DNA of 64,000 bases from Akkermansia sp. (GTDB lineage Bacteria; Verrucomicrobiota; Verrucomicrobiia; Verrucomicrobiales; Akkermansiaceae). Positions 1 to 64,000 of this stretch are shown piece by piece (position 1 is the first letter of the stretch; each line of letters begins with the position of its first letter). The notes under the pieces are model-generated. The model was given only the letters and a program-made list of their open reading frames with translations, searched no databases and had not been told where the DNA came from. Both the position numbers and the translations under genes were made by a program. Location of the stretch: contig JAZRSQ010000093.1 of NCBI GenBank assembly GCA_045651585.1, positions 19,624 through 83,623 of the forward strand, in the 5' to 3' direction.

Positions 1-195
1 TGCGCCCCGGCAGATTGCTTTTATCTGAACCTGTATGCAGCCGACGGCCAGTGGCTGATGTCTCAACCGGTTCAGAAAACGCCGGAGGGCATCGTGCTGC
101 TGTACCTGAAGTTGCAGGGCAATAATGCCGGCGTCCCCCTGCAGAACTGGTGGCAGGGTATAGCCAATCGTTTGAGCCTCTGATAATACGGCAAC

Positions 196-1401
196 ATGGC
201 AAAGGCAGCAGAAAAGGACGGGTGCGCCATGAAAGCCGGCAAAGGCTGCCTGGGATTTTTCCTGGGACCGGCCATCATGGTAATGGCTGTATACCTCTTG
301 TTCAACAATGAGGGCGACTACCTCAACACAGCGCAAGCTCTGGATGAATTGCAGCCCCTTGTGCAACATGTGGAAAATACAGCAACACCCGATGCTGCCC
401 TGGAGGGTAAACCCGTGCACCTGAGTGGTACGGCTACTACCGAAGATGTACTGACAGATGACACCTATGGGGTTCAGGCTCAGGGCATCATGCTTCGCCG
501 CAATGTGCAGTATGTGCAATGGGTAGAGAAAAAAACAAAGCGTACCGGCAGTGATACAAAGCCGACCTTCATGACGGAGGCTAAATACAAGCGCAGCCGT
601 GACGATGAGTGGATATATAGCTACACCCTCACTTGGGTAAATAACCCCATCAATTCCGCGACCTTTCACAACGAGCGTTACAGAAACGCAAACTACACCC
701 ATTACAAAGCGGATACGATCGAGCTGTGGGCCAAGAATGTGCAGCTGGGCAACTACAAACTGACCGATAACCAAATCCGCCGCATCGCTGCCGATGGTAA
801 GAGAGTGCCCCCGCAACAGGTACCCGAAGCCCTGCAGAAACACGCCATGCTCCATGGTGAGTACCTGTTCATCGGCCACGCGCCGGAGGGTAGCTCCTAT
901 TATCCGCTCGATCCGCAGGCTCCGAGTGTAGGCGATGTACGCATCTCATGGCGACAAACGAGCCCGCAACGCCCTGTCAGCTTGGTCGCCATTCAAAAAG
1001 CTAACAGCTTTGAGCCTTACACCGCGACCAACGGCGCCGTTATCGATTTGTTCTATACCGATACGCTGGGTATAACGCAGTGCTTCGATAAAGCGCGCTC
1101 AACCAACACAATGAACTTGTGGATGGTACGCATGGGTGGCTGGCTGATGTTCTGGGGCGCATTTGCCTGTATGCTACGACCACTGGACGGCATGGTGCCC
1201 GTGTGCCGCAAACTGGCAGAAGCCGGGGCCGAGGTGATATCCCTGTTATTGGGCACCATCTGCAGTTTGTTGACCATCTCTGTCTCTTGGTTATTCTGTC
1301 GCCCTGTTTTTGCAGTGCTGATGTTGCTTGCAATTATCGCCCTCATCTGGTTGCTCATGAAGAAACAAAGAAAACCGGTAAAAGCTGTCACCCGAAGTTA
1401 A
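196..1401 (+). CDS. TMEM43 (LUMA)/DUF1625-like membrane protein
   Basis: N-terminal TM (GFFLGPAIMVMAVYLLFNNEG), large soluble loop (EGKPVHLSG, LRRNVQYVQWVE, GDVRISW) and three C-terminal TM helices, the layout of bacterial TMEM43 homologs. Confidence 0.75.
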   Translation: MAKAAEKDGCAMKAGKGCLGFFLGPAIMVMAVYLLFNNEGDYLNTAQALDELQPLVQHVENTATPDAALEGKPVHLSGTATTEDVLTDDTYGVQAQGIMLRRNVQYVQWVEKKTKRTGSDTKPTFMTEAKYKRSRDDEWIYSYTLTWVNNPINSATFHNERYRNANYTHYKADTIELWAKNVQLGNYKLTDNQIRRIAADGKRVPPQQVPEALQKHAMLHGEYLFIGHAPEGSSYYPLDPQAPSVGDVRISWRQTSPQRPVSLVAIQKANSFEPYTATNGAVIDLFYTDTLGITQCFDKARSTNTMNLWMVRMGGWLMFWGAFACMLRPLDGMVPVCRKLAEAGAEVISLLLGTICSLLTISVSWLFCRPVFAVLMLLAIIALIWLLMKKQRKPVKAVTRS

Positions 1402-1426
1402 TCACTCCACGTTCGCGGCTGATGCC

Positions 1427-1705
1427 ATGAAATCATTTCCCCTATCACTCATCTTCTGCATTGCACCATGTGTGCAAGCAGTGGGTGTCGATTTGTACCA
1501 AGCTCAGCAGTATAGCACAGTTGTGACCCAGCAAAAGAAACACCCCTTCGGGGGACATGTACTCAGTCGCATGGGGCGCATGCTGACTTGGGCAAACTAC
1601 GCCAAACTCTCAGAAAAAGAGTTTGTTGACACGATTCTATACGAGCTCCACGAAGCTCGGACTTATCGAAAAAAACAGAAATCCAACCATCTTGATAATC
1701 AATGA
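1427..1705 (+). CDS. Small secreted hypothetical protein
   Basis: Signal-peptide-like N-terminus; its stop overlaps the next ATG (1702-1705), suggesting translational coupling. Confidence 0.5.
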   Translation: MKSFPLSLIFCIAPCVQAVGVDLYQAQQYSTVVTQQKKHPFGGHVLSRMGRMLTWANYAKLSEKEFVDTILYELHEARTYRKKQKSNHLDNQ

Positions 1706-1977
1706 ACATCAAACCCGTTAAAAAGTACTCAGGCATTCTGCCGGCTGCTGCTGCACTGTTGGGCAGCCTTGTGAGCGGTTGCGACAGACAGGCTGTTGTG
1801 GGCAGCGTGCCGAACCCGAATCCGAAAGATTTGCCGAGCCGAGTTCCCGGAGAGCCGCCTGAGGTGGCCCCCACCGAGCCGGAAAAACCGGCAGAAACGA
1901 CCACCGAAACCGAGCCGGAAGAAATGCCGCAGCTGCTCGGTGGCGATGTGCCGGTGGAAAATCTGAACATGGATTGA
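1702..1977 (+). CDS. Small Pro/Glu-rich lipoprotein, putative radical-SAM substrate
   Basis: Lipobox LVSG-C, PE/T-rich linker, motifs VVGSVP and LLGGDVP; directly upstream of the rSAM gene. Confidence 0.75.
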   Translation: MNIKPVKKYSGILPAAAALLGSLVSGCDRQAVVGSVPNPNPKDLPSRVPGEPPEVAPTEPEKPAETTTETEPEEMPQLLGGDVPVENLNMD

Positions 1978-1996
1978 TTGAGTCCTGATACTATTG

Positions 1997-3112
1997 ATGC
2001 GCAGGCCTTTACAGCTGACCTTGTGCCTGACGCACGATTGCACGCTGCGTTGCCGCTATTGCTACGCAGGGCGTAAGTACGCGCATGCCATGAGCCGCGA
2101 AACGGCGGAGCGTGGCATGGACATCGGGCTGGCAGAGGCCGTGCGCACCGAGCGCGGCGTGGACTTGTCATTTTTCGGGGGTGAGCCCTTGCTGGAGTGG
2201 GATTTGCTGCAGCATTGCTGCAACTACCTCAAACAACAGGCAGCCGAGCAAGGAGTGCGCGTGCGTTTCGGGATTACCACCAATGGCACATTGCTGACCC
2301 GCAAGCGATTGGAATGGCTGGCCGAGCAGGATTTCTTGGTCGGGCTTTCCGTCGATGGCTCCCCCGCCATGCACGACCTGAACCGCTGCCATGCCGATGG
2401 GCGAGGCAGCCATGCCGAGGTAGCCGCCGCGCTGGAGCTCATGCAGCTGCACCCTACCCTGCGCAGCAAAGTCATCTGCGTGGTAAACCCGGCAAATCAC
2501 CACTTATTAGTGGAGGGTGTGCAGTGGTTACACGCGCACTATCGCGGTAATATAGGGCTCAATTTCGACTTCTGGAGCGAGTGGAGCGACGCTCAATTTG
2601 AATCGCTGAGTACCCAGCTGGAGCTGTTGCAGCACCTTATGCTCAATTCCTACCGCTGTGGGCAGCCCATACGCGTGGCAAACTTCGAGGATAAAATGCG
2701 CAGCGCTCTGTTGCCCCCCGACAGGCCCTGCGCTCAGTGCAACATCGGCGAGCAGGAGATTGCGGTATCGGTCGATGGCAATCTCTTCCCCTGCTCCCGC
2801 TTGGTTGGCGAAGGAGATAATCCCGCCCTCACCTTCGGCGATGTTCATAGCGGCATTAACCGAGCAAAACAACAGCTCATCATTGCACAGCGTGGGAATG
2901 CCACCCCGGAATGCAAAGTCTGCGCCCTGCGCCACCGTTGCATGAACTCCTGCGGCTGCACCAACTACGCCGGCTCCGGTCACTTCAACCGCGTGACTCC
3001 CTTCCTCTGCAATCTGGAGCAGACTATCATCCGCCTGACAGATGCTCTGGTATCGCAACTCTGCAGCGAGCAAAACGAAACACTGCAGCGCCGCCTCGCA
3101 AGCCATTTGTGA
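1997..3112 (+). CDS. Radical SAM enzyme with SPASM domain
   Basis: CTLRCRYC (CxxxCxxC), FFGGEP, TNGTL, SVDG; SPASM cysteines C..C..G...DGNLFPC and CxxCxxxxxCxxxCxC. Confidence 0.92.
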   Translation: MRRPLQLTLCLTHDCTLRCRYCYAGRKYAHAMSRETAERGMDIGLAEAVRTERGVDLSFFGGEPLLEWDLLQHCCNYLKQQAAEQGVRVRFGITTNGTLLTRKRLEWLAEQDFLVGLSVDGSPAMHDLNRCHADGRGSHAEVAAALELMQLHPTLRSKVICVVNPANHHLLVEGVQWLHAHYRGNIGLNFDFWSEWSDAQFESLSTQLELLQHLMLNSYRCGQPIRVANFEDKMRSALLPPDRPCAQCNIGEQEIAVSVDGNLFPCSRLVGEGDNPALTFGDVHSGINRAKQQLIIAQRGNATPECKVCALRHRCMNSCGCTNYAGSGHFNRVTPFLCNLEQTIIRLTDALVSQLCSEQNETLQRRLASHL

Positions 3113-3229
3113 AAAAAGCCCCTGCTCTCGAGAATAGTCCAGTTTCAGCAATCCATTCTCTTCCCGATAATTTGCAAATATCGCGAGGGGCAACACAGAG
3201 TATAATAAGAGTTTTCGCACATGCTAAAC

Positions 3230-6202
3230 TCATCCCTCAATTATTGTATCTTTATCAGAGTTCTCATTTAACCACCTTTGGACTTTCCGAACGCATTCAT
3301 CAATATTATCCAACACCTCGTATGCCCAGAAACGCATCACAGTCCAGCCATTCGCTGTTAAGATGTTGTTGCGAATTTGGTCAGATGAAATGTCATTTTC
3401 TGTCCACAGAGTATGGTATTTTTTACCATCAATTTCAATGTTTAACTTCCTATGTTCATCAATAACAATGGCAAAGTCTAATGAGTATCTATATTCAATA
3501 TATTGAGGATGCACATTCGTAATGCCTGCGTCGGTCAAAGCAGCATAGAAACGCCTTTCTATAGAAGAAGCGAGTTCTCCATTAGAAATAACCGAATAAA
3601 TTTGGAGCGGGGTATGTTTTATATCTTGGACATAGTTAGCCAAATCGCAAAGAAGAGGGACGTCCTTGCAATTTGAACAATAATGCAAGTCTCCAACTAT
3701 GATTAACTTACTTCGAGCCCTAGTAATGGCGACATTAAAAATATTTTCTTGTTTGCGCAGAAAAGAGCGAGTTTGAGCCAACGCCCCATGTGAAAGAACG
3801 GGGGACATAATGATGATGTCCTTTTCATCGCCCTGAAACTTGTGAGTAGTATCAATCAGTAAACCTTTTTCCGATATGTTAACCCAGATATTTTTGTTCT
3901 TATTTACCAAGCCCTTAATATAATTTGCCTGTTTTCTAAATGGGGTAACAACACCTATTGAGCCTTGAAAACAATCCTTGCAAATGATAGTCTCTAATTC
4001 ACGAACTACTCTTCGGGCTTCAGCCTTGTTGTATGCGCTTCCATCGAAAGGCCTCTCAGTCAATCCAACCACATGTTTCCATACGATACCAGACTCCCGC
4101 GGTATATAGTGTTCCAAAAAGGCAGGATTTGTAGCGCAACGCAAATTATCAGCGTAAAAGTGATGATTTGAAAATTGTATAATTTCCGGATGCGAACGAT
4201 AATGATTAAGTAACAAATGCGGTTCAGTTACAGCAGGAAGAGCTAAGTCGTACAATGAATTGCTAATATATGAAAAACGAAGTTGCTCATCTCCGACTCC
4301 GTACTGAGATCGCAGCTCATCATTTTCTGCAACGGATAAATTTGAAACATGCCGAAGTTGCTTCGGGTCTCCCACAATTACAGCATTCCTCGCTCTATAC
4401 AGGAGAGGAATGGCCGAGGCAATATCACATTGGCTCGATTCATCAAATACGACGTAGTCAAAGAAATTAGCCTGCAATGGAATGCGATTCCTTGCGGATA
4501 ATGATGTTACTGCCCAACAAGGTATGTAATTTCTGATTTTAACTAAATCTGTAGCTTTAAAAAGATTGATTGCCCCAGATGCCTGTGCCTGCCTGATTTG
4601 TGCCAGCAAATTCGATATACTTACTCGATCTGAGAGACGGGAGATAGTCGTTTTTCTCCTTATAAAGAGCTTCCAATACGTGTTGGAGTGTTCTATTATA
4701 CTATGGTTGAGTTTCTTTTCTTCTTCATACAGCTCTTCCAGAGAGCCGAGCGTTCTCAGTTGACGTAATGCCGAATAATATTGCTTAATTTTTGCTATTA
4801 AAGCGACTCTTTTTTCAATTTTTTCAGCTACACTCCTATAATAAATAGTATGTTCTCTTTTGTATCTTGATTTTTTTGGGTCAATTTTAACCCCCACTAT
4901 TTTACAGAAATTCCACAATCTAACAAGGTGTTGGTTGTACCTTTCGGAGATTCTCCTTTTGCAGAAAAACCAAATAAACTTATTCCATAACTTAGACCAA
5001 TTAACTTTACTTAACTCACTGATATAGTCTTTGAGGAATTCGAGTTCTAACCTTAAATCGGTTGTATTATATTTTCTTATCTTACGAAATAGAGTCGGAT
5101 TTGTTTGTCGAAAATGGTATACTTCCCGTTCTAAAGAATCTACCGTATTTCGTTGTTCAATTAATGCTCTAATCTTTTTTAGAACGTCCTCATGTAGAGA
5201 ATGGGCGTTTTCAAATTGTTGTTTCGCGACTTCAAGTTCCTCTGAAAGATTTTTCTTTCTCTTATTAGCCAGTATACTGGCTATAAATTCCGTCAATCTT
5301 TCAGCATAGTGATTGTTTCCAAGGCGAAGCAATGAAGGTGTTTTTGTTAAGGCATTGATTCTCTTCTCCACTATATCAATTGCTTTGTTATTCTTGCTTA
5401 CCACAAGAACACTTTTGCCATTCAGAACAGCATTAATCACAAAGTTGGTTATTACCTGCGATTTTCCCGTTCCCGGAGGCCCTGTAATAATGCTTATCTT
5501 GCGAGAGAAACAACTTCTAATAGCGCCAAGTTGCTCTTGGTTTAACGGAGAAACCTGATAAATGAAGTCGCAGCTTGTACCAATATCATTAGCAACCTTA
5601 TTGATAAAAATAAGTTTTTCCAAAGATGTTCCAGATGATTCTAAATTTGCGCCTGTTGATAACTGCTCTAACTCAATAGCTAATCCTTTTGTATAATTGA
5701 AAAATCCAGCATCACTAAATAATATCCCCTTATCAAAAACGCTCCCCGATTTAGCGGTGTTTTCCTGCAGATTACTCCATGGAACAGATTTCAATACGCC
5801 ATTAAGTAATTGTGCGAAACCATTGAATGACAAACCGAATTCTTCCCCATCTGTAACATTACTATAATCCGCATCCTCAAGTAATAGCCCCTCTTTATCC
5901 AATTGTTTTACATTTAGCGAAGCCGAATGTAAGTTTATAGTCAGTTTTCGCTCCGAGACAAAAGCAGAAAAAACAAATATAGGTATATACTCACCTTTGT
6001 CGTTTATGTAACATGGATACCCTACGTTCAAGTCAACACCATCTTGCAAAACAAAGTGTTCAATTTCATCGGTAAGAGGAATTTCTTCAACAAGACCTCC
6101 GTTTCCATCCATAGGGAAAGCGTGTCCGCTTTTTAGAGCAACACTCAGCTCGTCCTTTTTTAAGCATTCACGGTAATAATTACACAGATCCGAAAACTTC
6201 AT
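3230..6202 (-). CDS. SF1 (DNA2/NAM7-like) helicase fused to a C-terminal DUF559/Vsr-like endonuclease
   Basis: GPPGTGKS, VFDESSQ, VGDPKQL, HYRS, FQGDEKD, NVAITRAR; C-terminal E..RFY...DF...IEIDG..YH...GWTVMRFW; AT-rich. Confidence 0.88.
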   Translation of the reverse strand: MKFSDLCNYYRECLKKDELSVALKSGHAFPMDGNGGLVEEIPLTDEIEHFVLQDGVDLNVGYPCYINDKGEYIPIFVFSAFVSERKLTINLHSASLNVKQLDKEGLLLEDADYSNVTDGEEFGLSFNGFAQLLNGVLKSVPWSNLQENTAKSGSVFDKGILFSDAGFFNYTKGLAIELEQLSTGANLESSGTSLEKLIFINKVANDIGTSCDFIYQVSPLNQEQLGAIRSCFSRKISIITGPPGTGKSQVITNFVINAVLNGKSVLVVSKNNKAIDIVEKRINALTKTPSLLRLGNNHYAERLTEFIASILANKRKKNLSEELEVAKQQFENAHSLHEDVLKKIRALIEQRNTVDSLEREVYHFRQTNPTLFRKIRKYNTTDLRLELEFLKDYISELSKVNWSKLWNKFIWFFCKRRISERYNQHLVRLWNFCKIVGVKIDPKKSRYKREHTIYYRSVAEKIEKRVALIAKIKQYYSALRQLRTLGSLEELYEEEKKLNHSIIEHSNTYWKLFIRRKTTISRLSDRVSISNLLAQIRQAQASGAINLFKATDLVKIRNYIPCWAVTSLSARNRIPLQANFFDYVVFDESSQCDIASAIPLLYRARNAVIVGDPKQLRHVSNLSVAENDELRSQYGVGDEQLRFSYISNSLYDLALPAVTEPHLLLNHYRSHPEIIQFSNHHFYADNLRCATNPAFLEHYIPRESGIVWKHVVGLTERPFDGSAYNKAEARRVVRELETIICKDCFQGSIGVVTPFRKQANYIKGLVNKNKNIWVNISEKGLLIDTTHKFQGDEKDIIIMSPVLSHGALAQTRSFLRKQENIFNVAITRARSKLIIVGDLHYCSNCKDVPLLCDLANYVQDIKHTPLQIYSVISNGELASSIERRFYAALTDAGITNVHPQYIEYRYSLDFAIVIDEHRKLNIEIDGKKYHTLWTENDISSDQIRNNILTANGWTVMRFWAYEVLDNIDECVRKVQRWLNENSDKDTIIEG

Positions 6203-6226
6203 AAAAGGAATATCATTATAAAGTAT

Positions 6227-7210
6227 TCACTTCCACAGCGGATGGCTTTCCCAGTGTTCTGGCAAGCCCATTTTGTGCAGAGGAATACCATTCTGCCGGG
6301 AATCTTGCAGGAATTGCTGCATGCGCACGTACCACTGCGAGGAGGGTGCTACCTGTTTGAGCAAATAACGGCAAATGAACAGCAGTGGCGCAAGCTGGGC
6401 CTGAGAATGGAGCAAGGAGGGAGCTCCGGCCAACTTAGCGGTAGGCTTAACCCATTTTCCGGCTTTGTCGGAATACACAAAATCCCACGGCAAGGCGGGC
6501 GTATTATTCATACGGGGAACTGCCATGAATATTTTGTTCCAGATGCGAGCATGGTGAGCACAGTCATTGCGCAAAACACGCAATGAAGATAGCCATGTAT
6601 ACAAAGAACCTGTGTCGATTCCCCATTCACGAGCAATGGCCTTTCTGATACTCTTGTCGGAGTGGGAATAGAAGTAGACTACAGTACCAAACTCCATCTC
6701 TCCCACTGCCATCCAAAGAGGCAGATAGTCATGTTTGTCTCCATAGGTATTGAAGAAATGGTCGACAGAATCCTTACCTGTTAACAAAACACTCCCCTGT
6801 TTATTTTTAGGAATACGAACTCTATCTAAGCACTGCATATACCCTTTCCATTTGGGGAAATACGTCTGGCTTGCATAAGCAAAAGGAGATTGATTTGCAG
6901 TGTGATGATACGCAATACGACTACGAAGCGCAACCTCTATGCGCTCAATGGCGTCTATCATCAGAAGTCGCAGTTTGCGGTCAAAGAGGTAATGATTCCA
7001 TACTTTATCCAACGTTACACCGGGAGTATAATTGTCCTCAATTTTTCCGTTTTGATTTCTAACCCGAAAAGGATGTAAGTATGCACTGAAACGATAGTAG
7101 CCCACCTGCGTCAACCGTCTGGCTAAAATCGTAGCATCCGCAACAAGTCCGCGTTTTTGAAGAAGCGCTACTTGTTTAGAAATTGAGAGATGCGGCTTTC
7201 GGTATTCCAT
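6227..7210 (-). CDS. Abi family (AbiD/AbiF-like) HEPN protein
   Basis: Likely start MEYRKP at 7210; GYYRFSAY, Y.FDRKLR...DAIERIEVALR, HEPN RNDCAH (RxxxxH) followed by HARIWN. Confidence 0.88.
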   Translation of the reverse strand: MEYRKPHLSISKQVALLQKRGLVADATILARRLTQVGYYRFSAYLHPFRVRNQNGKIEDNYTPGVTLDKVWNHYLFDRKLRLLMIDAIERIEVALRSRIAYHHTANQSPFAYASQTYFPKWKGYMQCLDRVRIPKNKQGSVLLTGKDSVDHFFNTYGDKHDYLPLWMAVGEMEFGTVVYFYSHSDKSIRKAIAREWGIDTGSLYTWLSSLRVLRNDCAHHARIWNKIFMAVPRMNNTPALPWDFVYSDKAGKWVKPTAKLAGAPSLLHSQAQLAPLLFICRYLLKQVAPSSQWYVRMQQFLQDSRQNGIPLHKMGLPEHWESHPLWK

Positions 7211-7221
7211 ATAAAATAAAA

Positions 7222-7282
7222 AACCCTCCCCATGTGCGCAGTTGAAGGAATCAACGGATTCCAACCCTAAGCGGGGGAGGTT
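7222..7282 (-). ncRNA. Putative structured RNA (abiF-type leader/antitoxin) upstream of the Abi gene
   Basis: Nested hairpin CCTCCCC...GTTG-GAATC-CGTT-GATTC..CAAC...GGGGAGG between a perfect promoter and the ATG. Confidence 0.6.
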
Positions 7283-7292
7283 ATCTAAGCTC

Positions 7293-7320
7293 ATTATACA
7301 TGAAGTACATCATTTGTCAA
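7293..7320 (-). promoter_or_regulatory. Sigma70 promoter of the RNA-abi-helicase unit
   Basis: TTGACA (7320-7315) - N16 - TATAAT (7298-7293), perfect hexamers. Confidence 0.8.
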
Positions 7321-7540
7321 TAGGAGGGAACGAATAAAAATAAAAAAACATCGACCTTAAACACACTTGTGATTTCGTAACAATGACACAAACCATGAGT
7401 TAATATTAAAAGTTGAAGAGAGTGCTTAGAGCCGGCATTGAGACCTACTGCTACAATCTGACTGAGGCATGGTATGTAAACCCAGCATTCGGGATGTATA
7501 GCAAACAGCTACCTCCAGCTCACAAGCCTTATTTTTGGCA

Positions 7541-7568
7541 TTGACTTCGGTCAGGGCATGTTTATAAT
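7541..7568 (+). promoter_or_regulatory. Sigma70-like promoter upstream of the PIN-like gene
   Basis: TTGACT - N16 - TATAAT. Confidence 0.6.
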
Positions 7569-7819
7569 ACCCGCAAGCAACACAAGGAGCATTCTGTTCG
7601 GGGCTCCGAAGTTTGAGATATTCACTCTTCTTCCGTGTTGGCAGGTGTTTGGCTGAAATGATGAGGATATTCGCCCTTCTTTCTCGCACCTGCGCTTACA
7701 GGAAGAAGGGATACCGCACAAAACGCCCCTATGCTCGCCCACTATACAGGCGCATGCGTATTTTCTGCGATACTTTCCTTCTTGTTGTCCACCAATGGAA
7801 ACAAATAAAGGAAATTAAC

Positions 7820-8344
7820 ATGATAAACATTCAAGCCGCCGAAAAGTCGGCCCACCGCGAGTTCACCAAACTCATTCAATCACACGCTGCAGCTATCTAT
7901 ACAGACACCTGTTTTCACCTGCCGTTCATCTTGCGCCACTGTCGCGAATTAAGGCAGAATGGGCAGCGGGTTAAAGTCACAAAATCCGTACAGCTGGAGC
8001 TGAACGATAAAAACAAAAAGCCCTGGGCCAAAAAGAAGCTGAACACACTCCGTAAATCCGGCAAATGTTTTGAACTTTTACCCGGCAATAAACAGGAGAG
8101 AAAAAAAATCTATGTCCAGAAAAAAGCGGCCTATGCGGACGAGGCTTTTGAAGACCTGTTCAGCCAAGAAACACAGAAGAAAAATGTGCTTCTAACAGCT
8201 GATTACGCGCTTGCAAAAAAGATTGCCGTCATGGTCAGCACCGTTGCAGTCTTCTTTCAATATTCAACAGCCGACTCGGGCACACACGTCGTACTGTGGT
8301 CAGATTACCAAAAACTTACTGAGCAAAAAGCACTTTCTGTTTGA
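7820..8344 (+). CDS. PIN-like domain protein (putative ribonuclease)
   Basis: AAGGAAA then ATG at 7820; acidic PIN-like motifs IYTDTC, V..EL, YADEAF, VLLTADYALA. Confidence 0.55.
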   Translation: MINIQAAEKSAHREFTKLIQSHAAAIYTDTCFHLPFILRHCRELRQNGQRVKVTKSVQLELNDKNKKPWAKKKLNTLRKSGKCFELLPGNKQERKKIYVQKKAAYADEAFEDLFSQETQKKNVLLTADYALAKKIAVMVSTVAVFFQYSTADSGTHVVLWSDYQKLTEQKALSV

Positions 8345-8415
8345 CACATCGAGGTACACTGTGCTATCCTGAGCTCAGACAAGCGCTGACCATCAACATA
8401 CGCTACCGACTGACT

Positions 8416-9810
8416 ATGAGCCCGGATATCTATCAAACCATCGAATTGGCATTTTCTCTGCTGGGGGTCTTTGCTGCGCTGCTGTGGTTACGCCCCGGTA
8501 AGCAGGCTGCCGCACGCTATGCATTTATTGTGCTGCCGGTTGCCGGTCTTTGTGCCATGCTGCATCAAAACCCGGGAGAATATGGAGCGGCGATCCTGCG
8601 GCACTTGGTATATATCATGCCCTTGTTCGTCTTTTTGCTGGGGAAATACATGTTGGGTTGTACCCGCCGGCGTGCGTTCCTGGCATTGGGTGTGTATGCA
8701 CTGGTGAAGGCACTGGGCGCGCTTGCCCATATTCCGCTGAATATACTTGCGGACTGCCCGGTATCGCTCACTCTGTTGACAGGGTTCGGCTTCTACCTCG
8801 AGCTGGTATGGGCTTGGCTGTTTATCTGGTTTTGTACCCGCAAGGAGGCCGGCATCAGTCGCACAGACAGGATTTATGTTGCAGCTGCGGTTATGACCGT
8901 ATATGGCAGCTTAGTGGGTTGTTGGCCTTTACTCCGTTCTCTGCCCCTCCACTTAACCGACCTAACGAGTGAGGACATACCGCAGTGGGTGTCACAGGTG
9001 CTCTATTTCGTGCCGATGCTCCTGAATACGCTGTGTTTTGCTGCCGGGCTGCGCTATGTTCTGCACCAATCATGGGTACGCACAGTCTGTACCACGGCTG
9101 CTGCCATATTCGTTATGAACGCACCCGTGTATGCTTACCAACACTTCATGCAACAAGCGGAAGAAAGGAGTTTTCAGCAAAGAGAAGAACTGATAGGCGC
9201 CATCGAAGAGGGCAACCGATCGAAAGTACAAGAGCTCCTGAGCCTCGGCGTGGATGTCAACCGTCCCCTCATTGGCCCCAATGACAAAAATGGTGAAATA
9301 TCCATTTTCTACCCACTCATTCATGCAACAGCCCGCAACCACATCGGCATAATGCAAGACATACTGGCAGCCGGAGCGGATGTCCATGTACGGCGTGAAA
9401 ACGGGGACACTGCGCTGATTGCAGCCGCCATTGAGAGTAACCCGGAAACGATTCAACTCCTGCTGCAAGCCGGTGCAGATGTCAATGCCACCAGCTACGA
9501 TGGCACGACAGCGCTGCACACTGCATCTCTGCCGGAAACACCGGAAGAGCGCCCCGGAGCACTTGCCGCCATGCGTTTGTTGTTAAAGCATGGAGTACCT
9601 GTCAATGCACAGGATATCTACGGCGATACCGCGTTGATACAGTGTGTACGAGATAACTTTACCGAAGGAGCACGCCTGCTACTGGAGTACTCGGCCGATC
9701 CGACGCTGCGAGATAAAGACGGTAAGTCGCCCTTGGAATATGCCGAGCAGAAAGGGCTCAACGAAATGGCAGAAATGCTGAGGGCAGCTCTGCAGCAAGG
9801 GGCTCAATAA
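8416..9810 (+). CDS. Polytopic membrane protein with C-terminal ankyrin repeats
   Basis: About 8 TM segments, then repeats GDTALIAAA, GTTALHTA, GDTALIQC, GKSPLEYA. Confidence 0.85.
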   Translation: MSPDIYQTIELAFSLLGVFAALLWLRPGKQAAARYAFIVLPVAGLCAMLHQNPGEYGAAILRHLVYIMPLFVFLLGKYMLGCTRRRAFLALGVYALVKALGALAHIPLNILADCPVSLTLLTGFGFYLELVWAWLFIWFCTRKEAGISRTDRIYVAAAVMTVYGSLVGCWPLLRSLPLHLTDLTSEDIPQWVSQVLYFVPMLLNTLCFAAGLRYVLHQSWVRTVCTTAAAIFVMNAPVYAYQHFMQQAEERSFQQREELIGAIEEGNRSKVQELLSLGVDVNRPLIGPNDKNGEISIFYPLIHATARNHIGIMQDILAAGADVHVRRENGDTALIAAAIESNPETIQLLLQAGADVNATSYDGTTALHTASLPETPEERPGALAAMRLLLKHGVPVNAQDIYGDTALIQCVRDNFTEGARLLLEYSADPTLRDKDGKSPLEYAEQKGLNEMAEMLRAALQQGAQ

Positions 9811-9845
9811 GAAACGGATTCCACTTATCAACATCCGCAGAGAGC

Positions 9846-10631
9846 ATGAGACATATCAGCTTTTACGCCATCCTGCTGCCGATTGTCTATGCCCTGCTGT
9901 TCTGGCTGGGTAACAGCGATGACTTCAAGCAGTGTCCGTACTGGAACAAGGAGGTAGCGTCTTGGTTGGGCGAAGCGCCGCCCGGGGTTACAACCGAGCT
10001 GGTTCGCCCGGATAGCTCGGCAAATTTCCCCGAAATCGTATGCCATATACCGGCAAACGAGGAGCTCCAAAAGAAGATTATCTCCACTTTTCAACTGGAG
10101 GCAAGCTACCCGGGCGTTTATGAAAGCCGCGGCATCTCACCTATCTACCCCGCTGAAAAAGAAGTACATCTGCCGATAACAGTCACTTATTACCCCCGCT
10201 TGGAGCTGAACCCGGACGGCAGCATGCGCTTTACGCTTTCTGAAAACAATCTGAGGGAAGAAGAGAATGTAAGCCAGATAAAATCCACCCCCATTCCCTA
10301 CCCTGAGTACCTGCCGGATGGCGATATCGAGATGGCTCGCTCCATCATGCTGGCCGTGCTGTGTTTCCTGCTGCCCGGCATGTTCTGCTGCGTGGGTTGG
10401 TTGTGGGTGCAGCGCCGCCCCATTCAGAGCATCGAAACGCTGTTCATTTGCCTGGTCATCCCCGCGATGGTGGCCTACATCGGCGCCTACATCGATTTTT
10501 ACATGCACGGCTTCAACAAAAGCTACGCTGTTTTCAGCGCCGTCTTCAGCATGCTCAGCAATGTTATCTGCGCCGCTGTATTGCTGGTATTCACCGGCAT
10601 TGTACGCTGGTTGTGGCGCTTGCTGAAATGA
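9846..10631 (+). CDS. Hypothetical membrane protein
   Basis: N-terminal TM, soluble domain, three C-terminal TMs; co-oriented with the upstream gene. Confidence 0.65.
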   Translation: MRHISFYAILLPIVYALLFWLGNSDDFKQCPYWNKEVASWLGEAPPGVTTELVRPDSSANFPEIVCHIPANEELQKKIISTFQLEASYPGVYESRGISPIYPAEKEVHLPITVTYYPRLELNPDGSMRFTLSENNLREEENVSQIKSTPIPYPEYLPDGDIEMARSIMLAVLCFLLPGMFCCVGWLWVQRRPIQSIETLFICLVIPAMVAYIGAYIDFYMHGFNKSYAVFSAVFSMLSNVICAAVLLVFTGIVRWLWRLLK

Positions 10632-10704
10632 ACCGTAAAATCATGCCACAGAGATGAAAACCGAACCGAAGACGCAAAAAAATGTAGCAAAAGCGAAATT
10701 TGTC

Positions 10705-10732
10705 TTTACAAACGGTCATAATTGAGTATAAT
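10705..10732 (+). promoter_or_regulatory. Promoter of rpmJ
   Basis: TTTACA - N16 - TATAAT. Confidence 0.6.
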
Positions 10733-10796
10733 GCGCGTCCCGACGCAAATGCTTCGCGGTCGAAAATCTTAACAACAAACAAACAAACCAGAGATC

Positions 10797-10961
10797 ATGA
10801 AAGTTCTTTCCTCACTCGCCTCCATGAAGCGCCGCCACGCTGATTGCCAGATCGTGAAGCGTAAGGGTACGCTCTACGTCATCTGCAAGAGCAACCCCAA
10901 GTTCAAGGCTCGTCAGGGCACGACTGCCGGCACGCGCCTGAGCAAGAAGGGTGTTAAGTAA
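10797..10961 (+). CDS. rpmJ: 50S ribosomal protein L36, type B (YkgO-like), 54 aa; below the ORF-track length cutoff
   Basis: Hand translation [54 protein letters not shown]. Confidence 0.95.
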
Positions 10962-10990
10962 CCCCTGCGCGGCCTGACCGCATACAGAGA

Positions 10991-11035
10991 AAAAAGGAGA
11001 CCGGTGTGTTAATTGACCCCGGTCCTTTTTTCATT
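10991..11035 (+). terminator. Intrinsic terminator after rpmJ
   Basis: GACCGG...CCGGTC stem flanked by an A-run and a T-run. Confidence 0.65.
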
Positions 11036-11071
11036 TACTGCAAGCCCCCCCTCTCCCCCACCACGGCAACC

Positions 11072-12208
11072 ATGGAAAACACCGTCCGCACTCAGATATT
11101 CCCCATCGGCGATTTCACCTTCGACAACGGTGAAACCCTGCCGAACCTTCAACTCGCCTACGAAACCTACGGCACACTGGCACCGGATAAGAGCAACGCC
11201 ATCCTCCTTTTCCACGCCCTGACCGGCAGTCACCATGCCCATGGGTACAACGATGACGTGCCCGAGGCCGGCAATTTCTGGCAGCCGGAATATTACGAGG
11301 GCTGGTGGGACCGCATGATTGGCCCCGGCAAGCCGCTCGATACCGAGAAATACTTTATCGTGTGCATCAATTTCCTGGGCAGTTGCTATGGCTCCAGCGG
11401 CCCGGCCTCCATCGCCCCCGATGGCGAGCCTTGGGGCAGCCGATTCCCCATGGTCAATGCAAACGACCAAGCCCGTGCACAGATAAAACTCTTTGACCAC
11501 TTGGGGATTGACCGATTTGCACTGGTAGGCCCGAGCGTGGGTGGCATGCTCTCACTGGCCTTCACCAACCTGTACCCCGAGCGCGTTCGCAGCGTCATTA
11601 TCATCGGCGCCAACTACGCGCCCCCCATTGAGCACAAGCTCAGTGGCTTTGAGCAGTTCTGCGCCATTGAGATGGATGAGAAATACCGCGGTGGCCGTTA
11701 CCCGCTCAACGACCCGCCCCTGCGCGGTGTGGCTCTCGCTCGTATTATTTGCCACAAGCACTTCATTTACCAGAGAGGGCTCGAAAAGCGCGCCCGCAAA
11801 GGCTGCTCCCCCGACCGCAAGGGCCTGCTCACATGGTACACCCCCTCCCGCAGTACCGAGAGTTACATGCTGCACCAAGGCACCAAGTTCGCTAAGCGAT
11901 TCGATGCCAACGCTTACATCCGCATCATCAACATGTGGACCGGCTTCGACCTGGAGGCTATCACCGGCCGCAGCACCGACGAAACATTCCGCCGATATGC
12001 CGAGTACGGCATACCGTTCATGCTCTTCTCTATCAACACCGACTGCTGTTTCAGCCCGCGCAATATCTCGCAGTTCCACCGACGCCTGGTAAAGAACGGC
12101 GTTCAGGCCGAGTACAAGTGCATCAAATCCCAGAAGGGGCACGACTCCTTCCTGCTGGAGCCCGAGCTCTACGAGGCCGAAATCACCGCATATCTGAACA
12201 GAGTATAA
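11072..12208 (+). CDS. metX: Homoserine O-acetyltransferase
   Basis: LAYETYG, LFHALTG, GWW..MIGPGKPLDT.KYFIVC.N.LGSC.GS, nucleophile elbow GPSVGG, FDANAY, GHDSFL. Confidence 0.9.
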   Translation: MENTVRTQIFPIGDFTFDNGETLPNLQLAYETYGTLAPDKSNAILLFHALTGSHHAHGYNDDVPEAGNFWQPEYYEGWWDRMIGPGKPLDTEKYFIVCINFLGSCYGSSGPASIAPDGEPWGSRFPMVNANDQARAQIKLFDHLGIDRFALVGPSVGGMLSLAFTNLYPERVRSVIIIGANYAPPIEHKLSGFEQFCAIEMDEKYRGGRYPLNDPPLRGVALARIICHKHFIYQRGLEKRARKGCSPDRKGLLTWYTPSRSTESYMLHQGTKFAKRFDANAYIRIINMWTGFDLEAITGRSTDETFRRYAEYGIPFMLFSINTDCCFSPRNISQFHRRLVKNGVQAEYKCIKSQKGHDSFLLEPELYEAEITAYLNRV

Positions 12209-12314
12209 ACCGCAATCACCGAAAAACCTGTTTTTTTAGGCAATTTTGAATTTGTCGCTTGCAAGGGCAGTCTATTCGTGGTATACATAAAGAGTCAACA
12301 CAAACGCATATAGC

Positions 12315-13070
12315 ATGAAAATTCAACTTAACAAACAGAAGAAGGGTTTCACCCTGATTGAGCTTATGGTGGTTATCGCCATTCTCGCCTCTCTCGCAGC
12401 TGTAGGTTACGGTCCCATCATGGAGCACATGAACGACGGTGACCGTCAGCAGGCTTCCTCCAACCTGGGTCAGGTGCAGAAGCTGCTCCTTACTTTCAGC
12501 CAGGAGAACGGCTCCTACCCCTGCGACGCCACTGCTGACGCCCTGCTTGAGGACGAGCGCAACGCTGAGTACAACTTCGGTGAGCTCAAGGGTGACCGCG
12601 CTAACCCCTACTTCCGCCAGCTCTTCTACAAGGGCAACCCCACAGAGAGCACTTTCTACGCCAAGCACGATGGCATGAAAGAGCCCGATGGCAAGGTGGC
12701 CAACGGTCAGGCTCTGACCAAGGGTGAGAACGCTTTCGCCTACGTTCTTCGTAAGGAAAGCACTAACCCCGATGATACTCCCGGCAAGCGCTCCGTAACC
12801 GGCACCAGCTCCCCGCTGGCATTCAGCTGCGTTGCATCTTCCCGTACCCCCTTCACCGGCGACAAGCTTAAGTTCAACCGCACAATCTTCTACGCTCACG
12901 CTTTCATGGTGAAGACCGACGGTTCCGTAACCGACCTGAAGGACAAGCTGCAGGAAGACGGCGAGGACGACACCAAGAGCGTATACGCCGATAATTACAC
13001 CCCCTTCCCCGAGACCAAGAAGGGTCGCGACACCTCTCCTGACTACGTTATCGTAACTCCCGAGCTGTAA
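12315..13070 (+). CDS. Type IV pilin/pseudopilin-like protein
   Basis: Prepilin cleavage/methylation motif KKG-FTLIELMVVIAIL; strongly biased codon usage; own terminator. Confidence 0.9.
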   Translation: MKIQLNKQKKGFTLIELMVVIAILASLAAVGYGPIMEHMNDGDRQQASSNLGQVQKLLLTFSQENGSYPCDATADALLEDERNAEYNFGELKGDRANPYFRQLFYKGNPTESTFYAKHDGMKEPDGKVANGQALTKGENAFAYVLRKESTNPDDTPGKRSVTGTSSPLAFSCVASSRTPFTGDKLKFNRTIFYAHAFMVKTDGSVTDLKDKLQEDGEDDTKSVYADNYTPFPETKKGRDTSPDYVIVTPEL

Positions 13071-13098
13071 AGCTCACCTCAGGAACAACTCTTTTTCA

Positions 13099-13130
13099 GC
13101 GCTCAGAGCTCCGGCTCTGAGCGCCTTTTT
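13099..13130 (+). terminator. Intrinsic terminator after the pilin gene
   Basis: GCGCTCAGAGC-TCCG-GCTCTGAGCGC followed by a T-run. Confidence 0.85.
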
Positions 13131-13141
13131 ATTATGTACGT

Positions 13142-13178
13142 AAAAAAGCTCCTCGACCCGGTTTGGGAGAGGAGCTTA
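13142..13178 (-). terminator. Intrinsic terminator after ispH
   Basis: GCTCCTC...GAGGAGC stem with an A6 run on the plus strand. Confidence 0.7.
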
Positions 13179-13201
13179 AATGCACCAGAGCAAAGACTTG
13201 C

Positions 13202-14398
13202 TTAAACGATAGAGCAACCTCGCAACTCCGCCAGGCGGGCAATCACCTGCTCAATCACATTCGCCGGGCATGAAGCGCCGGCAGTCACGCCGACTTTCCA
13301 AGGGCGACTTAAATCAGCGGCGGCCGGGGGAAGCGCTACCTCCACCTCTGCCTTCTGCTTGGGGTCAAATGAGCGGATTGTGCTGAGGCTCGTCAGGCAA
13401 TCGGCCTCCTTCACAAAGAAGGTCGGCAATTTAAGGGCCGCGATATGAGCCAGATGCGTCGTATTGGAGCTGTTGTAACCACCAATGATGAACATAGCAT
13501 CCAATGGTTTATCGAGCAACTCAAACAGAGCATTCTGACGATCCTGAGTAGCACCGCAAATGGTATCAAATGCGTGGAATCTCAAATCTTCCCCATCTCG
13601 CTCCGTAACAGCTGCGCGTAAAATGGATTGAATGTGAGCCGTCTCGCTCTTGAGCATCGTGGTCTGATTGGCCATGCCGATTTCCTTCAGATGCACATCC
13701 GGGTCGAAACCGGCGGAATAACTGCCCTCAAACCGAGCCATGAAAGCAGCCCTATCACCGCGACCATTGATATAGTCGGCCAACATGCGGGCCTCTTCCT
13801 CATTGAAAATGACAATAAAGTTACCCTTGCCATCCTCACCGCATGACTGAGAGGCTGTAGCCTGACTCTCCTCATGACGAGCCTTACCATGAATCACGCT
13901 GGTAATACCCGCCTTGGCATAGTTACGCACCTTCTGCCACACGCGAATCACATTGCCACAGGTAGAATCGACCATCGTTACCCCCTTCTCTTCGAGCATG
14001 CGGCGCATGAGCACCGACACACCGAAAGCCGGGATAATGACCACGTCCTGCTCATCCAGCCCCTCATACACGGGGTCATTCAGGTTCCAAGGCAAGTGAC
14101 GCAGCCCCATGGCATCCAAATCCGCATTTACGGCGGGGTTATGAATAATTTCACCTATCAGCCAAATACGGCGCCCGGCAAACATAGCACAAGTGGCATA
14201 AGCAATCTCAATAGCACGTTTCACGCCATCACAGAAACCGAATGACGAGGCCAAATGCACCTCCAATCCCGGTAGAGTGAGCACATTGCCGCTCTCACGA
14301 ATGGAGTCTACAAGTTCGCTGTTATATTGCTGCACCTTGTCGCGCACACGGGCCATAACCTCGGGGCGGCGCACATTGATAGGCTTTCTTGCTGTCAT
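13202..14398 (-). CDS. ispH: 4-hydroxy-3-methylbut-2-enyl diphosphate reductase
   Basis: GFCDGVKRA, IIHN, DSTC, HGK..HEE, NQTTM, DTICGAT..RQ, IGGYNSSNT, GVTAGAS; start at MTARKP is an estimate. Confidence 0.93.
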   Translation of the reverse strand: MTARKPINVRRPEVMARVRDKVQQYNSELVDSIRESGNVLTLPGLEVHLASSFGFCDGVKRAIEIAYATCAMFAGRRIWLIGEIIHNPAVNADLDAMGLRHLPWNLNDPVYEGLDEQDVVIIPAFGVSVLMRRMLEEKGVTMVDSTCGNVIRVWQKVRNYAKAGITSVIHGKARHEESQATASQSCGEDGKGNFIVIFNEEEARMLADYINGRGDRAAFMARFEGSYSAGFDPDVHLKEIGMANQTTMLKSETAHIQSILRAAVTERDGEDLRFHAFDTICGATQDRQNALFELLDKPLDAMFIIGGYNSSNTTHLAHIAALKLPTFFVKEADCLTSLSTIRSFDPKQKAEVEVALPPAAADLSRPWKVGVTAGASCPANVIEQVIARLAELRGCSIV

Positions 14399-14493
14399 GA
14401 GTACATTGTGCCTGTTAGTGCCGCGAGTGTCAAGAAAAATGGCGGGGTACGCCATACTTAGCACTTGCAATCGCAGCAGCATAATAGTAATAT

Positions 14494-15018
14494 ATGGCCA
14501 TGAATATGCCCCTTTTCCGCCAGCTGTTAGCAATCCTCTGCATGCTGGCAGCTCCCTTCAGCATGGCACAGAGCCCGGATTTGGTGAACGAAGACCGAGA
14601 TTTGGTGCGCGTGATGCGCCACCCGGATGGCTCCAAGGCTGTCTACAAACGCCAGGCCGGCTGGCGTGGCATGCGCTGTGCCACCTACACAGCCAGTGGC
14701 AGACTGGCCGCCATCAACGACTACACCGAGGGTAAGTACGGCCAGCTGGTGGCCTGCGTCATTTACAACAACAAGCGCCAGCCCATCTACAAGGTTTCCT
14801 ACGGCTATGACTCTCAGGCACGCCTGATTGAGGAGCGCATGTATGCACACCCCTCCAACAAGCTCGTGCAGCGAGTCATTTACAAGTACGATGCCAACGG
14901 CAACCGCGCCAAACCGCTCATTATCTCCCTCAACAACACCGGGGCCGATATCGCCCCCACCATCAATGAGGACGTCACCAGCGCTCACCGCGAACTGCGT
15001 GGCCGACGTCGTCGCTAA
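14494..15018 (+). CDS. Secreted hypothetical protein with YD/RHS-like beta repeats
   Basis: Signal peptide; YGYDSQARL, YKYDANGNR. Confidence 0.7.
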   Translation: MAMNMPLFRQLLAILCMLAAPFSMAQSPDLVNEDRDLVRVMRHPDGSKAVYKRQAGWRGMRCATYTASGRLAAINDYTEGKYGQLVACVIYNNKRQPIYKVSYGYDSQARLIEERMYAHPSNKLVQRVIYKYDANGNRAKPLIISLNNTGADIAPTINEDVTSAHRELRGRRRR

Positions 15019-15052
15019 CCGCCCGCACCATTAAACCGAACAGATAAGACCT

Positions 15053-15346
15053 ATGGAAACTTTCTCTTGGAAAGACAAGGATGCCGATGGCAACAAAGTC
15101 GTATATGAAGCCAGCCACTTCGGCGGTTGGTGGCAGCTCACCTGCACTCCCAAAGTGGGCCGCGCCATGAAAGATGATGTGGTACCCGAGCCCGCCGAGT
15201 TCACCCCCGAACTGTGGCAGACCCTGCGTGACCTACTGTGGCGCAAGTACCAGCGTCGCCGCGTGTCATGGGCACTCATTGAGCACATCGACGACATTCT
15301 GGCCGGCAAAGCCACCAACGAACGCAGAGATCAGCGCCGCAAATGA
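15053..15346 (+). CDS. Hypothetical protein
   Basis: 97 aa; stop overlaps the mazG ATG. Confidence 0.65.
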   Translation: METFSWKDKDADGNKVVYEASHFGGWWQLTCTPKVGRAMKDDVVPEPAEFTPELWQTLRDLLWRKYQRRRVSWALIEHIDDILAGKATNERRDQRRK

Positions 15347-16161
15347 CAGACGACGAAATGATTAACTGCCGTGAGCCCGAGCGCCAGCTCGAGCGAGCCA
15401 TAGCAGTCATGCACCGCCTGCGAGCCCCGGGCGGCTGCCCTTGGGATGCCGAGCAGACCCACGAGAGCCTCATTCCCAACCTCATCGAAGAGTCCTACGA
15501 ATGCATCGATGCCATCCGTGCGAAGGATTGGGCGCACCTGCGTGAGGAGCTGGGCGATGTACTGCTGCAGGTACTCTTTCACGCCGAACTGGCAGAGGAA
15601 AATCCCGAAGCCGGATTCACACTGGCAGATGTTGCCTGTGATTTAAGCGACAAGATGGTACGCAGACACCCGCATGTGTTCGGCACCGCTCAGGTGCAGG
15701 ACAGCGATGGCGTGTTGACGCAGTGGGATGCCATTAAGCGCAAGGAGCAGTCCATTGAAGATAAGCCCTACCTGAAAAACTGCGGCAAGGGGCTTCCCTC
15801 CCTTCTGAAGGCATACAAAATCACCAAAAAAGTGGCCAAGGTAGGCTTTGACTGGCCGGACCATGCCGGAGTGGTGGAAAAGATTCGAGAAGAAACGGAC
15901 GAAGTCGCCGAAACGCTGGCCCTGCCCGATACCGACCCGCAGGTGGAAGAAGAACTCGGTGACCTGCTCTTCACCACGGTCAATCTCTGCCGCCGTCGCA
16001 AGGTTGACCCCGAGGTTGCGCTCGATGCCGCCAACCGCAAATTCGAACGCCGTTTCAACGCACTCGAAAAACTACTGAAGGCTCAGGGTATCAGCTTAGA
16101 AGACGCCACGCCCGAGCAGATGGAGAACGCTTGGCAACAGGCCAAAAAAGAACAACACTGA
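15343..16161 (+). CDS. mazG: Nucleoside triphosphate pyrophosphohydrolase MazG
   Basis: LRAPGGCPWD.EQTHESL, EESYE, EELGD.LLQ, RRHPHVF, GFDW, second EEELGDLLF. Confidence 0.95.
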   Translation: MTDDEMINCREPERQLERAIAVMHRLRAPGGCPWDAEQTHESLIPNLIEESYECIDAIRAKDWAHLREELGDVLLQVLFHAELAEENPEAGFTLADVACDLSDKMVRRHPHVFGTAQVQDSDGVLTQWDAIKRKEQSIEDKPYLKNCGKGLPSLLKAYKITKKVAKVGFDWPDHAGVVEKIREETDEVAETLALPDTDPQVEEELGDLLFTTVNLCRRRKVDPEVALDAANRKFERRFNALEKLLKAQGISLEDATPEQMENAWQQAKKEQH

Positions 16162-16166
16162 ATGCC

Positions 16167-17111
16167 ATGAAACACCCCCTGTACCGGTTCGCCCTTACTC
16201 TGCTCTGCTGCCTGCTGCCGGTGGCGTGCAGCACCCGAAAGGTTGTGGAAGAGCGCCCCGACAATCCCCTGTCGCAGGAACCCGGACAGGAGCTCGCCGG
16301 TTTTACCGCCAACCCGCTGCTGCCCGGTGGCGGTGGTCTGGGAGCAGAAACCATGCGAGTGACCTCGGAAGCCGAGCTCAAAAAAATTGACAACGGTGCT
16401 GAGGGGGAATTGATATGGACCGACCCGGACAATCCTGATGCGGACATTCCGGGGCTGACCGCTGCCTTTGAGAACCGCCGTCAGGGCAATGGGTGGACAA
16501 ACAACCTCGGCCGAGGCCTGAAACTCTCTCGCCGAGAGGGTCGCCCCCTGCTGCTGTGGTTCCACAACTCTGTTACCAGCCCCAAGAGTAAAACACTCGG
16601 CGCCGAACTGCTCGAAACAGCCAAGTTCGATTACTGGTGCAAGGACAGGATTGTGCGCGTGAAACTCGATGCCGGTGCGTCGATGGACGAAACGACCGCA
16701 GGCAACGCCCGCTATAGCATGAGTTCCATCAACAATCTGGCACGCCGCTATGGTCTCAAGCGCTTTCCCGCACTGGTCGTGGTTGACCCCACCGGCAAAA
16801 TCACCGCCCGAGTGGATGGCTATGACGGCTTCATAACCGAAGTGGAGTCGGAAATCAAATTGGGTGTAGAAACGGCTGAAAAAAACTACAAAGCCTACCG
16901 TGCTAAACTGAGCCAAAAAGGATACCGCGAATGGCGCTCTCGCAAGGGTGAAACAAGTTTTGCCAAACTTCAGCGCTACGACGAGCAGAAACAGGTCGTC
17001 TACCTGCGCTCCCCCGGTGGCAAGGTCTCCCGCACACGTCTGGATAAGTTCTGCAAGGCCGACATCGATTACCTCGACGCCCATGCCCGTGGCGAGCACA
17101 CCGACGACTGA
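16167..17111 (+). CDS. Lipoprotein with a thioredoxin-like fold (no CxxC) and an SHD1-like C-terminal domain
   Basis: Lipobox LPVA-C; PLLLWF...FPALVVVDP.G; YREWRSRKG...AKL. Confidence 0.65.
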   Translation: MKHPLYRFALTLLCCLLPVACSTRKVVEERPDNPLSQEPGQELAGFTANPLLPGGGGLGAETMRVTSEAELKKIDNGAEGELIWTDPDNPDADIPGLTAAFENRRQGNGWTNNLGRGLKLSRREGRPLLLWFHNSVTSPKSKTLGAELLETAKFDYWCKDRIVRVKLDAGASMDETTAGNARYSMSSINNLARRYGLKRFPALVVVDPTGKITARVDGYDGFITEVESEIKLGVETAEKNYKAYRAKLSQKGYREWRSRKGETSFAKLQRYDEQKQVVYLRSPGGKVSRTRLDKFCKADIDYLDAHARGEHTDD

Positions 17112-17129
17112 TAACAGCCTGAATTGACC

Positions 17130-17756
17130 ATGAACAAGTCCGATGCCACCAAGGCGAACATCATGCGCGCCGCCATTGCCCAGTTCACCCGACTGGGGTT
17201 CGATGGGGCATCCATGCGCGAGATTGCCAATGAGGCAGGCGTCAACATCGGGCTGATTCGCTACCACTTCGGCAGCAAGGCCGACCTGTACCGAGACACA
17301 CTGGCTCATGTATCGGAGCAGTACAACGAAGTTTGCTTAGCCGCCCTCGCAGCAGCGCGCGAAAAAGGCGATGTGGAAGAGCTCATCTACTCCTGGCTGG
17401 CAGCACCCATCACCCGCTGGCAGGATTCCACCGTCGCCACAGGCGAAGAAGTGCTCTGTTTCCTCAACAAGATGGGTTACGAAGCACCCGAACTCACGCG
17501 CGAGGTGTACGAATCCCACTATTCCTACGCCCTGCAGGAATGGCAGGAGGCTGTGCAAGCCCACTTTCCCGGCATGGAGCGGGCTGATTGGTTGTGGTGC
17601 CTGACCTGCCTGCGTGGCATGTACTTCAACGTTGTGGCGCACAATGACTTCACCCTCTGGGGGCTGCCCGCCATTCACGGCAAAGAACCTGCCATCCGTC
17701 GACTGGCAACGGATGCCGTGGCCCTGCTGCGTACCTATACGCAGAATCAGGCGTGA
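17130..17756 (+). CDS. TetR/AcrR family transcriptional regulator
   Basis: N-terminal HTH AAIAQF...GFDGASMREIA..AGVN...IRYHFGSK. Confidence 0.92.
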   Translation: MNKSDATKANIMRAAIAQFTRLGFDGASMREIANEAGVNIGLIRYHFGSKADLYRDTLAHVSEQYNEVCLAALAAAREKGDVEELIYSWLAAPITRWQDSTVATGEEVLCFLNKMGYEAPELTREVYESHYSYALQEWQEAVQAHFPGMERADWLWCLTCLRGMYFNVVAHNDFTLWGLPAIHGKEPAIRRLATDAVALLRTYTQNQA

Positions 17757-17827
17757 CATTCTGCCAATGTTTTCTCGACAAGGGGGGCACAATCTGCTAC
17801 CATGTTGCCACACAAAATCAGTTTTTT

Positions 17828-18676
17828 ATGATTACCACGGAATACCCCTACGGCCGCGACTTTCCCATTCTGCGCATCTCTACTGAACTGTGCACAGCAG
17901 AAATATCTTTGTACGGAGCTCAGGTGCTGCAGTGGACCCCCACCGGACAGCTGCCGGTTATCTTCATGAGCCCCAAGGCCGTCTTTGCTCAGGGTAAGGC
18001 CCTGCGTGGCGGTGTGCCGCTCTGCTGGCCGTGGTTCGGCAAGAACACCGAGGATGCCTCCCTGCCCTCGCACGGCGTGGCTCGCATATCCACTTGGCAG
18101 CATGCCGGAACCGAGGAGCTGGAGGACGGCACCGTGAAAATCATTCTGGCGCTGCCGCCCGAGCAGGAACTCATGCCCAGCGGTGCCGTTATCATTGAAT
18201 TGGGTAAAGAGCTCATGATTACCCTGCTCACCCTCGATGTACAGCGTGCTATGCCATTCTCTGCTGCTATGCACACCTACTTTGCCGTGAGCGACTACGA
18301 ACAGGTAGCCGTGACTGGTCTCGAAGAGTGCGACTTCACCGAATTCGCTGATGACGCCATCCCCCACTGCGAGGATCCGCTCATCCCCGCCGGCCACATC
18401 GACCGCATTTATCACCCCGTAGCAGAAGAACAGGAAATCACCATTCACGACCCCGCTTGGGAACGCAGTATCCGCATCTGCCGCGCCGGCTCCGGTTCCG
18501 TCGTCGTATGGAACCCCGGTCAGGAACTTGCCGACACCATGGGCGATCTGGGAGCAGAGGCAGCCAAAGGATTCCTTGCTGTGGAAACCGCAGCCGTACC
18601 GGCCGAGAATCTCACGCTTCGTTGTGGTGAAACTCATAGCTTAACCACCCGCATTCAGGTTATTTCCGTTGCGTAA
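17828..18676 (+). CDS. D-hexose-6-phosphate mutarotase (aldose 1-epimerase family)
   Basis: GAQVL.W, RGGVPLCWPWFG, HG.AR, AMHTYF, DRIY, VVWNP, VE.A. Confidence 0.9.
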   Translation: MITTEYPYGRDFPILRISTELCTAEISLYGAQVLQWTPTGQLPVIFMSPKAVFAQGKALRGGVPLCWPWFGKNTEDASLPSHGVARISTWQHAGTEELEDGTVKIILALPPEQELMPSGAVIIELGKELMITLLTLDVQRAMPFSAAMHTYFAVSDYEQVAVTGLEECDFTEFADDAIPHCEDPLIPAGHIDRIYHPVAEEQEITIHDPAWERSIRICRAGSGSVVVWNPGQELADTMGDLGAEAAKGFLAVETAAVPAENLTLRCGETHSLTTRIQVISVA

Positions 18677-18677
18677 C

Positions 18678-19349
18678 ATGAGTGAGAGCCCTCAGAAAAA
18701 GTCACTGTTCCGCCGCTTGTTGAAACTGGGGCTGTGGGGGACTCTGTCTATCATACTGCTCATCGCTCTGGCTGAAGGGTGGACGATGGCGCTCTCGCAT
18801 GGTCGTTGTCACGACAGCGCAGCCGAATGCAGGCCCAACTCTGTGGGACTTGTACTCGGCTGCTCGAAATACGTGCGCCGAGGGTACAGCAACTATTTCT
18901 ATGTGAAGCGGATGGAGGCAGCTGCGGCACTGTGGCACAGTGGCAAGGTGCGCTGCATTATCGTTTCCGGCGACAATAGGGCTATGAATTACAATGAGCC
19001 GAGGGATATGAAAAACTCCCTCATCAAGCTGGGAGTTCCGGCCAACAGGATTGTGTGCGACTTTGCCGGTATCTGCACCTACGACTCAGTGGTACGGGCT
19101 AACCGCATATTCGGTGCAGACAAGCTCATCATAGTCAGCCAAGAAAATCACGTAGAACGAGCTGTTGCCATAGCTCGGCATATGAACATCGATGCAGAGG
19201 GGCTCAACGCTCCCCGCTTTGCCATGACTCGCAGCTCGCTTGTTCGCTCCTACCTGCGGGAACGCGCGGCGCGTATCGCCATGCTGTATGATTTCCTCAC
19301 CAATCGCACGCCGCACCACATGGGCGAACCGGTCAAGTTGCCTTACTGA
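18678..19349 (+). CDS. SanA/YdcF (DUF218) family protein
   Basis: LVLG, IIVSGDN....YNEP..M, DFAG..TYDS..RA, SQ..H..RA, RE..AR. Confidence 0.88.
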   Translation: MSESPQKKSLFRRLLKLGLWGTLSIILLIALAEGWTMALSHGRCHDSAAECRPNSVGLVLGCSKYVRRGYSNYFYVKRMEAAAALWHSGKVRCIIVSGDNRAMNYNEPRDMKNSLIKLGVPANRIVCDFAGICTYDSVVRANRIFGADKLIIVSQENHVERAVAIARHMNIDAEGLNAPRFAMTRSSLVRSYLRERAARIAMLYDFLTNRTPHHMGEPVKLPY

Positions 19350-19370
19350 TTCAAAAAACGCTCTGAATAT

Positions 19371-20930
19371 ATGAAAAGCCTCATCTCATGCTGTGCAACA
19401 GCCGGTGTAGCAGAATGGGTCTGCTGCCCCGGGGAACTCAATATTCCCCTGCTTTCCACACTCGCTCAGTGCCCCATTGTTCACCGCTGGAGCCAGCAGG
19501 ATGAACGAACTGCCGCCTACTTTGCGCTGGGTCGCATACAAGCTACAGCCCGCCCGGTCGCCGTTGTAGCCGGCAGTGGTGCAGCCGCAGCAGCACTGGC
19601 ACCCGCCGTGGTCGAGGCCTATTACCAGCGCCGCCCCCTCATTGTTATCACGATTGACAACAAAGAGAACGCCGGCGGCTCGGGCGCACCCGGACACATT
19701 GAGACAGAAGGACTTTTCGGCATCTACGCCCCCACCATCGAGGTAGCGCTGCCCTGCGCTGTATCCGACCTGCCGAATCTGGCCGCAAGCTGTGCAGAGG
19801 GCTTCCCCATTCACCTGAGCCTGCGACTGACGGAAGACTGCCGCAGCAGTTGCGATTTCACCGGTCTGGAAGTAGGAGAGCCCCCGGCAGCTCCTCCCTT
19901 CCGCGCCTCGCTCGTTGCACTTTCGCAGATGTTGCGTTTTCGCGCTGTGGAAGGGCTGGTGCTGGTCATCGGCGGGCTCGATCCCGACGAGCAGGAGCCG
20001 GCAGTCTGGCTGGCCCGTACCCTGCGAGTTCCGATTGTGGCAGAGGCCGCCAGTGGTCTGCGCGAGGTACTCTCCGCCTTCATGCTTCATGGTGCCGACC
20101 AGCTCCTGCCCCGCTATGCACCGCGCTACATTCTGCGTATCGGCGATGTGCCGACCGGTGCCTATTGGCGCGCGTTGGAAGATATGCCGGGAACAGAGGT
20201 ATTCTCTATTACCCGCAGCGGTTTCTCGGGTCTGTGCCGCAAGAGCACAGTGATTGAAGGTGAGCTCGAGCAGGTCATGAAGGCACTGGGCGATGTGCCC
20301 CATATCGGTGATACCGAGGGGCTTATGCAGCGCAGCCGCCGTTCCGCCGGGCGTATTGAGGAGCTGCTGCTCGCCTACCCGGAAAGCGAAGCCGCTATGG
20401 TGCGCTATTTCTCGAACCAAGCCAGCATTGCCGATGTGCTCTGTCTGGGCTCGGTCACAACCATGCGACTGTGGAATAATTACGCACAAACCCACGTTCC
20501 CACTCAATATGTGCGTGCCCACAGTACCACCGGCAGCTCCGACGGCACCGTATCGGCCTTTCTGGCCAACAGTACAGATGCCGACTACGCCTGCTGCCTG
20601 ACCGGTGACCTTGCCCTGCTGCGCGACTGTGCCGCCGCTACCATGCTGCCCCAGTTGCCCCCGGCTCGCCGTGTCGTGGCTGTGCTCAACAATGAAGGTG
20701 CCGGCAATGCCTTTACACCCGGTATGGATGCCGAGCTTCACCGCCTGATGGTTCAGCCCCCGCCCTATGACCTGCAGGAGGTTGCACGCCTGTGGGGTGC
20801 CGAGTACTATGCCATTCACTGCGAGGCTGATTTCGAAGTGCTCGATTCTCTGGAGCCCACAGCCTTTGCCCTGCTCGATATCATTCCTGATCAGGACCAG
20901 ACTGCAGCATTCAACGCTGCACTTCGATAA
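19371..20930 (+). CDS. menD: MenD-like thiamine-diphosphate enzyme (divergent)
   Basis: CPG..N.PL, DERTAAYFALG, EA.SG, ThDP motif GDLALLRD...VLNNEG. Confidence 0.7.
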   Translation: MKSLISCCATAGVAEWVCCPGELNIPLLSTLAQCPIVHRWSQQDERTAAYFALGRIQATARPVAVVAGSGAAAAALAPAVVEAYYQRRPLIVITIDNKENAGGSGAPGHIETEGLFGIYAPTIEVALPCAVSDLPNLAASCAEGFPIHLSLRLTEDCRSSCDFTGLEVGEPPAAPPFRASLVALSQMLRFRAVEGLVLVIGGLDPDEQEPAVWLARTLRVPIVAEAASGLREVLSAFMLHGADQLLPRYAPRYILRIGDVPTGAYWRALEDMPGTEVFSITRSGFSGLCRKSTVIEGELEQVMKALGDVPHIGDTEGLMQRSRRSAGRIEELLLAYPESEAAMVRYFSNQASIADVLCLGSVTTMRLWNNYAQTHVPTQYVRAHSTTGSSDGTVSAFLANSTDADYACCLTGDLALLRDCAAATMLPQLPPARRVVAVLNNEGAGNAFTPGMDAELHRLMVQPPPYDLQEVARLWGAEYYAIHCEADFEVLDSLEPTAFALLDIIPDQDQTAAFNAALR

Positions 20931-20941
20931 AGTGGCGGGGC

Positions 20942-21184
20942 TTATTCCGTTTCCTCGCTGCTCTCAGGCATCAAATCAAAGTGGCAGACCGCACGGCGGG
21001 GCTTCACCGCCAAATCAAGTGCGGCATCTGCCACATGGGAGGGGTCGGCATCAAAGCGATAAGCGTAGCAATCGGGACAGGTTGCCGCAGATTTGTCTAC
21101 AATAGAGCCACAGACCGCGCAGAGCTTATAACTCGTGGGGTCATTCGATACAGTTGTGGCGATTTCTCGGCGGTTCGTCCTCAT
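20942..21184 (-). CDS. Small CxxC-x10-CxxC zinc-ribbon protein
   Basis: YKLCAVCGSIV....TCPDCYAYRFD; start at 21184 is an estimate. Confidence 0.65.
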   Translation of the reverse strand: MRTNRREIATTVSNDPTSYKLCAVCGSIVDKSAATCPDCYAYRFDADPSHVADAALDLAVKPRRAVCHFDLMPESSEETE

Positions 21185-21304
21185 ACACACCAGTATACCC
21201 CTCTCCGTGGCTTTCTGACAAGCTTTGCCTGAGTCATATTGACCATTCTCCACCCCCCGATTCAAGGCCAAATTGCAAAATTAGAATTTTTCTAATTTTT
21301 AAGA

Positions 21305-21358
21305 TTGACATTCGGAGATATAGTGCTATTATCCGTATTCATACACCACATATAGGAT
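21305..21358 (+). promoter_or_regulatory. nrdAB promoter with tandem NrdR boxes
   Basis: TTGACA - N16 - TATTAT with TGn extension; box ACACCACATATAGGAT (21343-58) and a weaker box at 21311-26, starts 32 bp apart, the usual NrdR spacing. Confidence 0.7.
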
Positions 21359-21367
21359 TACAAGGCA

Positions 21368-23884
21368 ATGAAAATACGCAAGCGCAACGGAGCGGAGGAG
21401 CCCTACAGACGTCAGAAAATCGAGCGAGTGATACGTCTGGCCTTCGAGAGTGTGAACCAGAGCGGGGCAGAGTCAGAATCACTGGCAGCGAAGGTGGAAC
21501 AGCGCCTGTTGCAGGACAGTGGAGCCGTAGCAGTGGAGCACATTCAGGATTTGGTGGAAGAAGCCCTGATGGTCGGTGGGCACTTCGAGGCCGCGCGCAG
21601 CTTCATCCTCTACCGCAATGAGCGCCGTCGCCTGCGCGCAGCCCGCGCAGCCCTGCTGGTGTATTTTAACAACTGCCCTGCACTGTGCGCCACGTTGAAG
21701 GAGCTGCAACAGGAATTCCAAGCAGAAGAATACTCACTGAATCATCTGACCGGTAAGTTCCTGAGCTTCTACCGTCAGGATATGAACAGGGAGAGTGCCC
21801 TGCACCTGCTCACCCGCGCGGCCGGCGAACTTACATCACGGGATGCACCACAGTGGGAAATGATTGCCGCGCGTTTTCGCCTGCTGATGTTCCGCGAACA
21901 AGTACAGGAGTTTGAACAGGCACAGGGTATTAACAGTCTGTACGATAAACTGCTCCATCTCACCCGCGAGGGGCTGTACGGCCGGTACATAACCGAATCC
22001 TACACCCGCGCAGAGGTAGATGCCGCCGAACAACTGCTCCGCCCCGAGCGCGACAAACTGCTCAATTACTCCGGGCTGGAGATGCTCATCGGTCGTTATC
22101 TCATCCGCACCCGCAACGGCGAAGTACCGGAAACACCGCAGGAAATGTTCCTGGGTATCGCCCTGCACTTGGCCATGAATGAAGAGCAAGACCGCTTGGA
22201 GTGGGTTAAGCGCTTCTATGACATGCTCAGCACGCTGAAAGTCACCATGGCCACCCCCACTTTGGCCAATGCCCGCAAACCGTTCCACCAGCTTTCCTCC
22301 TGTTTTATCGACACCGTGCCTGACAGTTTGGAGGGCATATACCGCAGCATTGATAACTTTGCGCAGGTGAGCAAGTTCGGTGGTGGCATGGGGCTGTACT
22401 TCGGCAAAGTGAGAGCGGCCGGGAGCGCCATACGCGGATTCCCCGGTGCGGCCGGTGGCGTCATACGCTGGATAAAGCTGGCCAACGACACCGCCGTAGC
22501 CGTTGACCAGCTGGGGGTTCGACAGGGAGCCGTAGCCGTGTATCTGGATGTCTGGCACCGCGACCTGCCGGAATTCCTTGCCCTGCGCACCAACAATGGC
22601 GACGATCGCCTGAAAGCCCATGACGTGTTCCCCGCCGTCTGTTACCCCGACTATTTCTGGCAGCAGGCACGCGACAACATCAACGCGCTCTGGCACCTCA
22701 TGTGTCCGCACGAAATCCGCTGCGTGAAAGGGTACTCCCTCGAGGACTTCTGGGGCGAGGAATGGGAGCAGCGCTACCTCGCCTGTGTGGCTGACCCGCG
22801 CATTCACAAGCGTAGCCTGCCCATTAAAGACATCGTGCGCCTTATCCTCAAAAGCGCGGTGGAAACCGGTACCCCTTTTGCCTTCAACCGCGACCTCGTG
22901 AACCGAGCCAACCCGAATAAGCACACCGGCATCATTTACAGCAGCAACCTCTGCACCGAAATCGCCCAGAACATGAGTGCTATCGAGGGAGTGAAACAGG
23001 AAATCAAAACTATTGACGGCGAGACAGTTGTCGTTACAACAACCCGTCCGGGCAATTTCGTGGTCTGCAATCTGGCCAGCCTGTCCCTCGGTCGCATCGA
23101 CACCACCAACGCGGAAGAAGTCGCAGACATCACCCGCAGTGCAGTGCGAGCACTCGATAATGTGATTGATTTGAACTTCTACCCTCTGCCTTACGCAGCT
23201 GTTACCAACCGGGCATACCGCCCCATCGGTCTGGGAGTGAGTGGTTACCACCACATGCTGGCCAAGCGTGCCGTGCGCTGGGAAAGCGATGAGCACCTCA
23301 AGCTGGCAGATGAACTCTTTGAACAGATTAACCATGCAGCCATTGCCGCCAGCTGCGAAATTGCCGAGCAGAAGGGCGCCTACCGACATTTTGAAGGCAG
23401 TGAATGGCAGAGTGGTGAGTACTTCAGTCGCCGTGGCTATACAGCCCCCCACTGGCAGGAACTACAGCAGCGAGTGGCAACCCACGGACTGCGCAATGCC
23501 TGGTTGCTGGCCGTAGCCCCCACCAGCAGCACCGGCACCATTGCCGGAACGACAGCCGGTATTGACCCCGTCATGAAACTCTTCTTCATGGAAGAGCGCA
23601 AAACCGGGCTCATGCCCCGCGTGGCGCCAGATCTTTCGCTGAGCACACTCTGGTTCTACAAGAGCGCTCACCACATTGACCAGCAGTGGTCTGTGCGTGC
23701 AGCAGGCGTGCGCCAGCGCCATATCGACCAAGCCCAGAGCATGAACCTCTACATCACCAACGACTACACCCTCCGTCAAATCCTCAACCTGTACATCCTC
23801 GCCTGGGAAAGCGGGGTGAAAACCGTGTACTACATTCGTTCCAAGAGCCTCGAAATAGAAGAATGCGAATCATGCAGCAGTTAA
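21368..23884 (+). CDS. nrdA: Class I ribonucleotide reductase alpha subunit with N-terminal ATP cone
   Basis: IRKRNG ATP cone, ATPTL, LSSCF, SNLCTEI, CNLASL, APTSST, GVKTVYY, C-terminal CESC. Confidence 0.97.
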   Translation: MKIRKRNGAEEPYRRQKIERVIRLAFESVNQSGAESESLAAKVEQRLLQDSGAVAVEHIQDLVEEALMVGGHFEAARSFILYRNERRRLRAARAALLVYFNNCPALCATLKELQQEFQAEEYSLNHLTGKFLSFYRQDMNRESALHLLTRAAGELTSRDAPQWEMIAARFRLLMFREQVQEFEQAQGINSLYDKLLHLTREGLYGRYITESYTRAEVDAAEQLLRPERDKLLNYSGLEMLIGRYLIRTRNGEVPETPQEMFLGIALHLAMNEEQDRLEWVKRFYDMLSTLKVTMATPTLANARKPFHQLSSCFIDTVPDSLEGIYRSIDNFAQVSKFGGGMGLYFGKVRAAGSAIRGFPGAAGGVIRWIKLANDTAVAVDQLGVRQGAVAVYLDVWHRDLPEFLALRTNNGDDRLKAHDVFPAVCYPDYFWQQARDNINALWHLMCPHEIRCVKGYSLEDFWGEEWEQRYLACVADPRIHKRSLPIKDIVRLILKSAVETGTPFAFNRDLVNRANPNKHTGIIYSSNLCTEIAQNMSAIEGVKQEIKTIDGETVVVTTTRPGNFVVCNLASLSLGRIDTTNAEEVADITRSAVRALDNVIDLNFYPLPYAAVTNRAYRPIGLGVSGYHHMLAKRAVRWESDEHLKLADELFEQINHAAIAASCEIAEQKGAYRHFEGSEWQSGEYFSRRGYTAPHWQELQQRVATHGLRNAWLLAVAPTSSTGTIAGTTAGIDPVMKLFFMEERKTGLMPRVAPDLSLSTLWFYKSAHHIDQQWSVRAAGVRQRHIDQAQSMNLYITNDYTLRQILNLYILAWESGVKTVYYIRSKSLEIEECESCSS

Positions 23885-24915
23885 CCCGTAAGCCCCTGTT
23901 CAACCCGCTCGGCGATGCCGACATCAACGCTCGCCGCATCATCGGTGGCAATACCACTAACCTCAACGACTTCAACAACATGAAGTACGCCTGGGTCAGT
24001 AAGTGGTACCGCCAAGCCATGAATAATTTCTGGATTCCCGAAGAAATTAATCTCGCGGCCGATGTGAAGGATTACCCGCGACTCTCCCCCGCAGAACGCC
24101 GCGCGTACGATAAGATACTCTCCTTCCTCGTGTTCCTCGACAGTATTCAGACTGCCAACCTCCCCTCGGTCGGTGAGTATGTAACGGCGAACGAAGTCAA
24201 CCTGTGCCTGTGCATACAGGCCTTCCAAGAGGCCGTTCACAGCCAGAGCTACAGCTACATGCTCGATACCATCTGCGAACCACAGCAGCGCACCGATGTG
24301 CTCTACCAGTGGCGTACCGACGAACATCTACTGCGCCGCAATACCTTCATCGGCAATCTTTACAACGATTTCCAGCAGAACAAAACGCCGCAGGCATTTG
24401 CCCGCACGCTGGTGGCCAACTACATTTTGGAGGGCATCTACTTCTACAGCGGGTTCATGTTCTTCTACAACCTCGGGCGCAACAACAAAATGCCCGGTTC
24501 GGCTCAGGAAATCCGCTACATCAACCGCGATGAAAATACCCACCTCTGGCTCTTCAGCAACATCATACGCGAATTGCAGCGCGAGCAGCCCGAACTCTTC
24601 ACCCCGGAGTTGGTGCAGGAATATCGGGATATGATTCGCGAAGGGGCAGAACAGGAAATCGCCTGGGGCTGCTACGTCATCGGCGATGAAATCCCCGGTC
24701 TGTCCAAACAGATGATAACGGCCTATATCCGCTACCTTGCCAACCTGCGCTGCCGTAACCTCGGGTTCGAGCCGATTTATGAAGGCCACGACAAAGAACC
24801 TGCCGAGTGCAGCTGGGTCTCGCAATTCAGCAATGCCAATATGATTAAGACCGATTTCTTCGAGGCCCGCAGTACGGCCTATGCGAAGAGTACGGCTCTG
24901 GTGGATGATTTGTAA
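23872..24915 (+). CDS. nrdB: Class Ia ribonucleotide reductase beta subunit
   Basis: W.PEEI, FLDSIQ, EAVHSQSYSY (radical Tyr present), LEGIYFY, DENTH. Confidence 0.96.
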   Translation: MQQLTRKPLFNPLGDADINARRIIGGNTTNLNDFNNMKYAWVSKWYRQAMNNFWIPEEINLAADVKDYPRLSPAERRAYDKILSFLVFLDSIQTANLPSVGEYVTANEVNLCLCIQAFQEAVHSQSYSYMLDTICEPQQRTDVLYQWRTDEHLLRRNTFIGNLYNDFQQNKTPQAFARTLVANYILEGIYFYSGFMFFYNLGRNNKMPGSAQEIRYINRDENTHLWLFSNIIRELQREQPELFTPELVQEYRDMIREGAEQEIAWGCYVIGDEIPGLSKQMITAYIRYLANLRCRNLGFEPIYEGHDKEPAECSWVSQFSNANMIKTDFFEARSTAYAKSTALVDDL

Positions 24916-24933
24916 AAATCATCCACCACATCA

Positions 24934-24981
24934 CAAGCTCAATCGAGCTTGTTTTCACCATGGGCGCAGCCCATTTTTCAC
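24934..24981 (+). repeat. Two hairpin+TTTTCAC units after nrdB (tandem terminator-like)
   Basis: CAAGCTC-AATC-GAGCTTG-TTTTCACC-ATGGGC-GCA-GCCCAT-TTTTCAC. Confidence 0.8.
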
Positions 24982-25008
24982 AATCATTAAACCGTTCTTT
25001 CTTGTTAA

Positions 25009-25359
25009 TTAATTGGAAGACTTTGCCGTATTCAATGACTTAATCAACATAAAGCGAATTCTATTGCACATGCCAATTAAAGAATCAGTATCTGACGCAG
25101 TCACAGTACCGGAACGAACAAACAGCTGCAGCCAATAATGCGTCTCATTACATTCTTTCAAAGCCGTCTGGAGTTAAAAAATGAAGTCATCCTTACTATA
25201 CCCATACTGAGCCTCATGAATATTGGCCCCTATGCTGCATGCAGCACGTAAAAGTTGATTCTTCAATGGGCCACGATTATGAATATTGTCGCACATGCTG
25301 ATAACAGCCACAGCTAAATCCATTGATTGCTTAATGAGAGGTCCTTCCATAGAGAACAT
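25009..25359 (-). pseudogene. Four-helix-bundle (23S rRNA IVP-type) protein gene with one in-frame TAA
   Basis: QLLRAACSIGANIHEAQYGYSKDDFIF*LQTALKECNETHYWLQL...; frame continues 54 sense codons after the stop (25174-76) to TAA at 25009. Confidence 0.85.
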
Positions 25360-25371
25360 TGTTTTTTTAAA

Positions 25372-25480
25372 GTGAAAACCGCGCTGTGCGCGGGGTGAAA
25401 AAAGCCCTTGTAGGGCTTGGTGAAAACATGGCTACGCCATGCGTGAAAAACGAGGCGAGGTCTTTCGACCTCGCCTCGTT
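25372..25480 (+). repeat. Four GTGAAAA+hairpin units; the last is the RND operon terminator
   Basis: GTGAAAA before each of CCGCGC-TGT-GCGCGG, AAGCCCT-TGT-AGGGCTT, CATGGC-TAC-GCCATG and CGAGGCGAGGTC-TTTC-GACCTCGCCTCG. Confidence 0.85.
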
Positions 25481-25494
25481 GATTGATGGAGAAA

Positions 25495-26889
25495 TCACTT
25501 CTGCCAGCCGCCACCCAACTGGGTGTAGAGGGTCGGGATGCAGGCTGCGTACTGATAGCGGTAGTTCGCAAGCTGCTTCTGGGCGGGGAAGAGTCTCAGC
25601 TGGTTATCGAGCACTTCGAAGTAGGCGGAGTAGCCTTCCTTGTAACGCTGCTTGGCAAGGGAAACGGACTGCTCGTAGGCGGCCACGGCGGCCTCCTGCT
25701 TGGAGATTACCTCGCGGAGCTTCTGGCGCTGAACCAGCGTGCTGGCGACCTCGGAAAGAGCATTCAGCACGGCCTGCTCGTAATCAGCCTTGGCGGCAAG
25801 GAAAGCTTCCTTCTTAGCGGCCTCATTGGCAGTCAGGCGACCGGCCTGGAAGAGAGGCCCTGTAAGGTTGGCGCCAATACCCCAACCATGCTTGCGACCG
25901 AATACATCATGGCGCAAATCGGGGGAAGCATAGCCAGCGGCACCGGTCAGGCTGATGGAGGGGAAATAACTGGCGATAGCCACTCCAACCTCAGCATTGG
26001 CAGCGCGCAGAGCCTGCTCCTTGGCACGAATGTCAGGACGGCGGGAAAGCACGTCGGCAGGAATACCGGCAGCTACCTTGGAGGCATTCATGTAGGACTT
26101 CAGGCTGCCACTGCGGGCGATGTGGCCGGGGGCGCGACCGGCAAGCATGCTGAGGGTATTCTCAAGCGCGGCAATCTGCATTTCAAGGGCGGGAGCCTCG
26201 GCCTCGGCAGAAGCAAGGGCAGCCTGAGCACTGGCTACCTGCAGCTTATCCACCACACCCTCCTTGAACTGATCATTGAAGAGATTAAGAGTGTCGCGAT
26301 AGGACTCCATGCTCTCACGGGTAATGCGAAGCTGCTCGTCAAGCATAAGCAACTGCAGATAACCGGAAGCCACCTGGCGCATGAGGGAGATACGCAAGTT
26401 GTTGAGCTCCTCGGCAGCCTCCTCGGCAGAAGCCTCGGCGCTCTCTACCTCACGACGGGTTTTGCCCCAGATGTCAATCTCCCAACTGGCACTCAGAGCG
26501 GCAGAGCCGGGATTCGTGGTCATGCTGCCGGTGTTTGTAATATTAGCACCACCGGCAGAGTTCATGCCCTTCGATGTAGAAGCACCGTAGCCCAGAGAGG
26601 GGAAAATGGGAGAACGAGCAATTGTCACATACTGACGAGCTGCCTCAACGTTGTGCTGCAGAGCTGCAATATTGCGATTGCTGTTGAAAACATCCGTCAG
26701 GAGAGCCTGCAGATTCTTATCCTTCATAACAGCCTGCCAGGGCAGGTCTGCCATGTTGCTTTCACCTACACCGGCTCCGCGGAACACGGCAGGTACTTCC
26801 ATCTGGGGCTTTTCCCAGCTCGGGCCAAGCGTGCATGCGGTGGACATCACCACAACACCGGCAAGGGCTATTAATGCGTTTTTTGTCAT
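25495..26889 (-). CDS. RND efflux outer-membrane factor (OprM/NodT-like lipoprotein)
   Basis: Lipobox STA-C, WEIDIWG..RR, GIPADVLSRRPDI, LYTQLGGGW. Confidence 0.93.
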   Translation of the reverse strand: MTKNALIALAGVVVMSTACTLGPSWEKPQMEVPAVFRGAGVGESNMADLPWQAVMKDKNLQALLTDVFNSNRNIAALQHNVEAARQYVTIARSPIFPSLGYGASTSKGMNSAGGANITNTGSMTTNPGSAALSASWEIDIWGKTRREVESAEASAEEAAEELNNLRISLMRQVASGYLQLLMLDEQLRITRESMESYRDTLNLFNDQFKEGVVDKLQVASAQAALASAEAEAPALEMQIAALENTLSMLAGRAPGHIARSGSLKSYMNASKVAAGIPADVLSRRPDIRAKEQALRAANAEVGVAIASYFPSISLTGAAGYASPDLRHDVFGRKHGWGIGANLTGPLFQAGRLTANEAAKKEAFLAAKADYEQAVLNALSEVASTLVQRQKLREVISKQEAAVAAYEQSVSLAKQRYKEGYSAYFEVLDNQLRLFPAQKQLANYRYQYAACIPTLYTQLGGGWQK

Positions 26890-26930
26890 ATTGTTTACGA
26901 GGTTTGAGAGTTAAGGAAATATTTCAGTTA

Positions 26931-29900
26931 TCAGTGACTATCATTTTCGTGCTCAATCAGGTAACGGCGTGCACCCTCTTCATCGGGGTCGGCCGCAAGA
27001 GTCTTGCGCTCGAACTTAATGCGGAAGAGACGCATGATGAACACGTAGGAACAGGGAATAAGGAATACACCCACCAGAGTGGCCACAGTCATACCGGCCA
27101 CCACCACCACGCCGATGGCGTTGCGGGCAAGTGCACCCGAACCACTGGAGAGCAGCAACGGAATACAGCCCAGAATGAAGGCCAGCGAGGTCATGATAAT
27201 GGGGCGCAGTCGCAGGTTGGCAGCCACGAGGGTAGCCTCCATCAGGCTCTTTCCTCGCTCCATTTCAAGGTTGGCGAACTCCACAATCAGAATGGCGTTC
27301 TTAGCGGCGAGACCCACCAGCATGATGAGGCCCACCTGAGCATAGAGCGTAAGGTCGAGGTTCCACACATAAAGCCCCATGTAGGCACCCAGCACAGCGA
27401 TGGGCACGGTCATGAATACCGAAATGGGCAGCGACCACTTCTCGTACAGAGCCACCAGAATGAGGAAGGCAAAGAAGCCGGACATGCAGAAAATCGTACC
27501 CAGACCTGTGCTGTTACGCACCTTGTTTTCCTGGAAGGACATATCCTGGTAGTCCATACCGACCTTCGTCTTGTCCATGGTCTGCTCGAACACCTCTTCC
27601 ATGGCCTCCATCAGCTGCTGAGTGGAATAGCCGGGATTGGGCATGACGTTGAGCTTAGCGGCATTGTAGCCGTTATGGTGCATCACGAACTCCGTATCGG
27701 CAATATCGCTGATGCTCACAATGGCATCCAACGGTACACGCTCGCCCTTCTTGTTAATGACGAAGAAGCCGTTCATCTGCTCCAGGTTCACACGGTCAGC
27801 ACCGCGAGCCTGCATGAACACCTGCCACTGCTGGCCGAAGGCATTGAAGAAGTTCACGAACGAGGAACCATAGTAGGAGGCGAGCACGCCATAGGCATCA
27901 CCAATGCTCACTCCGTACTTCTGGCACTTGGCACGGTCGAGGGTCAGGTACTTCTGTGGCACGTCCGCCATCATCATATCACGGCACATAGCCACTTCCT
28001 TACGATTAGCGGCTGCCTGATTGAACTTCTGTACCTGCTGGTAAAGGAACTCCACACCCTGACCTTCGAGGTCAGTCAGCACCATGGTTACACCGTTGGC
28101 GGTACCCACACCGGGAATTGCCGGGGGGATGAGAACCATGGGTATACCATCGAGGCCGGCCATAGCGCAACGAGCGGTCAGGCGCTGCTGCACCTGCGCA
28201 GCTGTTTCGGAGCGCTCGCTCCAGTCCTTCAGCTGCACGAAGGCGATGGCAGCGCCGGGGGTCTGCACCATGTTGAGAATATTGATACCCACCACCGATG
28301 TCAGGTTCTTGATGGCCGGATCGGGGTTATCGGCAGGGCCGGCGAGAGCATCCTCAAACTTCTTAGCCTCGACCAAGGAGCGCTGCAGGGAGTTCTCGGG
28401 CTTCATCACCAGAGCAGCCAGCAGGAAGCCCTGGTCCTCATCGGGCAGGAATGCACCGGGCACCTTGCTGCTCATGGGGGCAATAGCAGCCCAGAGCAGC
28501 AGCAGGATGGGCATGGAAATAATCAGCTTGCGTGCCAGACCACCGCAAATACGAGTATACACACCGGCGGTGCTGTCGTAGGCCTTGTTGAACAAGCGGA
28601 AGAAGGGCTTGGCAATACCGTGGTTCAGTTTGAACACGATGCGACGCAGCGGATTTTTCGGCTCAGTATTTTCCTCCTCCTTGCTCTTGAGCATGAGTGC
28701 GCAGAGTGCAGGAGAAAGAGTAAGAGCGTTGAAGGCTGAAATCAGCATCGAAATAGCAATGGTGATAGCGAACTGCTTAAAGAGCGTGCCGGTAATACCC
28801 TCGAGCATGAGTGAGGGAAGGAACACGGCAGCCAGCACCAGAGCAATGGCGATAACCGGACCACTCACCTCCTGCATGGCGGCAAAGGAGGCCATGCGCG
28901 GGTTAAGCCCCTTCTCAATATGGTGCTGCACTGCTTCCACCACCACGATGGCGTCGTCCACCACCAGACCGATGGCCAGCACCATACCGAGCAAAGAAAT
29001 GGTGTTCAGCGTGAAGCCCAGCAGAGGGAACACACAGAAAGTGGAAATCAGCGACACCGGCACAGCAATCAGCGGGATAACCGTAGCGCGCCAGCTCTGC
29101 AGGAACAGGAACACCACCAGAGCTACCAGCACGATAGCCTCGATGAAAGTCTGCTTAATCTCCTCGATGGAGTAACGCACGGAGGTCGTGGTGTCGAGAG
29201 ATACGTTGCCCTCAATACCGGGGGGCAGAGCCTTGCTTGCCAGCAGAGCACTCACACGGTCAACCGTTTGAATGGCATTGGAACCGGGAGACTGGAAAAT
29301 CACCACACTGGCAGCCGGCTTACGGTTCAGACGACCGGTTACGGAATAGTCGGCCGAGCCCAGCTCAATCGTGGCGATGTCCTTCAGGAATACCACTTCA
29401 TTACCACGCTGGCGCACGATGATCTGCTCAAACTGTTCAGGGGTGGACAGTCGACCCTCGGTACGAATGGTAACGGTCGTCTCCTGACCGGCAGGCACAG
29501 GATCAGCACCGACTTTACCGCCGGGATTGGTCACGTTCTGCAGGCGGATAGCTCCCTGCACTTCATTCAGGGAGATACCGAAGTGGGACATCTTGACGGT
29601 ATTGAGCCATATACGTATAGCATATCGACCGGCACCATAGACCGTCACCTCACCCACACCGGGCACGCGCTTAATCTCATCGAGCAGCTTCACCTGCGCG
29701 TAGTTGGACAGGTCCACAGAATCGTAGGAGCCATCCGGCGAGGTGAGCGAATAAATCATAAGCGGCAGACCGGGCTGCTGGCGAATGGTGATACCGGAGT
29801 TCAGCACCTCTGTGGGCACCTGCGACTGAGCCTGACCGTAGCGCATGTTGGTGAGCACCTGGTCCAAGTCGGGATCGGAGCCGGGCTCGAATACCACCTG

Positions 29901-38697: not shown

Positions 38698-38848
38698 CAC
38701 CCGTGAAAGGAGTTGCCGGAACTTCGGGGTGCTGAGAATTCATGCTCTACCGATTGAGCGACAGTGACCATTGAAAGACTGTAAGAGGGCCACCGGGCGG
38801 ACTCGAACCGCCAACACTGAACATCAGATTAGAATTGCAGAAAAGTTC
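38698..38848 (-). ncRNA. Y-RNA-like cassette 4 with circularly permuted tRNA mimic
   Basis: B - GGCGG-TTCGAGT-CCGCC - CGGTGGCC/GGTCACTG stem closed by a loop - TC-GCTC-AATCGGTA-GAGC - A. Confidence 0.8.
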
Positions 38849-38872
38849 AGAACATTTTGTGAGCGGAATTGT

Positions 38873-38938
38873 TCAACTCAGTTGCCCTTGGCTACCGCGT
38901 TGAGATTCTTCCACCGTATGGAAATTGAATGTTTTCAT
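38873..38938 (-). CDS. Duplicated 21-codon sORF, copy 1 (MKTFNFHTVEESQRGSQGQLS)
   Basis: Same context as copy 2. Confidence 0.35.
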   Translation of the reverse strand: MKTFNFHTVEESQRGSQGQLS

Positions 38939-38974
38939 AATAATGCTTATGATGATTGGTTGGTAAAGGGGGTA

Positions 38975-39123
38975 CACCCGTGAAAGGAGTTGCCGGAACT
39001 TCGGGGTGCTAGATTTCAGGCTCTACCTCTGAGCTACGGTGACCATTAAGTGGCTGTGAGAGGGCCACCGGGCGGAGTCGAACCGCCGACAATGAACATC
39101 CGGTTACAGTTGCAGAAAAGTTC
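38975..39123 (-). ncRNA. Y-RNA-like cassette 3 with circularly permuted tRNA mimic
   Basis: B - GGCGG-TTCGACT-CCGCC - CGGTGGCC/GGTCACCG - TA-GCTC-AGAGGTA-GAGC - A. Confidence 0.8.
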
Positions 39124-39140
39124 ACGAAAGGGGGAGTGTG

Positions 39141-39274
39141 TGCCCGTGAAAGGGGTTGCCGGAACTTCAGGCACACGAGTTGGTTAAGCCGCAACCTTGT
39201 TGAAGGGATTGCGGACAGCCCGAACCACATAAGAGTGACGGTAAGACCAGTCTATAGTGATTGCAGGAAAGTTC
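39141..39274 (-). ncRNA. Cassette 2, structured non-tRNA cargo between motifs B and A
   Basis: CCGCAATC/GGTTGCGG hairpin within a TGGTT/AACCA stem. Confidence 0.55.
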
Positions 39275-39286
39275 CATGAAGGGGAG

Positions 39287-39433
39287 TCAACCGTATAAGG
39301 AGTTTCCGGAACTTCGGGTCGACAGGTTGCATCAACTGCTCTACCAACTGAGCTAAAGTAGTCAAACCACTTCGCGGACTCGAACCGCGGACCAATTGCT
39401 TACTCTTGCAGGGTGGGGGTTGCAGTAAAGTTC
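39287..39433 (-). ncRNA. Y-RNA-like cassette 1 with circularly permuted tRNA mimic
   Basis: B - CGCGG-TTCGAGT-CCGCG - AAGTGGT-TTG-ACTACTT (7-bp acceptor closed by a 3-nt loop) - TA-GCTC-AGTTGGTA-GAGC - A. Confidence 0.85.
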
Positions 39434-39496
39434 AACAGGAGCTGCCGTTGCTCCTCGGGAGGCAGGAGTGGACAGCGGGTAGTTCCTGTGGGGAGA

Positions 39497-39524
39497 AGAT
39501 TAGCACAACCAAAACCCTTGTCAA
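39497..39524 (-). promoter_or_regulatory. Promoter driving the RNA array and DUF2828 gene
   Basis: TTGACA - N16 - TAATCT with TGn extension; TSS near 39490. Confidence 0.65.
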
Positions 39525-39572
39525 GCATTTTTTCAATAAAAATGCAAAAAAAGTTGCAAAAACGTGATTTTT

Positions 39573-41024
39573 TTATGATTTTTCGGGCTTCAACAGGTGC
39601 TCCGCAGTGGCCTCATCATACATAACGACACGATATCCCTCGCATCCTGTCGTCACCAGAGTCCCCCACTCCACCTCGGAGTACAGATTGCAGAGGGTCA
39701 TGGTATGCCCGGGTTCAATAGCCGAGGTACCGCGCATAAGTTGATAAAGGACATCCGCCAAAGGCTCAAAGGGAGTGAGCCTTTTTTTATAGACCGATTC
39801 GGGCATCTCCAGCTCCACCTCCGGCAGGCCGTAATCGGTCATGCCCTGAGTAGCAAGCAGATATTCATCATCCTCCGTACGCCCGAGAGCCACACCAATG
39901 AGGTTGTAGGGCATCAGCTCACCCGGTTCCCCCTTAAAGGCGGAACCGATAAAGGACTGGAACTGCACCCCGACCACGCCGGGCATGGTTTCAAACAGGA
40001 ACAGAGCTGTCAGGGCTCGCTCTGCAACCGCCACAGGGTCATCGTTCACATTCCCCAGTACGGACACCTCCACGTAGGCAGTGTGGCTCATGATCTGCTC
40101 GATAACTTCATTCTTGAGCGGGCTCTCATCCAGGCTCTCTCGCAGAGCATCGGCATTCCACTGCCCGGTATGCGCAGTGATGGTCACACCCTCGGGCCAT
40201 GCCTTGGCAATAGTAGCCACATCGGGCAGCTCCCCCTTCACAAACACACGACCGCTGTAGGTCGGCACGGGTACGCGCAGGTTTCGCCCCCGCTTGCCAC
40301 CGGCCTCGGTCAGCAGGCGGCGCAATTCGTCATTTTTCTCGTAACCCACGTGCGTTTCATCGCAGGCGAGGTCAAACGGGGTATTGCCGGAGGGACTGCA
40401 GGCATTCACATCGGCCCCATACTCGTGCAGCAGGTAGCGCAGCATGCCGAGCGATTCCTCGGGGTTATAGAACCAGCCATAGACCACGGCATGCAGGGGT
40501 GTGTTGCCATGAGCCTCCTGCGACTGGCTCTCGGTAATCTTGTCGGCACCCAGCTCCACCATCACACGAGCCATCTCCACTGAACCATGCACAATACAGC
40601 TCAGCCAGGGGGATTCCGTCTCGGTCTCAGGTTTCATACCGGACTCCAACAGCAAGCGCAGCATTTCGGGTGAACCGTGCTGCACGCAGAGATTAAGCAG
40701 CTCCACCTCATCTTCCTCCATCAGGCGCTCTTGCAGGTGGGCAGCATTCCCGGCCATTGCCAGCAGTTCCTTCATGCAGTCCGGGCTGTTCTCCATCACA
40801 GCAACCGTCAGGTAGGACACCAGCAACTCGTAGTCATCATCCACCAGATAACTGCGGTTCTTCTGCAACAGTATGCGCAAAGCCGCAACATCGCCTTTTT
40901 CAATGGCCTGTGCAATATGACGCCCGATGCGATAAAACTTCACCCAGTACCAGCCAAAACAGAGGGCAAAGAACAGAACTACGAGACCAATCTTCACAAG
41001 CGGCTTTATCCATATGGCGTCCAT
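39573..41024 (-). CDS. Membrane-anchored ankyrin-repeat protein with DUF4261-like C-terminal domain
   Basis: TM, GNTPLHAV, GNTPFDLA; C-terminal TQGM..YGLPEVE...Y.L......EPGHT; start set by TTGACG-N17-TAGAAT-N7-ATG. Confidence 0.75.
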   Translation of the reverse strand: MDAIWIKPLVKIGLVVLFFALCFGWYWVKFYRIGRHIAQAIEKGDVAALRILLQKNRSYLVDDDYELLVSYLTVAVMENSPDCMKELLAMAGNAAHLQERLMEEDEVELLNLCVQHGSPEMLRLLLESGMKPETETESPWLSCIVHGSVEMARVMVELGADKITESQSQEAHGNTPLHAVVYGWFYNPEESLGMLRYLLHEYGADVNACSPSGNTPFDLACDETHVGYEKNDELRRLLTEAGGKRGRNLRVPVPTYSGRVFVKGELPDVATIAKAWPEGVTITAHTGQWNADALRESLDESPLKNEVIEQIMSHTAYVEVSVLGNVNDDPVAVAERALTALFLFETMPGVVGVQFQSFIGSAFKGEPGELMPYNLIGVALGRTEDDEYLLATQGMTDYGLPEVELEMPESVYKKRLTPFEPLADVLYQLMRGTSAIEPGHTMTLCNLYSEVEWGTLVTTGCEGYRVVMYDEATAEHLLKPEKS

Positions 41025-41146
41025 GCGCCACATTCTACCAAAGAGCTTAGGCAGCGTCAAGCAATAGTTGCTTTTTTTTAACTATTTTTCATCAACGTAC
41101 ACAATAAAGCCTTGCGGGGGTACGTTCGCGCGCGTATAATGCGCCC

Positions 41147-42268
41147 ATGCCAACCGTCAATTTGTCTCTCGGAGCCCGCTCCTACAATGTGCATGTGGAA
41201 AACAACTCGCTGGACAGCGTGGGGTACCTTACCGGTCGCCTGCGCATGAATGGCAAGGCAGCCGTTATCAGCGACAGCAATGTGTGCCCCCTGTATGGCG
41301 AAAAAGTCATTCAGAGTCTGGAGGATGCCGGGTACAGCACCTCTCTGCATGTGTTCGAAGCAGGCGAGCAGAGCAAAAACCTGAGCACCGTTGAACAGAT
41401 TGTCAACGAAATGGTAGCAGCGGGCCATGACCGCAGCAGTTTTGTGGTAGCACTGGGTGGCGGTGTCGTCGGCGACATGGCCGGCTTCATTGCCTCCATT
41501 TACTACCGTGGCATACCTTTCATTCAGATTCCCACCACCGTCATGGCACAGGTGGACAGCTCGGTGGGTGGCAAAACAGCTGTTGACATAGCCGGGGGCA
41601 AGAACCTCATCGGCGCATTCCACCAGCCGGCACTCGTCGTAGCAGACCCCACCACCCTGCTCACCCTGCCACCGCGAGTTCTGCGCGAAGGTATGGCCGA
41701 GATGGTCAAACACGCAGCCATCCGCAAGCCGCGCATGCTGCAGACACTGCGACGCTTGGCCGACGAAATTGATTTAGGCTTCACCCTCAACACCATCGAA
41801 AAGCTCCCGGGTATCATTGCCGACAACATCGCCATCAAAGCCCGTATCGTAGAAGAAGATGAAAAGGAAACCTGCGGCGTACGCGCCTTCCTGAACCTGG
41901 GGCACACCCTCGGTCACGGCATCGAGGCCAGCGTGCCCTACGGCGACCTGCTGCATGGCGAAGTAGTGAGCCTGGGTCTGCGTGGCGCCCTGTGGCTGAG
42001 TCGCAAATACTGCGGACTGAGCGAAAGTGCCGCACGCGACGTGCTCGATACCCTCGCTGCGCTGGAGCTACCGCTGACCATGCCCGAGGGCGTTGAAGTT
42101 GAGCGAGCCCTGAAGTTCACCGCGAGCGACAAGAAGTTCAGCGGTGGCAACATACGATTTGTGCTGCTGAAAGCCCCCGGCGAACCCGTACTGTCCAAAG
42201 ATATCACCGCCGATGACCTGGCCGATGCCATGCGACACCTCACCACACCCTTAACACTCAATTCCTAA
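41147..42268 (+). CDS. aroB: 3-dehydroquinate synthase
   Basis: GEQSK, LGGGVVGDMAGF, RGIPFIQIPTT, DSSVGGKT, KNLIGAFHQP, LNLGHT.GH.IE, HGE. Confidence 0.97.
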   Translation: MPTVNLSLGARSYNVHVENNSLDSVGYLTGRLRMNGKAAVISDSNVCPLYGEKVIQSLEDAGYSTSLHVFEAGEQSKNLSTVEQIVNEMVAAGHDRSSFVVALGGGVVGDMAGFIASIYYRGIPFIQIPTTVMAQVDSSVGGKTAVDIAGGKNLIGAFHQPALVVADPTTLLTLPPRVLREGMAEMVKHAAIRKPRMLQTLRRLADEIDLGFTLNTIEKLPGIIADNIAIKARIVEEDEKETCGVRAFLNLGHTLGHGIEASVPYGDLLHGEVVSLGLRGALWLSRKYCGLSESAARDVLDTLAALELPLTMPEGVEVERALKFTASDKKFSGGNIRFVLLKAPGEPVLSKDITADDLADAMRHLTTPLTLNS

Positions 42269-42273
42269 GATTT

Positions 42274-43383
42274 ATGACCGATCCCCGCACAACACAGCTC
42301 GCAACGAGCCTTATATCCCACTCCTGCCGCGTGCAACCCGGTGAGCACGTATTGCTGGAGATTATCGACGCGCCCGATGAAATCGCCATCGAGCTCATTC
42401 GTGCCGTACGTCAAGCCGGCGGCATTCCCCACATCAACCTGCGCCACAGCCGCGTGAGCCGCGAAATGCTCGCCGGCGCTACCGATGCCCAGTACGAGAG
42501 CATTGCCGGGTTCGAACTGGCCGAAATGCAGGCTATGGATGCCTACATCGCCATCCGCGGCGGCACCAACAGCTTCGAGAACTCATCCGTTCCCGCAGAG
42601 GCTATGAAACTGGCTATGAAGCACATGCGCCCCGTACACAACCACCGCGTATGCAAGACCAAGTGGTGCGTGCTGCGCTGGCCCACACCGGCCATGGCTC
42701 AGGGTGCCGGCATGAGCACCGAGGCCTTCGAGGACTTCTACTTCCGCTGCTGTCTGGCCGATTATGATGCACTGAAGGCTGCTATGGACAAGTTGGCCGA
42801 GCGGATGATGAAGACTGACGTGGTGCACATTGTCGGCCCCGGCACCGACCTGACATTCAGCATTAAGGGCATGCCCGCCATTCCCTGCGCCGGTGAGATG
42901 AACATTCCCGACGGCGAGGTCTTCACCGCTCCGATTAAGGACAGCGTGAATGGCACCATCCACTACACAGCTCCCACCCTGTTCCAGGGCATACCTTTCG
43001 ATGGCATACGCCTGACATTCAAGGATGGCAAGATTGTGGAGGCTCACTGCAACGGCAATGAGGAGGCCCTCAACAAGATTCTCGATTCCGACGAGGGTGC
43101 CCGCTTTATCGGCGAGTTTGCACTCGGCGTAAATCCCTACATCCTCAAGCCCATGCGCGACATCCTCTTCGACGAGAAAATCGGCGGCTCCTTCCACTTC
43201 ACCCCCGGGCAGGCCTACGAGAACTGCGACAACGGCAACCGCTCTCAGGTACACTGGGATATGGTGTGCATACAGCGTGCCGATTACGGCGGTGGCGAGA
43301 TTTACTTCGACGGCGAGCTCATTCGCAAGGACGGCATCTTCACCGACCCCGAGCTGGCCATTCTTAACCCCGTCATGAACTGA
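42274..43383 (+). CDS. Aminopeptidase, M29 (AmpS/PepS) family, paralog 1
   Basis: NIPDGEVFTAP, IGEFALG, ILFDEKIGGSFHF.PG.AY, S.VHWD.V. Confidence 0.93.
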   Translation: MTDPRTTQLATSLISHSCRVQPGEHVLLEIIDAPDEIAIELIRAVRQAGGIPHINLRHSRVSREMLAGATDAQYESIAGFELAEMQAMDAYIAIRGGTNSFENSSVPAEAMKLAMKHMRPVHNHRVCKTKWCVLRWPTPAMAQGAGMSTEAFEDFYFRCCLADYDALKAAMDKLAERMMKTDVVHIVGPGTDLTFSIKGMPAIPCAGEMNIPDGEVFTAPIKDSVNGTIHYTAPTLFQGIPFDGIRLTFKDGKIVEAHCNGNEEALNKILDSDEGARFIGEFALGVNPYILKPMRDILFDEKIGGSFHFTPGQAYENCDNGNRSQVHWDMVCIQRADYGGGEIYFDGELIRKDGIFTDPELAILNPVMN

Positions 43384-43388
43384 ATACC

Positions 43389-44495
43389 ATGAAAGACCCT
43401 CGTTATCAGAAACTTGCCGAGCAGGTTGTGGGCTACGCCGTGCGTGTGCAACCCGGTGAGCGTGTAAACCTGCGTATGCTCGACATCCCCGACGCCATGG
43501 TCGTGGAGCTCATTCGTGCTGTGCGTCAGGCCGGTGGTATTCCCCACGTGGATATCAGCCACGCTGCCATCAACCGAGAGCTGCAGAAAGGCGCCACCGA
43601 GGAGCAATACGAGCTCGAAGGGCGCTACCGCCTGCAGCGCGCTCAGGACATGGATGTCAACGTCGTCTTCTACGGCGATTACAACAGCTTTGAGAGTGCT
43701 GACGTGCCGGCCGAGTGCATGAAAATCGTGAGCCGCCACATGAAGGCCGCCAGCGATTTCACCGTCAACAAGCGTAAATGGACGGTACTGGCTTGGCCCA
43801 CCCCGAGCATGGCACAGGCTGCCGGCATGAGCACCGAGGACTTCGAGGATTTCTATTTCCGCTGCTGTCTGGCAGACTACGCCACCATGAAGGAGGGCAT
43901 GCAGAAGCTCAAGGCCATGATGGAATCCACCGATGAGGTTCGAATCGTTGGCCCGGGCACCGATCTGCGCTTCAGCATCAAGGGGGTACCCGCCATTGTA
44001 TGCGCCGGCGACTGCAACATTCCCGACGGCGAGGTGTACACGGCCCCGGTGCGCGACAGCATCAACGGTACCATCACCTACAACGCCCCCACCATTTACC
44101 ACGGCATACCCTTCGACGGCGTATCCTTCCGCTTTGAAAACGGTAAGATTGTGGAGGCCCACTGCAACGGTAACGATGAAGCCCTCAACAAGATTCTCGA
44201 CACCGATGACGGTGCACGCTACATCGGCGAGTTCGCTCTGGGTGTGAACCCTTATGTGCTCAAGCCCATGCGCGACATCCTCTTCGATGAAAAGATTGCC
44301 GGCTCATTCCACCTGACTCCCGGTCAGTGCTACGACGAGGCCCCCAACGGCAACGAGTCCGCCATTCACTGGGATTTGGTCTGCATACAGCGACCGGAAT
44401 ACGGTGGTGGTGAAATCTACTTCGACGGCAAGCTCATACGTAAGGACGGTGTGTTCACCGCCCCTGAGCTGGCTCTGTTCAATGCTGCAGAATAA
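43389..44495 (+). CDS. Aminopeptidase, M29 family, paralog 2
   Basis: Same motifs; tandem paralog 5 nt downstream. Confidence 0.93.
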   Translation: MKDPRYQKLAEQVVGYAVRVQPGERVNLRMLDIPDAMVVELIRAVRQAGGIPHVDISHAAINRELQKGATEEQYELEGRYRLQRAQDMDVNVVFYGDYNSFESADVPAECMKIVSRHMKAASDFTVNKRKWTVLAWPTPSMAQAAGMSTEDFEDFYFRCCLADYATMKEGMQKLKAMMESTDEVRIVGPGTDLRFSIKGVPAIVCAGDCNIPDGEVYTAPVRDSINGTITYNAPTIYHGIPFDGVSFRFENGKIVEAHCNGNDEALNKILDTDDGARYIGEFALGVNPYVLKPMRDILFDEKIAGSFHLTPGQCYDEAPNGNESAIHWDLVCIQRPEYGGGEIYFDGKLIRKDGVFTAPELALFNAAE

Positions 44496-44510
44496 ACAGC
44501 GCATCACATT

Positions 44511-45365
44511 ATGAAAAACCCACATCTCATCCGGCGATTGACTGACCACGTCATCCGTAACAAGTACCGCTATGTTACGTTGGCATTGGTAGCCCTGCTC
44601 TGTAAGTGCACAGCAGAAATCACCGGGGGGATGTGGGCTGACAGTCTGGAGTGCAACACCACCACTCTACCCGCAGAGGCTCTGCCCGGAGCCGGAGCCC
44701 TGCGCATTGCCCTCATTACCGACCTGCACAACGTCCCCGAAAGGATGGAAAAGGTCGTGGAAGAACTGCAAAAGCAGAAGCCTGATTTGATTCTCTTCGG
44801 CGGTGACCTTGTTACAGCTGAAGAAAGATTTCACCGCAGCCGCTGGGCGGTAGCAGGATTCCGCAAGCTGACCGAGATTGCTCCGACCTATGCCGTTCTC
44901 GGCAACCACGATTACGAAAAACTGGTCCAAGTAGAGCGGGTCTACGCCACAGCCGGTGTCACTCTGCTCAGAAATCGGGCTGTCGATTTGCGGACTCCCG
45001 GCGGAGGGCGATTGAAATTGGTCGGCTTAGGGGACTGGAATGAGGGCGATGAAAAGCCACAGTTCTGCCTTGCCCGCAAGGGAAAAGAAGAGGGAGCCGT
45101 ACTCCTGCTCAGCCACGACCCGGAAAGTCGCTGGCTGCTGCGTGATTACGCTTGGCACCTCATGCTCTCCGGGCACAACCACGGCGGGCAATTGGGGATT
45201 CCCTTCACCGACATTTACCTGAGCTTCCGCTCGTCCATGCCGGCCGGCCTATTTGACTTCGAAGAAGGGCGCCGCGTATTGGTTTCCCGCGGGGTAGGCA
45301 GCATACTGGATATGCGCTTTTTCTGCACCCCCGAAATCAATATCATTGAGATTGCTGCAGAGTAG
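44511..45365 (+). CDS. Metallophosphoesterase (YkuE-like)
   Basis: TDLH, GGD, GNHD, SH.P, SGHNHGGQ, SRGVG. Confidence 0.92.
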   Translation: MKNPHLIRRLTDHVIRNKYRYVTLALVALLCKCTAEITGGMWADSLECNTTTLPAEALPGAGALRIALITDLHNVPERMEKVVEELQKQKPDLILFGGDLVTAEERFHRSRWAVAGFRKLTEIAPTYAVLGNHDYEKLVQVERVYATAGVTLLRNRAVDLRTPGGGRLKLVGLGDWNEGDEKPQFCLARKGKEEGAVLLLSHDPESRWLLRDYAWHLMLSGHNHGGQLGIPFTDIYLSFRSSMPAGLFDFEEGRRVLVSRGVGSILDMRFFCTPEINIIEIAAE

Positions 45366-45717
45366 CCCCTTTCTCTTCCTGCTCTGCAGGTTGCACTTGC
45401 TGCGGGGTCCCCTCTGTGGGGAACAACTTATCTGTAGCCTCTTTCCACATGAAAAAGGCAATAATAGCGTATATGGGAGTCAGAGCCCAGCCAACGTAAT
45501 TCACAATGCGCCCCAGAAATTTGCCGTCAACGACCAAACCGGCTATATAAACAGCCAAACCGGCGATAACTGAAATGGACATCAGCGATATGGTGCCGGG
45601 AATATCATGGTCATTGAAAATAAAGTTCAGCACAGCCGGAAACACGCCCAACATGGCAGCGGCCCCCACGGCATCCCACTTTCCAAATGCATTGTAATCC
45701 TCCGGTTCTTCTGGCAT
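45343..45717 (-). CDS. Hypothetical membrane protein
   Basis: Three TMs; TATACT 8 nt before the ATG. Confidence 0.6.
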   Translation of the reverse strand: MPEEPEDYNAFGKWDAVGAAAMLGVFPAVLNFIFNDHDIPGTISLMSISVIAGLAVYIAGLVVDGKFLGRIVNYVGWALTPIYAIIAFFMWKEATDKLFPTEGTPQQVQPAEQEEKGATLQQSQ

Positions 45718-45844
45718 ACGCCCAGAGTATACCCTTCCCTACCCTTTTTGGCAATACTTTTGTTGACAACTGCCGCGCTCAATACACATTTTCAAATATT
45801 GACCTTGACGTGCGGGGGGTATTTGCTTTAGAATAACGGCTGAC

Positions 45845-46531
45845 ATGAAAATTCTTGTGGCACTTTTCCGTATTCTCTGCAGCGTACTTCTGGTATTGCT
45901 GGTACTGGCACTTCAGCACATAACATGCAGCATGACTTTCGGCGAGCTGTGGCAGCAAATCACGGCTCATGCCAGCGCTGACTGGCAGATTCTGGCTTGG
46001 GCCGCCGGTATAGCTCTGGTACTCAGCCTTGTTCGCAGTCTGGGAGTAGTGTGGAATGTTATTTTCAGCCTGCTGACATTCATGCTGATGGCCGAACTGG
46101 TCATGATTGCAGCCGGCCCGGGGGCCGCCTTCACCCCTCAGATTTGCAAACTGATTGATGCCGCCGGCTACATCAAGACAATCCCTGACGTTGTGTGGCT
46201 GGTTCCGCTCCTGTGGCTTGTGGGCTGCCTGTGCGCCCGCAATCAGGTATCGGTATTCCTGACTGCGGTCGTGTGCTATCTGCTGTGGCTGCTGCTCACC
46301 TGGCTGCTGACTCTCGGTGTGAACACTTGGCTGGGCATGGGGCGTCCCTCTCCGGAAATGATTGCTGACCTCTTCCGCGGTAACAGCTGGCTACCGGCAG
46401 CTATCACCGGCACCTTCCTGCTGGTCTATGCCCTGATTATGGCCATTTTCGAAGCCTTCCTGCGCAGAAAGAAACCGGCCAAAGAACAAGTAACCAAGGA
46501 ATCGACCGAGAAAACCGAAGCTACAGCATGA
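45845..46531 (+). CDS. Hypothetical polytopic membrane protein
   Basis: About 6-7 TM segments; stop overlaps the next ATG. Confidence 0.7.
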   Translation: MKILVALFRILCSVLLVLLVLALQHITCSMTFGELWQQITAHASADWQILAWAAGIALVLSLVRSLGVVWNVIFSLLTFMLMAELVMIAAGPGAAFTPQICKLIDAAGYIKTIPDVVWLVPLLWLVGCLCARNQVSVFLTAVVCYLLWLLLTWLLTLGVNTWLGMGRPSPEMIADLFRGNSWLPAAITGTFLLVYALIMAIFEAFLRRKKPAKEQVTKESTEKTEATA

Positions 46532-47202
46532 GGCTTTTAATCCCCCTTCTACCCTTACTCATGTTTTCCATTTTTACCGGCTGCGAGGGCGCACCACCCG
46601 AGCAGCGAGTGGCCACGGCTCGCCAAAATGTCCAACCCGAACTGGGAGAGCATTTTGGCAAGCCTGTTTTTATTCGTATTATCAAAGAAGATTACGAACT
46701 CGAGCTCTGGGTGCAGGAAGCCGACAAAAACTGGCACTGTATCAAAACGTATGAAATCGCCGGAATGAGCGGTGATTTGGGCCCCAAAACGCGCGAGGGC
46801 GATGAACAAGCCCCCGAGGGCTTTTACCGAGTTGTCCCGGGAGCCATGAACCCTCGCAGCAGCTACCACCTTTCGTTCAACATCGGTTACCCGAACTCGT
46901 ATGACCGCAGTCTGGGGCGAACCGGCTCATTCATCATGGTGCATGGCAGCGATGTATCCATCGGTTGCTTTGCCATGACCGACCCGGGGATAGAAGAGAT
47001 TTACACCTTGGTAAATGAAGCGTTCAAGGCAGGCGAGGAGGATGTACCGGTACAGGTTTACCCCTTCCGCATGACGCCGGAACGCATGGCAGAAGAAGCG
47101 CAGAACAAGCACTACGAGTTCTGGCAGCACCTGCTGCCCGGCTGGCAATACACAGAACAGCACGCAGCCCCCTACCCCGACAATGATTCAATGGCTGACT
47201 GA
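46528..47202 (+). CDS. L,D-transpeptidase family protein (YafK/DpaA-like)
   Basis: GPK.REGD.QAPEGFY, GYPN.YD, IMVHG..VSIGCFAM. Confidence 0.9.
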   Translation: MRLLIPLLPLLMFSIFTGCEGAPPEQRVATARQNVQPELGEHFGKPVFIRIIKEDYELELWVQEADKNWHCIKTYEIAGMSGDLGPKTREGDEQAPEGFYRVVPGAMNPRSSYHLSFNIGYPNSYDRSLGRTGSFIMVHGSDVSIGCFAMTDPGIEEIYTLVNEAFKAGEEDVPVQVYPFRMTPERMAEEAQNKHYEFWQHLLPGWQYTEQHAAPYPDNDSMAD

Positions 47203-47557
47203 TTCGCCACACGGCTTTCTTTGGGGTGTAGGCTTTTTTCTTCTCTTTGTGGCCGCCTGCCTGACCTTAATCAATGACGAAGAACACCGGCACGCCTACA
47301 TAGCCTTCTGCGCAGCCCTGCTGCTCACCCTTCTGGTCTTTATCGGATTCTTGGAACTGAGCGACCTCACACTCGACGACATTGTACGCAGAAGACGCAA
47401 TCTCTTATGGTTCCGCAGCCGCAACCACTACGCATACCTGCTGATTTCAGCGTGGGGTATCTCCTCGTACTTCCTTTCCCGTAAACTACTTCACCTCTTC
47501 TACCGCTGGCGCGACAGAAGAGGTGATGAAGATGATTCGGATTGCTCAGAAGATTGA
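47183..47557 (+). CDS. Hypothetical membrane protein
   Basis: Three TM segments. Confidence 0.5.
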   Translation: MIQWLTDSPHGFLWGVGFFLLFVAACLTLINDEEHRHAYIAFCAALLLTLLVFIGFLELSDLTLDDIVRRRRNLLWFRSRNHYAYLLISAWGISSYFLSRKLLHLFYRWRDRRGDEDDSDCSED

Positions 47558-47561
47558 GTTA

Positions 47562-48599
47562 TCAATCAATTTCAATAGTCTCCTTGGCACGGCGCTCATC
47601 GCGCTTCTTGGCCTTCTTATCCTTGGCTTTGGCACGCTTGGCCTCTCTTGCGGCCTTGCGTTCCTCGGAGGTAAGCTTATGCTTGATATTGCCCCACAGG
47701 TTCACCAGAGTGGGAGAGAGCTTACCATAATCGGTTTCGGGGTCAATCTTGTTCACCTTTTTGATGAAGCCCTTGAGCTGATTGGCCTGAATAGCCTCAC
47801 GACGAGCCTGACCGATTAAGAGGTTGAACACAGCCTGACGGTCGCGGGTATTGTAGGCTTCGTCCTCCACAATAGCCAGACAGTCTTTCTTCATCTGAGG
47901 ATAATCAGCCTCGAAATCCGGCTTCAAGAAACCATCGGGGGTATCGAGCTGCTTATACATGAACTGCAAGGCATTGAACTTGTTACGTCGTATACCGCCC
48001 AGCTTATCCGTGGGGTCGGCCAGTTCGAGCTGCTCCATGAAGCCCTCCGGTTTGACAATAGGCAGATTGCCGACCTCGATGAGCAACTTGGCCTTCTCGA
48101 GCCCCACCTTACCTTCCGCCTGAGCCATCAGCTCCTTCTGCTTGCGCAGAGCCTGAATGTACTTGGCGATGTTCTTCACGCCCTCCGTGCACTCATCGTC
48201 GGAGCCGAGATAGTCCGAGCCCTGGAAATCAGCATACTTGCGGCCATTCTTGTCAAAGAACATAACCGTGGGGCATACACTGAAGGGCGGGCCGGGCATT
48301 TTACCACGTATGGAAGCGGCCTCATCTGCCCCCTTGGCATCATCGCGCTCGTAGAAGGGGACGGCCACCATCACGGCATTGCCGGCGGCTTCCTCTGCAG
48401 CGGGGGATTTCCAGAAGGTCTGCAGCAATTGAACACTGCGGGCGTTCCAGTCCGGGCCATAGCAATAGGCTACCACACCGTCTTCACCGGCCTTCTCCAG
48501 AGCCTCGTCGAACGTGTTTGCACGCTGAGCAGCCTGCAACACAGAACCCAACAGCAGTACTGCTACAGCAAGTGCCTTACTTGACTTTCTTATTATCAT
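47562..48599 (-). CDS. Secreted protein with thioredoxin-like fold and basic C-terminal tail
   Basis: Signal peptide; VAYCYGPDW, PTVMFFD..GR. Confidence 0.7.
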   Translation of the reverse strand: MIIRKSSKALAVAVLLLGSVLQAAQRANTFDEALEKAGEDGVVAYCYGPDWNARSVQLLQTFWKSPAAEEAAGNAVMVAVPFYERDDAKGADEAASIRGKMPGPPFSVCPTVMFFDKNGRKYADFQGSDYLGSDDECTEGVKNIAKYIQALRKQKELMAQAEGKVGLEKAKLLIEVGNLPIVKPEGFMEQLELADPTDKLGGIRRNKFNALQFMYKQLDTPDGFLKPDFEADYPQMKKDCLAIVEDEAYNTRDRQAVFNLLIGQARREAIQANQLKGFIKKVNKIDPETDYGKLSPTLVNLWGNIKHKLTSEERKAAREAKRAKAKDKKAKKRDERRAKETIEID

Positions 48600-51225
48600 A
48601 TACGAGAATTGCTTTGAAATTAATACCTACCAGCTGATCTTCGCCGGAGTCGATGCGAATGAACTTAGCCATGGGGTGGCTGCGCTTAATGCACACACGG
48701 ATGTAGGGTTCCTTGGAGCCATCCGGCAGCTCGGTGAGGGTCTTCCAGGACTGACCATCGGCCGACACCTCAATCTTCCATGTGCGGTAGGAACCGCAAC
48801 CATTGGTGGGAATAATGATGACGCCACCGATACGGGTCTTCTTGGGCAACTCCACGGTTACAGTCTGGTGCTTACCGAAAGCGGAGTAGATGTGACCGCC
48901 CTTCTCTGTAAGTGCAGCAGCGTGGTGAATGATGTTGCTCTGGTCATCATTGTACTTGCTGAGGGTTACCAAACCACCGGCAGATACCAGATTACCACCG
49001 GCAGGCTCGTACTTGGGCATCTGCTTACCGCTGTCGAGGTAATCCTTACTCCACAGATTGGCCAGCTCCATATCGCCGATTTCCTCGGCACCGCGAATCA
49101 CACCGCAGCTGATGAGGTCCTTGGAATCGGGGTGATCCTGAATGGACTTCTCAATCATGGCCATCACCTTCTTGGCAAAGGGCTTGCCTTCGGCGTGCGA
49201 GGTCTTCACAGCCCATGCAATCATCTGGCAGAACTCAGGGTGCAGAGCCACATTGTCGACCAGTATCTGCATGAACTTCTCCTTGTGCGTGCGAGCCTTA
49301 CCGAGTGACTGGTACTGCATGTCCAGCAACAGGTGGAAGTCCCACTGTGCCTTCTCATTGACATTGAGGTTCTTGAAGTAGGCCTCGAACGCTGCCAATT
49401 TCTGCTTGGGTGAGCGCAGGGTCTTCAGCATGGAGGGGTAAATACGCTCCAGCAGGAACTTAGAGCACATCTCAGGGTGCCCCGGTGTAATGGAGGTACA
49501 GACGAACTCGTTCACGCCAAGCCACTTGCGCGGGCGCTTACCCAACGAACGGGCTGCGGTATCCATGTAGAAGTTCCACACGGGGCGATAGAGCGGCTGC
49601 ATCTGCACTGCGAGCTCGAAAAGCTTGAGAGCGTTGACGGGGTTCTTGTACTCACCCAGCATCGTTGCCAGAGTGCAAACCATCTGAGCATCTCGGGTAA
49701 TAGCCCCCTGCTGGTACATGGACGTCTGCATCTGCAGGGCGCTCCAAGTATGCTCACCCCACGTGTTCCAGTGCGGGTGACGATCCTCGGAAAGCGAGTT
49801 GGCACCATGCCACTTGCCATCGAAGTACACAGCATAAGCGCAGTGACCGGGCTCACCCATGGTGAAGGCCGGAATACCGTTGGCACAGGCGGCAGAAGTA
49901 CCGAAGTGTGACAAGCCACCACACACAGCACCTACATCGCGGGTTTCCTTAGCAAAGTTATCGGGGTAGAGCACGTCAAACGGCTGGTAGTACCACGAGG
50001 AGAAAATGGAGTCGCCGTAAACGTTGGTCGGCAGGTAGGGCACCTGATAGGCCATGCCGGTGTAGGCACGAGCGGGTGCGGCGCAGTTATCACGCAGCCA
50101 GCGCATGGTGTTGGCGGAGCCGAAGGGGCTGTTGCCCTTCCAACCACAGCAGTAGTGCATCAACCATGTGGGCAGCTGGGCGAAATAACCATTCAGGCGG
50201 TTCAAGTCAATACTTTCGGCAAAGTACAGATAACGCTCACGGGCTGCGCGATAAATATCAGTCTTTGCTTTACCTTTCTTACCGCCCGGCAGTGTGGGCA
50301 TAATATAACCGAGGTCTTTCAGACTGGCGAGCTCTTCTTTGCTCAGTTCCTTTTCTTCGCCATACCAGCCATTGCGGGTGAACTCCACAGCAATCACACC
50401 GGCTACGCGACGCTTCAGGCCTGCAGTGGACGGCTTATCGCCACCGTCCACCAGAATCTCCTCGTCCATCTTGGGGTCAACCTGACGGAAATGAGCCAGC
50501 ATGGAGAGTGCCACTTCGCCCTTTGACAATTCACCATCGTATACAAAGTCTGCAACCCACTGCAAATCATTCAGCAGCGGAGCAAGCGACTCGCAGGCAT
50601 TGCGGTCTTTCATCAACTTTGACAATGCATCCAAATCGCAGCGATTGAGCAGCTCCCACTGAGCCAGCATCAAGCGCACCTCAGGATCCTCCAAGTACTT
50701 CTCGACACTCTCCTGATCAAAGCCCTTCAAACGTGTGCGCAAACGACCGGCCAGACGACGCTTAAGAATCTTGGGCTGTTTCCACACAGCGGGGCTCAGC
50801 TTGGATTTGAAAGCCGGCTCACGCACCGGGCGCATGCCGTCATCCTCACCCTGGCCCTTACCCTTGCGGCGATACTTGGCAATCGACTCGGGGGTGATGT
50901 TCTCGCCCTCCAAATCGTCATCTTCGGTAATGCTCTCTTCCTCACCGTCTTGGAAAGCATCCGGGTCTTCCGCATCCGCCAGACGATCCAGACCGTCATC
51001 CGGCTCACCGGACCAGTCGAAATCAGTCTCCTCCGGCTCAGTAGGCTCGGTATCGGCAACCGGTGTGTCCTTTTGGGTTTCTTGCGCCTTCGGCGCGTCC
51101 GGCTTCACGACAACCTTTTCACCGTGAATGGCCTTTTCAAGCATAGGCACCAAACCGGGGGCAGCCATATAACCACCGGCCAGACCAAGTGCAAGAATAA
51201 TGAGGTAAACGTATCTGGGCTTCAT
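48577..51225 (-). CDS. Large membrane-anchored protein with transglutaminase-like core and C-terminal discoidin (F5/8)-like domain
   Basis: GAVCGGLSHFG...NGIPA...GEPGHCAY; C-terminal VTVELPK...IEVSADG..W...FIRI. Confidence 0.65.
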   Translation of the reverse strand: MKPRYVYLIILALGLAGGYMAAPGLVPMLEKAIHGEKVVVKPDAPKAQETQKDTPVADTEPTEPEETDFDWSGEPDDGLDRLADAEDPDAFQDGEEESITEDDDLEGENITPESIAKYRRKGKGQGEDDGMRPVREPAFKSKLSPAVWKQPKILKRRLAGRLRTRLKGFDQESVEKYLEDPEVRLMLAQWELLNRCDLDALSKLMKDRNACESLAPLLNDLQWVADFVYDGELSKGEVALSMLAHFRQVDPKMDEEILVDGGDKPSTAGLKRRVAGVIAVEFTRNGWYGEEKELSKEELASLKDLGYIMPTLPGGKKGKAKTDIYRAARERYLYFAESIDLNRLNGYFAQLPTWLMHYCCGWKGNSPFGSANTMRWLRDNCAAPARAYTGMAYQVPYLPTNVYGDSIFSSWYYQPFDVLYPDNFAKETRDVGAVCGGLSHFGTSAACANGIPAFTMGEPGHCAYAVYFDGKWHGANSLSEDRHPHWNTWGEHTWSALQMQTSMYQQGAITRDAQMVCTLATMLGEYKNPVNALKLFELAVQMQPLYRPVWNFYMDTAARSLGKRPRKWLGVNEFVCTSITPGHPEMCSKFLLERIYPSMLKTLRSPKQKLAAFEAYFKNLNVNEKAQWDFHLLLDMQYQSLGKARTHKEKFMQILVDNVALHPEFCQMIAWAVKTSHAEGKPFAKKVMAMIEKSIQDHPDSKDLISCGVIRGAEEIGDMELANLWSKDYLDSGKQMPKYEPAGGNLVSAGGLVTLSKYNDDQSNIIHHAAALTEKGGHIYSAFGKHQTVTVELPKKTRIGGVIIIPTNGCGSYRTWKIEVSADGQSWKTLTELPDGSKEPYIRVCIKRSHPMAKFIRIDSGEDQLVGINFKAILVYDNKKVK

Positions 51226-51410
51226 TTCCCCTATTTATTAGCAAATTCACCCCCGACTGTCAAGAATATGTTGCTCATCTCACCAATCTCTGATTTTTTT
51301 GTCAGCGTGTCCGTGTTAATTCAAAAAAACGGCTTTACACAGCAAGTTAACATTGCAATCAACAATAAAATTGTTATCATAGAATAAACGAAAACGATGG
51401 ATTATCGCAT

Positions 51411-52037
51411 ATGGCAACGGATTCCCTGCTGACAAACCTGCCGAAACACCTTGATTACCGGGTGCACAAGACGACTATTACCGTTTTGGTGGCGGCGGTG
51501 GTTTGCCTTGCGCTGTCATTCCTTCTCCCGGAAAGCCACGGCCACAAAAACGCCCCGCCTGAGTTCGCCCAGCTGGGGTTGTTGGTTCTGTGCACCATCT
51601 ATGCCTTCACCGCCAACAACAAGCGCCGCTTCTTTATCTTCGCCGGGTTCGTGATTATCTTCCTGACTCTGCGGGAAATCAACTACGGGCGCACGCTCTG
51701 GTTCTTTGCAGATGAGAACAACCCCACCAAGTTCCCCAAGTGGAAAGATATCCCCTACGGGTGGCTTGCCCACGTGCTTGTCGGCGTGTACTTGGTCATT
51801 CTTGCGACAGTCTTCGTATGGAAAAAGCTCTGGCGTGATATTCGTGATATTCTGCTGGGCTCTGCCCTGCCGGTTTGGGAGCTTGCCCTCGCAATCCTAC
51901 TGGCAGCAGCCGCTCACACGGTGGAAGAAGCCATCCACGACAACCTGCTCGAGGAATGTCTGGAACTGGGGTTCTACATCTGCCTGACGACACTGTTGTG
52001 GCGCTACACTCGCAATAAATGCCAACCGGTTGAGTAA
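51411..52037 (+). CDS. Hypothetical membrane protein
   Basis: About 6 TMs; REINYG and EE.LEL motifs. Confidence 0.7.
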   Translation: MATDSLLTNLPKHLDYRVHKTTITVLVAAVVCLALSFLLPESHGHKNAPPEFAQLGLLVLCTIYAFTANNKRRFFIFAGFVIIFLTLREINYGRTLWFFADENNPTKFPKWKDIPYGWLAHVLVGVYLVILATVFVWKKLWRDIRDILLGSALPVWELALAILLAAAAHTVEEAIHDNLLEECLELGFYICLTTLLWRYTRNKCQPVE

Positions 52038-52105
52038 AACAACAGCGTGTCTGCCCACAAATTGGCGTTTGACAGCCACCGCGCGCGTGTGATAGAATGG
52101 CGGCG

Positions 52106-54847
52106 ATGGAGACACTCTACATACTCGATGGCATGGCGCTGATGTACCGCGCCTTCTACGCATTCATCAACGCCCCCATGCGCACCTCGGCCGGTTTGAA
52201 TACCTCGGCCATGTTCGGGTTCACCAACACGGTGCTTTCGCTCATCGAGAAGGAGTCCCCCACGCACATCGTAGCCTGTTTGGATCCCTCCGGCCCGACG
52301 TTCCGCCATGAGCAATACCCTGAGTACAAAGCCAATCGACAGGCTATGCCGCAGGAGCTGCGTGACTCCATTCCGTGGATTATCGACATCCTCAACGCCA
52401 TGCGCATACCGGTGGTGCGTGTACCGGGGTACGAGGCCGACGACCTCATCGGCACCTTCACCCGACTGGCAGAGGAACGTGGGGATATGCACGCCTACAT
52501 GGTATCCCTCGACAAGGATTTGGGCCAGTTGCTCTCCCCCAGTTGCTCCTTCCACAAGCCGGGTAAGAAGGGCGCTGACTTCGAGGTGATTGACCAAGCC
52601 GCCTTCCTGCAAGAATGGGGAATCAGCGAGCCTCGCCAAATCATTGATATTCTGGCATTGATGGGCGATAGCAGCGACAACATTCCGGGTGTGCCCGGTG
52701 TGGGTGCTGTAACAGCTCGCAAGCTCGTGGCCCAGTTCGGCAGCGTGCAGAACATGCTCGACCACACAGCAGACATCAAGGGCAAACTGCGCGAAAAGAT
52801 TGAAACAAACGCCGACAATGCCCGCCTGTCCTATGACCTTGCCACCATTCGGCGAGATGCCCCCCTGCCCATCACCATAACCGACTGCGCCCGTGTGGGC
52901 TACGATGTCGCCGCCCTGCGAGCTATTTTTGCCCAGCTCGAGTTCCGCGGGCTCGATAAGCGCTTGGGTGCGGCCCCGGCAGATGACCTGTTTGCCGTGG
53001 CAGCCGCTCCGGCTCAGGAGGCGGAGTCGCCCCTGCAGATGGAGCTCTTTGCAGCAGCCCCCGAGCTGACGGACATCAATAACACCCCGCACGAGTACAA
53101 GCTCATCAGCACCGATGAGGAGCTCGCAGCGCTAGCCAAGGAACTGGAGTCCACCCCCCGCTGGGCTTTCGATACAGAAACAACAGGGCTTAATCCTTTG
53201 CAGGACAGAATGCTGGGCATTTCATTCTGCACTGCACCGGGCAAAGCATGCTACGTACCGGTGAGCGATGGCCGCTGCCCTGCCGCCCTGTTGTCGGCAC
53301 TGGCAGGGAATGCCGAAAAGGTGGGCCTGAACCTGAAGTTCGACCTGCAGGTTCTGCACACCGCAGGGGCTGAAGTTAAGGGACCGTTCTTCGATGCCAT
53401 GCTGGCTCACGCGGCCCTTTACCCCGAGCTGCGACACAATATGGACGACATGGCCGAGGCTCTGCTCAGCTACCGCACCGTGCGACTGGCAGATATTGCC
53501 GGCAAGGATTGCGATACCGCCGCCGTTCCCGTAGAGCAAATGGCCGACTACGCCGCCGAGGATGCCGATGTCACGCTGCGACTGGCCGATGTGCTGGCTC
53601 CGCAGCTGGAGAGCGCCGGGCAAACCGCCCTCATGCGCGACATTGAGTTCCCGCTGGTGCCCGTGCTGGCAGCTATTGAGCAGGAGGGCATGCGCGTGGA
53701 ACCCGAGCTGCTGCAGACGGCCTCTGCCGAGCTGGGGGACCAGATTGCCACCATTGCCAACCGAATCGATGAGATGGTAGGGCGCCCCATCAATCTGAAC
53801 TCCCCCCGCCAGCTAGGCGATTTGCTGTTCGGTGAGCTCAAATTGCTGGCCAAGCCCAAGAAAACCAAGACCGGTCAGTACGTGACGGATGAGGAGACAC
53901 TGCGCAAGCTCGCCCCCTCCTTCCCCCTCGTGCGCGATATTCTGGAGTACCGCGAACTCAGCAAGCTCAAGGGCACCTATCTGGACGCCCTGCCTCGCTA
54001 TATTTCCCCCACTGATGGGCGCATACACTCCACCCTGCAGCAGATGGTCACAGCCACAGGGCGACTGGCCTGCCAGAATCCCAACCTGCAGAACATCCCC
54101 GTGCGTTCCGAGGCCGGCAAGCTTATTCGCCGTGCATTCATCGCCCGTAGCGAGGAGTACAGCATTCTTTCCGCCGACTACTCTCAGGTGGAACTCAGGC
54201 TCATGGCCGCCCTCTCGGCCGACCCGGCCATGATTGCCGCCTTCACCGAGGGGCGCGACATTCACGCCGAAACCGCTGCCCGCATTTACGGCGTAGACCG
54301 CGAAGACGTAACCCCGGCCATGCGCCGCGCTGCCAAGACGGTAAACTTCGGCATCATTTACGGCATTTCTGCCTTCGGCCTTTCCCAACGCCTCGATTGT
54401 CCCAGGGGCGAGGCCGCCGCGCTCATCGAGAGCTACTTCACCCAGTTCCCCGGCGTCAAATCCTGCATGGACAAGCTGGTGGAAGACGCACGCAGCAAGG
54501 GCTATGCCGAAACCCTCAGCGGGCGCCGTCGCCGACTGCCCGACTTGAACAGCAGTAACTTCAACCTGCGAGCCGCAGCAGAACGCACGGCTATCAATAC
54601 CCCTATACAAGGCACCGCTGCCGACATGATCAAAATCGCCATGGTGAGAGTGCATGAGCTGCTGCAAGGGCGCCGCACACGCCTTATCATGCAGATTCAC
54701 GACGAACTGCTCTTCGACCTGCACCGCGACGAGCACGAGCTCATACCCGAAATCGTCGCCACCATGCAAGCCGCCCTCCCCCTGCCCCACGGCGTGCCCC
54801 TGGAGGTGGAGGCCAACCACGCCCCCAACTGGCTGGAAGCCCACTGA
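52106..54847 (+). CDS. polA: DNA polymerase I
   Basis: DG.ALMYRAF, YKANR, EADD, DK, GD.SDNIPGV.G.G, FDTET, SADYSQVELR, AK.VNFGIIYG, QIHDELLF. Confidence 0.98.
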   Translation: METLYILDGMALMYRAFYAFINAPMRTSAGLNTSAMFGFTNTVLSLIEKESPTHIVACLDPSGPTFRHEQYPEYKANRQAMPQELRDSIPWIIDILNAMRIPVVRVPGYEADDLIGTFTRLAEERGDMHAYMVSLDKDLGQLLSPSCSFHKPGKKGADFEVIDQAAFLQEWGISEPRQIIDILALMGDSSDNIPGVPGVGAVTARKLVAQFGSVQNMLDHTADIKGKLREKIETNADNARLSYDLATIRRDAPLPITITDCARVGYDVAALRAIFAQLEFRGLDKRLGAAPADDLFAVAAAPAQEAESPLQMELFAAAPELTDINNTPHEYKLISTDEELAALAKELESTPRWAFDTETTGLNPLQDRMLGISFCTAPGKACYVPVSDGRCPAALLSALAGNAEKVGLNLKFDLQVLHTAGAEVKGPFFDAMLAHAALYPELRHNMDDMAEALLSYRTVRLADIAGKDCDTAAVPVEQMADYAAEDADVTLRLADVLAPQLESAGQTALMRDIEFPLVPVLAAIEQEGMRVEPELLQTASAELGDQIATIANRIDEMVGRPINLNSPRQLGDLLFGELKLLAKPKKTKTGQYVTDEETLRKLAPSFPLVRDILEYRELSKLKGTYLDALPRYISPTDGRIHSTLQQMVTATGRLACQNPNLQNIPVRSEAGKLIRRAFIARSEEYSILSADYSQVELRLMAALSADPAMIAAFTEGRDIHAETAARIYGVDREDVTPAMRRAAKTVNFGIIYGISAFGLSQRLDCPRGEAAALIESYFTQFPGVKSCMDKLVEDARSKGYAETLSGRRRRLPDLNSSNFNLRAAAERTAINTPIQGTAADMIKIAMVRVHELLQGRRTRLIMQIHDELLFDLHRDEHELIPEIVATMQAALPLPHGVPLEVEANHAPNWLEAH

Positions 54848-54850
54848 GCG

Positions 54851-54878
54851 ATGTTGAATGTTGTATGTTGAATGTTGA
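54851..54878 (+). repeat. Heptamer array (ATGTTGA)x4
   Basis: ATGTTGA ATGTTGT ATGTTGA ATGTTGA. Confidence 0.9.
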
Positions 54879-54897
54879 AAGTAATATTCAATACAAT

Positions 54898-55269
54898 ATG
54901 ACCGAGCATATTTATACCAGAGACAAATTATACGAGCGCACAATGGACTTCTCAGTGCGCATCATTCGCATGGTCAGAAATATGCCAAGGGGTGTAGCCG
55001 AAGATGTCGTTGCCAAACAACTTACAAAAAGTGCAACTTCTATCGGTGCCAATTACAGAGAAGCCAGCCACGCTAAATCCCCCAATGACTTTGCCGCCAA
55101 ATTAAAAATATGCGAAAGCGAAGCGGCAGAAACTCTCTACTGGCTACAGCTTGTCATCAATGCAGGCATGATGCCCGAAAACAAAATACTAGCCCTTACA
55201 ACCGAAGCAAAAGAACTCGTTGCTATTTTTACAGCTGCAACCAAACGCGCCTATTCTAACCGCAAATAA
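54898..55269 (+). CDS. Four-helix-bundle (23S rRNA IVP-type) protein
   Basis: L.ERT.DFSVRII, QL.KSATSIGANYREA..A.S..DFAAKL.I...EAAETLYWL. Confidence 0.92.
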   Translation: MTEHIYTRDKLYERTMDFSVRIIRMVRNMPRGVAEDVVAKQLTKSATSIGANYREASHAKSPNDFAAKLKICESEAAETLYWLQLVINAGMMPENKILALTTEAKELVAIFTAATKRAYSNRK

Positions 55270-55270
55270 T

Positions 55271-55367
55271 TCAACATTCCCTGTCTCGGCGTAGAAAGAA
55301 GGGCGTAAGCCCGAACTCGAAGCCGGAAACATTCAACATTCAACATTCAACATTCAACATTCAACAT
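55271..55367 (+). repeat. Heptamer array (TCAACAT)x1+x5 interrupted by a REP-like hairpin
   Basis: Reverse complement of the left array; insert TCTCGGCGTAG..GGGC-GTAA-GCCC..CGAAGCCGGA; last unit supplies the ispF ATG. Confidence 0.88.
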
Positions 55368-55854
55368 GCTCACCCTCGTTGGCTTAGGTTATGATATTCA
55401 CCGCTTTTCGGAAGAGCCGCGTCCACTGTGGCTCGGCGGTGTAAAAGTACACGAAACAAAGGGACTCGCTGGACATAGCGATGCCGATGTGCTCTGCCAT
55501 GCTCTGGCAGACGCCATTCTGGGCGCCATCGGCGAGCCGGATATCGGCTATTGGTTCCCGCCGAATGACGACAGCTGCCTGAACATCTGCTCTCTGCGTA
55601 TTGTGGAAAAAGCTGTGGAGCTGCTGCATGCTCAGGGCGGAAAGGTGGTGAATGCCGACTGCGCCCTCATTGCCGAGGCGCCCAAAATCATGCCTTTCGT
55701 TCCCCAGATGAAAGAAACCCTCGCAGCTATTCTCGGTGTTGCCCCCAAACGCGTGGGTGTGAAAGCTACCACCAATGAAAAGCTCGGTGCCATCGGTCGT
55801 CGTGAAGGCATGGCAGCTTTTGCGACCGTAGCCGTTCTACTTCCTGAGGATTAA
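55366..55854 (+). CDS. ispF: 2-C-methyl-D-erythritol 2,4-cyclodiphosphate synthase
   Basis: G.GYDIH, GHSDADVL.HA..DAILGA, DIG..FP, VKATT.E.LG..GR.EG. Confidence 0.96.
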   Translation: MLTLVGLGYDIHRFSEEPRPLWLGGVKVHETKGLAGHSDADVLCHALADAILGAIGEPDIGYWFPPNDDSCLNICSLRIVEKAVELLHAQGGKVVNADCALIAEAPKIMPFVPQMKETLAAILGVAPKRVGVKATTNEKLGAIGRREGMAAFATVAVLLPED

Positions 55855-55859
55855 GCCCT

Positions 55860-56354
55860 ATGGACTCAAACTTAGAGCTGACCGCCTTTGCCGCGGTTAA
55901 AAATCTGGAGGCCACCGGGCTCACCGTAGCCACAGCCGAGAGCTGCACCGGCGGGCTCATCGCTGCCGCCATCACCGGGGTGCCGGGCGCCTCTGCCGTC
56001 TTTCGCTATGGCTGGGTAACCTATTGCAATGAGGCCAAGGAACGCGAACTCGGCGTGCTGCCCGAGCTGATAGCCGAGCACACCGTCGTGAGCGAACCGG
56101 TCGTGGCCGCTATGGCAGAAGGTGCCATGCGCCAAGCCGGGGCAGATATCGCCGTGGCGGTCTCCGGCAACGCCGGTCCTACCGCCGCTGAGGGAGAACC
56201 GCCCGTCGGCACGGTCTGCATAGCCATTACCCGCCGCGGCGCGGCTCGTCCTACCCATACCGAGACGCTCTTTTACCCGGGAGTGCCCCGCAATACCCTG
56301 CGCACCCTCGTAGCCACCAAGGTACTCGCTCTTATCGCCGGAGCTGCTCAATAA
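55860..56354 (+). CDS. CinA C-terminal / PncC-like nicotinamide-nucleotide amidohydrolase
   Basis: ATAESCTGG, VPGAS, Y.N.AK, VS..V..AMA.G, SG.AGP, PVGTV. Confidence 0.9.
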   Translation: MDSNLELTAFAAVKNLEATGLTVATAESCTGGLIAAAITGVPGASAVFRYGWVTYCNEAKERELGVLPELIAEHTVVSEPVVAAMAEGAMRQAGADIAVAVSGNAGPTAAEGEPPVGTVCIAITRRGAARPTHTETLFYPGVPRNTLRTLVATKVLALIAGAAQ

Positions 56355-56408
56355 ATTAACGACACAGCAGCCCGCACATATTCAGCGACTTTCAACAGTC
56401 ACCGTATA

Positions 56409-56456
56409 AAAAAGATTTGACCCGGCAAGCCAGATGGCCTGTCGGGTCGAAATCGA
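56409..56456 (-). terminator. Terminator after the small lipoprotein
   Basis: GATTTGACCCG...CGGGTCGAAATC stem with A5 on the plus strand. Confidence 0.65.
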
Positions 56457-56473
56457 TTTGCGAGCTCCTCGCT

Positions 56474-56599
56474 TTACTTGCCGGGAACCGGAGTGGGAAT
56501 CGGGTCAGCGGGGGGAGGAGGAGGAGTCTGCTGCTGCTGCTGCTGCTGGCAGGACACCAGAGCGGCGGCTGCGATTGCGAGGATGGCGATGGTCTTCAT
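56474..56599 (-). CDS. 41-aa lipoprotein with poly-Gln/poly-Pro (not in the ORF track)
   Basis: MKTIAILAIAAAALVS-CQQQQQQQTPPPPPADPIPTPVPGK; lipobox; own terminator. Confidence 0.8.
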   Translation of the reverse strand: MKTIAILAIAAAALVSCQQQQQQQTPPPPPADPIPTPVPGK

Positions 56600-56719
56600 A
56601 ACGATGGATAATGTTTTTTGGTTGTTTGCAAACGCACTCACCATGAGTTTGTCTACAATTCATAGAATACTTAATTTTTCTTAAAAATCAAGAAAAAAAT
56701 TACACTTTTCTTAAAAAAA

Positions 56720-57988
56720 TTAGTTTTTCGGCGTTTCCGGAGCCAACTGAGAAGAGTTAGAGCGCTCCACCCTCCAAGAACTCCACACATAACGGCTGAA
56801 AAGCACCTTTATGGAGGCCGTAAGCGGCACTGCCAACAGCGCACCGATCACGCCGCCGAACACCATGCTCCAGAACAGCACCGAGAACATAACCGTCATA
56901 TCGTGCATCTTCACCGAATTGCCGACAACCTTGGGCTGCAGAATCCAGCTATCGAACTGGCTCACACACAGGAATGTGGCAGCCACGCCCACCACCATGG
57001 TCACATCGTGCCAAGTGAACCAGGCAATAAGCATAGCCGGAATACTGGTTGAAATCATGCCGATGTAAGGAATGATACCCAGCAGAGCCGCTGCAGCGGC
57101 AATGGTAATCGCATACGGCAAGCCCATGCACGAGAGCGCAATCCCCAGCAGCACGCCATCTATCAAGCTCACAAGCATCTGCCCGCGCACGAATGCCACG
57201 ATGTTCTCATTGATATCCTGCAGCGTTCCCACCACCTCATCTTTGAAGCGAGAGGCCCGCAGTGGCAGAACATCCGCCCAGTTATTTTTAATAGCCTCGC
57301 TCTCAATCAGGAAATAGAACAGGAAAACCGGCACCATCACCACACCGATCAGGAAAGCCGATGCGCCGTAAATAGCACGTGTGCCCGCCGTAAGCCAAGC
57401 CAGCCCCTTCTCTACCAGATAATCGGAATTGTAATCAATGATAGCCAGAACCTTGCGCTCATACTGGCGCACATCCACCTCGGCATCTGCCTGTTGTTCC
57501 GTTGGCTTTACCTCCGGCTTTGCAGACTTCGCATCGGCCTCCGACAACGTGCGCTGGTAGAGGGAATCCACCGCACTGCGAACCGCCTTGTTATCCCGCA
57601 GCAAATCACGACCGGCAGAAATGGAACTCTCCAGAATCTGCTGGCGGTTATTCACAAGTTCACCGGTCTGGCGCACCAACGGCGGCACCACCGTCATAGC
57701 CAGTCCACCCATCGCCAGCGCCGTAACGAACAGCACAATCAGCACAGCAGGAATACGCCGCTTAACCAAGCGCTGTACCCAACTCACGCAGGGACTGAGC
57801 AAATATGCCATAATACCCGATATCACCACCGGCAACAACACCGGTTCAAGCGTGACAAATAACCAGCCCAAACCATATACCAACCCAAACAGCAGCGACA
57901 CGATGAATACCAGACACAAACCACTCAGCGCCAGCCAACACACACTGCGCTGAAAATGCGACGGCACTTCCTTTTCTTTATCAGACAT
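56720..57988 (-). CDS. AI-2E family transporter
   Basis: AYLL.P.V, F.RGQ.LV, IPYIG, Q.DS..LQP.VVG, G..GALLAVPL. Confidence 0.9.
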   Translation of the reverse strand: MSDKEKEVPSHFQRSVCWLALSGLCLVFIVSLLFGLVYGLGWLFVTLEPVLLPVVISGIMAYLLSPCVSWVQRLVKRRIPAVLIVLFVTALAMGGLAMTVVPPLVRQTGELVNNRQQILESSISAGRDLLRDNKAVRSAVDSLYQRTLSEADAKSAKPEVKPTEQQADAEVDVRQYERKVLAIIDYNSDYLVEKGLAWLTAGTRAIYGASAFLIGVVMVPVFLFYFLIESEAIKNNWADVLPLRASRFKDEVVGTLQDINENIVAFVRGQMLVSLIDGVLLGIALSCMGLPYAITIAAAAALLGIIPYIGMISTSIPAMLIAWFTWHDVTMVVGVAATFLCVSQFDSWILQPKVVGNSVKMHDMTVMFSVLFWSMVFGGVIGALLAVPLTASIKVLFSRYVWSSWRVERSNSSQLAPETPKN

Positions 57989-58135
57989 GCTAACATTATA
58001 GACAACCTCCCCCGGAACTCAAGTAAATTCAACACAAACACCACAACATGAACCCGATTTTTCTGTCACCTTCGCCATATTATGCTTGCATACCCCCTGC
58101 CCCAAGTGTATAATCCACCCGCAATCATTACATAC

Positions 58136-58208
58136 GGGGCATTAGCTCAGTTGGTAGAGCGGTTGCATCGCACGCAACAGGTCAGGGGTTCGAATCCCCT
58201 ATGCTCCA
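58136..58208 (+). tRNA. tRNA-Ala (anticodon CGC)
   Basis: GGGGCAT/ATGCTCC acceptor with G3-U70, D arm GCTCAGTTGGTAGAGC, anticodon arm GTTGC-ATCGCAC-GCAAC, T arm AGGGG-TTCGAAT-CCCCT; CCA not encoded; TATAAT at 58109. Confidence 0.97.
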
Positions 58209-58422
58209 TTCTTATAACCTCCTAAATCTAAATGGTTTAGGAGGTTCTTAATTTTAGCTGCGCTTGCCGAATTCGGGGTTGGGTCGCAAATGATCGCAAA
58301 ACTTGCGTTTCTGCTCCTTCTATTCGGTATCTGGGTGTGATTGCGCTTATTGCGTAATCGCAAATATCATTAGACAGTGCCTTACTGTATGATAAAGGCA
58401 AATCTAACGCAACAGATACGCA

Positions 58423-59784
58423 ATGATTCAAGATATATCAATGGCAGCCTCCGCAGAGGCAAGTGGTCGTGCTAGCGCACGTCGCAACAGTAAGTCTACC
58501 GACTCCGCAAAGATTCGTCTTTTGGATGGTGCGGTGAAGATAAACGATAAACTCTATTCCCTTCATTCCGGGGTGCAAATCTGGAAGCGTCGCGGTGTCG
58601 ATAAGCTGATTGTACGCGTCTTCCTTGCCAATGGTACCACGCAGACCAAATCCTACCCTATTACTCCCGACGGCGTTAAACAGGCTAATGAGCAGGCTAT
58701 GTTAAACGCTAAGGAGATCACATCCTACGGCGCAGAATTCGGTGCCCTGTCCGTCATGGAGCGCCAGGCTATCGAGTTCTACCGGCAGTATGAAAAGGAA
58801 TGCATTGGGATGGGAATCCAGCCTTGCGGAGTGCTGAATGTGCTGTTGAAAGGTATCGAGTGGGCTAAGGCTGCCACGTGCGGCGCTCCGCTTTTCCCCA
58901 AGGTGATGGAAGAGTACCTGAAGTATGTAGAATCACACTCCGGGGAGAAACACATTATCCGGCAGCGCGGGCTCGCCAAGCACATGTGCGCATACTGGAA
59001 GAAGAAACGCATAAACGATTTCCAGGAATCGGATGTTAAGGCCTATCTGAAGACTATTAAGGGGCGTAAGGGCGCCAAGCCGGCCTCGTGGACGCTGGCT
59101 GCAAACTTCAACCTGATACGTGCCCTGTTCGCGTATGCAGCAAGGCATCGCATTATCAAGTCCGATATGAACCCCACATTGGCGATGGATTGCATTGATA
59201 CCGGCACCACGGCAGAACCGGAGGTGATGACCTGCGAGGAGGTGAAGCGCATGCTGGTGTGGTGCGCGCAATCTGAATCGTGGCAGAATATGCTGCCGGT
59301 GCTCGTACTCGGTGTGTTCTGCGGTGTGCGTAATGCCGAGCGTTGTCGCATGCGCTGGTCTGATTTCCGCCCCGGTGGTCGCGATGAGATTTACCTGAGC
59401 CGCGTGATTACCAAGACCAACAACGCCCGAGTCATTCCTATCTCGCCGGCGATGTCTGCCTGGCTGGATTACTTTGCCGAGCTAGGCTTTCCTATCGGCT
59501 CCGATGAGTTCATTGTAAAGACCGATGTAGACACCGAGAAATGCCGTGAGGATCGTCAGGGCGCCTTTATACGCTCGGCACGCAAGGCCGGCATCACAAT
59601 CCCCAAGAATGGTCTGCGTCACACCGCTGCCAGTAATTTGAGCGTGACCCTGGGTAAGAGCGCCGCAGCCGATATTCTGGGGCATAGCGAGCGCATGCTC
59701 ATCCGGCACTATCGCCGGGCAATGACAGCGGCAGATGCCGAGGAGCTGCTCAGCATCACGCCGCAATCATTAGGCCTTTGCTGA
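58423..59784 (+). CDS. Tyrosine recombinase/integrase
   Basis: CGVRNAE (R), NGLRHT, LGHS, RHY (Y). Confidence 0.93.
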   Translation: MIQDISMAASAEASGRASARRNSKSTDSAKIRLLDGAVKINDKLYSLHSGVQIWKRRGVDKLIVRVFLANGTTQTKSYPITPDGVKQANEQAMLNAKEITSYGAEFGALSVMERQAIEFYRQYEKECIGMGIQPCGVLNVLLKGIEWAKAATCGAPLFPKVMEEYLKYVESHSGEKHIIRQRGLAKHMCAYWKKKRINDFQESDVKAYLKTIKGRKGAKPASWTLAANFNLIRALFAYAARHRIIKSDMNPTLAMDCIDTGTTAEPEVMTCEEVKRMLVWCAQSESWQNMLPVLVLGVFCGVRNAERCRMRWSDFRPGGRDEIYLSRVITKTNNARVIPISPAMSAWLDYFAELGFPIGSDEFIVKTDVDTEKCREDRQGAFIRSARKAGITIPKNGLRHTAASNLSVTLGKSAAADILGHSERMLIRHYRRAMTAADAEELLSITPQSLGLC

Positions 59785-59840
59785 GTTCAATCGAAAATCC
59801 CCAGCTTGTTCATCAAGCTGGGGATTTTTACATATCGTGT
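59755..59840 (+). repeat. Direct repeat copy 1 (integrase 3' end plus terminator)
   Basis: ATCACGCCGCAATCATTAGG...TGCTGAG...AAAATCCCCAGC..GCTGGGGATTTTTACAT.TCGTGT. Confidence 0.9.
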
Positions 59841-59904
59841 ATTCTATTCCCGAGGGCAACGGTATCTCTACGAATGAATACACCTCTTTTCATGGTACTC
59901 AGTA

Positions 59905-61245
59905 CTATATGAAATTGCCGTAGGCATATCCGCACAGGGTTGATAAAACGATAACCAAAGATACATATACAGCAGTCTTGCGCCACCCCATAACACCACT
60001 TACAACTAGCATATTAGGCAACGAAAGTGATGGCCCGGCCAGCAGCAGAGCAAGAGCGGGACCTTTCCCCATGCCTGAGCCCATGAGCCCTTGTACAATG
60101 GGAATCTCTGTGAGAGAAGAGAAGTACATGAATGCTCCTGCGAACGATGCAACGAAAGTCGACAATAAGCTGTTGCCGCCTACGGACTGCTGAACCCATT
60201 CGGCTGGAATAATGCCGGGAATAGATGTAGATTCGTGAGTGGAACCAAGCAGGAAACCTGTCACAACGATGCCAACGGCCATGAGGGGTACTGTTTGCTT
60301 AGTAAATTCCCAGCTGGAAAAAGCCCATTGGCGGTTAATAGAACGCTTATCTTTGAGCAAGATAAAGGAAAGGGAAGCTATGGCTACCAGCATCGGGATG
60401 AAGGGAACGAAGAACGCATCTTTCACAAATATTACCGAAAGCGCGGTGGCAACAAGTGTGGCAGCTACACCGATTAGAACCTTGCCGATTGAAATATGCA
60501 GGGACTCTATCATTGACCAGCAGATGGCAAAGGCAGCGAAGGCAACCAGATACCAACGGAAGTCAAAGATGAGGATGGAAAATGCAGAGCTCTCCGCCTG
60601 CGGGGGAGCCCAGTTGGCAAAGAGTAGCACCGCTACCAAAGCAAAGAACAGAATCATGGTGCGTGGTACGCTCAGGCTGTCATTCTCAATCTGTCGGGAC
60701 AAGATGAGCGAATCCTGCTGTTGTTGCTCCTCCTTGCGGTAAATCCAGGCCATGACACCACCAACAATAATAGAGAAGATGATGGCACAAGTAGTACGAG
60801 CAATGCCCATTTCAACCCCCAAAATCCTTGTTGTGAGGATAATGGCAATCATGCTGATAGCCGGGCCGGAATACAGGAAAGCGATAGCCGGACCAAGTCC
60901 TGCACCTCGATTTCGTATGCTGGTGAACAGCGGTAGCACAGTACAGGAGCATACCGACAGAATAGCTCCTGAGATGGCTGCCACACTATAGGAAATCCAT
61001 TTAGACGCTCCGGCGCCCAGGTAACGCATGATGGCACCTTTGCTGAAGAATACGGCAATGACACCGGCAATGAAGAAGGCCGGCAGCAGACACAAAACGG
61101 TATGTTCCCGTGCATACCATTTTGTAATATCGAGGGTAGCTTGTATGGCGGATTGGAAGGCTGCGTTATCAATCGGCATGAAGAACAAAGCCGTGAATAC
61201 GATGACCATCCAAAGCAGTTTGGTGAGTTCAGATGATGATTTCAT
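59905..61245 (-). CDS. arsP: ArsP-like (DUF318) permease
   Basis: EH..LCLLPAFFIAG, VCSCTVLPLF, FLYSGPAI, YFSSLTEIPI, GPSLSLP. Confidence 0.82.
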   Translation of the reverse strand: MKSSSELTKLLWMVIVFTALFFMPIDNAAFQSAIQATLDITKWYAREHTVLCLLPAFFIAGVIAVFFSKGAIMRYLGAGASKWISYSVAAISGAILSVCSCTVLPLFTSIRNRGAGLGPAIAFLYSGPAISMIAIILTTRILGVEMGIARTTCAIIFSIIVGGVMAWIYRKEEQQQQDSLILSRQIENDSLSVPRTMILFFALVAVLLFANWAPPQAESSAFSILIFDFRWYLVAFAAFAICWSMIESLHISIGKVLIGVAATLVATALSVIFVKDAFFVPFIPMLVAIASLSFILLKDKRSINRQWAFSSWEFTKQTVPLMAVGIVVTGFLLGSTHESTSIPGIIPAEWVQQSVGGNSLLSTFVASFAGAFMYFSSLTEIPIVQGLMGSGMGKGPALALLLAGPSLSLPNMLVVSGVMGWRKTAVYVSLVIVLSTLCGYAYGNFI

Positions 61246-61247
61246 AA

Positions 61248-61916
61248 TCAGATAATGAGTTCAGTGATAGTGAGGTAAGACCCAAGCAGAAAGAGGAGGA
61301 TGCCGGCGATGTTCCGGCTCCAATTCTGCACAGTCGGGAGGCATTTCATAGCCGTGGCAGCACGTGCAGTACTACAGACTATGAGCATGGCAAAGAATAC
61401 AACCGGCAAGGCTGTTCCTAGTCCGAACATGCTGATTCCCAGCCATGCCCAGCTCCCGCTTTCGGTGGAAAGTGGTAAAGCTGTACCAAAGAAGATAGCT
61501 GCACTTGGTGGACATAGTGCCATGGCAAACAGTGCACCAAGCAGAAAACTGCCCGGCAAGCTGCTGCCCAGTTTCTGTATTGTTTCACCTGTAGGTTTAC
61601 GCCCGATGGATGGGAGGTTAATGCATTCCAGCACTACTAGCCCGCAAATAATCAACACCGGCCCCATATACAGCGGTAGCGCTTCTTGCAGCCACAGCGA
61701 TAGACCCGGCGCACTAGCCAGCCCAAGTCCTATGAGAGCTCCCAGGATTATGTAGGATAATATTCGCCCCAGAGTGTAGCAAATACTCGCCGCCGCTGCC
61801 CTCCTGTGCGAATCCATATTGCGGCAGATGAAACTGATTGCAGCTACATTACTCGCAAGAGGACAAGGCGAAATCGCGGTCATGATTCCGGCCAAAATGA
61901 GATAAAGAAAAACCAT
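61248..61916 (-). CDS. ArsG-like (DsbD/CcdA-type) membrane protein
   Basis: SPCPLASNVAAIS, YTLGR, LCPPSAAIFFG, FGLGTALPV. Confidence 0.8.
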   Translation of the reverse strand: MVFLYLILAGIMTAISPCPLASNVAAISFICRNMDSHRRAAAASICYTLGRILSYIILGALIGLGLASAPGLSLWLQEALPLYMGPVLIICGLVVLECINLPSIGRKPTGETIQKLGSSLPGSFLLGALFAMALCPPSAAIFFGTALPLSTESGSWAWLGISMFGLGTALPVVFFAMLIVCSTARAATAMKCLPTVQNWSRNIAGILLFLLGSYLTITELII

Positions 61917-61922
61917 GGGGCA

Positions 61923-62747
61923 TCAAGGTTGTGCGATTTGTTCTGCCACATATTGCTTGTAGGCGGCTTCATCGCGGCTCAGTTCCCAGATTCTATCGAG
62001 ATTACGCCAGGACTTTTCCTCACCGTTATCTACGTGTCGGAGAATGAGCGTTTTGGTAGTCAGACCGTAGTGGGCTACAGTAGCTTCGTCGGCATCTTGT
62101 ACGCGGAAAGGAATCTGCTGCTGTTCAGCAACAGCGCGTGCCCATTGCTCCATGCGCTCGCAGGTCGGGCAGCGCTTCCCAAAAGTGAAGTATACAAGCT
62201 CCGTTGTACTACCTGCCTGCGGTGCCATAGTTGCGGGAGCGGCTTCATGCGGCTGCGGCGCTTGCAGCTGGCGCAGCCCGGCAATGGCCATCAAACCGAG
62301 TCCCCCCAGTAGCAAGGCTGTTTTCAAACCGCTTCGCATACAGCAGGAATCTCCGGCTCCACAACTGCACGTTTGCTCGGGCTCAGGGGGGACTGAGCAT
62401 GAGCTTCCACAACAGCAAGATTGCTCTGAAGGCTCAGCCTTGTCTGGTTCAGTAGGTTTTTCCGGGGTATGATTGTTGCAACAGCAGATATTTCCCTTCG
62501 TCGTGGCTTCGCTGAGAAGGTTGCGTATTTGCTCCACGCTCATCACTTTGCCACTTGTCAGCAGTTTGCCGTCTAAAGCCAATGCCGGGGTCTGAAATAC
62601 GCCGGCTTCTGCTATTTGTAAAGGATCGCTGATTTTGGTGATTTCGTAATTTCCCGACATGCTTTGTACTGCTTGCCTGGTGTTATCTGCCAGAGTGTTG
62701 CAATTGCTGCACCCGGGGCCATATATGGTAATGGTGTGTTCTTTCAT
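61923..62747 (-). CDS. Fusion of a small redox-active thioredoxin, Cys-rich linker, TM and ArsF-like thioredoxin domain
   Basis: GPGCSNC...TPALALDG; CCC/CCC/CSC/CC linker; YFTFGKRCPTC. Confidence 0.75.
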   Translation of the reverse strand: MKEHTITIYGPGCSNCNTLADNTRQAVQSMSGNYEITKISDPLQIAEAGVFQTPALALDGKLLTSGKVMSVEQIRNLLSEATTKGNICCCNNHTPEKPTEPDKAEPSEQSCCCGSSCSVPPEPEQTCSCGAGDSCCMRSGLKTALLLGGLGLMAIAGLRQLQAPQPHEAAPATMAPQAGSTTELVYFTFGKRCPTCERMEQWARAVAEQQQIPFRVQDADEATVAHYGLTTKTLILRHVDNGEEKSWRNLDRIWELSRDEAAYKQYVAEQIAQP

Positions 62748-62816
62748 ATTTTTATTTTACGTTTGGACGAATCTCAAAGCGCTAGCGTTGTTAATTCCCT
62801 GAAAATAGATATCTAG

Positions 62817-63107
62817 TCACTTACAAAGACAAGCGACTACAGTTCGGAGACAGGGTTTAGCCAGTGTGTAGTAGATATTTTTCCCTCTCTGCTCAGATGA
62901 TACGACACCTGCGTTCTTCAGTATGTTCAAATGGCTGGATATAGTGGACATATCTCGCTGAGTACCCTTATGGAGCTCACAGACGCATCGCTCTCCATCC
63001 AGCAACATGCGCACAATATGGAGGCGTACAGGATGCCCAAGTGCCTTAAATACAGCAGCGGCAGCGTCTAAAGCAAGATTTTCCGTTTGATTGCAATCAC
63101 ATTTCAT
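62817..63107 (-). CDS. arsR: ArsR/SmtB repressor
   Basis: FKALGHP.RL.I, ERCVCEL, S.HL..LKNAG, RGKNIYY. Confidence 0.9.
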   Translation of the reverse strand: MKCDCNQTENLALDAAAAVFKALGHPVRLHIVRMLLDGERCVCELHKGTQRDMSTISSHLNILKNAGVVSSEQRGKNIYYTLAKPCLRTVVACLCK

Positions 63108-63535
63108 CGTACATCAGAATTAAAAGAGTTTATCAACTGCCCCACAGCAGCACGAATCTCATCACGCACGCGACGATACACCTCCAACGCCTCGTGTTCA
63201 GGCAAGTTTTTTGCCTCGCGAGGAGGATCAGCAAAAGGGATATGGAGCACTTTCTTTGCCGGAAGATACGGACAACTCTGTGCCGCATGGTCACACACAG
63301 TCACAACAACATCCCAATCAACATCGCAGGGTAGTTCCTCAATCGTCTTTGAATAATGCCCTGTCATATCTACCCCGACTTCTTCCATTACTTTCAACAT
63401 GACCGGGTTGAGTCCATGCTTCTCCAAACCGGCAGAATACACCTGCCAGCCACCTGAGCAAATGGCGCGTGCCCATGCTTCCGCCATTTGGCTGCGGCAG
63501 GAATTACCGGTACATAGAAAGAGAATGGAACTCAT
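63104..63535 (-). CDS. arsC: Arsenate reductase (LMW-PTP fold, thioredoxin-coupled)
   Basis: ILFLCTGNSCRSQMAE, VTVC....CP, FADP, RVRDEI. Confidence 0.93.
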   Translation of the reverse strand: MSSILFLCTGNSCRSQMAEAWARAICSGGWQVYSAGLEKHGLNPVMLKVMEEVGVDMTGHYSKTIEELPCDVDWDVVVTVCDHAAQSCPYLPAKKVLHIPFADPPREAKNLPEHEALEVYRRVRDEIRAAVGQLINSFNSDVR

Positions 63536-63603
63536 GACAAGGGTAATTATATTGACATTTGGATATTTGTCAATATGTTTTTGCCTGGATGATTTTTTGA
63601 AAT

Positions 63604-63687
63604 ATCACGCCGCAATCATTAGGTCTCTGCTGAGACCACGAAAATCCCCAGCATGTTCGTCAAGCTGGGGATTTTTACATGTCGTGT
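63604..63687 (+). repeat. Direct repeat copy 2 (orphan integrase 3' end plus terminator)
   Basis: Encodes ITPQSLGLC* with synonymous changes relative to copy 1, followed by the same hairpin. Confidence 0.9.
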
Positions 63688-63721
63688 CAATGGGCTTATT
63701 CTGCTCCCGGGGATATCGTTG

Positions 63722-64000
63722 TCAGGCAACAGGAGCAGTAAAAGGTTCTTCGATGCCAAGGTCGATTATAAAACTTAAGGGTGCCAATTTACGCCCCGTA
63801 TTCGCGGATCTGAGCTTTCTCGTCAGAGCAATGGACTTATTGATGTACTCAGAATAAAGGTCCTTGCCCTTTTCGGTGAGGCTGATGTACTTCACTTTGC
63901 GAGAGATGACCTGTTCATGGACGTAGCCCTCCTCGATGAGATCTGTCACGTTATGCGAGACTGTTGAAAGATCTCTGTGAATGAGATCGTATACATTGAA
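63722..64000 (-). CDS. Winged-HTH protein, 5' end outside the window
   Basis: YDLIHRDLSTVSHNVTDLIEEGYV...YISLTEKG. Confidence 0.65.
   Translation of the reverse strand, partial: FNVYDLIHRDLSTVSHNVTDLIEEGYVHEQVISRKVKYISLTEKGKDLYSEYINKSIALTRKLRSANTGRKLAPLSFIIDLGIEEPFTAPVA

What the first reader, a model, noticed from the sequence alone, without database searches (positions are those of the whole stretch)
1702..3112. Radical SAM/SPASM enzyme paired with a small lipoprotein bearing hydrophobic-Gly motifs
Seen: a 91-aa lipoprotein (MNIKPVKKY..., lipobox, disordered PE-rich stalk) carries two similar motifs, VVGSVP and LLGGDVP, and lies 19 nt upstream of an rSAM-SPASM gene. Established: rSAM/lipoprotein gene pairs are known, and SPASM spliceases modify XYG motifs in such substrates. 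Here the mature lipoprotein has no Tyr, Trp or His, and no Cys apart from the lipidation site. Inference: a RiPP-like modification of a surface lipoprotein with different chemistry (e.g. at Leu-Gly).
Basis: partly seen in the sequence, partly recalled or inferred. Interest (0 to 1): 0.65.

Follow-up and report, generated by a model that had tools for sequence, protein, structure and literature searches.

The report
Radical SAM enzyme with tagged lipopeptide precursor
A gut Akkermansia-type bacterium encodes a small, disordered, lipid-anchored peptide directly in front of an iron-sulfur "radical SAM" enzyme that very probably modifies it before export. The same unnamed pair recurs in many related bacteria, and the peptide has none of the residues this enzyme class normally cross-links.

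Summary
Window 1702-1977 encodes a 91-aa lipobox protein. A 371-aa radical SAM/SPASM enzyme with no RRE domain starts 19 nt downstream (1997-3112).

A third, weaker copy is R47-VPG50-EPP.

Of 80 genomes carrying a relative of the enzyme (83-40% identity), 53 have one to nine tandem small genes directly upstream. These genomes are Akkermansiaceae, other Verrucomicrobia, Lentisphaerales and Kiritimatiellaeota. The small genes share three features:
- an N-terminal tag, M-K-I-x-P-x8-[YF]-P, placed ahead of the export signal;
- a lipoprotein or twin-arginine signal;
- repeats of P-Q-x-[LV]-x-G-[DE]-V-[PA].

Flanking genes differ between genomes, so the cassette has only these two components.

Neither protein reaches any NCBIfam or Pfam family threshold. 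PapB is the best hit, at 212 bits against a cutoff of 340. Most partners have only the lipidation cysteine and many have no aromatic residue, so thioether, cyclophane and splicease chemistry do not fit.

My best reading is a radical-SAM counterpart of the recently described RiPP-lipoprotein hybrids. The signal peptide's N-terminus would act as the leader, and the motif would be the site of an oxidative modification whose nature is unknown. Nothing here shows that a modification occurs.

The parts
1702..1977 (+). Gene for a 91-aa tagged pre-prolipopeptide, the presumed substrate
   Evidence: ORF. 28 homologues with conserved ends. pN/pS 0.19-0.24. Predicted disordered. It is the only ORF in the 64-kb window that matches the tag HMM (E 3.4e-10; next best 0.62).
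1702..1743 (+). N-terminal tag MNIKPVKKYSGILP (family consensus M-K-I-x-P-x8-[YF]-P), ahead of the hydrophobic signal core; proposed leader and recognition element
   Evidence: Alignment of 50 partner N-termini. An HMM built from them finds almost only genes directly upstream of the rSAM. The same tag heads Tat-signal partners (L078, L084, L086, L079), an AT-rich MAG partner (L087) and a Cys-rich peptide with no signal peptide in a multi-rSAM cluster (L091).
1744..1782 (+). Signal-peptide hydrophobic core and lipobox L-V-S-G-C27, the lipidation and signal peptidase II site
   Evidence: Read from the sequence. Weak NCBIfam hits fall only on lipoprotein signal regions. A helix at residues 15-20 is the only structure in the model.
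1789..1812 (+). Motif copy 1: Q30-A-V-V-G34-S-V-P37
   Evidence: Q30 and G34 are invariant and P37 is >=90% conserved among 29 homologues. It matches the family logo. In most relatives it lies 6-10 residues after the lipobox Cys.
1840..1860 (+). Motif copy 2 (weaker): R47-V-P-G50-E-P-P
   Evidence: Regex and logo match. Conserved as [RQ]-[VL]-P-G-E-P-P in close relatives.
1927..1959 (+). Motif copy 3: P76-Q77-L-L-G-G81-D82-V-P84-V-E86
   Evidence: P76, Q77, G81 and D82 are invariant; L79 and P84 are >=90% conserved. It is the best match to the family logo P-Q-x-L-x-G-[DE]-V-[PA]-x-E.
1997..3112 (+). Cytoplasmic radical SAM/SPASM enzyme, 371 aa, no RRE domain and no signal peptide (alternative TTG start at 1994)
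   Evidence: Pfam Radical_SAM and Fer4_12. The best NCBIfam hit is PapB, 211.7 bits against a cutoff of 340. AF2 model pLDDT 91.7. Foldseek TM-scores: CteB 0.82, anSME 0.79, ChlB 0.78.
2039..2062 (+). C15-x3-C19-x2-C22 radical SAM cluster motif
   Evidence: Invariant in 20 relatives ranging from 72% to 32% identity.
2729..3010 (+). SPASM domain with nine invariant Cys: 245, 248, 266, 306, 309, 315, 319, 321 and 338. This is enough for two fully Cys-ligated auxiliary [4Fe-4S] clusters.
   Evidence: In the profile-to-PDB alignment, C245 aligns to anSME C255 but to a Leu in CteB.
196..1401 (+). TMEM43-like membrane protein. It is syntenic with this lipoprotein subfamily only and is probably not part of the system.
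   Evidence: Pfam PF07787, E 1.6e-47. It lies upstream of the lipoprotein in L007, L008, L011 and L026, but not in other clades.

Best explanation
This is a two-gene maturation cassette for a lipid-anchored, ribosomally made peptide.

Shown by sequence and comparison:
- A small, disordered, exported protein and an RRE-less radical SAM/SPASM enzyme are inherited together across Akkermansiaceae and other bacteria of the PVC (Planctomycetes-Verrucomicrobia-Chlamydiae) group.
- There are often several tandem copies of the small gene, and no other gene is conserved alongside.
- The small proteins share an N-terminal tag (M-K-I-x-P-x8-[YF]-P) ahead of the signal peptide, an SPII or Tat signal, and one to five copies of P-Q-x-[LV]-x-G-[DE]-V-[PA].

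Inferred mechanism:
1. In the cytoplasm the enzyme docks on the tag, which plays the part of a RiPP leader fused to the n-region of the signal peptide.
2. It abstracts a hydrogen atom at or next to the invariant Gly of the motif.
3. It completes a two-electron oxidation, using its two auxiliary clusters as the electron sink.
4. The modified precursor is exported by Sec (by Tat in distant lineages).
5. Lgt and LspA lipidate C27 and remove the signal together with the tag. No dedicated protease or transporter is therefore needed.

The reaction itself is unknown. The partners lack Cys and aromatic residues, so I expect chemistry on aliphatic, Gly or carboxylate-adjacent carbons. Candidates are modification of the Leu/Val next to Gly, oxidation at Gly C-alpha, or activation of the carbon next to the Asp/Glu carboxylate as PapB does. 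I do not expect a thioether, a cyclophane or tyramine excision.
For: Conserved pairing:
- 53 of 80 genome loci have 1-9 tag-bearing small genes directly upstream on the same strand. Three more have divergent look-alikes.
- Akkermansia glycaniphila has nine copies.
- Flanking genes are unrelated between loci: TMEM43, DUF4236, RND efflux, SecA, PHO4, Opp, HisG, fucosidase.

Tag:
- In about 700 kb of flanks and in the 64-kb window, the tag HMM hits almost only these genes.
- The tag also heads Tat-signal partners, partners of rSAMs only 33% identical (L087; L092-L096), and a Cys-rich RiPP-type precursor without a signal peptide (L091).

Motif and substrate:
- The motif is enriched 9- to 45-fold over shuffles; the logo is.
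- Mature peptides can be as short as 17-18 residues and still keep the motif (L060-L066).
- The substrate is predicted disordered.

Enzyme:
- It is cytoplasmic, with a full SPASM domain and a CteB/anSME/ChlB-like fold.
- PapB is the best family hit but falls below its cutoff.

Precedents:
- The logic of a RiPP routed through the lipoprotein pathway: DAG-RiPPs (PMC13056109).
- SPASM enzymes acting on aliphatic residues next to Gly in short repeats: TvgB/TigE (PMC10878394).
Against: - There is no biochemical or mass-spectrometric evidence that anything is modified.
- No RNA data were found; only DNA metagenomes hold the region.
- A nested clade of 17 rSAM relatives sits beside an MsbA-like ABC transporter with no partner within 4 kb. 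Adjacency is therefore not obligatory.
- The motif is degenerate. 29 of 85 partner representatives have no site above my PSSM threshold, and that PSSM was seeded with a regular expression.
- The position after the Gly is Asp or Glu in only about half of the sites.
- The motif could be a functional periplasmic element rather than the modification site.
- Lipidation is inferred from the lipobox alone.
Confidence: 0.55

Rival explanations
1. The two genes are neighbours but not enzyme and substrate. The rSAM would act on another protein or small molecule. The small lipoprotein would be an accessory or unrelated envelope protein, and its motif would serve a periplasmic function.
For: One clade of 17 relatives (55-60% identical) has no adjacent partner and sits in a housekeeping context. 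No direct evidence of modification exists. The motif is degenerate.
Against: The pair recurs in unrelated contexts down to 33% enzyme identity. Tandem multi-copy arrays with a conserved N-terminus and a variable remainder are typical of precursor genes. Conservation of a cytoplasm-exposed n-region tag is hard to explain by export alone, and the same tag heads a classical Cys-rich precursor in L091.
Confidence: 0.13
2. The enzyme is a PapB-like thioether former that uses the only cysteine, C27. It would link C27 to the adjacent invariant D28 (PapB accepts Cys-X0-Asp) or to D82. This would block lipidation, so the product would be a cross-linked protein that is not lipidated.
For: PapB is the best family match. 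PapB activates the carbon next to a carboxylate and accepts CX0-6D motifs (PMC9413430). C27, D28 and D82 are invariant in the close subfamily.
Against: Across the family the residue after the Cys is mostly Gln, and also His, Glu, Ser, Thr or Lys. Four partner representatives have no Cys at all, and the Tat-type partners lack a lipobox. The lipobox is canonical and conserved, as expected for a site that is used. The family has the extra Cys (C245) that would fill the open auxiliary-cluster-I site which in CteB (as I recall; not checked here) binds the substrate thiol.
Confidence: 0.08
3. The target is the N-terminal tag itself, not the mature part. The enzyme would modify the pre-signal tail, for example at the [YF]-P. 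The purpose would be to gate export or to make a bioactive fragment derived from the signal peptide.
For: The tag is the most widely conserved element of the partners, including roughly 300-aa partners that lack the Gly motif. An earlier AI note raised this idea (e1-1522126).
Against: The aromatic residue of the tag is replaceable: Y, F, L or I in L014, L021, L022 and L029, and shifted in the window's subfamily. Signal peptides are normally degraded after cleavage. Invariance of positions 1-5 fits a binding element at least as well as a target.
Confidence: 0.07
4. The enzyme is a redox-neutral epimerase that converts L-Val or L-Ile in the motif to the D form, giving protease resistance in the gut.
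For: The motif has a conserved beta-branched residue at +2, Val 58%. As I recall, rSAM epimerases act on Val and Ile (not checked here); EpeE appears only as a distant fold match.
Against: The fold match to EpeE is weak, TM 0.43, against 0.82 for CteB. A full two-cluster SPASM domain with nine invariant Cys is typical of net-oxidative enzymes.
Confidence: 0.07

Closest known systems
PapB/PapA (freyrasin) ranthipeptide system, NCBIfam NF047865
   Same: It is the best-scoring family over the full length (residues 8-332 against model positions 5-328 of 330), of comparable length. Both are SPASM enzymes acting on short repeated motifs in which an acidic residue is prominent.
   Different: The score is 211.7 bits against a cutoff of 340. 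PapA has six Cys-X3-Asp motifs and the product is a Cys-Asp thioether. Here the mature peptide has no free Cys, and the precursor carries an export and lipidation signal.
CteB (SCIFF/thermocellin maturase, PDB 5WGG/5WHY)
   Same: It is the closest solved structure by sequence (profile E 5.8e-56) and by fold (TM 0.82).
   Different: CteB has an N-terminal RRE domain; the match starts at its residue 99. Where the family has invariant C245, CteB has a Leu. As I recall (not checked here), its auxiliary cluster I has an open site for the substrate thiol. Its substrates are Cys-rich.
DAG-RiPPs: RiPP-lipoprotein hybrids such as DybA/DybH and NedA (PNAS 2026, PMC13056109)
   Same: The overall logic is the same. 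A cytoplasmic enzyme modifies a precursor whose signal peptide carries a lipobox, and the housekeeping lipoprotein pathway then lipidates the peptide and removes the signal.
   Different: The enzymes there are MNIO (DUF692) proteins acting on Cys motifs. The terms 'radical SAM' and 'rSAM' do not occur in the paper's main text. Here the enzyme is an rSAM/SPASM protein and the core has no Cys.
rSAM/lipoprotein system TIGR04133 / TIGR04134 (catalogued, chemistry unknown)
   Same: The concept is the same: an rSAM/SPASM gene paired with small lipoprotein genes. According to earlier AI notes these often occur in tandem.
   Different: Neither protein matches. TIGR04133 is not among the 25 best rSAM hits, and TIGR04134 gives no hit even at E<=10. 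According to earlier notes those lipoproteins keep an X-Tyr-Gly-x-Pro motif, whereas this mature peptide has no Tyr.
TvgB/TigE cyclopropylglycine synthases (PMC10878394; PDB 8VPO)
   Same: They are RS-SPASM enzymes that modify an unactivated Val or Ile next to Gly in short repeats (TVGG, TIGSVS). Compare VVGSVP here.
   Different: Their defining GYW motif, which supplies a Tyr ligand to auxiliary cluster I, is absent from all 20 family members checked. The fold match is weaker, TM 0.66. Their precursors are not exported lipoproteins.
Anaerobic sulfatase-maturing enzyme (anSME, PDB 4K36-39)
   Same: It is of similar size (370 aa), the match covers the enzyme from its N-terminus, and it acts on a protein before export. 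The family's C245 aligns to anSME C255. Fold TM is 0.79.
   Different: The score is 105 bits against a cutoff of 349. The partners have no C/S-x-P/A-x-R sulfatase motif and no sulfatase domain.

Membership tests
Radical SAM / SPASM subfamily (general) | CX3CX2C cluster motif in a partial TIM barrel | tested here: met
   C15, C19 and C22 are invariant. Pfam PF04055 scores 51.6 bits against a threshold of 29.5. The model fold matches CteB and anSME.
Radical SAM / SPASM subfamily (general) | C-terminal 7-8 Cys SPASM motif (C-x9-15-G-x4-C ... C-x2-C-x5-C-x3-C ... C) | tested here: met
   C248-x12-G261-x4-C266; C306-x2-C309-x5-C315-x3-C319; C338; plus C245 and C321. All are invariant. The Pfam SPASM model itself scores only 16.8 bits, below its threshold of 21.5.
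PapB family ranthipeptide maturase (NF047865) | Score at or above the curated cutoff of 340 bits | tested here: not met
   The score is 211.7 bits. The best PapB match among 34 family representatives is E 1.2e-72; by comparison with this protein's 1.6e-62 at 211.7 bits, that is still well below the cutoff.
PapB family ranthipeptide maturase (NF047865) | Substrate with Cys-Xn-Asp/Glu motifs that become thioethers | tested here: not met
   The mature peptide has only the lipidation Cys. 48 of 90 partner representatives have a single Cys and 4 have none.
rSAM/lipoprotein system TIGR04133 / TIGR04134 | The enzyme matches TIGR04133 | tested here: not met
   It is absent from the 25 best of 70 NCBIfam hits, so it scores no better than the weakest hit listed (57.3 bits).
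rSAM/lipoprotein system TIGR04133 / TIGR04134 | The lipoprotein matches TIGR04134 | tested here: not met
   No hit at E<=10 for the window protein or for three diverse partners.
DAG-RiPPs (RiPP-lipoprotein hybrids, PMC13056109) | The precursor has an SPII signal and lipobox, and a cytoplasmic modifying enzyme is encoded next to it | tested here: met
   Lipobox V-S-G-C27 follows a K-rich n-region and a hydrophobic core. The rSAM has no signal peptide and starts 19 nt downstream.
DAG-RiPPs (RiPP-lipoprotein hybrids, PMC13056109) | Experimentally shown modification plus diacylglycerol and N-acyl groups on the N-terminal Cys | not testable with these tools
   This needs expression and mass spectrometry.
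DAG-RiPPs (RiPP-lipoprotein hybrids, PMC13056109) | The modifying enzyme is an MNIO (DUF692), as in all described examples | tested here: not met
   The enzyme is an rSAM/SPASM protein. The terms 'radical SAM' and 'rSAM' do not occur in the paper's main text.
Cyclopropylglycine synthases (TvgB/TigE) | Strictly conserved GYW motif supplying a Tyr ligand to auxiliary cluster I | tested here: not met
   There is no GYW in the window enzyme or in 19 relatives. The criterion comes from PMC10878394.
Anaerobic sulfatase-maturing enzymes (TIGR03942) | Score at or above 349 bits, and a sulfatase substrate with C/S-x-P/A-x-R | tested here: not met
   The score is 105.5 bits. The partner is a 91-aa disordered peptide without that motif.
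Spliceases (PlpX-type, X-Tyr-Gly excision) | Tyr-Gly in the core as the excision site | tested here: not met
   The mature peptide has no Tyr, and 56 of 85 partner representatives have no Tyr after the signal. The criterion is from my own knowledge of the splicease literature.
Triceptide / cyclophane maturases (XyeB, GrrM, ChlB) | An aromatic residue in a three-residue motif that becomes a cyclophane | tested here: not met
   The mature peptide has no Trp, Tyr, Phe or His, and 36 of 85 partners lack Trp, Tyr and Phe. The NCBIfam models score 59-82 bits, far below their cutoffs.

The most novel reading that the evidence does not exclude
This would be the first radical-SAM class of lipoprotein-pathway RiPPs, and it would carry a reaction new to SPASM enzymes, acting on a core with no Cys and no aromatic residue. 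In this reading the enzyme reads a leader built into the n-region of Sec/SPII or Tat signal peptides. It then oxidises the P-Q-x-L-x-G-[DE]-V-P motif at an unactivated position. Possible outcomes are a Leu/Val-derived ring or desaturation next to Gly, a C-alpha cross-link on the invariant Gly, or Gly C-alpha oxidation leading to backbone cleavage and amidation. The last would turn multi-motif precursors, many of which have Gly followed by Lys or Arg, into several lipid-anchored or released peptides.
Probability: 0.3. Interest if true: 0.8.

Novelty: new variant of a known kind. Interest (0 to 1): 0.62.

Why it matters
RiPP-lipoprotein hybrids were described only in 2026, and only for MNIO enzymes. 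This cassette suggests that radical SAM enzymes use the same route, with the signal peptide's N-terminus doubling as the leader. That arrangement would explain why no protease, transporter or RRE domain is needed.

The substrates lack every residue type that characterised SPASM peptide maturases cross-link. The reaction is therefore likely to be new and is directly testable with a two-plasmid co-expression.

The family is common in Akkermansiaceae of herbivore guts and in other PVC bacteria. Such modified lipopeptides could therefore be an unrecognised component of the cell envelope or of the host- and microbe-facing surface of a group of great interest to microbiome research.

The tag also gives a simple sequence handle for finding further substrates genome-wide.

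Tried and rejected
1. Membership in named families. No NCBIfam or Pfam model accepts either protein. None of 34 diverse family representatives approaches the PapB cutoff.
2. Thioether, cyclophane and splicease chemistry. I rejected these as the family's reaction because the partners lack Cys and aromatic residues.
3. Cyclopropyl synthase membership. Rejected because there is no GYW motif.
4. A third conserved component such as a protease or transporter. The flanks of ten PVC loci hold unrelated housekeeping genes.
5. The 92-aa ORF at 1427-1705 as a second precursor. It is the internally deleted remnant of a secreted ankyrin protein of roughly 385-410 aa, which is intact in L011, L007 and L008.
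6. Promoter and terminator scans. Nothing rose above shuffled expectation.
7. Expression evidence. Only DNA metagenomes from ruminant guts hold the region, so co-transcription is untested.
8. Literature. Searches for rSAM plus lipobox, lipoprotein, Akkermansia, Verrucomicrobia or signal peptide found no description of this pair.
I therefore could not test whether tag-bearing genes occur elsewhere in this genome, or in genomes of the partner-less clade.
10. The first metagenome scan with a 14-sequence alignment failed for lack of a conserved stretch. A 6-sequence alignment worked.
Full report
**What is in the window**

On the + strand, ORF 1702-1977 encodes a 91-aa protein. Its sequence is MNIKPVKKYSGILPAAAALLGSLVSGC|DRQAVVGSVPNPNPKDLPSRVPGEPPEVAPTEPEKPAETTTETEPEEMPQLLGGDVPVENLNMD. 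It has a Lys-rich n-region, a hydrophobic core and a canonical lipobox (V-S-G-C27).

A 371-aa protein begins 19 nt downstream, at ATG 1997 (a TTG lies at 1994), and ends at 3112. This second protein carries C15-x3-C19-x2-C22 and matches Pfam Radical_SAM and Fer4_12.

Its best NCBIfam hit is the PapB ranthipeptide maturase model. The hit covers the full length but scores 211.7 bits against a curated cutoff of 340. All other peptide-maturase models score lower still.

The enzyme has no N-terminal RRE domain. Matches to RRE-bearing maturases start at about their residue 80-100. It also has no signal peptide.

The mature lipoprotein has no Tyr, Trp, Phe or His and no Cys other than C27.

**The small gene is real and its motifs are conserved**

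I found 28 homologues of the lipoprotein. In their alignment C27, D28, Q30, G34, P72, P76, Q77, G81 and D82 are invariant. The Pro/Glu-rich middle varies in sequence and length.

The two motifs lie in the same register: Q30-A-V-V-G34-S-V-P37 and Q77-L-L-G-G81-D-V-P84. A third, weaker copy is R47-V-P-G50-E-P-P.

Against close relatives the gene has pN/pS of 0.19-0.24. AlphaFold2 with the 29-sequence alignment predicts no fold, with pLDDT 58 and pTM 0.12. The only structure is a helix in the signal core. The protein is thus peptide-like rather than a domain protein.

**The pair is conserved, and the partners form a family**

A scan of one genome per species gave 576 stretches encoding relatives of the enzyme, of which the best 80 loci were kept. 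These are 83-40% identical and come from Akkermansia and Akkermansiaceae MAGs from ruminant, horse and rabbit guts, A. glycaniphila, other Verrucomicrobia, Lentisphaerales and Kiritimatiellaeota.

Most loci have a small ORF on the same strand directly upstream. The N-termini of these ORFs align to a shared tag, M-[KND]-[IV]-x-P-x8-[YFL]-P. The tag is followed by a hydrophobic stretch and, usually, a lipobox Cys.

I built an HMM from that tag and searched all ORFs in the loci:
- It hits genes in 53 of the 80 loci.
- Nearly all hits lie in the array immediately upstream of the rSAM.
- Copy number ranges from one to nine, with nine in A. glycaniphila.
- In the 64-kb window the only hit is the lipoprotein (E 3.4e-10; next best 0.62).

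In the more distant lineages the tag is followed by a twin-arginine-type signal (…YPSRRQF…; L078, L084, L086, L079) rather than a lipobox.

Flanking genes are unrelated from locus to locus. They include TMEM43-like, DUF4236, RND efflux, SecA, PHO4, Opp, HisG and fucosidase genes. The unit is therefore precursor(s) plus enzyme, with no dedicated protease or transporter.

A maximum-likelihood tree shows that 17 loci without a partner form one nested clade. In that clade the rSAM lies beside a divergent MsbA-like ABC transporter gene. Adjacency is therefore ancestral but was lost once.

**Reach of the family**

An exhaustive profile search found 381 representative clusters at E<1e-30, mostly proteins of roughly 350-400 aa. 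Of these, 33 were sampled; with the window enzyme, the best PapB match among the 34 was E 1.2e-72, well short of the cutoff.

A partner of an rSAM only 33% identical, from an AT-rich MAG, has the same design: MKIIPEIDEKKGFYP…LTGC…ALNGEVAPVY…ILMGDIAPIYPE.

A metagenome scan seeded on that enzyme found further tag + signal + motif partners, such as IALGGDIAMPEE, NIAGGIPAFIPEE, VQLDGDVAYP and VRLRGDVAVDP. It also found roughly 300-aa tag-bearing partners of another type. At the edge of the family it found classical SCIFF peptides.

In a multi-rSAM cluster (L091, enzyme 27% identical) a similar tag, MKKIQPVTDYTAPQFPE, heads a Cys-rich peptide that has no signal peptide. This is the best evidence that the tag is a RiPP-type leader rather than an export feature.

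**The motif**

Among 85 non-redundant partners:
- Q-x-[LIVMP]-x-G occurs 117 times, against 12.8 +/- 3.3 in shuffles.
- [LIVMP]-x-G-[DESKT]-[VIF]-[PA] occurs 42 times, against 0.9.

The logo, with the Gly at position 0, is P(-5) Q(-4) R(-3) L/V(-2) G/P(-1) G(0) D/E/S/K(+1) V/I/P(+2) P/A(+3) x E/P(+5) P(+6). Distant lineages show G-[DE]-[VI]-A-x-[EP]-P.

The PSSM was seeded with a regular expression, and 29 of 85 partners have no site above my threshold. The logo is therefore indicative only.

In most relatives the first copy lies 6-10 residues after the lipobox Cys. Some mature peptides are only 17-18 residues long and still keep the motif, for example CQQEPPVQILGGVPAECK.

**The enzyme**

The AF2 model is confident (pLDDT 91.7). 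It superposes best on:
- CteB (TM 0.82);
- anSME (TM 0.79);
- ChlB (TM 0.78), whose deposited structures are complexes with its precursor ChlA or its leader region;
- TigE (TM 0.66) and the epimerase EpeE (TM 0.43), which match less well.

Nine cysteines beyond the SAM cluster are invariant. In the profile-to-PDB alignment the family's C245 aligns to anSME C255 but to a Leu in CteB. Both auxiliary clusters can therefore be fully Cys-ligated. This contrasts with my recollection of CteB, where auxiliary cluster I has an open site that binds the substrate thiol (not checked here).

This is weak evidence, but it fits a substrate that is not a thiol. A complete two-cluster SPASM domain also points to a net oxidation rather than a redox-neutral epimerisation.

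**What the chemistry is not, and what it might be**

Of 90 partner representatives, 48 have only the lipobox Cys and 4 have none. Of the 85 scored, 36 lack Trp, Tyr and Phe. Thioether, cyclophane and Tyr-excision reactions therefore cannot be the family's common reaction.

The GYW signature of cyclopropylglycine synthases is absent. Those enzymes still provide a precedent for SPASM chemistry on Val or Ile next to Gly in short repeats (TVGG, TIGSVS; compare VVGSVP here).

I therefore commit only to an oxidative modification at or beside the motif's Gly. The exact reaction is open.

**Comparison with what is known**

- RiPP-lipoprotein hybrids (DAG-RiPPs). The logic of cytoplasmic modification followed by the housekeeping lipoprotein pathway was demonstrated in 2026, but only for MNIO enzymes acting on Cys motifs. 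The terms 'radical SAM' and 'rSAM' do not occur in that paper's main text (PMC13056109).
- The catalogued rSAM/lipoprotein system TIGR04133/TIGR04134. It does not match either protein here.
- Earlier AI notes from this scan report PapB-like, RRE-less rSAM enzymes whose partners share a short tag ahead of the signal peptide (e1-1522126, e1-3050858). I reached the same conclusion independently from the loci above. I treat those notes as agreement, not as evidence.
- Literature searches found no description of this pair.

**Limits**

Nothing here shows a modification, lipidation, localisation or expression. Only DNA metagenomes hold the region.

**Verdict**

The reaction remains unknown.

Noticed in passing
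window 1427-1705 (+): The 92-aa ORF whose stop overlaps the lipoprotein start (ATGA) is an internally deleted remnant of a secreted ankyrin-repeat protein. Only the signal peptide and the last ~70 residues remain. The gene is intact, at roughly 385-410 aa, in L011 (2468-3697), L007 and L008.
   Followed up: yes
window 196-1401 (+): A TMEM43-like membrane protein (PF07787, E 1.6e-47) lies upstream of this lipoprotein subfamily in four relatives. In L026 the TMEM43 and lipoprotein genes converge on the rSAM from the opposite strand. A functional link is untested.
   Followed up: partly
window 3230-7294 (-): An AT-rich block (GC 0.32-0.47, against about 0.55 in the flanks) starts right after the rSAM gene. 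It holds a 990-aa SF1 helicase fused to a DUF559-like domain and a 355-aa Abi-like protein. It looks like an inserted defence island and is already noted by other readers.
   Followed up: no
L076 (Akkermansia glycaniphila strain Pyt) 951-3888 and 5403-8765: The tag HMM hits nine ORFs upstream of the rSAM. One (951-1544, 197 aa) is a longer, weak hit. The rest are short lipopeptide precursors, several ending in ...KDKK. A 1120-aa SecA homologue lies immediately downstream.
   Followed up: partly
L034-L068 clade, e.g. L063 2026-5110: Seventeen Akkermansia MAGs carry a 55-60% identical rSAM with no partner gene within 4 kb. It sits next to a divergently transcribed MsbA-like ABC transporter gene. 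Whether the substrates are encoded elsewhere is unknown.
   Followed up: partly
L108, L119, L122-L127 (metagenome loci), ORFs directly upstream of the rSAM: A second partner type: proteins of about 300 aa with a similar N-terminal tag (e.g. MKIRPVQTYPAPGYPT), a membrane anchor and a conserved VAPIFxHGxGRGAxGCV block. The three tested (L119, L122, L126) have no Pfam match.
   Followed up: partly
L091 769-4908: A cluster of at least four rSAM/SPASM genes with a 78-aa Cys/Trp/Tyr-rich precursor. Its N-terminus (MKKIQPVTDYTAPQFPE) resembles the tag but lacks a signal peptide.
   Followed up: no
L001 5713-5982 (-) against 5686-5985 (+): The public gene call at the lipoprotein locus of a close relative is on the wrong (antisense) strand. 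This family is therefore probably under-annotated in databases.
   Followed up: partly

Follow-up and report, generated by a model that had tools for sequence, protein, structure and literature searches.

The abiF gene in a 64,000-nucleotide stretch of Akkermansia DNA (hereafter the window) is preceded on the same strand by a leader which, on comparative evidence, is supported as a divergent member of the abiF/AbiFr RNA class in the wide sense. Promoter, RNA and gene together very probably make up a self-contained AbiF-AbiFr cassette, a type III-like toxin-antitoxin or abortive-infection unit. The cassette belongs to an already published class, and the known picture of the system is unchanged. 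What is added is the narrowness of the Rfam model of the motif (RF03085), a compact overlap of terminator and ribosome-binding site, and the frequency of orphan RNA copies in Akkermansia. The AbiF-AbiFr system is extended to this important gut genus of the Verrucomicrobiota, in which about a quarter of the species representatives carry the cassette.

Promoter and translation start

A sigma-70 promoter on the minus strand (7293..7320) matches the consensus at 12/12 positions, with a -35 TTGACA (7320-7315), a 16-nt spacer and a -10 TATAAT (7298-7293). Both hexamers are kept at about 40 related loci, where the spacer is divergent. A perfect promoter had been claimed by an earlier reading made from the letters of the window (the sequence-only reading), and it is borne out. 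From the promoter spacing and the point where conservation begins, transcription is predicted to start near A7286.

The listed open reading frame has 355 aa and runs from an ATG at 7294-7292. If the gene did start there, the protein would carry a 28-aa N-terminal extension and the hairpin would be meaningless. The frame is indeed open; however, this ATG falls within the -10 hexamer, the upstream open frames vary between loci in length and frame, conservation of the leader is equal across all three codon positions, and PbAbiF and all homologues align from MEY... (or MQY...), so that the chance of such a start is practically negligible. The extension is thus best taken as noncoding. It corresponds to leader RNA, as the sequence-only reading had it, and the true start codon is, as that reading also held, the ATG at 7210. 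Judged by the start shared among homologues, the abiF product is a protein of 327 aa (7210-6227).

The AbiF protein

The protein encoded at 6227..7210 (minus strand) is an AbiD/AbiF-family HEPN RNase and putative toxin. It matches Pfam Abi_2 (PF07751; E 1.8e-45, 156 bits vs a cut-off of 25.6) and PADLOC AbiD (2.6e-56), and aligns end to end with PbAbiF, the one AbiF of solved structure (PDB 8VZ6_A; E 8.5e-41, 29% identity). Its AlphaFold2 model has a pLDDT of 90.9, and when this model was searched with Foldseek, 8vz6_A was the sole significant PDB match (E 4.4e-18, TM 0.77/0.84). The HEPN Rx4H motif RNDCAH (R214-H219; 6571-6554, minus strand) aligns with the catalytic R210/H215 of PbAbiF, and the R, N, C, A, H and H of the motif are invariant among 18 homologues. 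A PbAbiF R210/H215 double mutant is inactive, according to 10.1101/2025.04.15.648962, which cites Zilberzwige-Tal 2025. An AbiF-like HEPN gene with an intact motif had been proposed, and both sequence and predicted fold agree with this: the window protein is, as far as homology and modelling can tell, a genuine full-length AbiF.

The Akkermansia protein is 27 residues longer than PbAbiF, chiefly through insertions after the HEPN motif. A correlation between these extra residues and the length of the apical hairpin in the RNA was considered and rejected, because the Spearman coefficient of 0.32 is due solely to the Akkermansia clade and is -0.09 outside it.

Structure of the leader RNA

From the predicted transcription start, the leader reads AGAUAA-CCUCCCC-CGC-UUAG-G-UU-GGAAUC-CGUU-GAUUCC-UU-C-AACU-GCG-CACAU-GGGGAGG-G, then UUUUUUAUUUUAU, then the ATG at 7210; all of its elements lie on the minus strand. 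The single-stranded 5' tail AGAUAA (7281..7286) is invariant in the clade. It is followed by the RNA motif proper (7225..7280), which is assigned from its consensus fold, from covariation and from its match to the covariance model described below. The outer stem CCUCCC(C)/(G)GGGAGG joins CCUCCCC at 7280-7274 to GGGGAGG at 7231-7225 and encloses a 3-bp inner helix, CGC/GCG (7273-7271 with 7239-7237), with UUAG 3' of the CGC strand and AACU 5' of the GCG strand. The apical hairpin consists of GGAAUC (7262-7257), a CGUU loop and GAUUCC (7252-7247). At its base, covariation supports a G7265-C7244 pair followed by a UU/UU internal loop. A 5-nt 3' bulge, CACAU (7236-7232), separates the inner helix from the outer stem.

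Part of the nested GC-rich hairpin described in the sequence-only reading is retained here, namely the outer CCUCCCC/GGGGAGG stem and the GGAAUC/GAUUCC helix. The GUUG/CAAC extension is not: it is unkept in variants among the relatives, and covariation favors G7265-C7244 with the UU/UU loop in its place. Three motif-defining features, the CGC/GCG helix, the CACAU bulge and the U-run, had been overlooked in that reading.

As read from the sequence, a U-run, UUUUUUAUUUU (7213..7223), comes directly after the outer stem. Because of this arrangement, the motif would double as an intrinsic terminator or attenuator. The ATG lies 14 nt past the stem; there is no separate Shine-Dalgarno sequence, and the sole SD-like element, GGAGG, is within the 3' arm of the stem. 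Taken by itself, the folding energy does not reach significance (MFE z = -1.56). The case for the leader RNA rests on comparative data.

Leaders of homologous loci

AbiF homologues and their flanks were collected from species genomes, from metagenomes (by profile search) and from 401 Verrucomicrobiota genomes. A GC stem with a U-run is located just 5' of the gene in 100/112 loci with usable upstream sequence (28-82% protein identity), a count in which the U-run is not independent evidence, as the hairpin-plus-U-run finder demanded it. Nearly all of these leaders show one and the same order of elements: a promoter, an AGCAaA-type tail, CCCGCC, a 1-nt bulge, SGC, CUCU, an apical hairpin of highly variable length, GCS, a 5-7-nt bulge (CAAAUGU, UAAUUC, CACUU etc.), GGCGGG, a U-run, a Shine-Dalgarno sequence and the ATG. 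Across 75 distinct canonical copies, 94.8% of cells at the nine basal pairs are paired, a share that falls to 28-45% once the 3' partners are shifted by 1-3 columns; double changes occur at 7/9 of these pairs, and 0/500 shuffles reach the observed values. The association of AbiF-family genes with upstream RNA elements, which the sequence-only reading had stated as established, is consistent with the presence of this architecture at the same place in about 100 homologous loci; the hairpin is likewise conserved in the Akkermansia clade. RNAs with this motif stand ahead of AbiF genes across bacteria.

The window leader follows the same plan. Its AGAUAA tail is the counterpart of the AGCAaA/AGUAaA tail of canonical abiF-motif RNAs, the canonical CUCU is replaced by UUAG, as in loci L058 and L062, and its bulge is of the CACAU/AACAU rather than the CAAAU type. 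Bridging forms connect it to the canonical RNAs. For example, L042 has the CCUCCC/GGGAGG stem of the window with a short loop, L058 and L062 combine CGC-UUAG with long apical stems, and L097 (56% protein identity) carries the basal module of the window unchanged beneath a wholly different apical hairpin.

The 75 leaders, all from distant homologues and none from the Akkermansia clade, were used to build a covariance model, R1. Its best match in the 64-kb window is the leader (7288-7217, minus strand; 18.2 bits, E 5.8e-4), with all 56 positions in the expected register and the AGAUAA tail aligned to model positions 3-8. R1 also matches every leader of the clade (15-27 bits) and the Rfam-positive site of phage phiC2. 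The score alone is not decisive, since two ordinary GC-rich terminators of the same genome (L124 and L125), rejected as abiF RNAs, reach 21.6 and 18.6 bits with R1; the argument is therefore carried by the register of the match, its position and the graded series of bridging forms. A second match in the window (1533-1586, minus strand; 15.2 bits) is antisense within an ORF with no Abi gene near, and was treated as chance.

Comparison with the Rfam abiF model

RF03085 has 37 positions and a gathering score of 37 bits. The sequence-only reading had asked for a check by Infernal with this model, and the outcome was negative: no match was obtained in the 3-kb region, in the 106-nt leader even at E <= 10, or in the whole genome. 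The leader stays below the 37-bit threshold and is not assigned to RF03085 as currently modelled. In a positive control, the model recovers the RCd22 region of C. difficile phage phiC2 with 37.6 bits, yet it falls below the cut-off on 11/20 evident motifs having long apical or variant stems, so the negative result says little. Scores drop with apical length, from 41-52 bits for short loops to about 37 for medium ones and 29-31 for L099, L015, L120 and L023; L058, L045, L107, L101, L108, L042 and L062 gave no match in this 20-locus test. Judged from these scores and from the comparative evidence above, the miss reflects a narrow model and not a different RNA, and surveys that use RF03085 would under-count systems with long apical or variant stems.

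The likeness is apparent when the two RNAs are set side by side. The phiC2 consensus, <<<<<<-<<<___loop___>>>------>>>>>>, reads CCCGCC-A-AGC...GCU-CAAAUC-GGCGGG, and the window leader in the same layout reads CCUCCC-C-CGC...GCG-CACAUG-GGGAGG. Both have a 6-bp GC outer stem, a 1-nt 5' bulge, a 3-bp inner helix and a 5-7-nt 3' bulge starting with CA, directly upstream of an Abi_2 gene. They differ in the apical part (29 nt in the window vs about 11) and in sequence, with CCUCCC vs CCCGCC, UUAG vs CUCU and a CACAU vs CAAAUC bulge.

Selection on the RNA within Akkermansia

Across 11 loci of the clade, identity is 95-100% for the 63-nt RNA, whereas it is 68-76% for the coding sequence (43-50% at third codon positions) and 55-76% for the 42-nt promoter region. 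When 154 Akkermansia species genomes were scanned with the exact pattern, 38 copies of the RNA were recovered in 36 genomes, and the reversed pattern, used as a control, recovered 0 copies. Only the apical stem varies, and its changes compensate one another. Genome G496 has C-G/C-G where the window has the UU/UU internal loop, and the L007 type has U-G/C-G there; G413 carries CAG-U-AUC/GAU-CUG in place of GGAAUC/GAUUCC, an A-U pair is replaced by G-U in G051, and the entire apical hairpin is swapped in the L097 type. Sequence comparison thus shows the RNA to be under very strong purifying selection. Its basal module shows no freedom in sequence, as would be expected of a protein-recognition surface, and the apical stem need only be a stem.

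Retention of the RNA where abiF is lost

Intact abiF genes (327-332 aa) accompany 24 of the 38 RNAs, contig ends interrupt 2 more, and in the remaining 12 abiF is lost or broken, through at least 8 different lesions, with the promoter and the exact RNA module kept. These lesions include whole-gene deletions that leave the last 12-17 codons (L133 and L135), truncation after 27 codons (L010/L150), internal deletions (L138, L143 and L159), two frameshifts (L158) and loss of the start codon (L157); abiF is completely absent in L128, L149 and L156. No Abi_2 gene of any kind is present in 5/12 of the abiF-lost genomes. L132 shares the deletion junction of L133 and L135, GGGGAGGG joined to CGTTTTGTATTGACGATGTACAATTGACGATTGAC. 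The contexts of these three loci are unrelated or diverged, and their RNAs differ by one base at most.

Conversely, the RNA is present at every intact clade abiF with upstream sequence available. Such an asymmetry, toxin lost and RNA kept, is what an antitoxin would predict, and it fits that role subject to the search bias of the tally, in which damaged RNAs escape the pattern and the ORF offers mutation a 15-fold larger target. The unit of promoter and RNA may even have a life of its own, with the orphan RNAs serving as stand-alone antidotes or serving another partner; we regard this as a possible but rather doubtful extension. If it is true, the orphans could provide anti-addiction, or immunity against incoming AbiF cassettes.

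Comparison with known systems

Among the closest known systems is PbAbiF-AbiFr of a Prevotellaceae bacterium (PDB 8VZ6; Zilberzwige-Tal et al., Cell 2025, as given in PMC12737573). PbAbiF is a full-length homologue with its catalytic R/H residues aligned, and the two RNAs, compared by description, are both upstream same-strand ncRNAs with a single-stranded bulge beside the basal stem. The Akkermansia copy would follow the published type III-like toxin-antitoxin logic of that system. According to PMC12737573, AbiFr forms a 1:1 complex with each monomer of the PbAbiF dimer, its bulge nucleotides block the RNase, and both AbiFr and RCd22 bind and neutralise their cognate AbiF.

RCd22 is a terminated transcript of about 100 nt, and abiF is reached by read-through. 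Supplied either in cis or in trans, RCd22 neutralises AbiFCd, for which the motif stems are needed (10.1101/2025.04.15.648962). The AbiFCd-RCd22 system (C. difficile phi027, phage phiC2) resembles the window in its SigA-type promoter and in the layout proposed for the window, where a short RNA would be terminated and some transcription would continue into abiF; the AbiFCd protein is about 25% identical to the window AbiF. It differs in having two abiF motifs, a separate terminator and ribosome-binding site, and a transcription start 168 nt from the ATG. The window, on the contrary, has a single motif that would itself be the terminator, with the ATG 14 nt on and no separate Shine-Dalgarno sequence. 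The distance from stem to ATG is 11-14 nt in the clade, 18 nt in the L097 type and 16-70 nt elsewhere. Type III systems of the ToxIN type share the order of promoter, antitoxin RNA, terminator and toxin RNase gene, and attenuation there gives an excess of RNA. They differ in that ToxI consists of tandem repeats processed by a non-HEPN toxin, whereas the window has a single hairpin motif and a HEPN RNase.

Proposed mechanism and alternative explanations

By analogy with these relatives, from which we infer a discrete transcript, its termination, binding, neutralisation and a trigger, the cassette might work as follows. A strong constitutive promoter would start transcription near 7286, and the first 60-70 nt would fold as a divergent abiF-motif RNA. 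The GC-rich basal stem and the U-run would end most transcripts, giving a small RNA of about 70 nt in excess, and rare read-through transcripts would carry abiF. Translation of these would be expected to be low, given the spacing of the ATG from the stem and the sequestered GGAGG, and to fall further once the motif has folded or bound protein. AbiF, presumably a dimer, would bind the RNA at its basal module, made up of the tail, the outer stem, the 3-bp helix and the CACAU bulge, and the bulge would block the active site of AbiF. Phage infection may then cut the supply or stability of the RNA, so that free AbiF would degrade RNA and abort the infection.

The leader could instead be a cis-acting attenuator only, a terminator or RBS-occluding hairpin with no trans-acting, protein-binding role as an antitoxin. 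A GC stem and U-run directly before the ATG, with the sole SD-like GGAGG inside the stem, are what such an element would look like; ordinary terminators score similarly with R1, and RCd22 has also been reported to act at the transcriptional level (10.1101/2025.04.15.648962). Nevertheless, we consider this explanation unlikely. A terminator needs structure and not sequence, but the tail, bulge and helices are 95-100% invariant next to diverging neighbours and a diverging coding sequence, and the apical stem alone is free to covary. In addition, promoter-RNA cassettes outlast the deletion of abiF, including the three loci with one junction and diverged flanks, and homologous RNAs bind their cognate AbiF (PMC12737573).

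A different role for the RNA, that of an activating or guide-like cofactor as in Cas13e-like intermediates, through which AbiF would recognise phage RNA, has its roots in the placement of AbiF at the evolutionary root of Cas13, with the ncRNA viewed as a crRNA precursor (PMC12737573, PMC12165695), and specificity might conceivably reside in the variable apical hairpin. This role appears very improbable, however. The RNA has no spacer-like single-stranded variable segment, its variable part being a closed hairpin with compensatory substitutions, a search of IMG/VR viral contigs for the exact motif pattern found no copy, and in the characterised close relatives the RNA is an inhibitor. We infer an antitoxin function for the Akkermansia RNA, to which homology, the extreme conservation of the RNA and the asymmetry between lost toxins and kept RNAs all point. 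In this cassette, antitoxin motif, putative terminator and translation start overlap within 70 nt, and together with the orphan copies they offer a handle on the retention of RNA antitoxins after toxin loss.

Genomic context

The cassette lies within a 5.4-kb low-GC islet (3000-8400; 33-46% GC vs 52-60% in the flanks), which also carries a 243-aa ORF. Within the islet, an SF1 helicase fused to a DUF559/MTES_1575 nuclease-like domain (3230..6202, minus strand; Pfam AAA_11/AAA_12/MTES_1575) is found 25 nt past the abiF stop, and PADLOC labels it PDC-S37/MkoC/MkoA-like (Mokosh/PDC-S37-like). This helicase-nuclease was considered as an obligatory partner of AbiF and rejected, as it follows abiF in a minority of loci only, namely the window, L014, L142, L144 and L147, with 76-aa remnants in L002/L130. 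Since the genes flanking the cassette also differ between loci, the conserved unit consists of the promoter, the RNA and abiF.

Detection of the leader RNA by covariance models

The abiF-motif family is under-detected by the published Rfam model, RF03085 (gathering cut-off, 37 bits). Among 20 leaders that have the plain abiF-motif architecture and lie upstream of Abi_2 genes, 11 either scored below this cut-off or gave no match (loci L015, L023, L042, L045, L058, L062, L099, L101, L107, L108 and L120). A second, weak match in the window to R1, the covariance model built from 75 leaders of distant AbiF homologues, was found at 1533-1586 on the minus strand (15.2 bits; UCAGCAUGCGCCCCA...GGGGUGUUUCUUUU). 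Because this match is antisense within a 92-aa plus-strand ORF, and no Abi gene lies near it, it is probably due to chance.

Orphan cassettes

In 12 of the 38 Akkermansia RNA copies, abiF has been lost by deletion, truncation or frameshift, leaving the promoter-plus-RNA cassette as an orphan; five of the genomes that hold these copies have no Abi_2 gene at all. Three orphan cassettes, in loci L132, L133 and L135, carry the RNA at 1501-1559 of each oriented locus and share a junction immediately 3' of the stem; beyond this junction lies a TTGAC-repeat sequence of 35 nt (CGTTTTGTATTGACGATGTACAATTGACGATTGAC) that is conserved. The others are found in L128, L149, L156, L157, L138, L143, L158, L159 and L010/L150.

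Genomic setting and other AbiF copies

Window positions 3000-8400 form a low-GC islet (33-46% GC, versus 52-60% in the flanks), probably a small acquired defence islet, which contains a helicase gene, abiF, its leader and a 243-aa ORF (7613-8344, plus strand) that has no match in Pfam or PADLOC. The helicase gene (3230-6202, minus strand), whose start lies 25 nt downstream of the abiF stop codon, encodes a 990-aa fusion of an SF1 helicase (AAA_11/AAA_12) with an MTES_1575/DUF559 nuclease-like domain; its top PADLOC matches are PDC-S37, MkoC and MkoA. In most related loci abiF is not accompanied by this fusion; 76-aa remnants of it occur in L002 and L130.

An AbiF 82% identical to that of the window is encoded on contig L006 (JAZTWX010000032.1; 2.3 kb), which was assigned to a Bacteroidaceae MAG by binning; here the downstream gene differs from the window's and has an HNH-like C-terminus. 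This copy reflects either a recent transfer or a mis-binned Akkermansia contig. Akkermansia genome G147 has five Abi_2 paralogues, two of which (C21 and C149) are of the window's type, each accompanied by the RNA.
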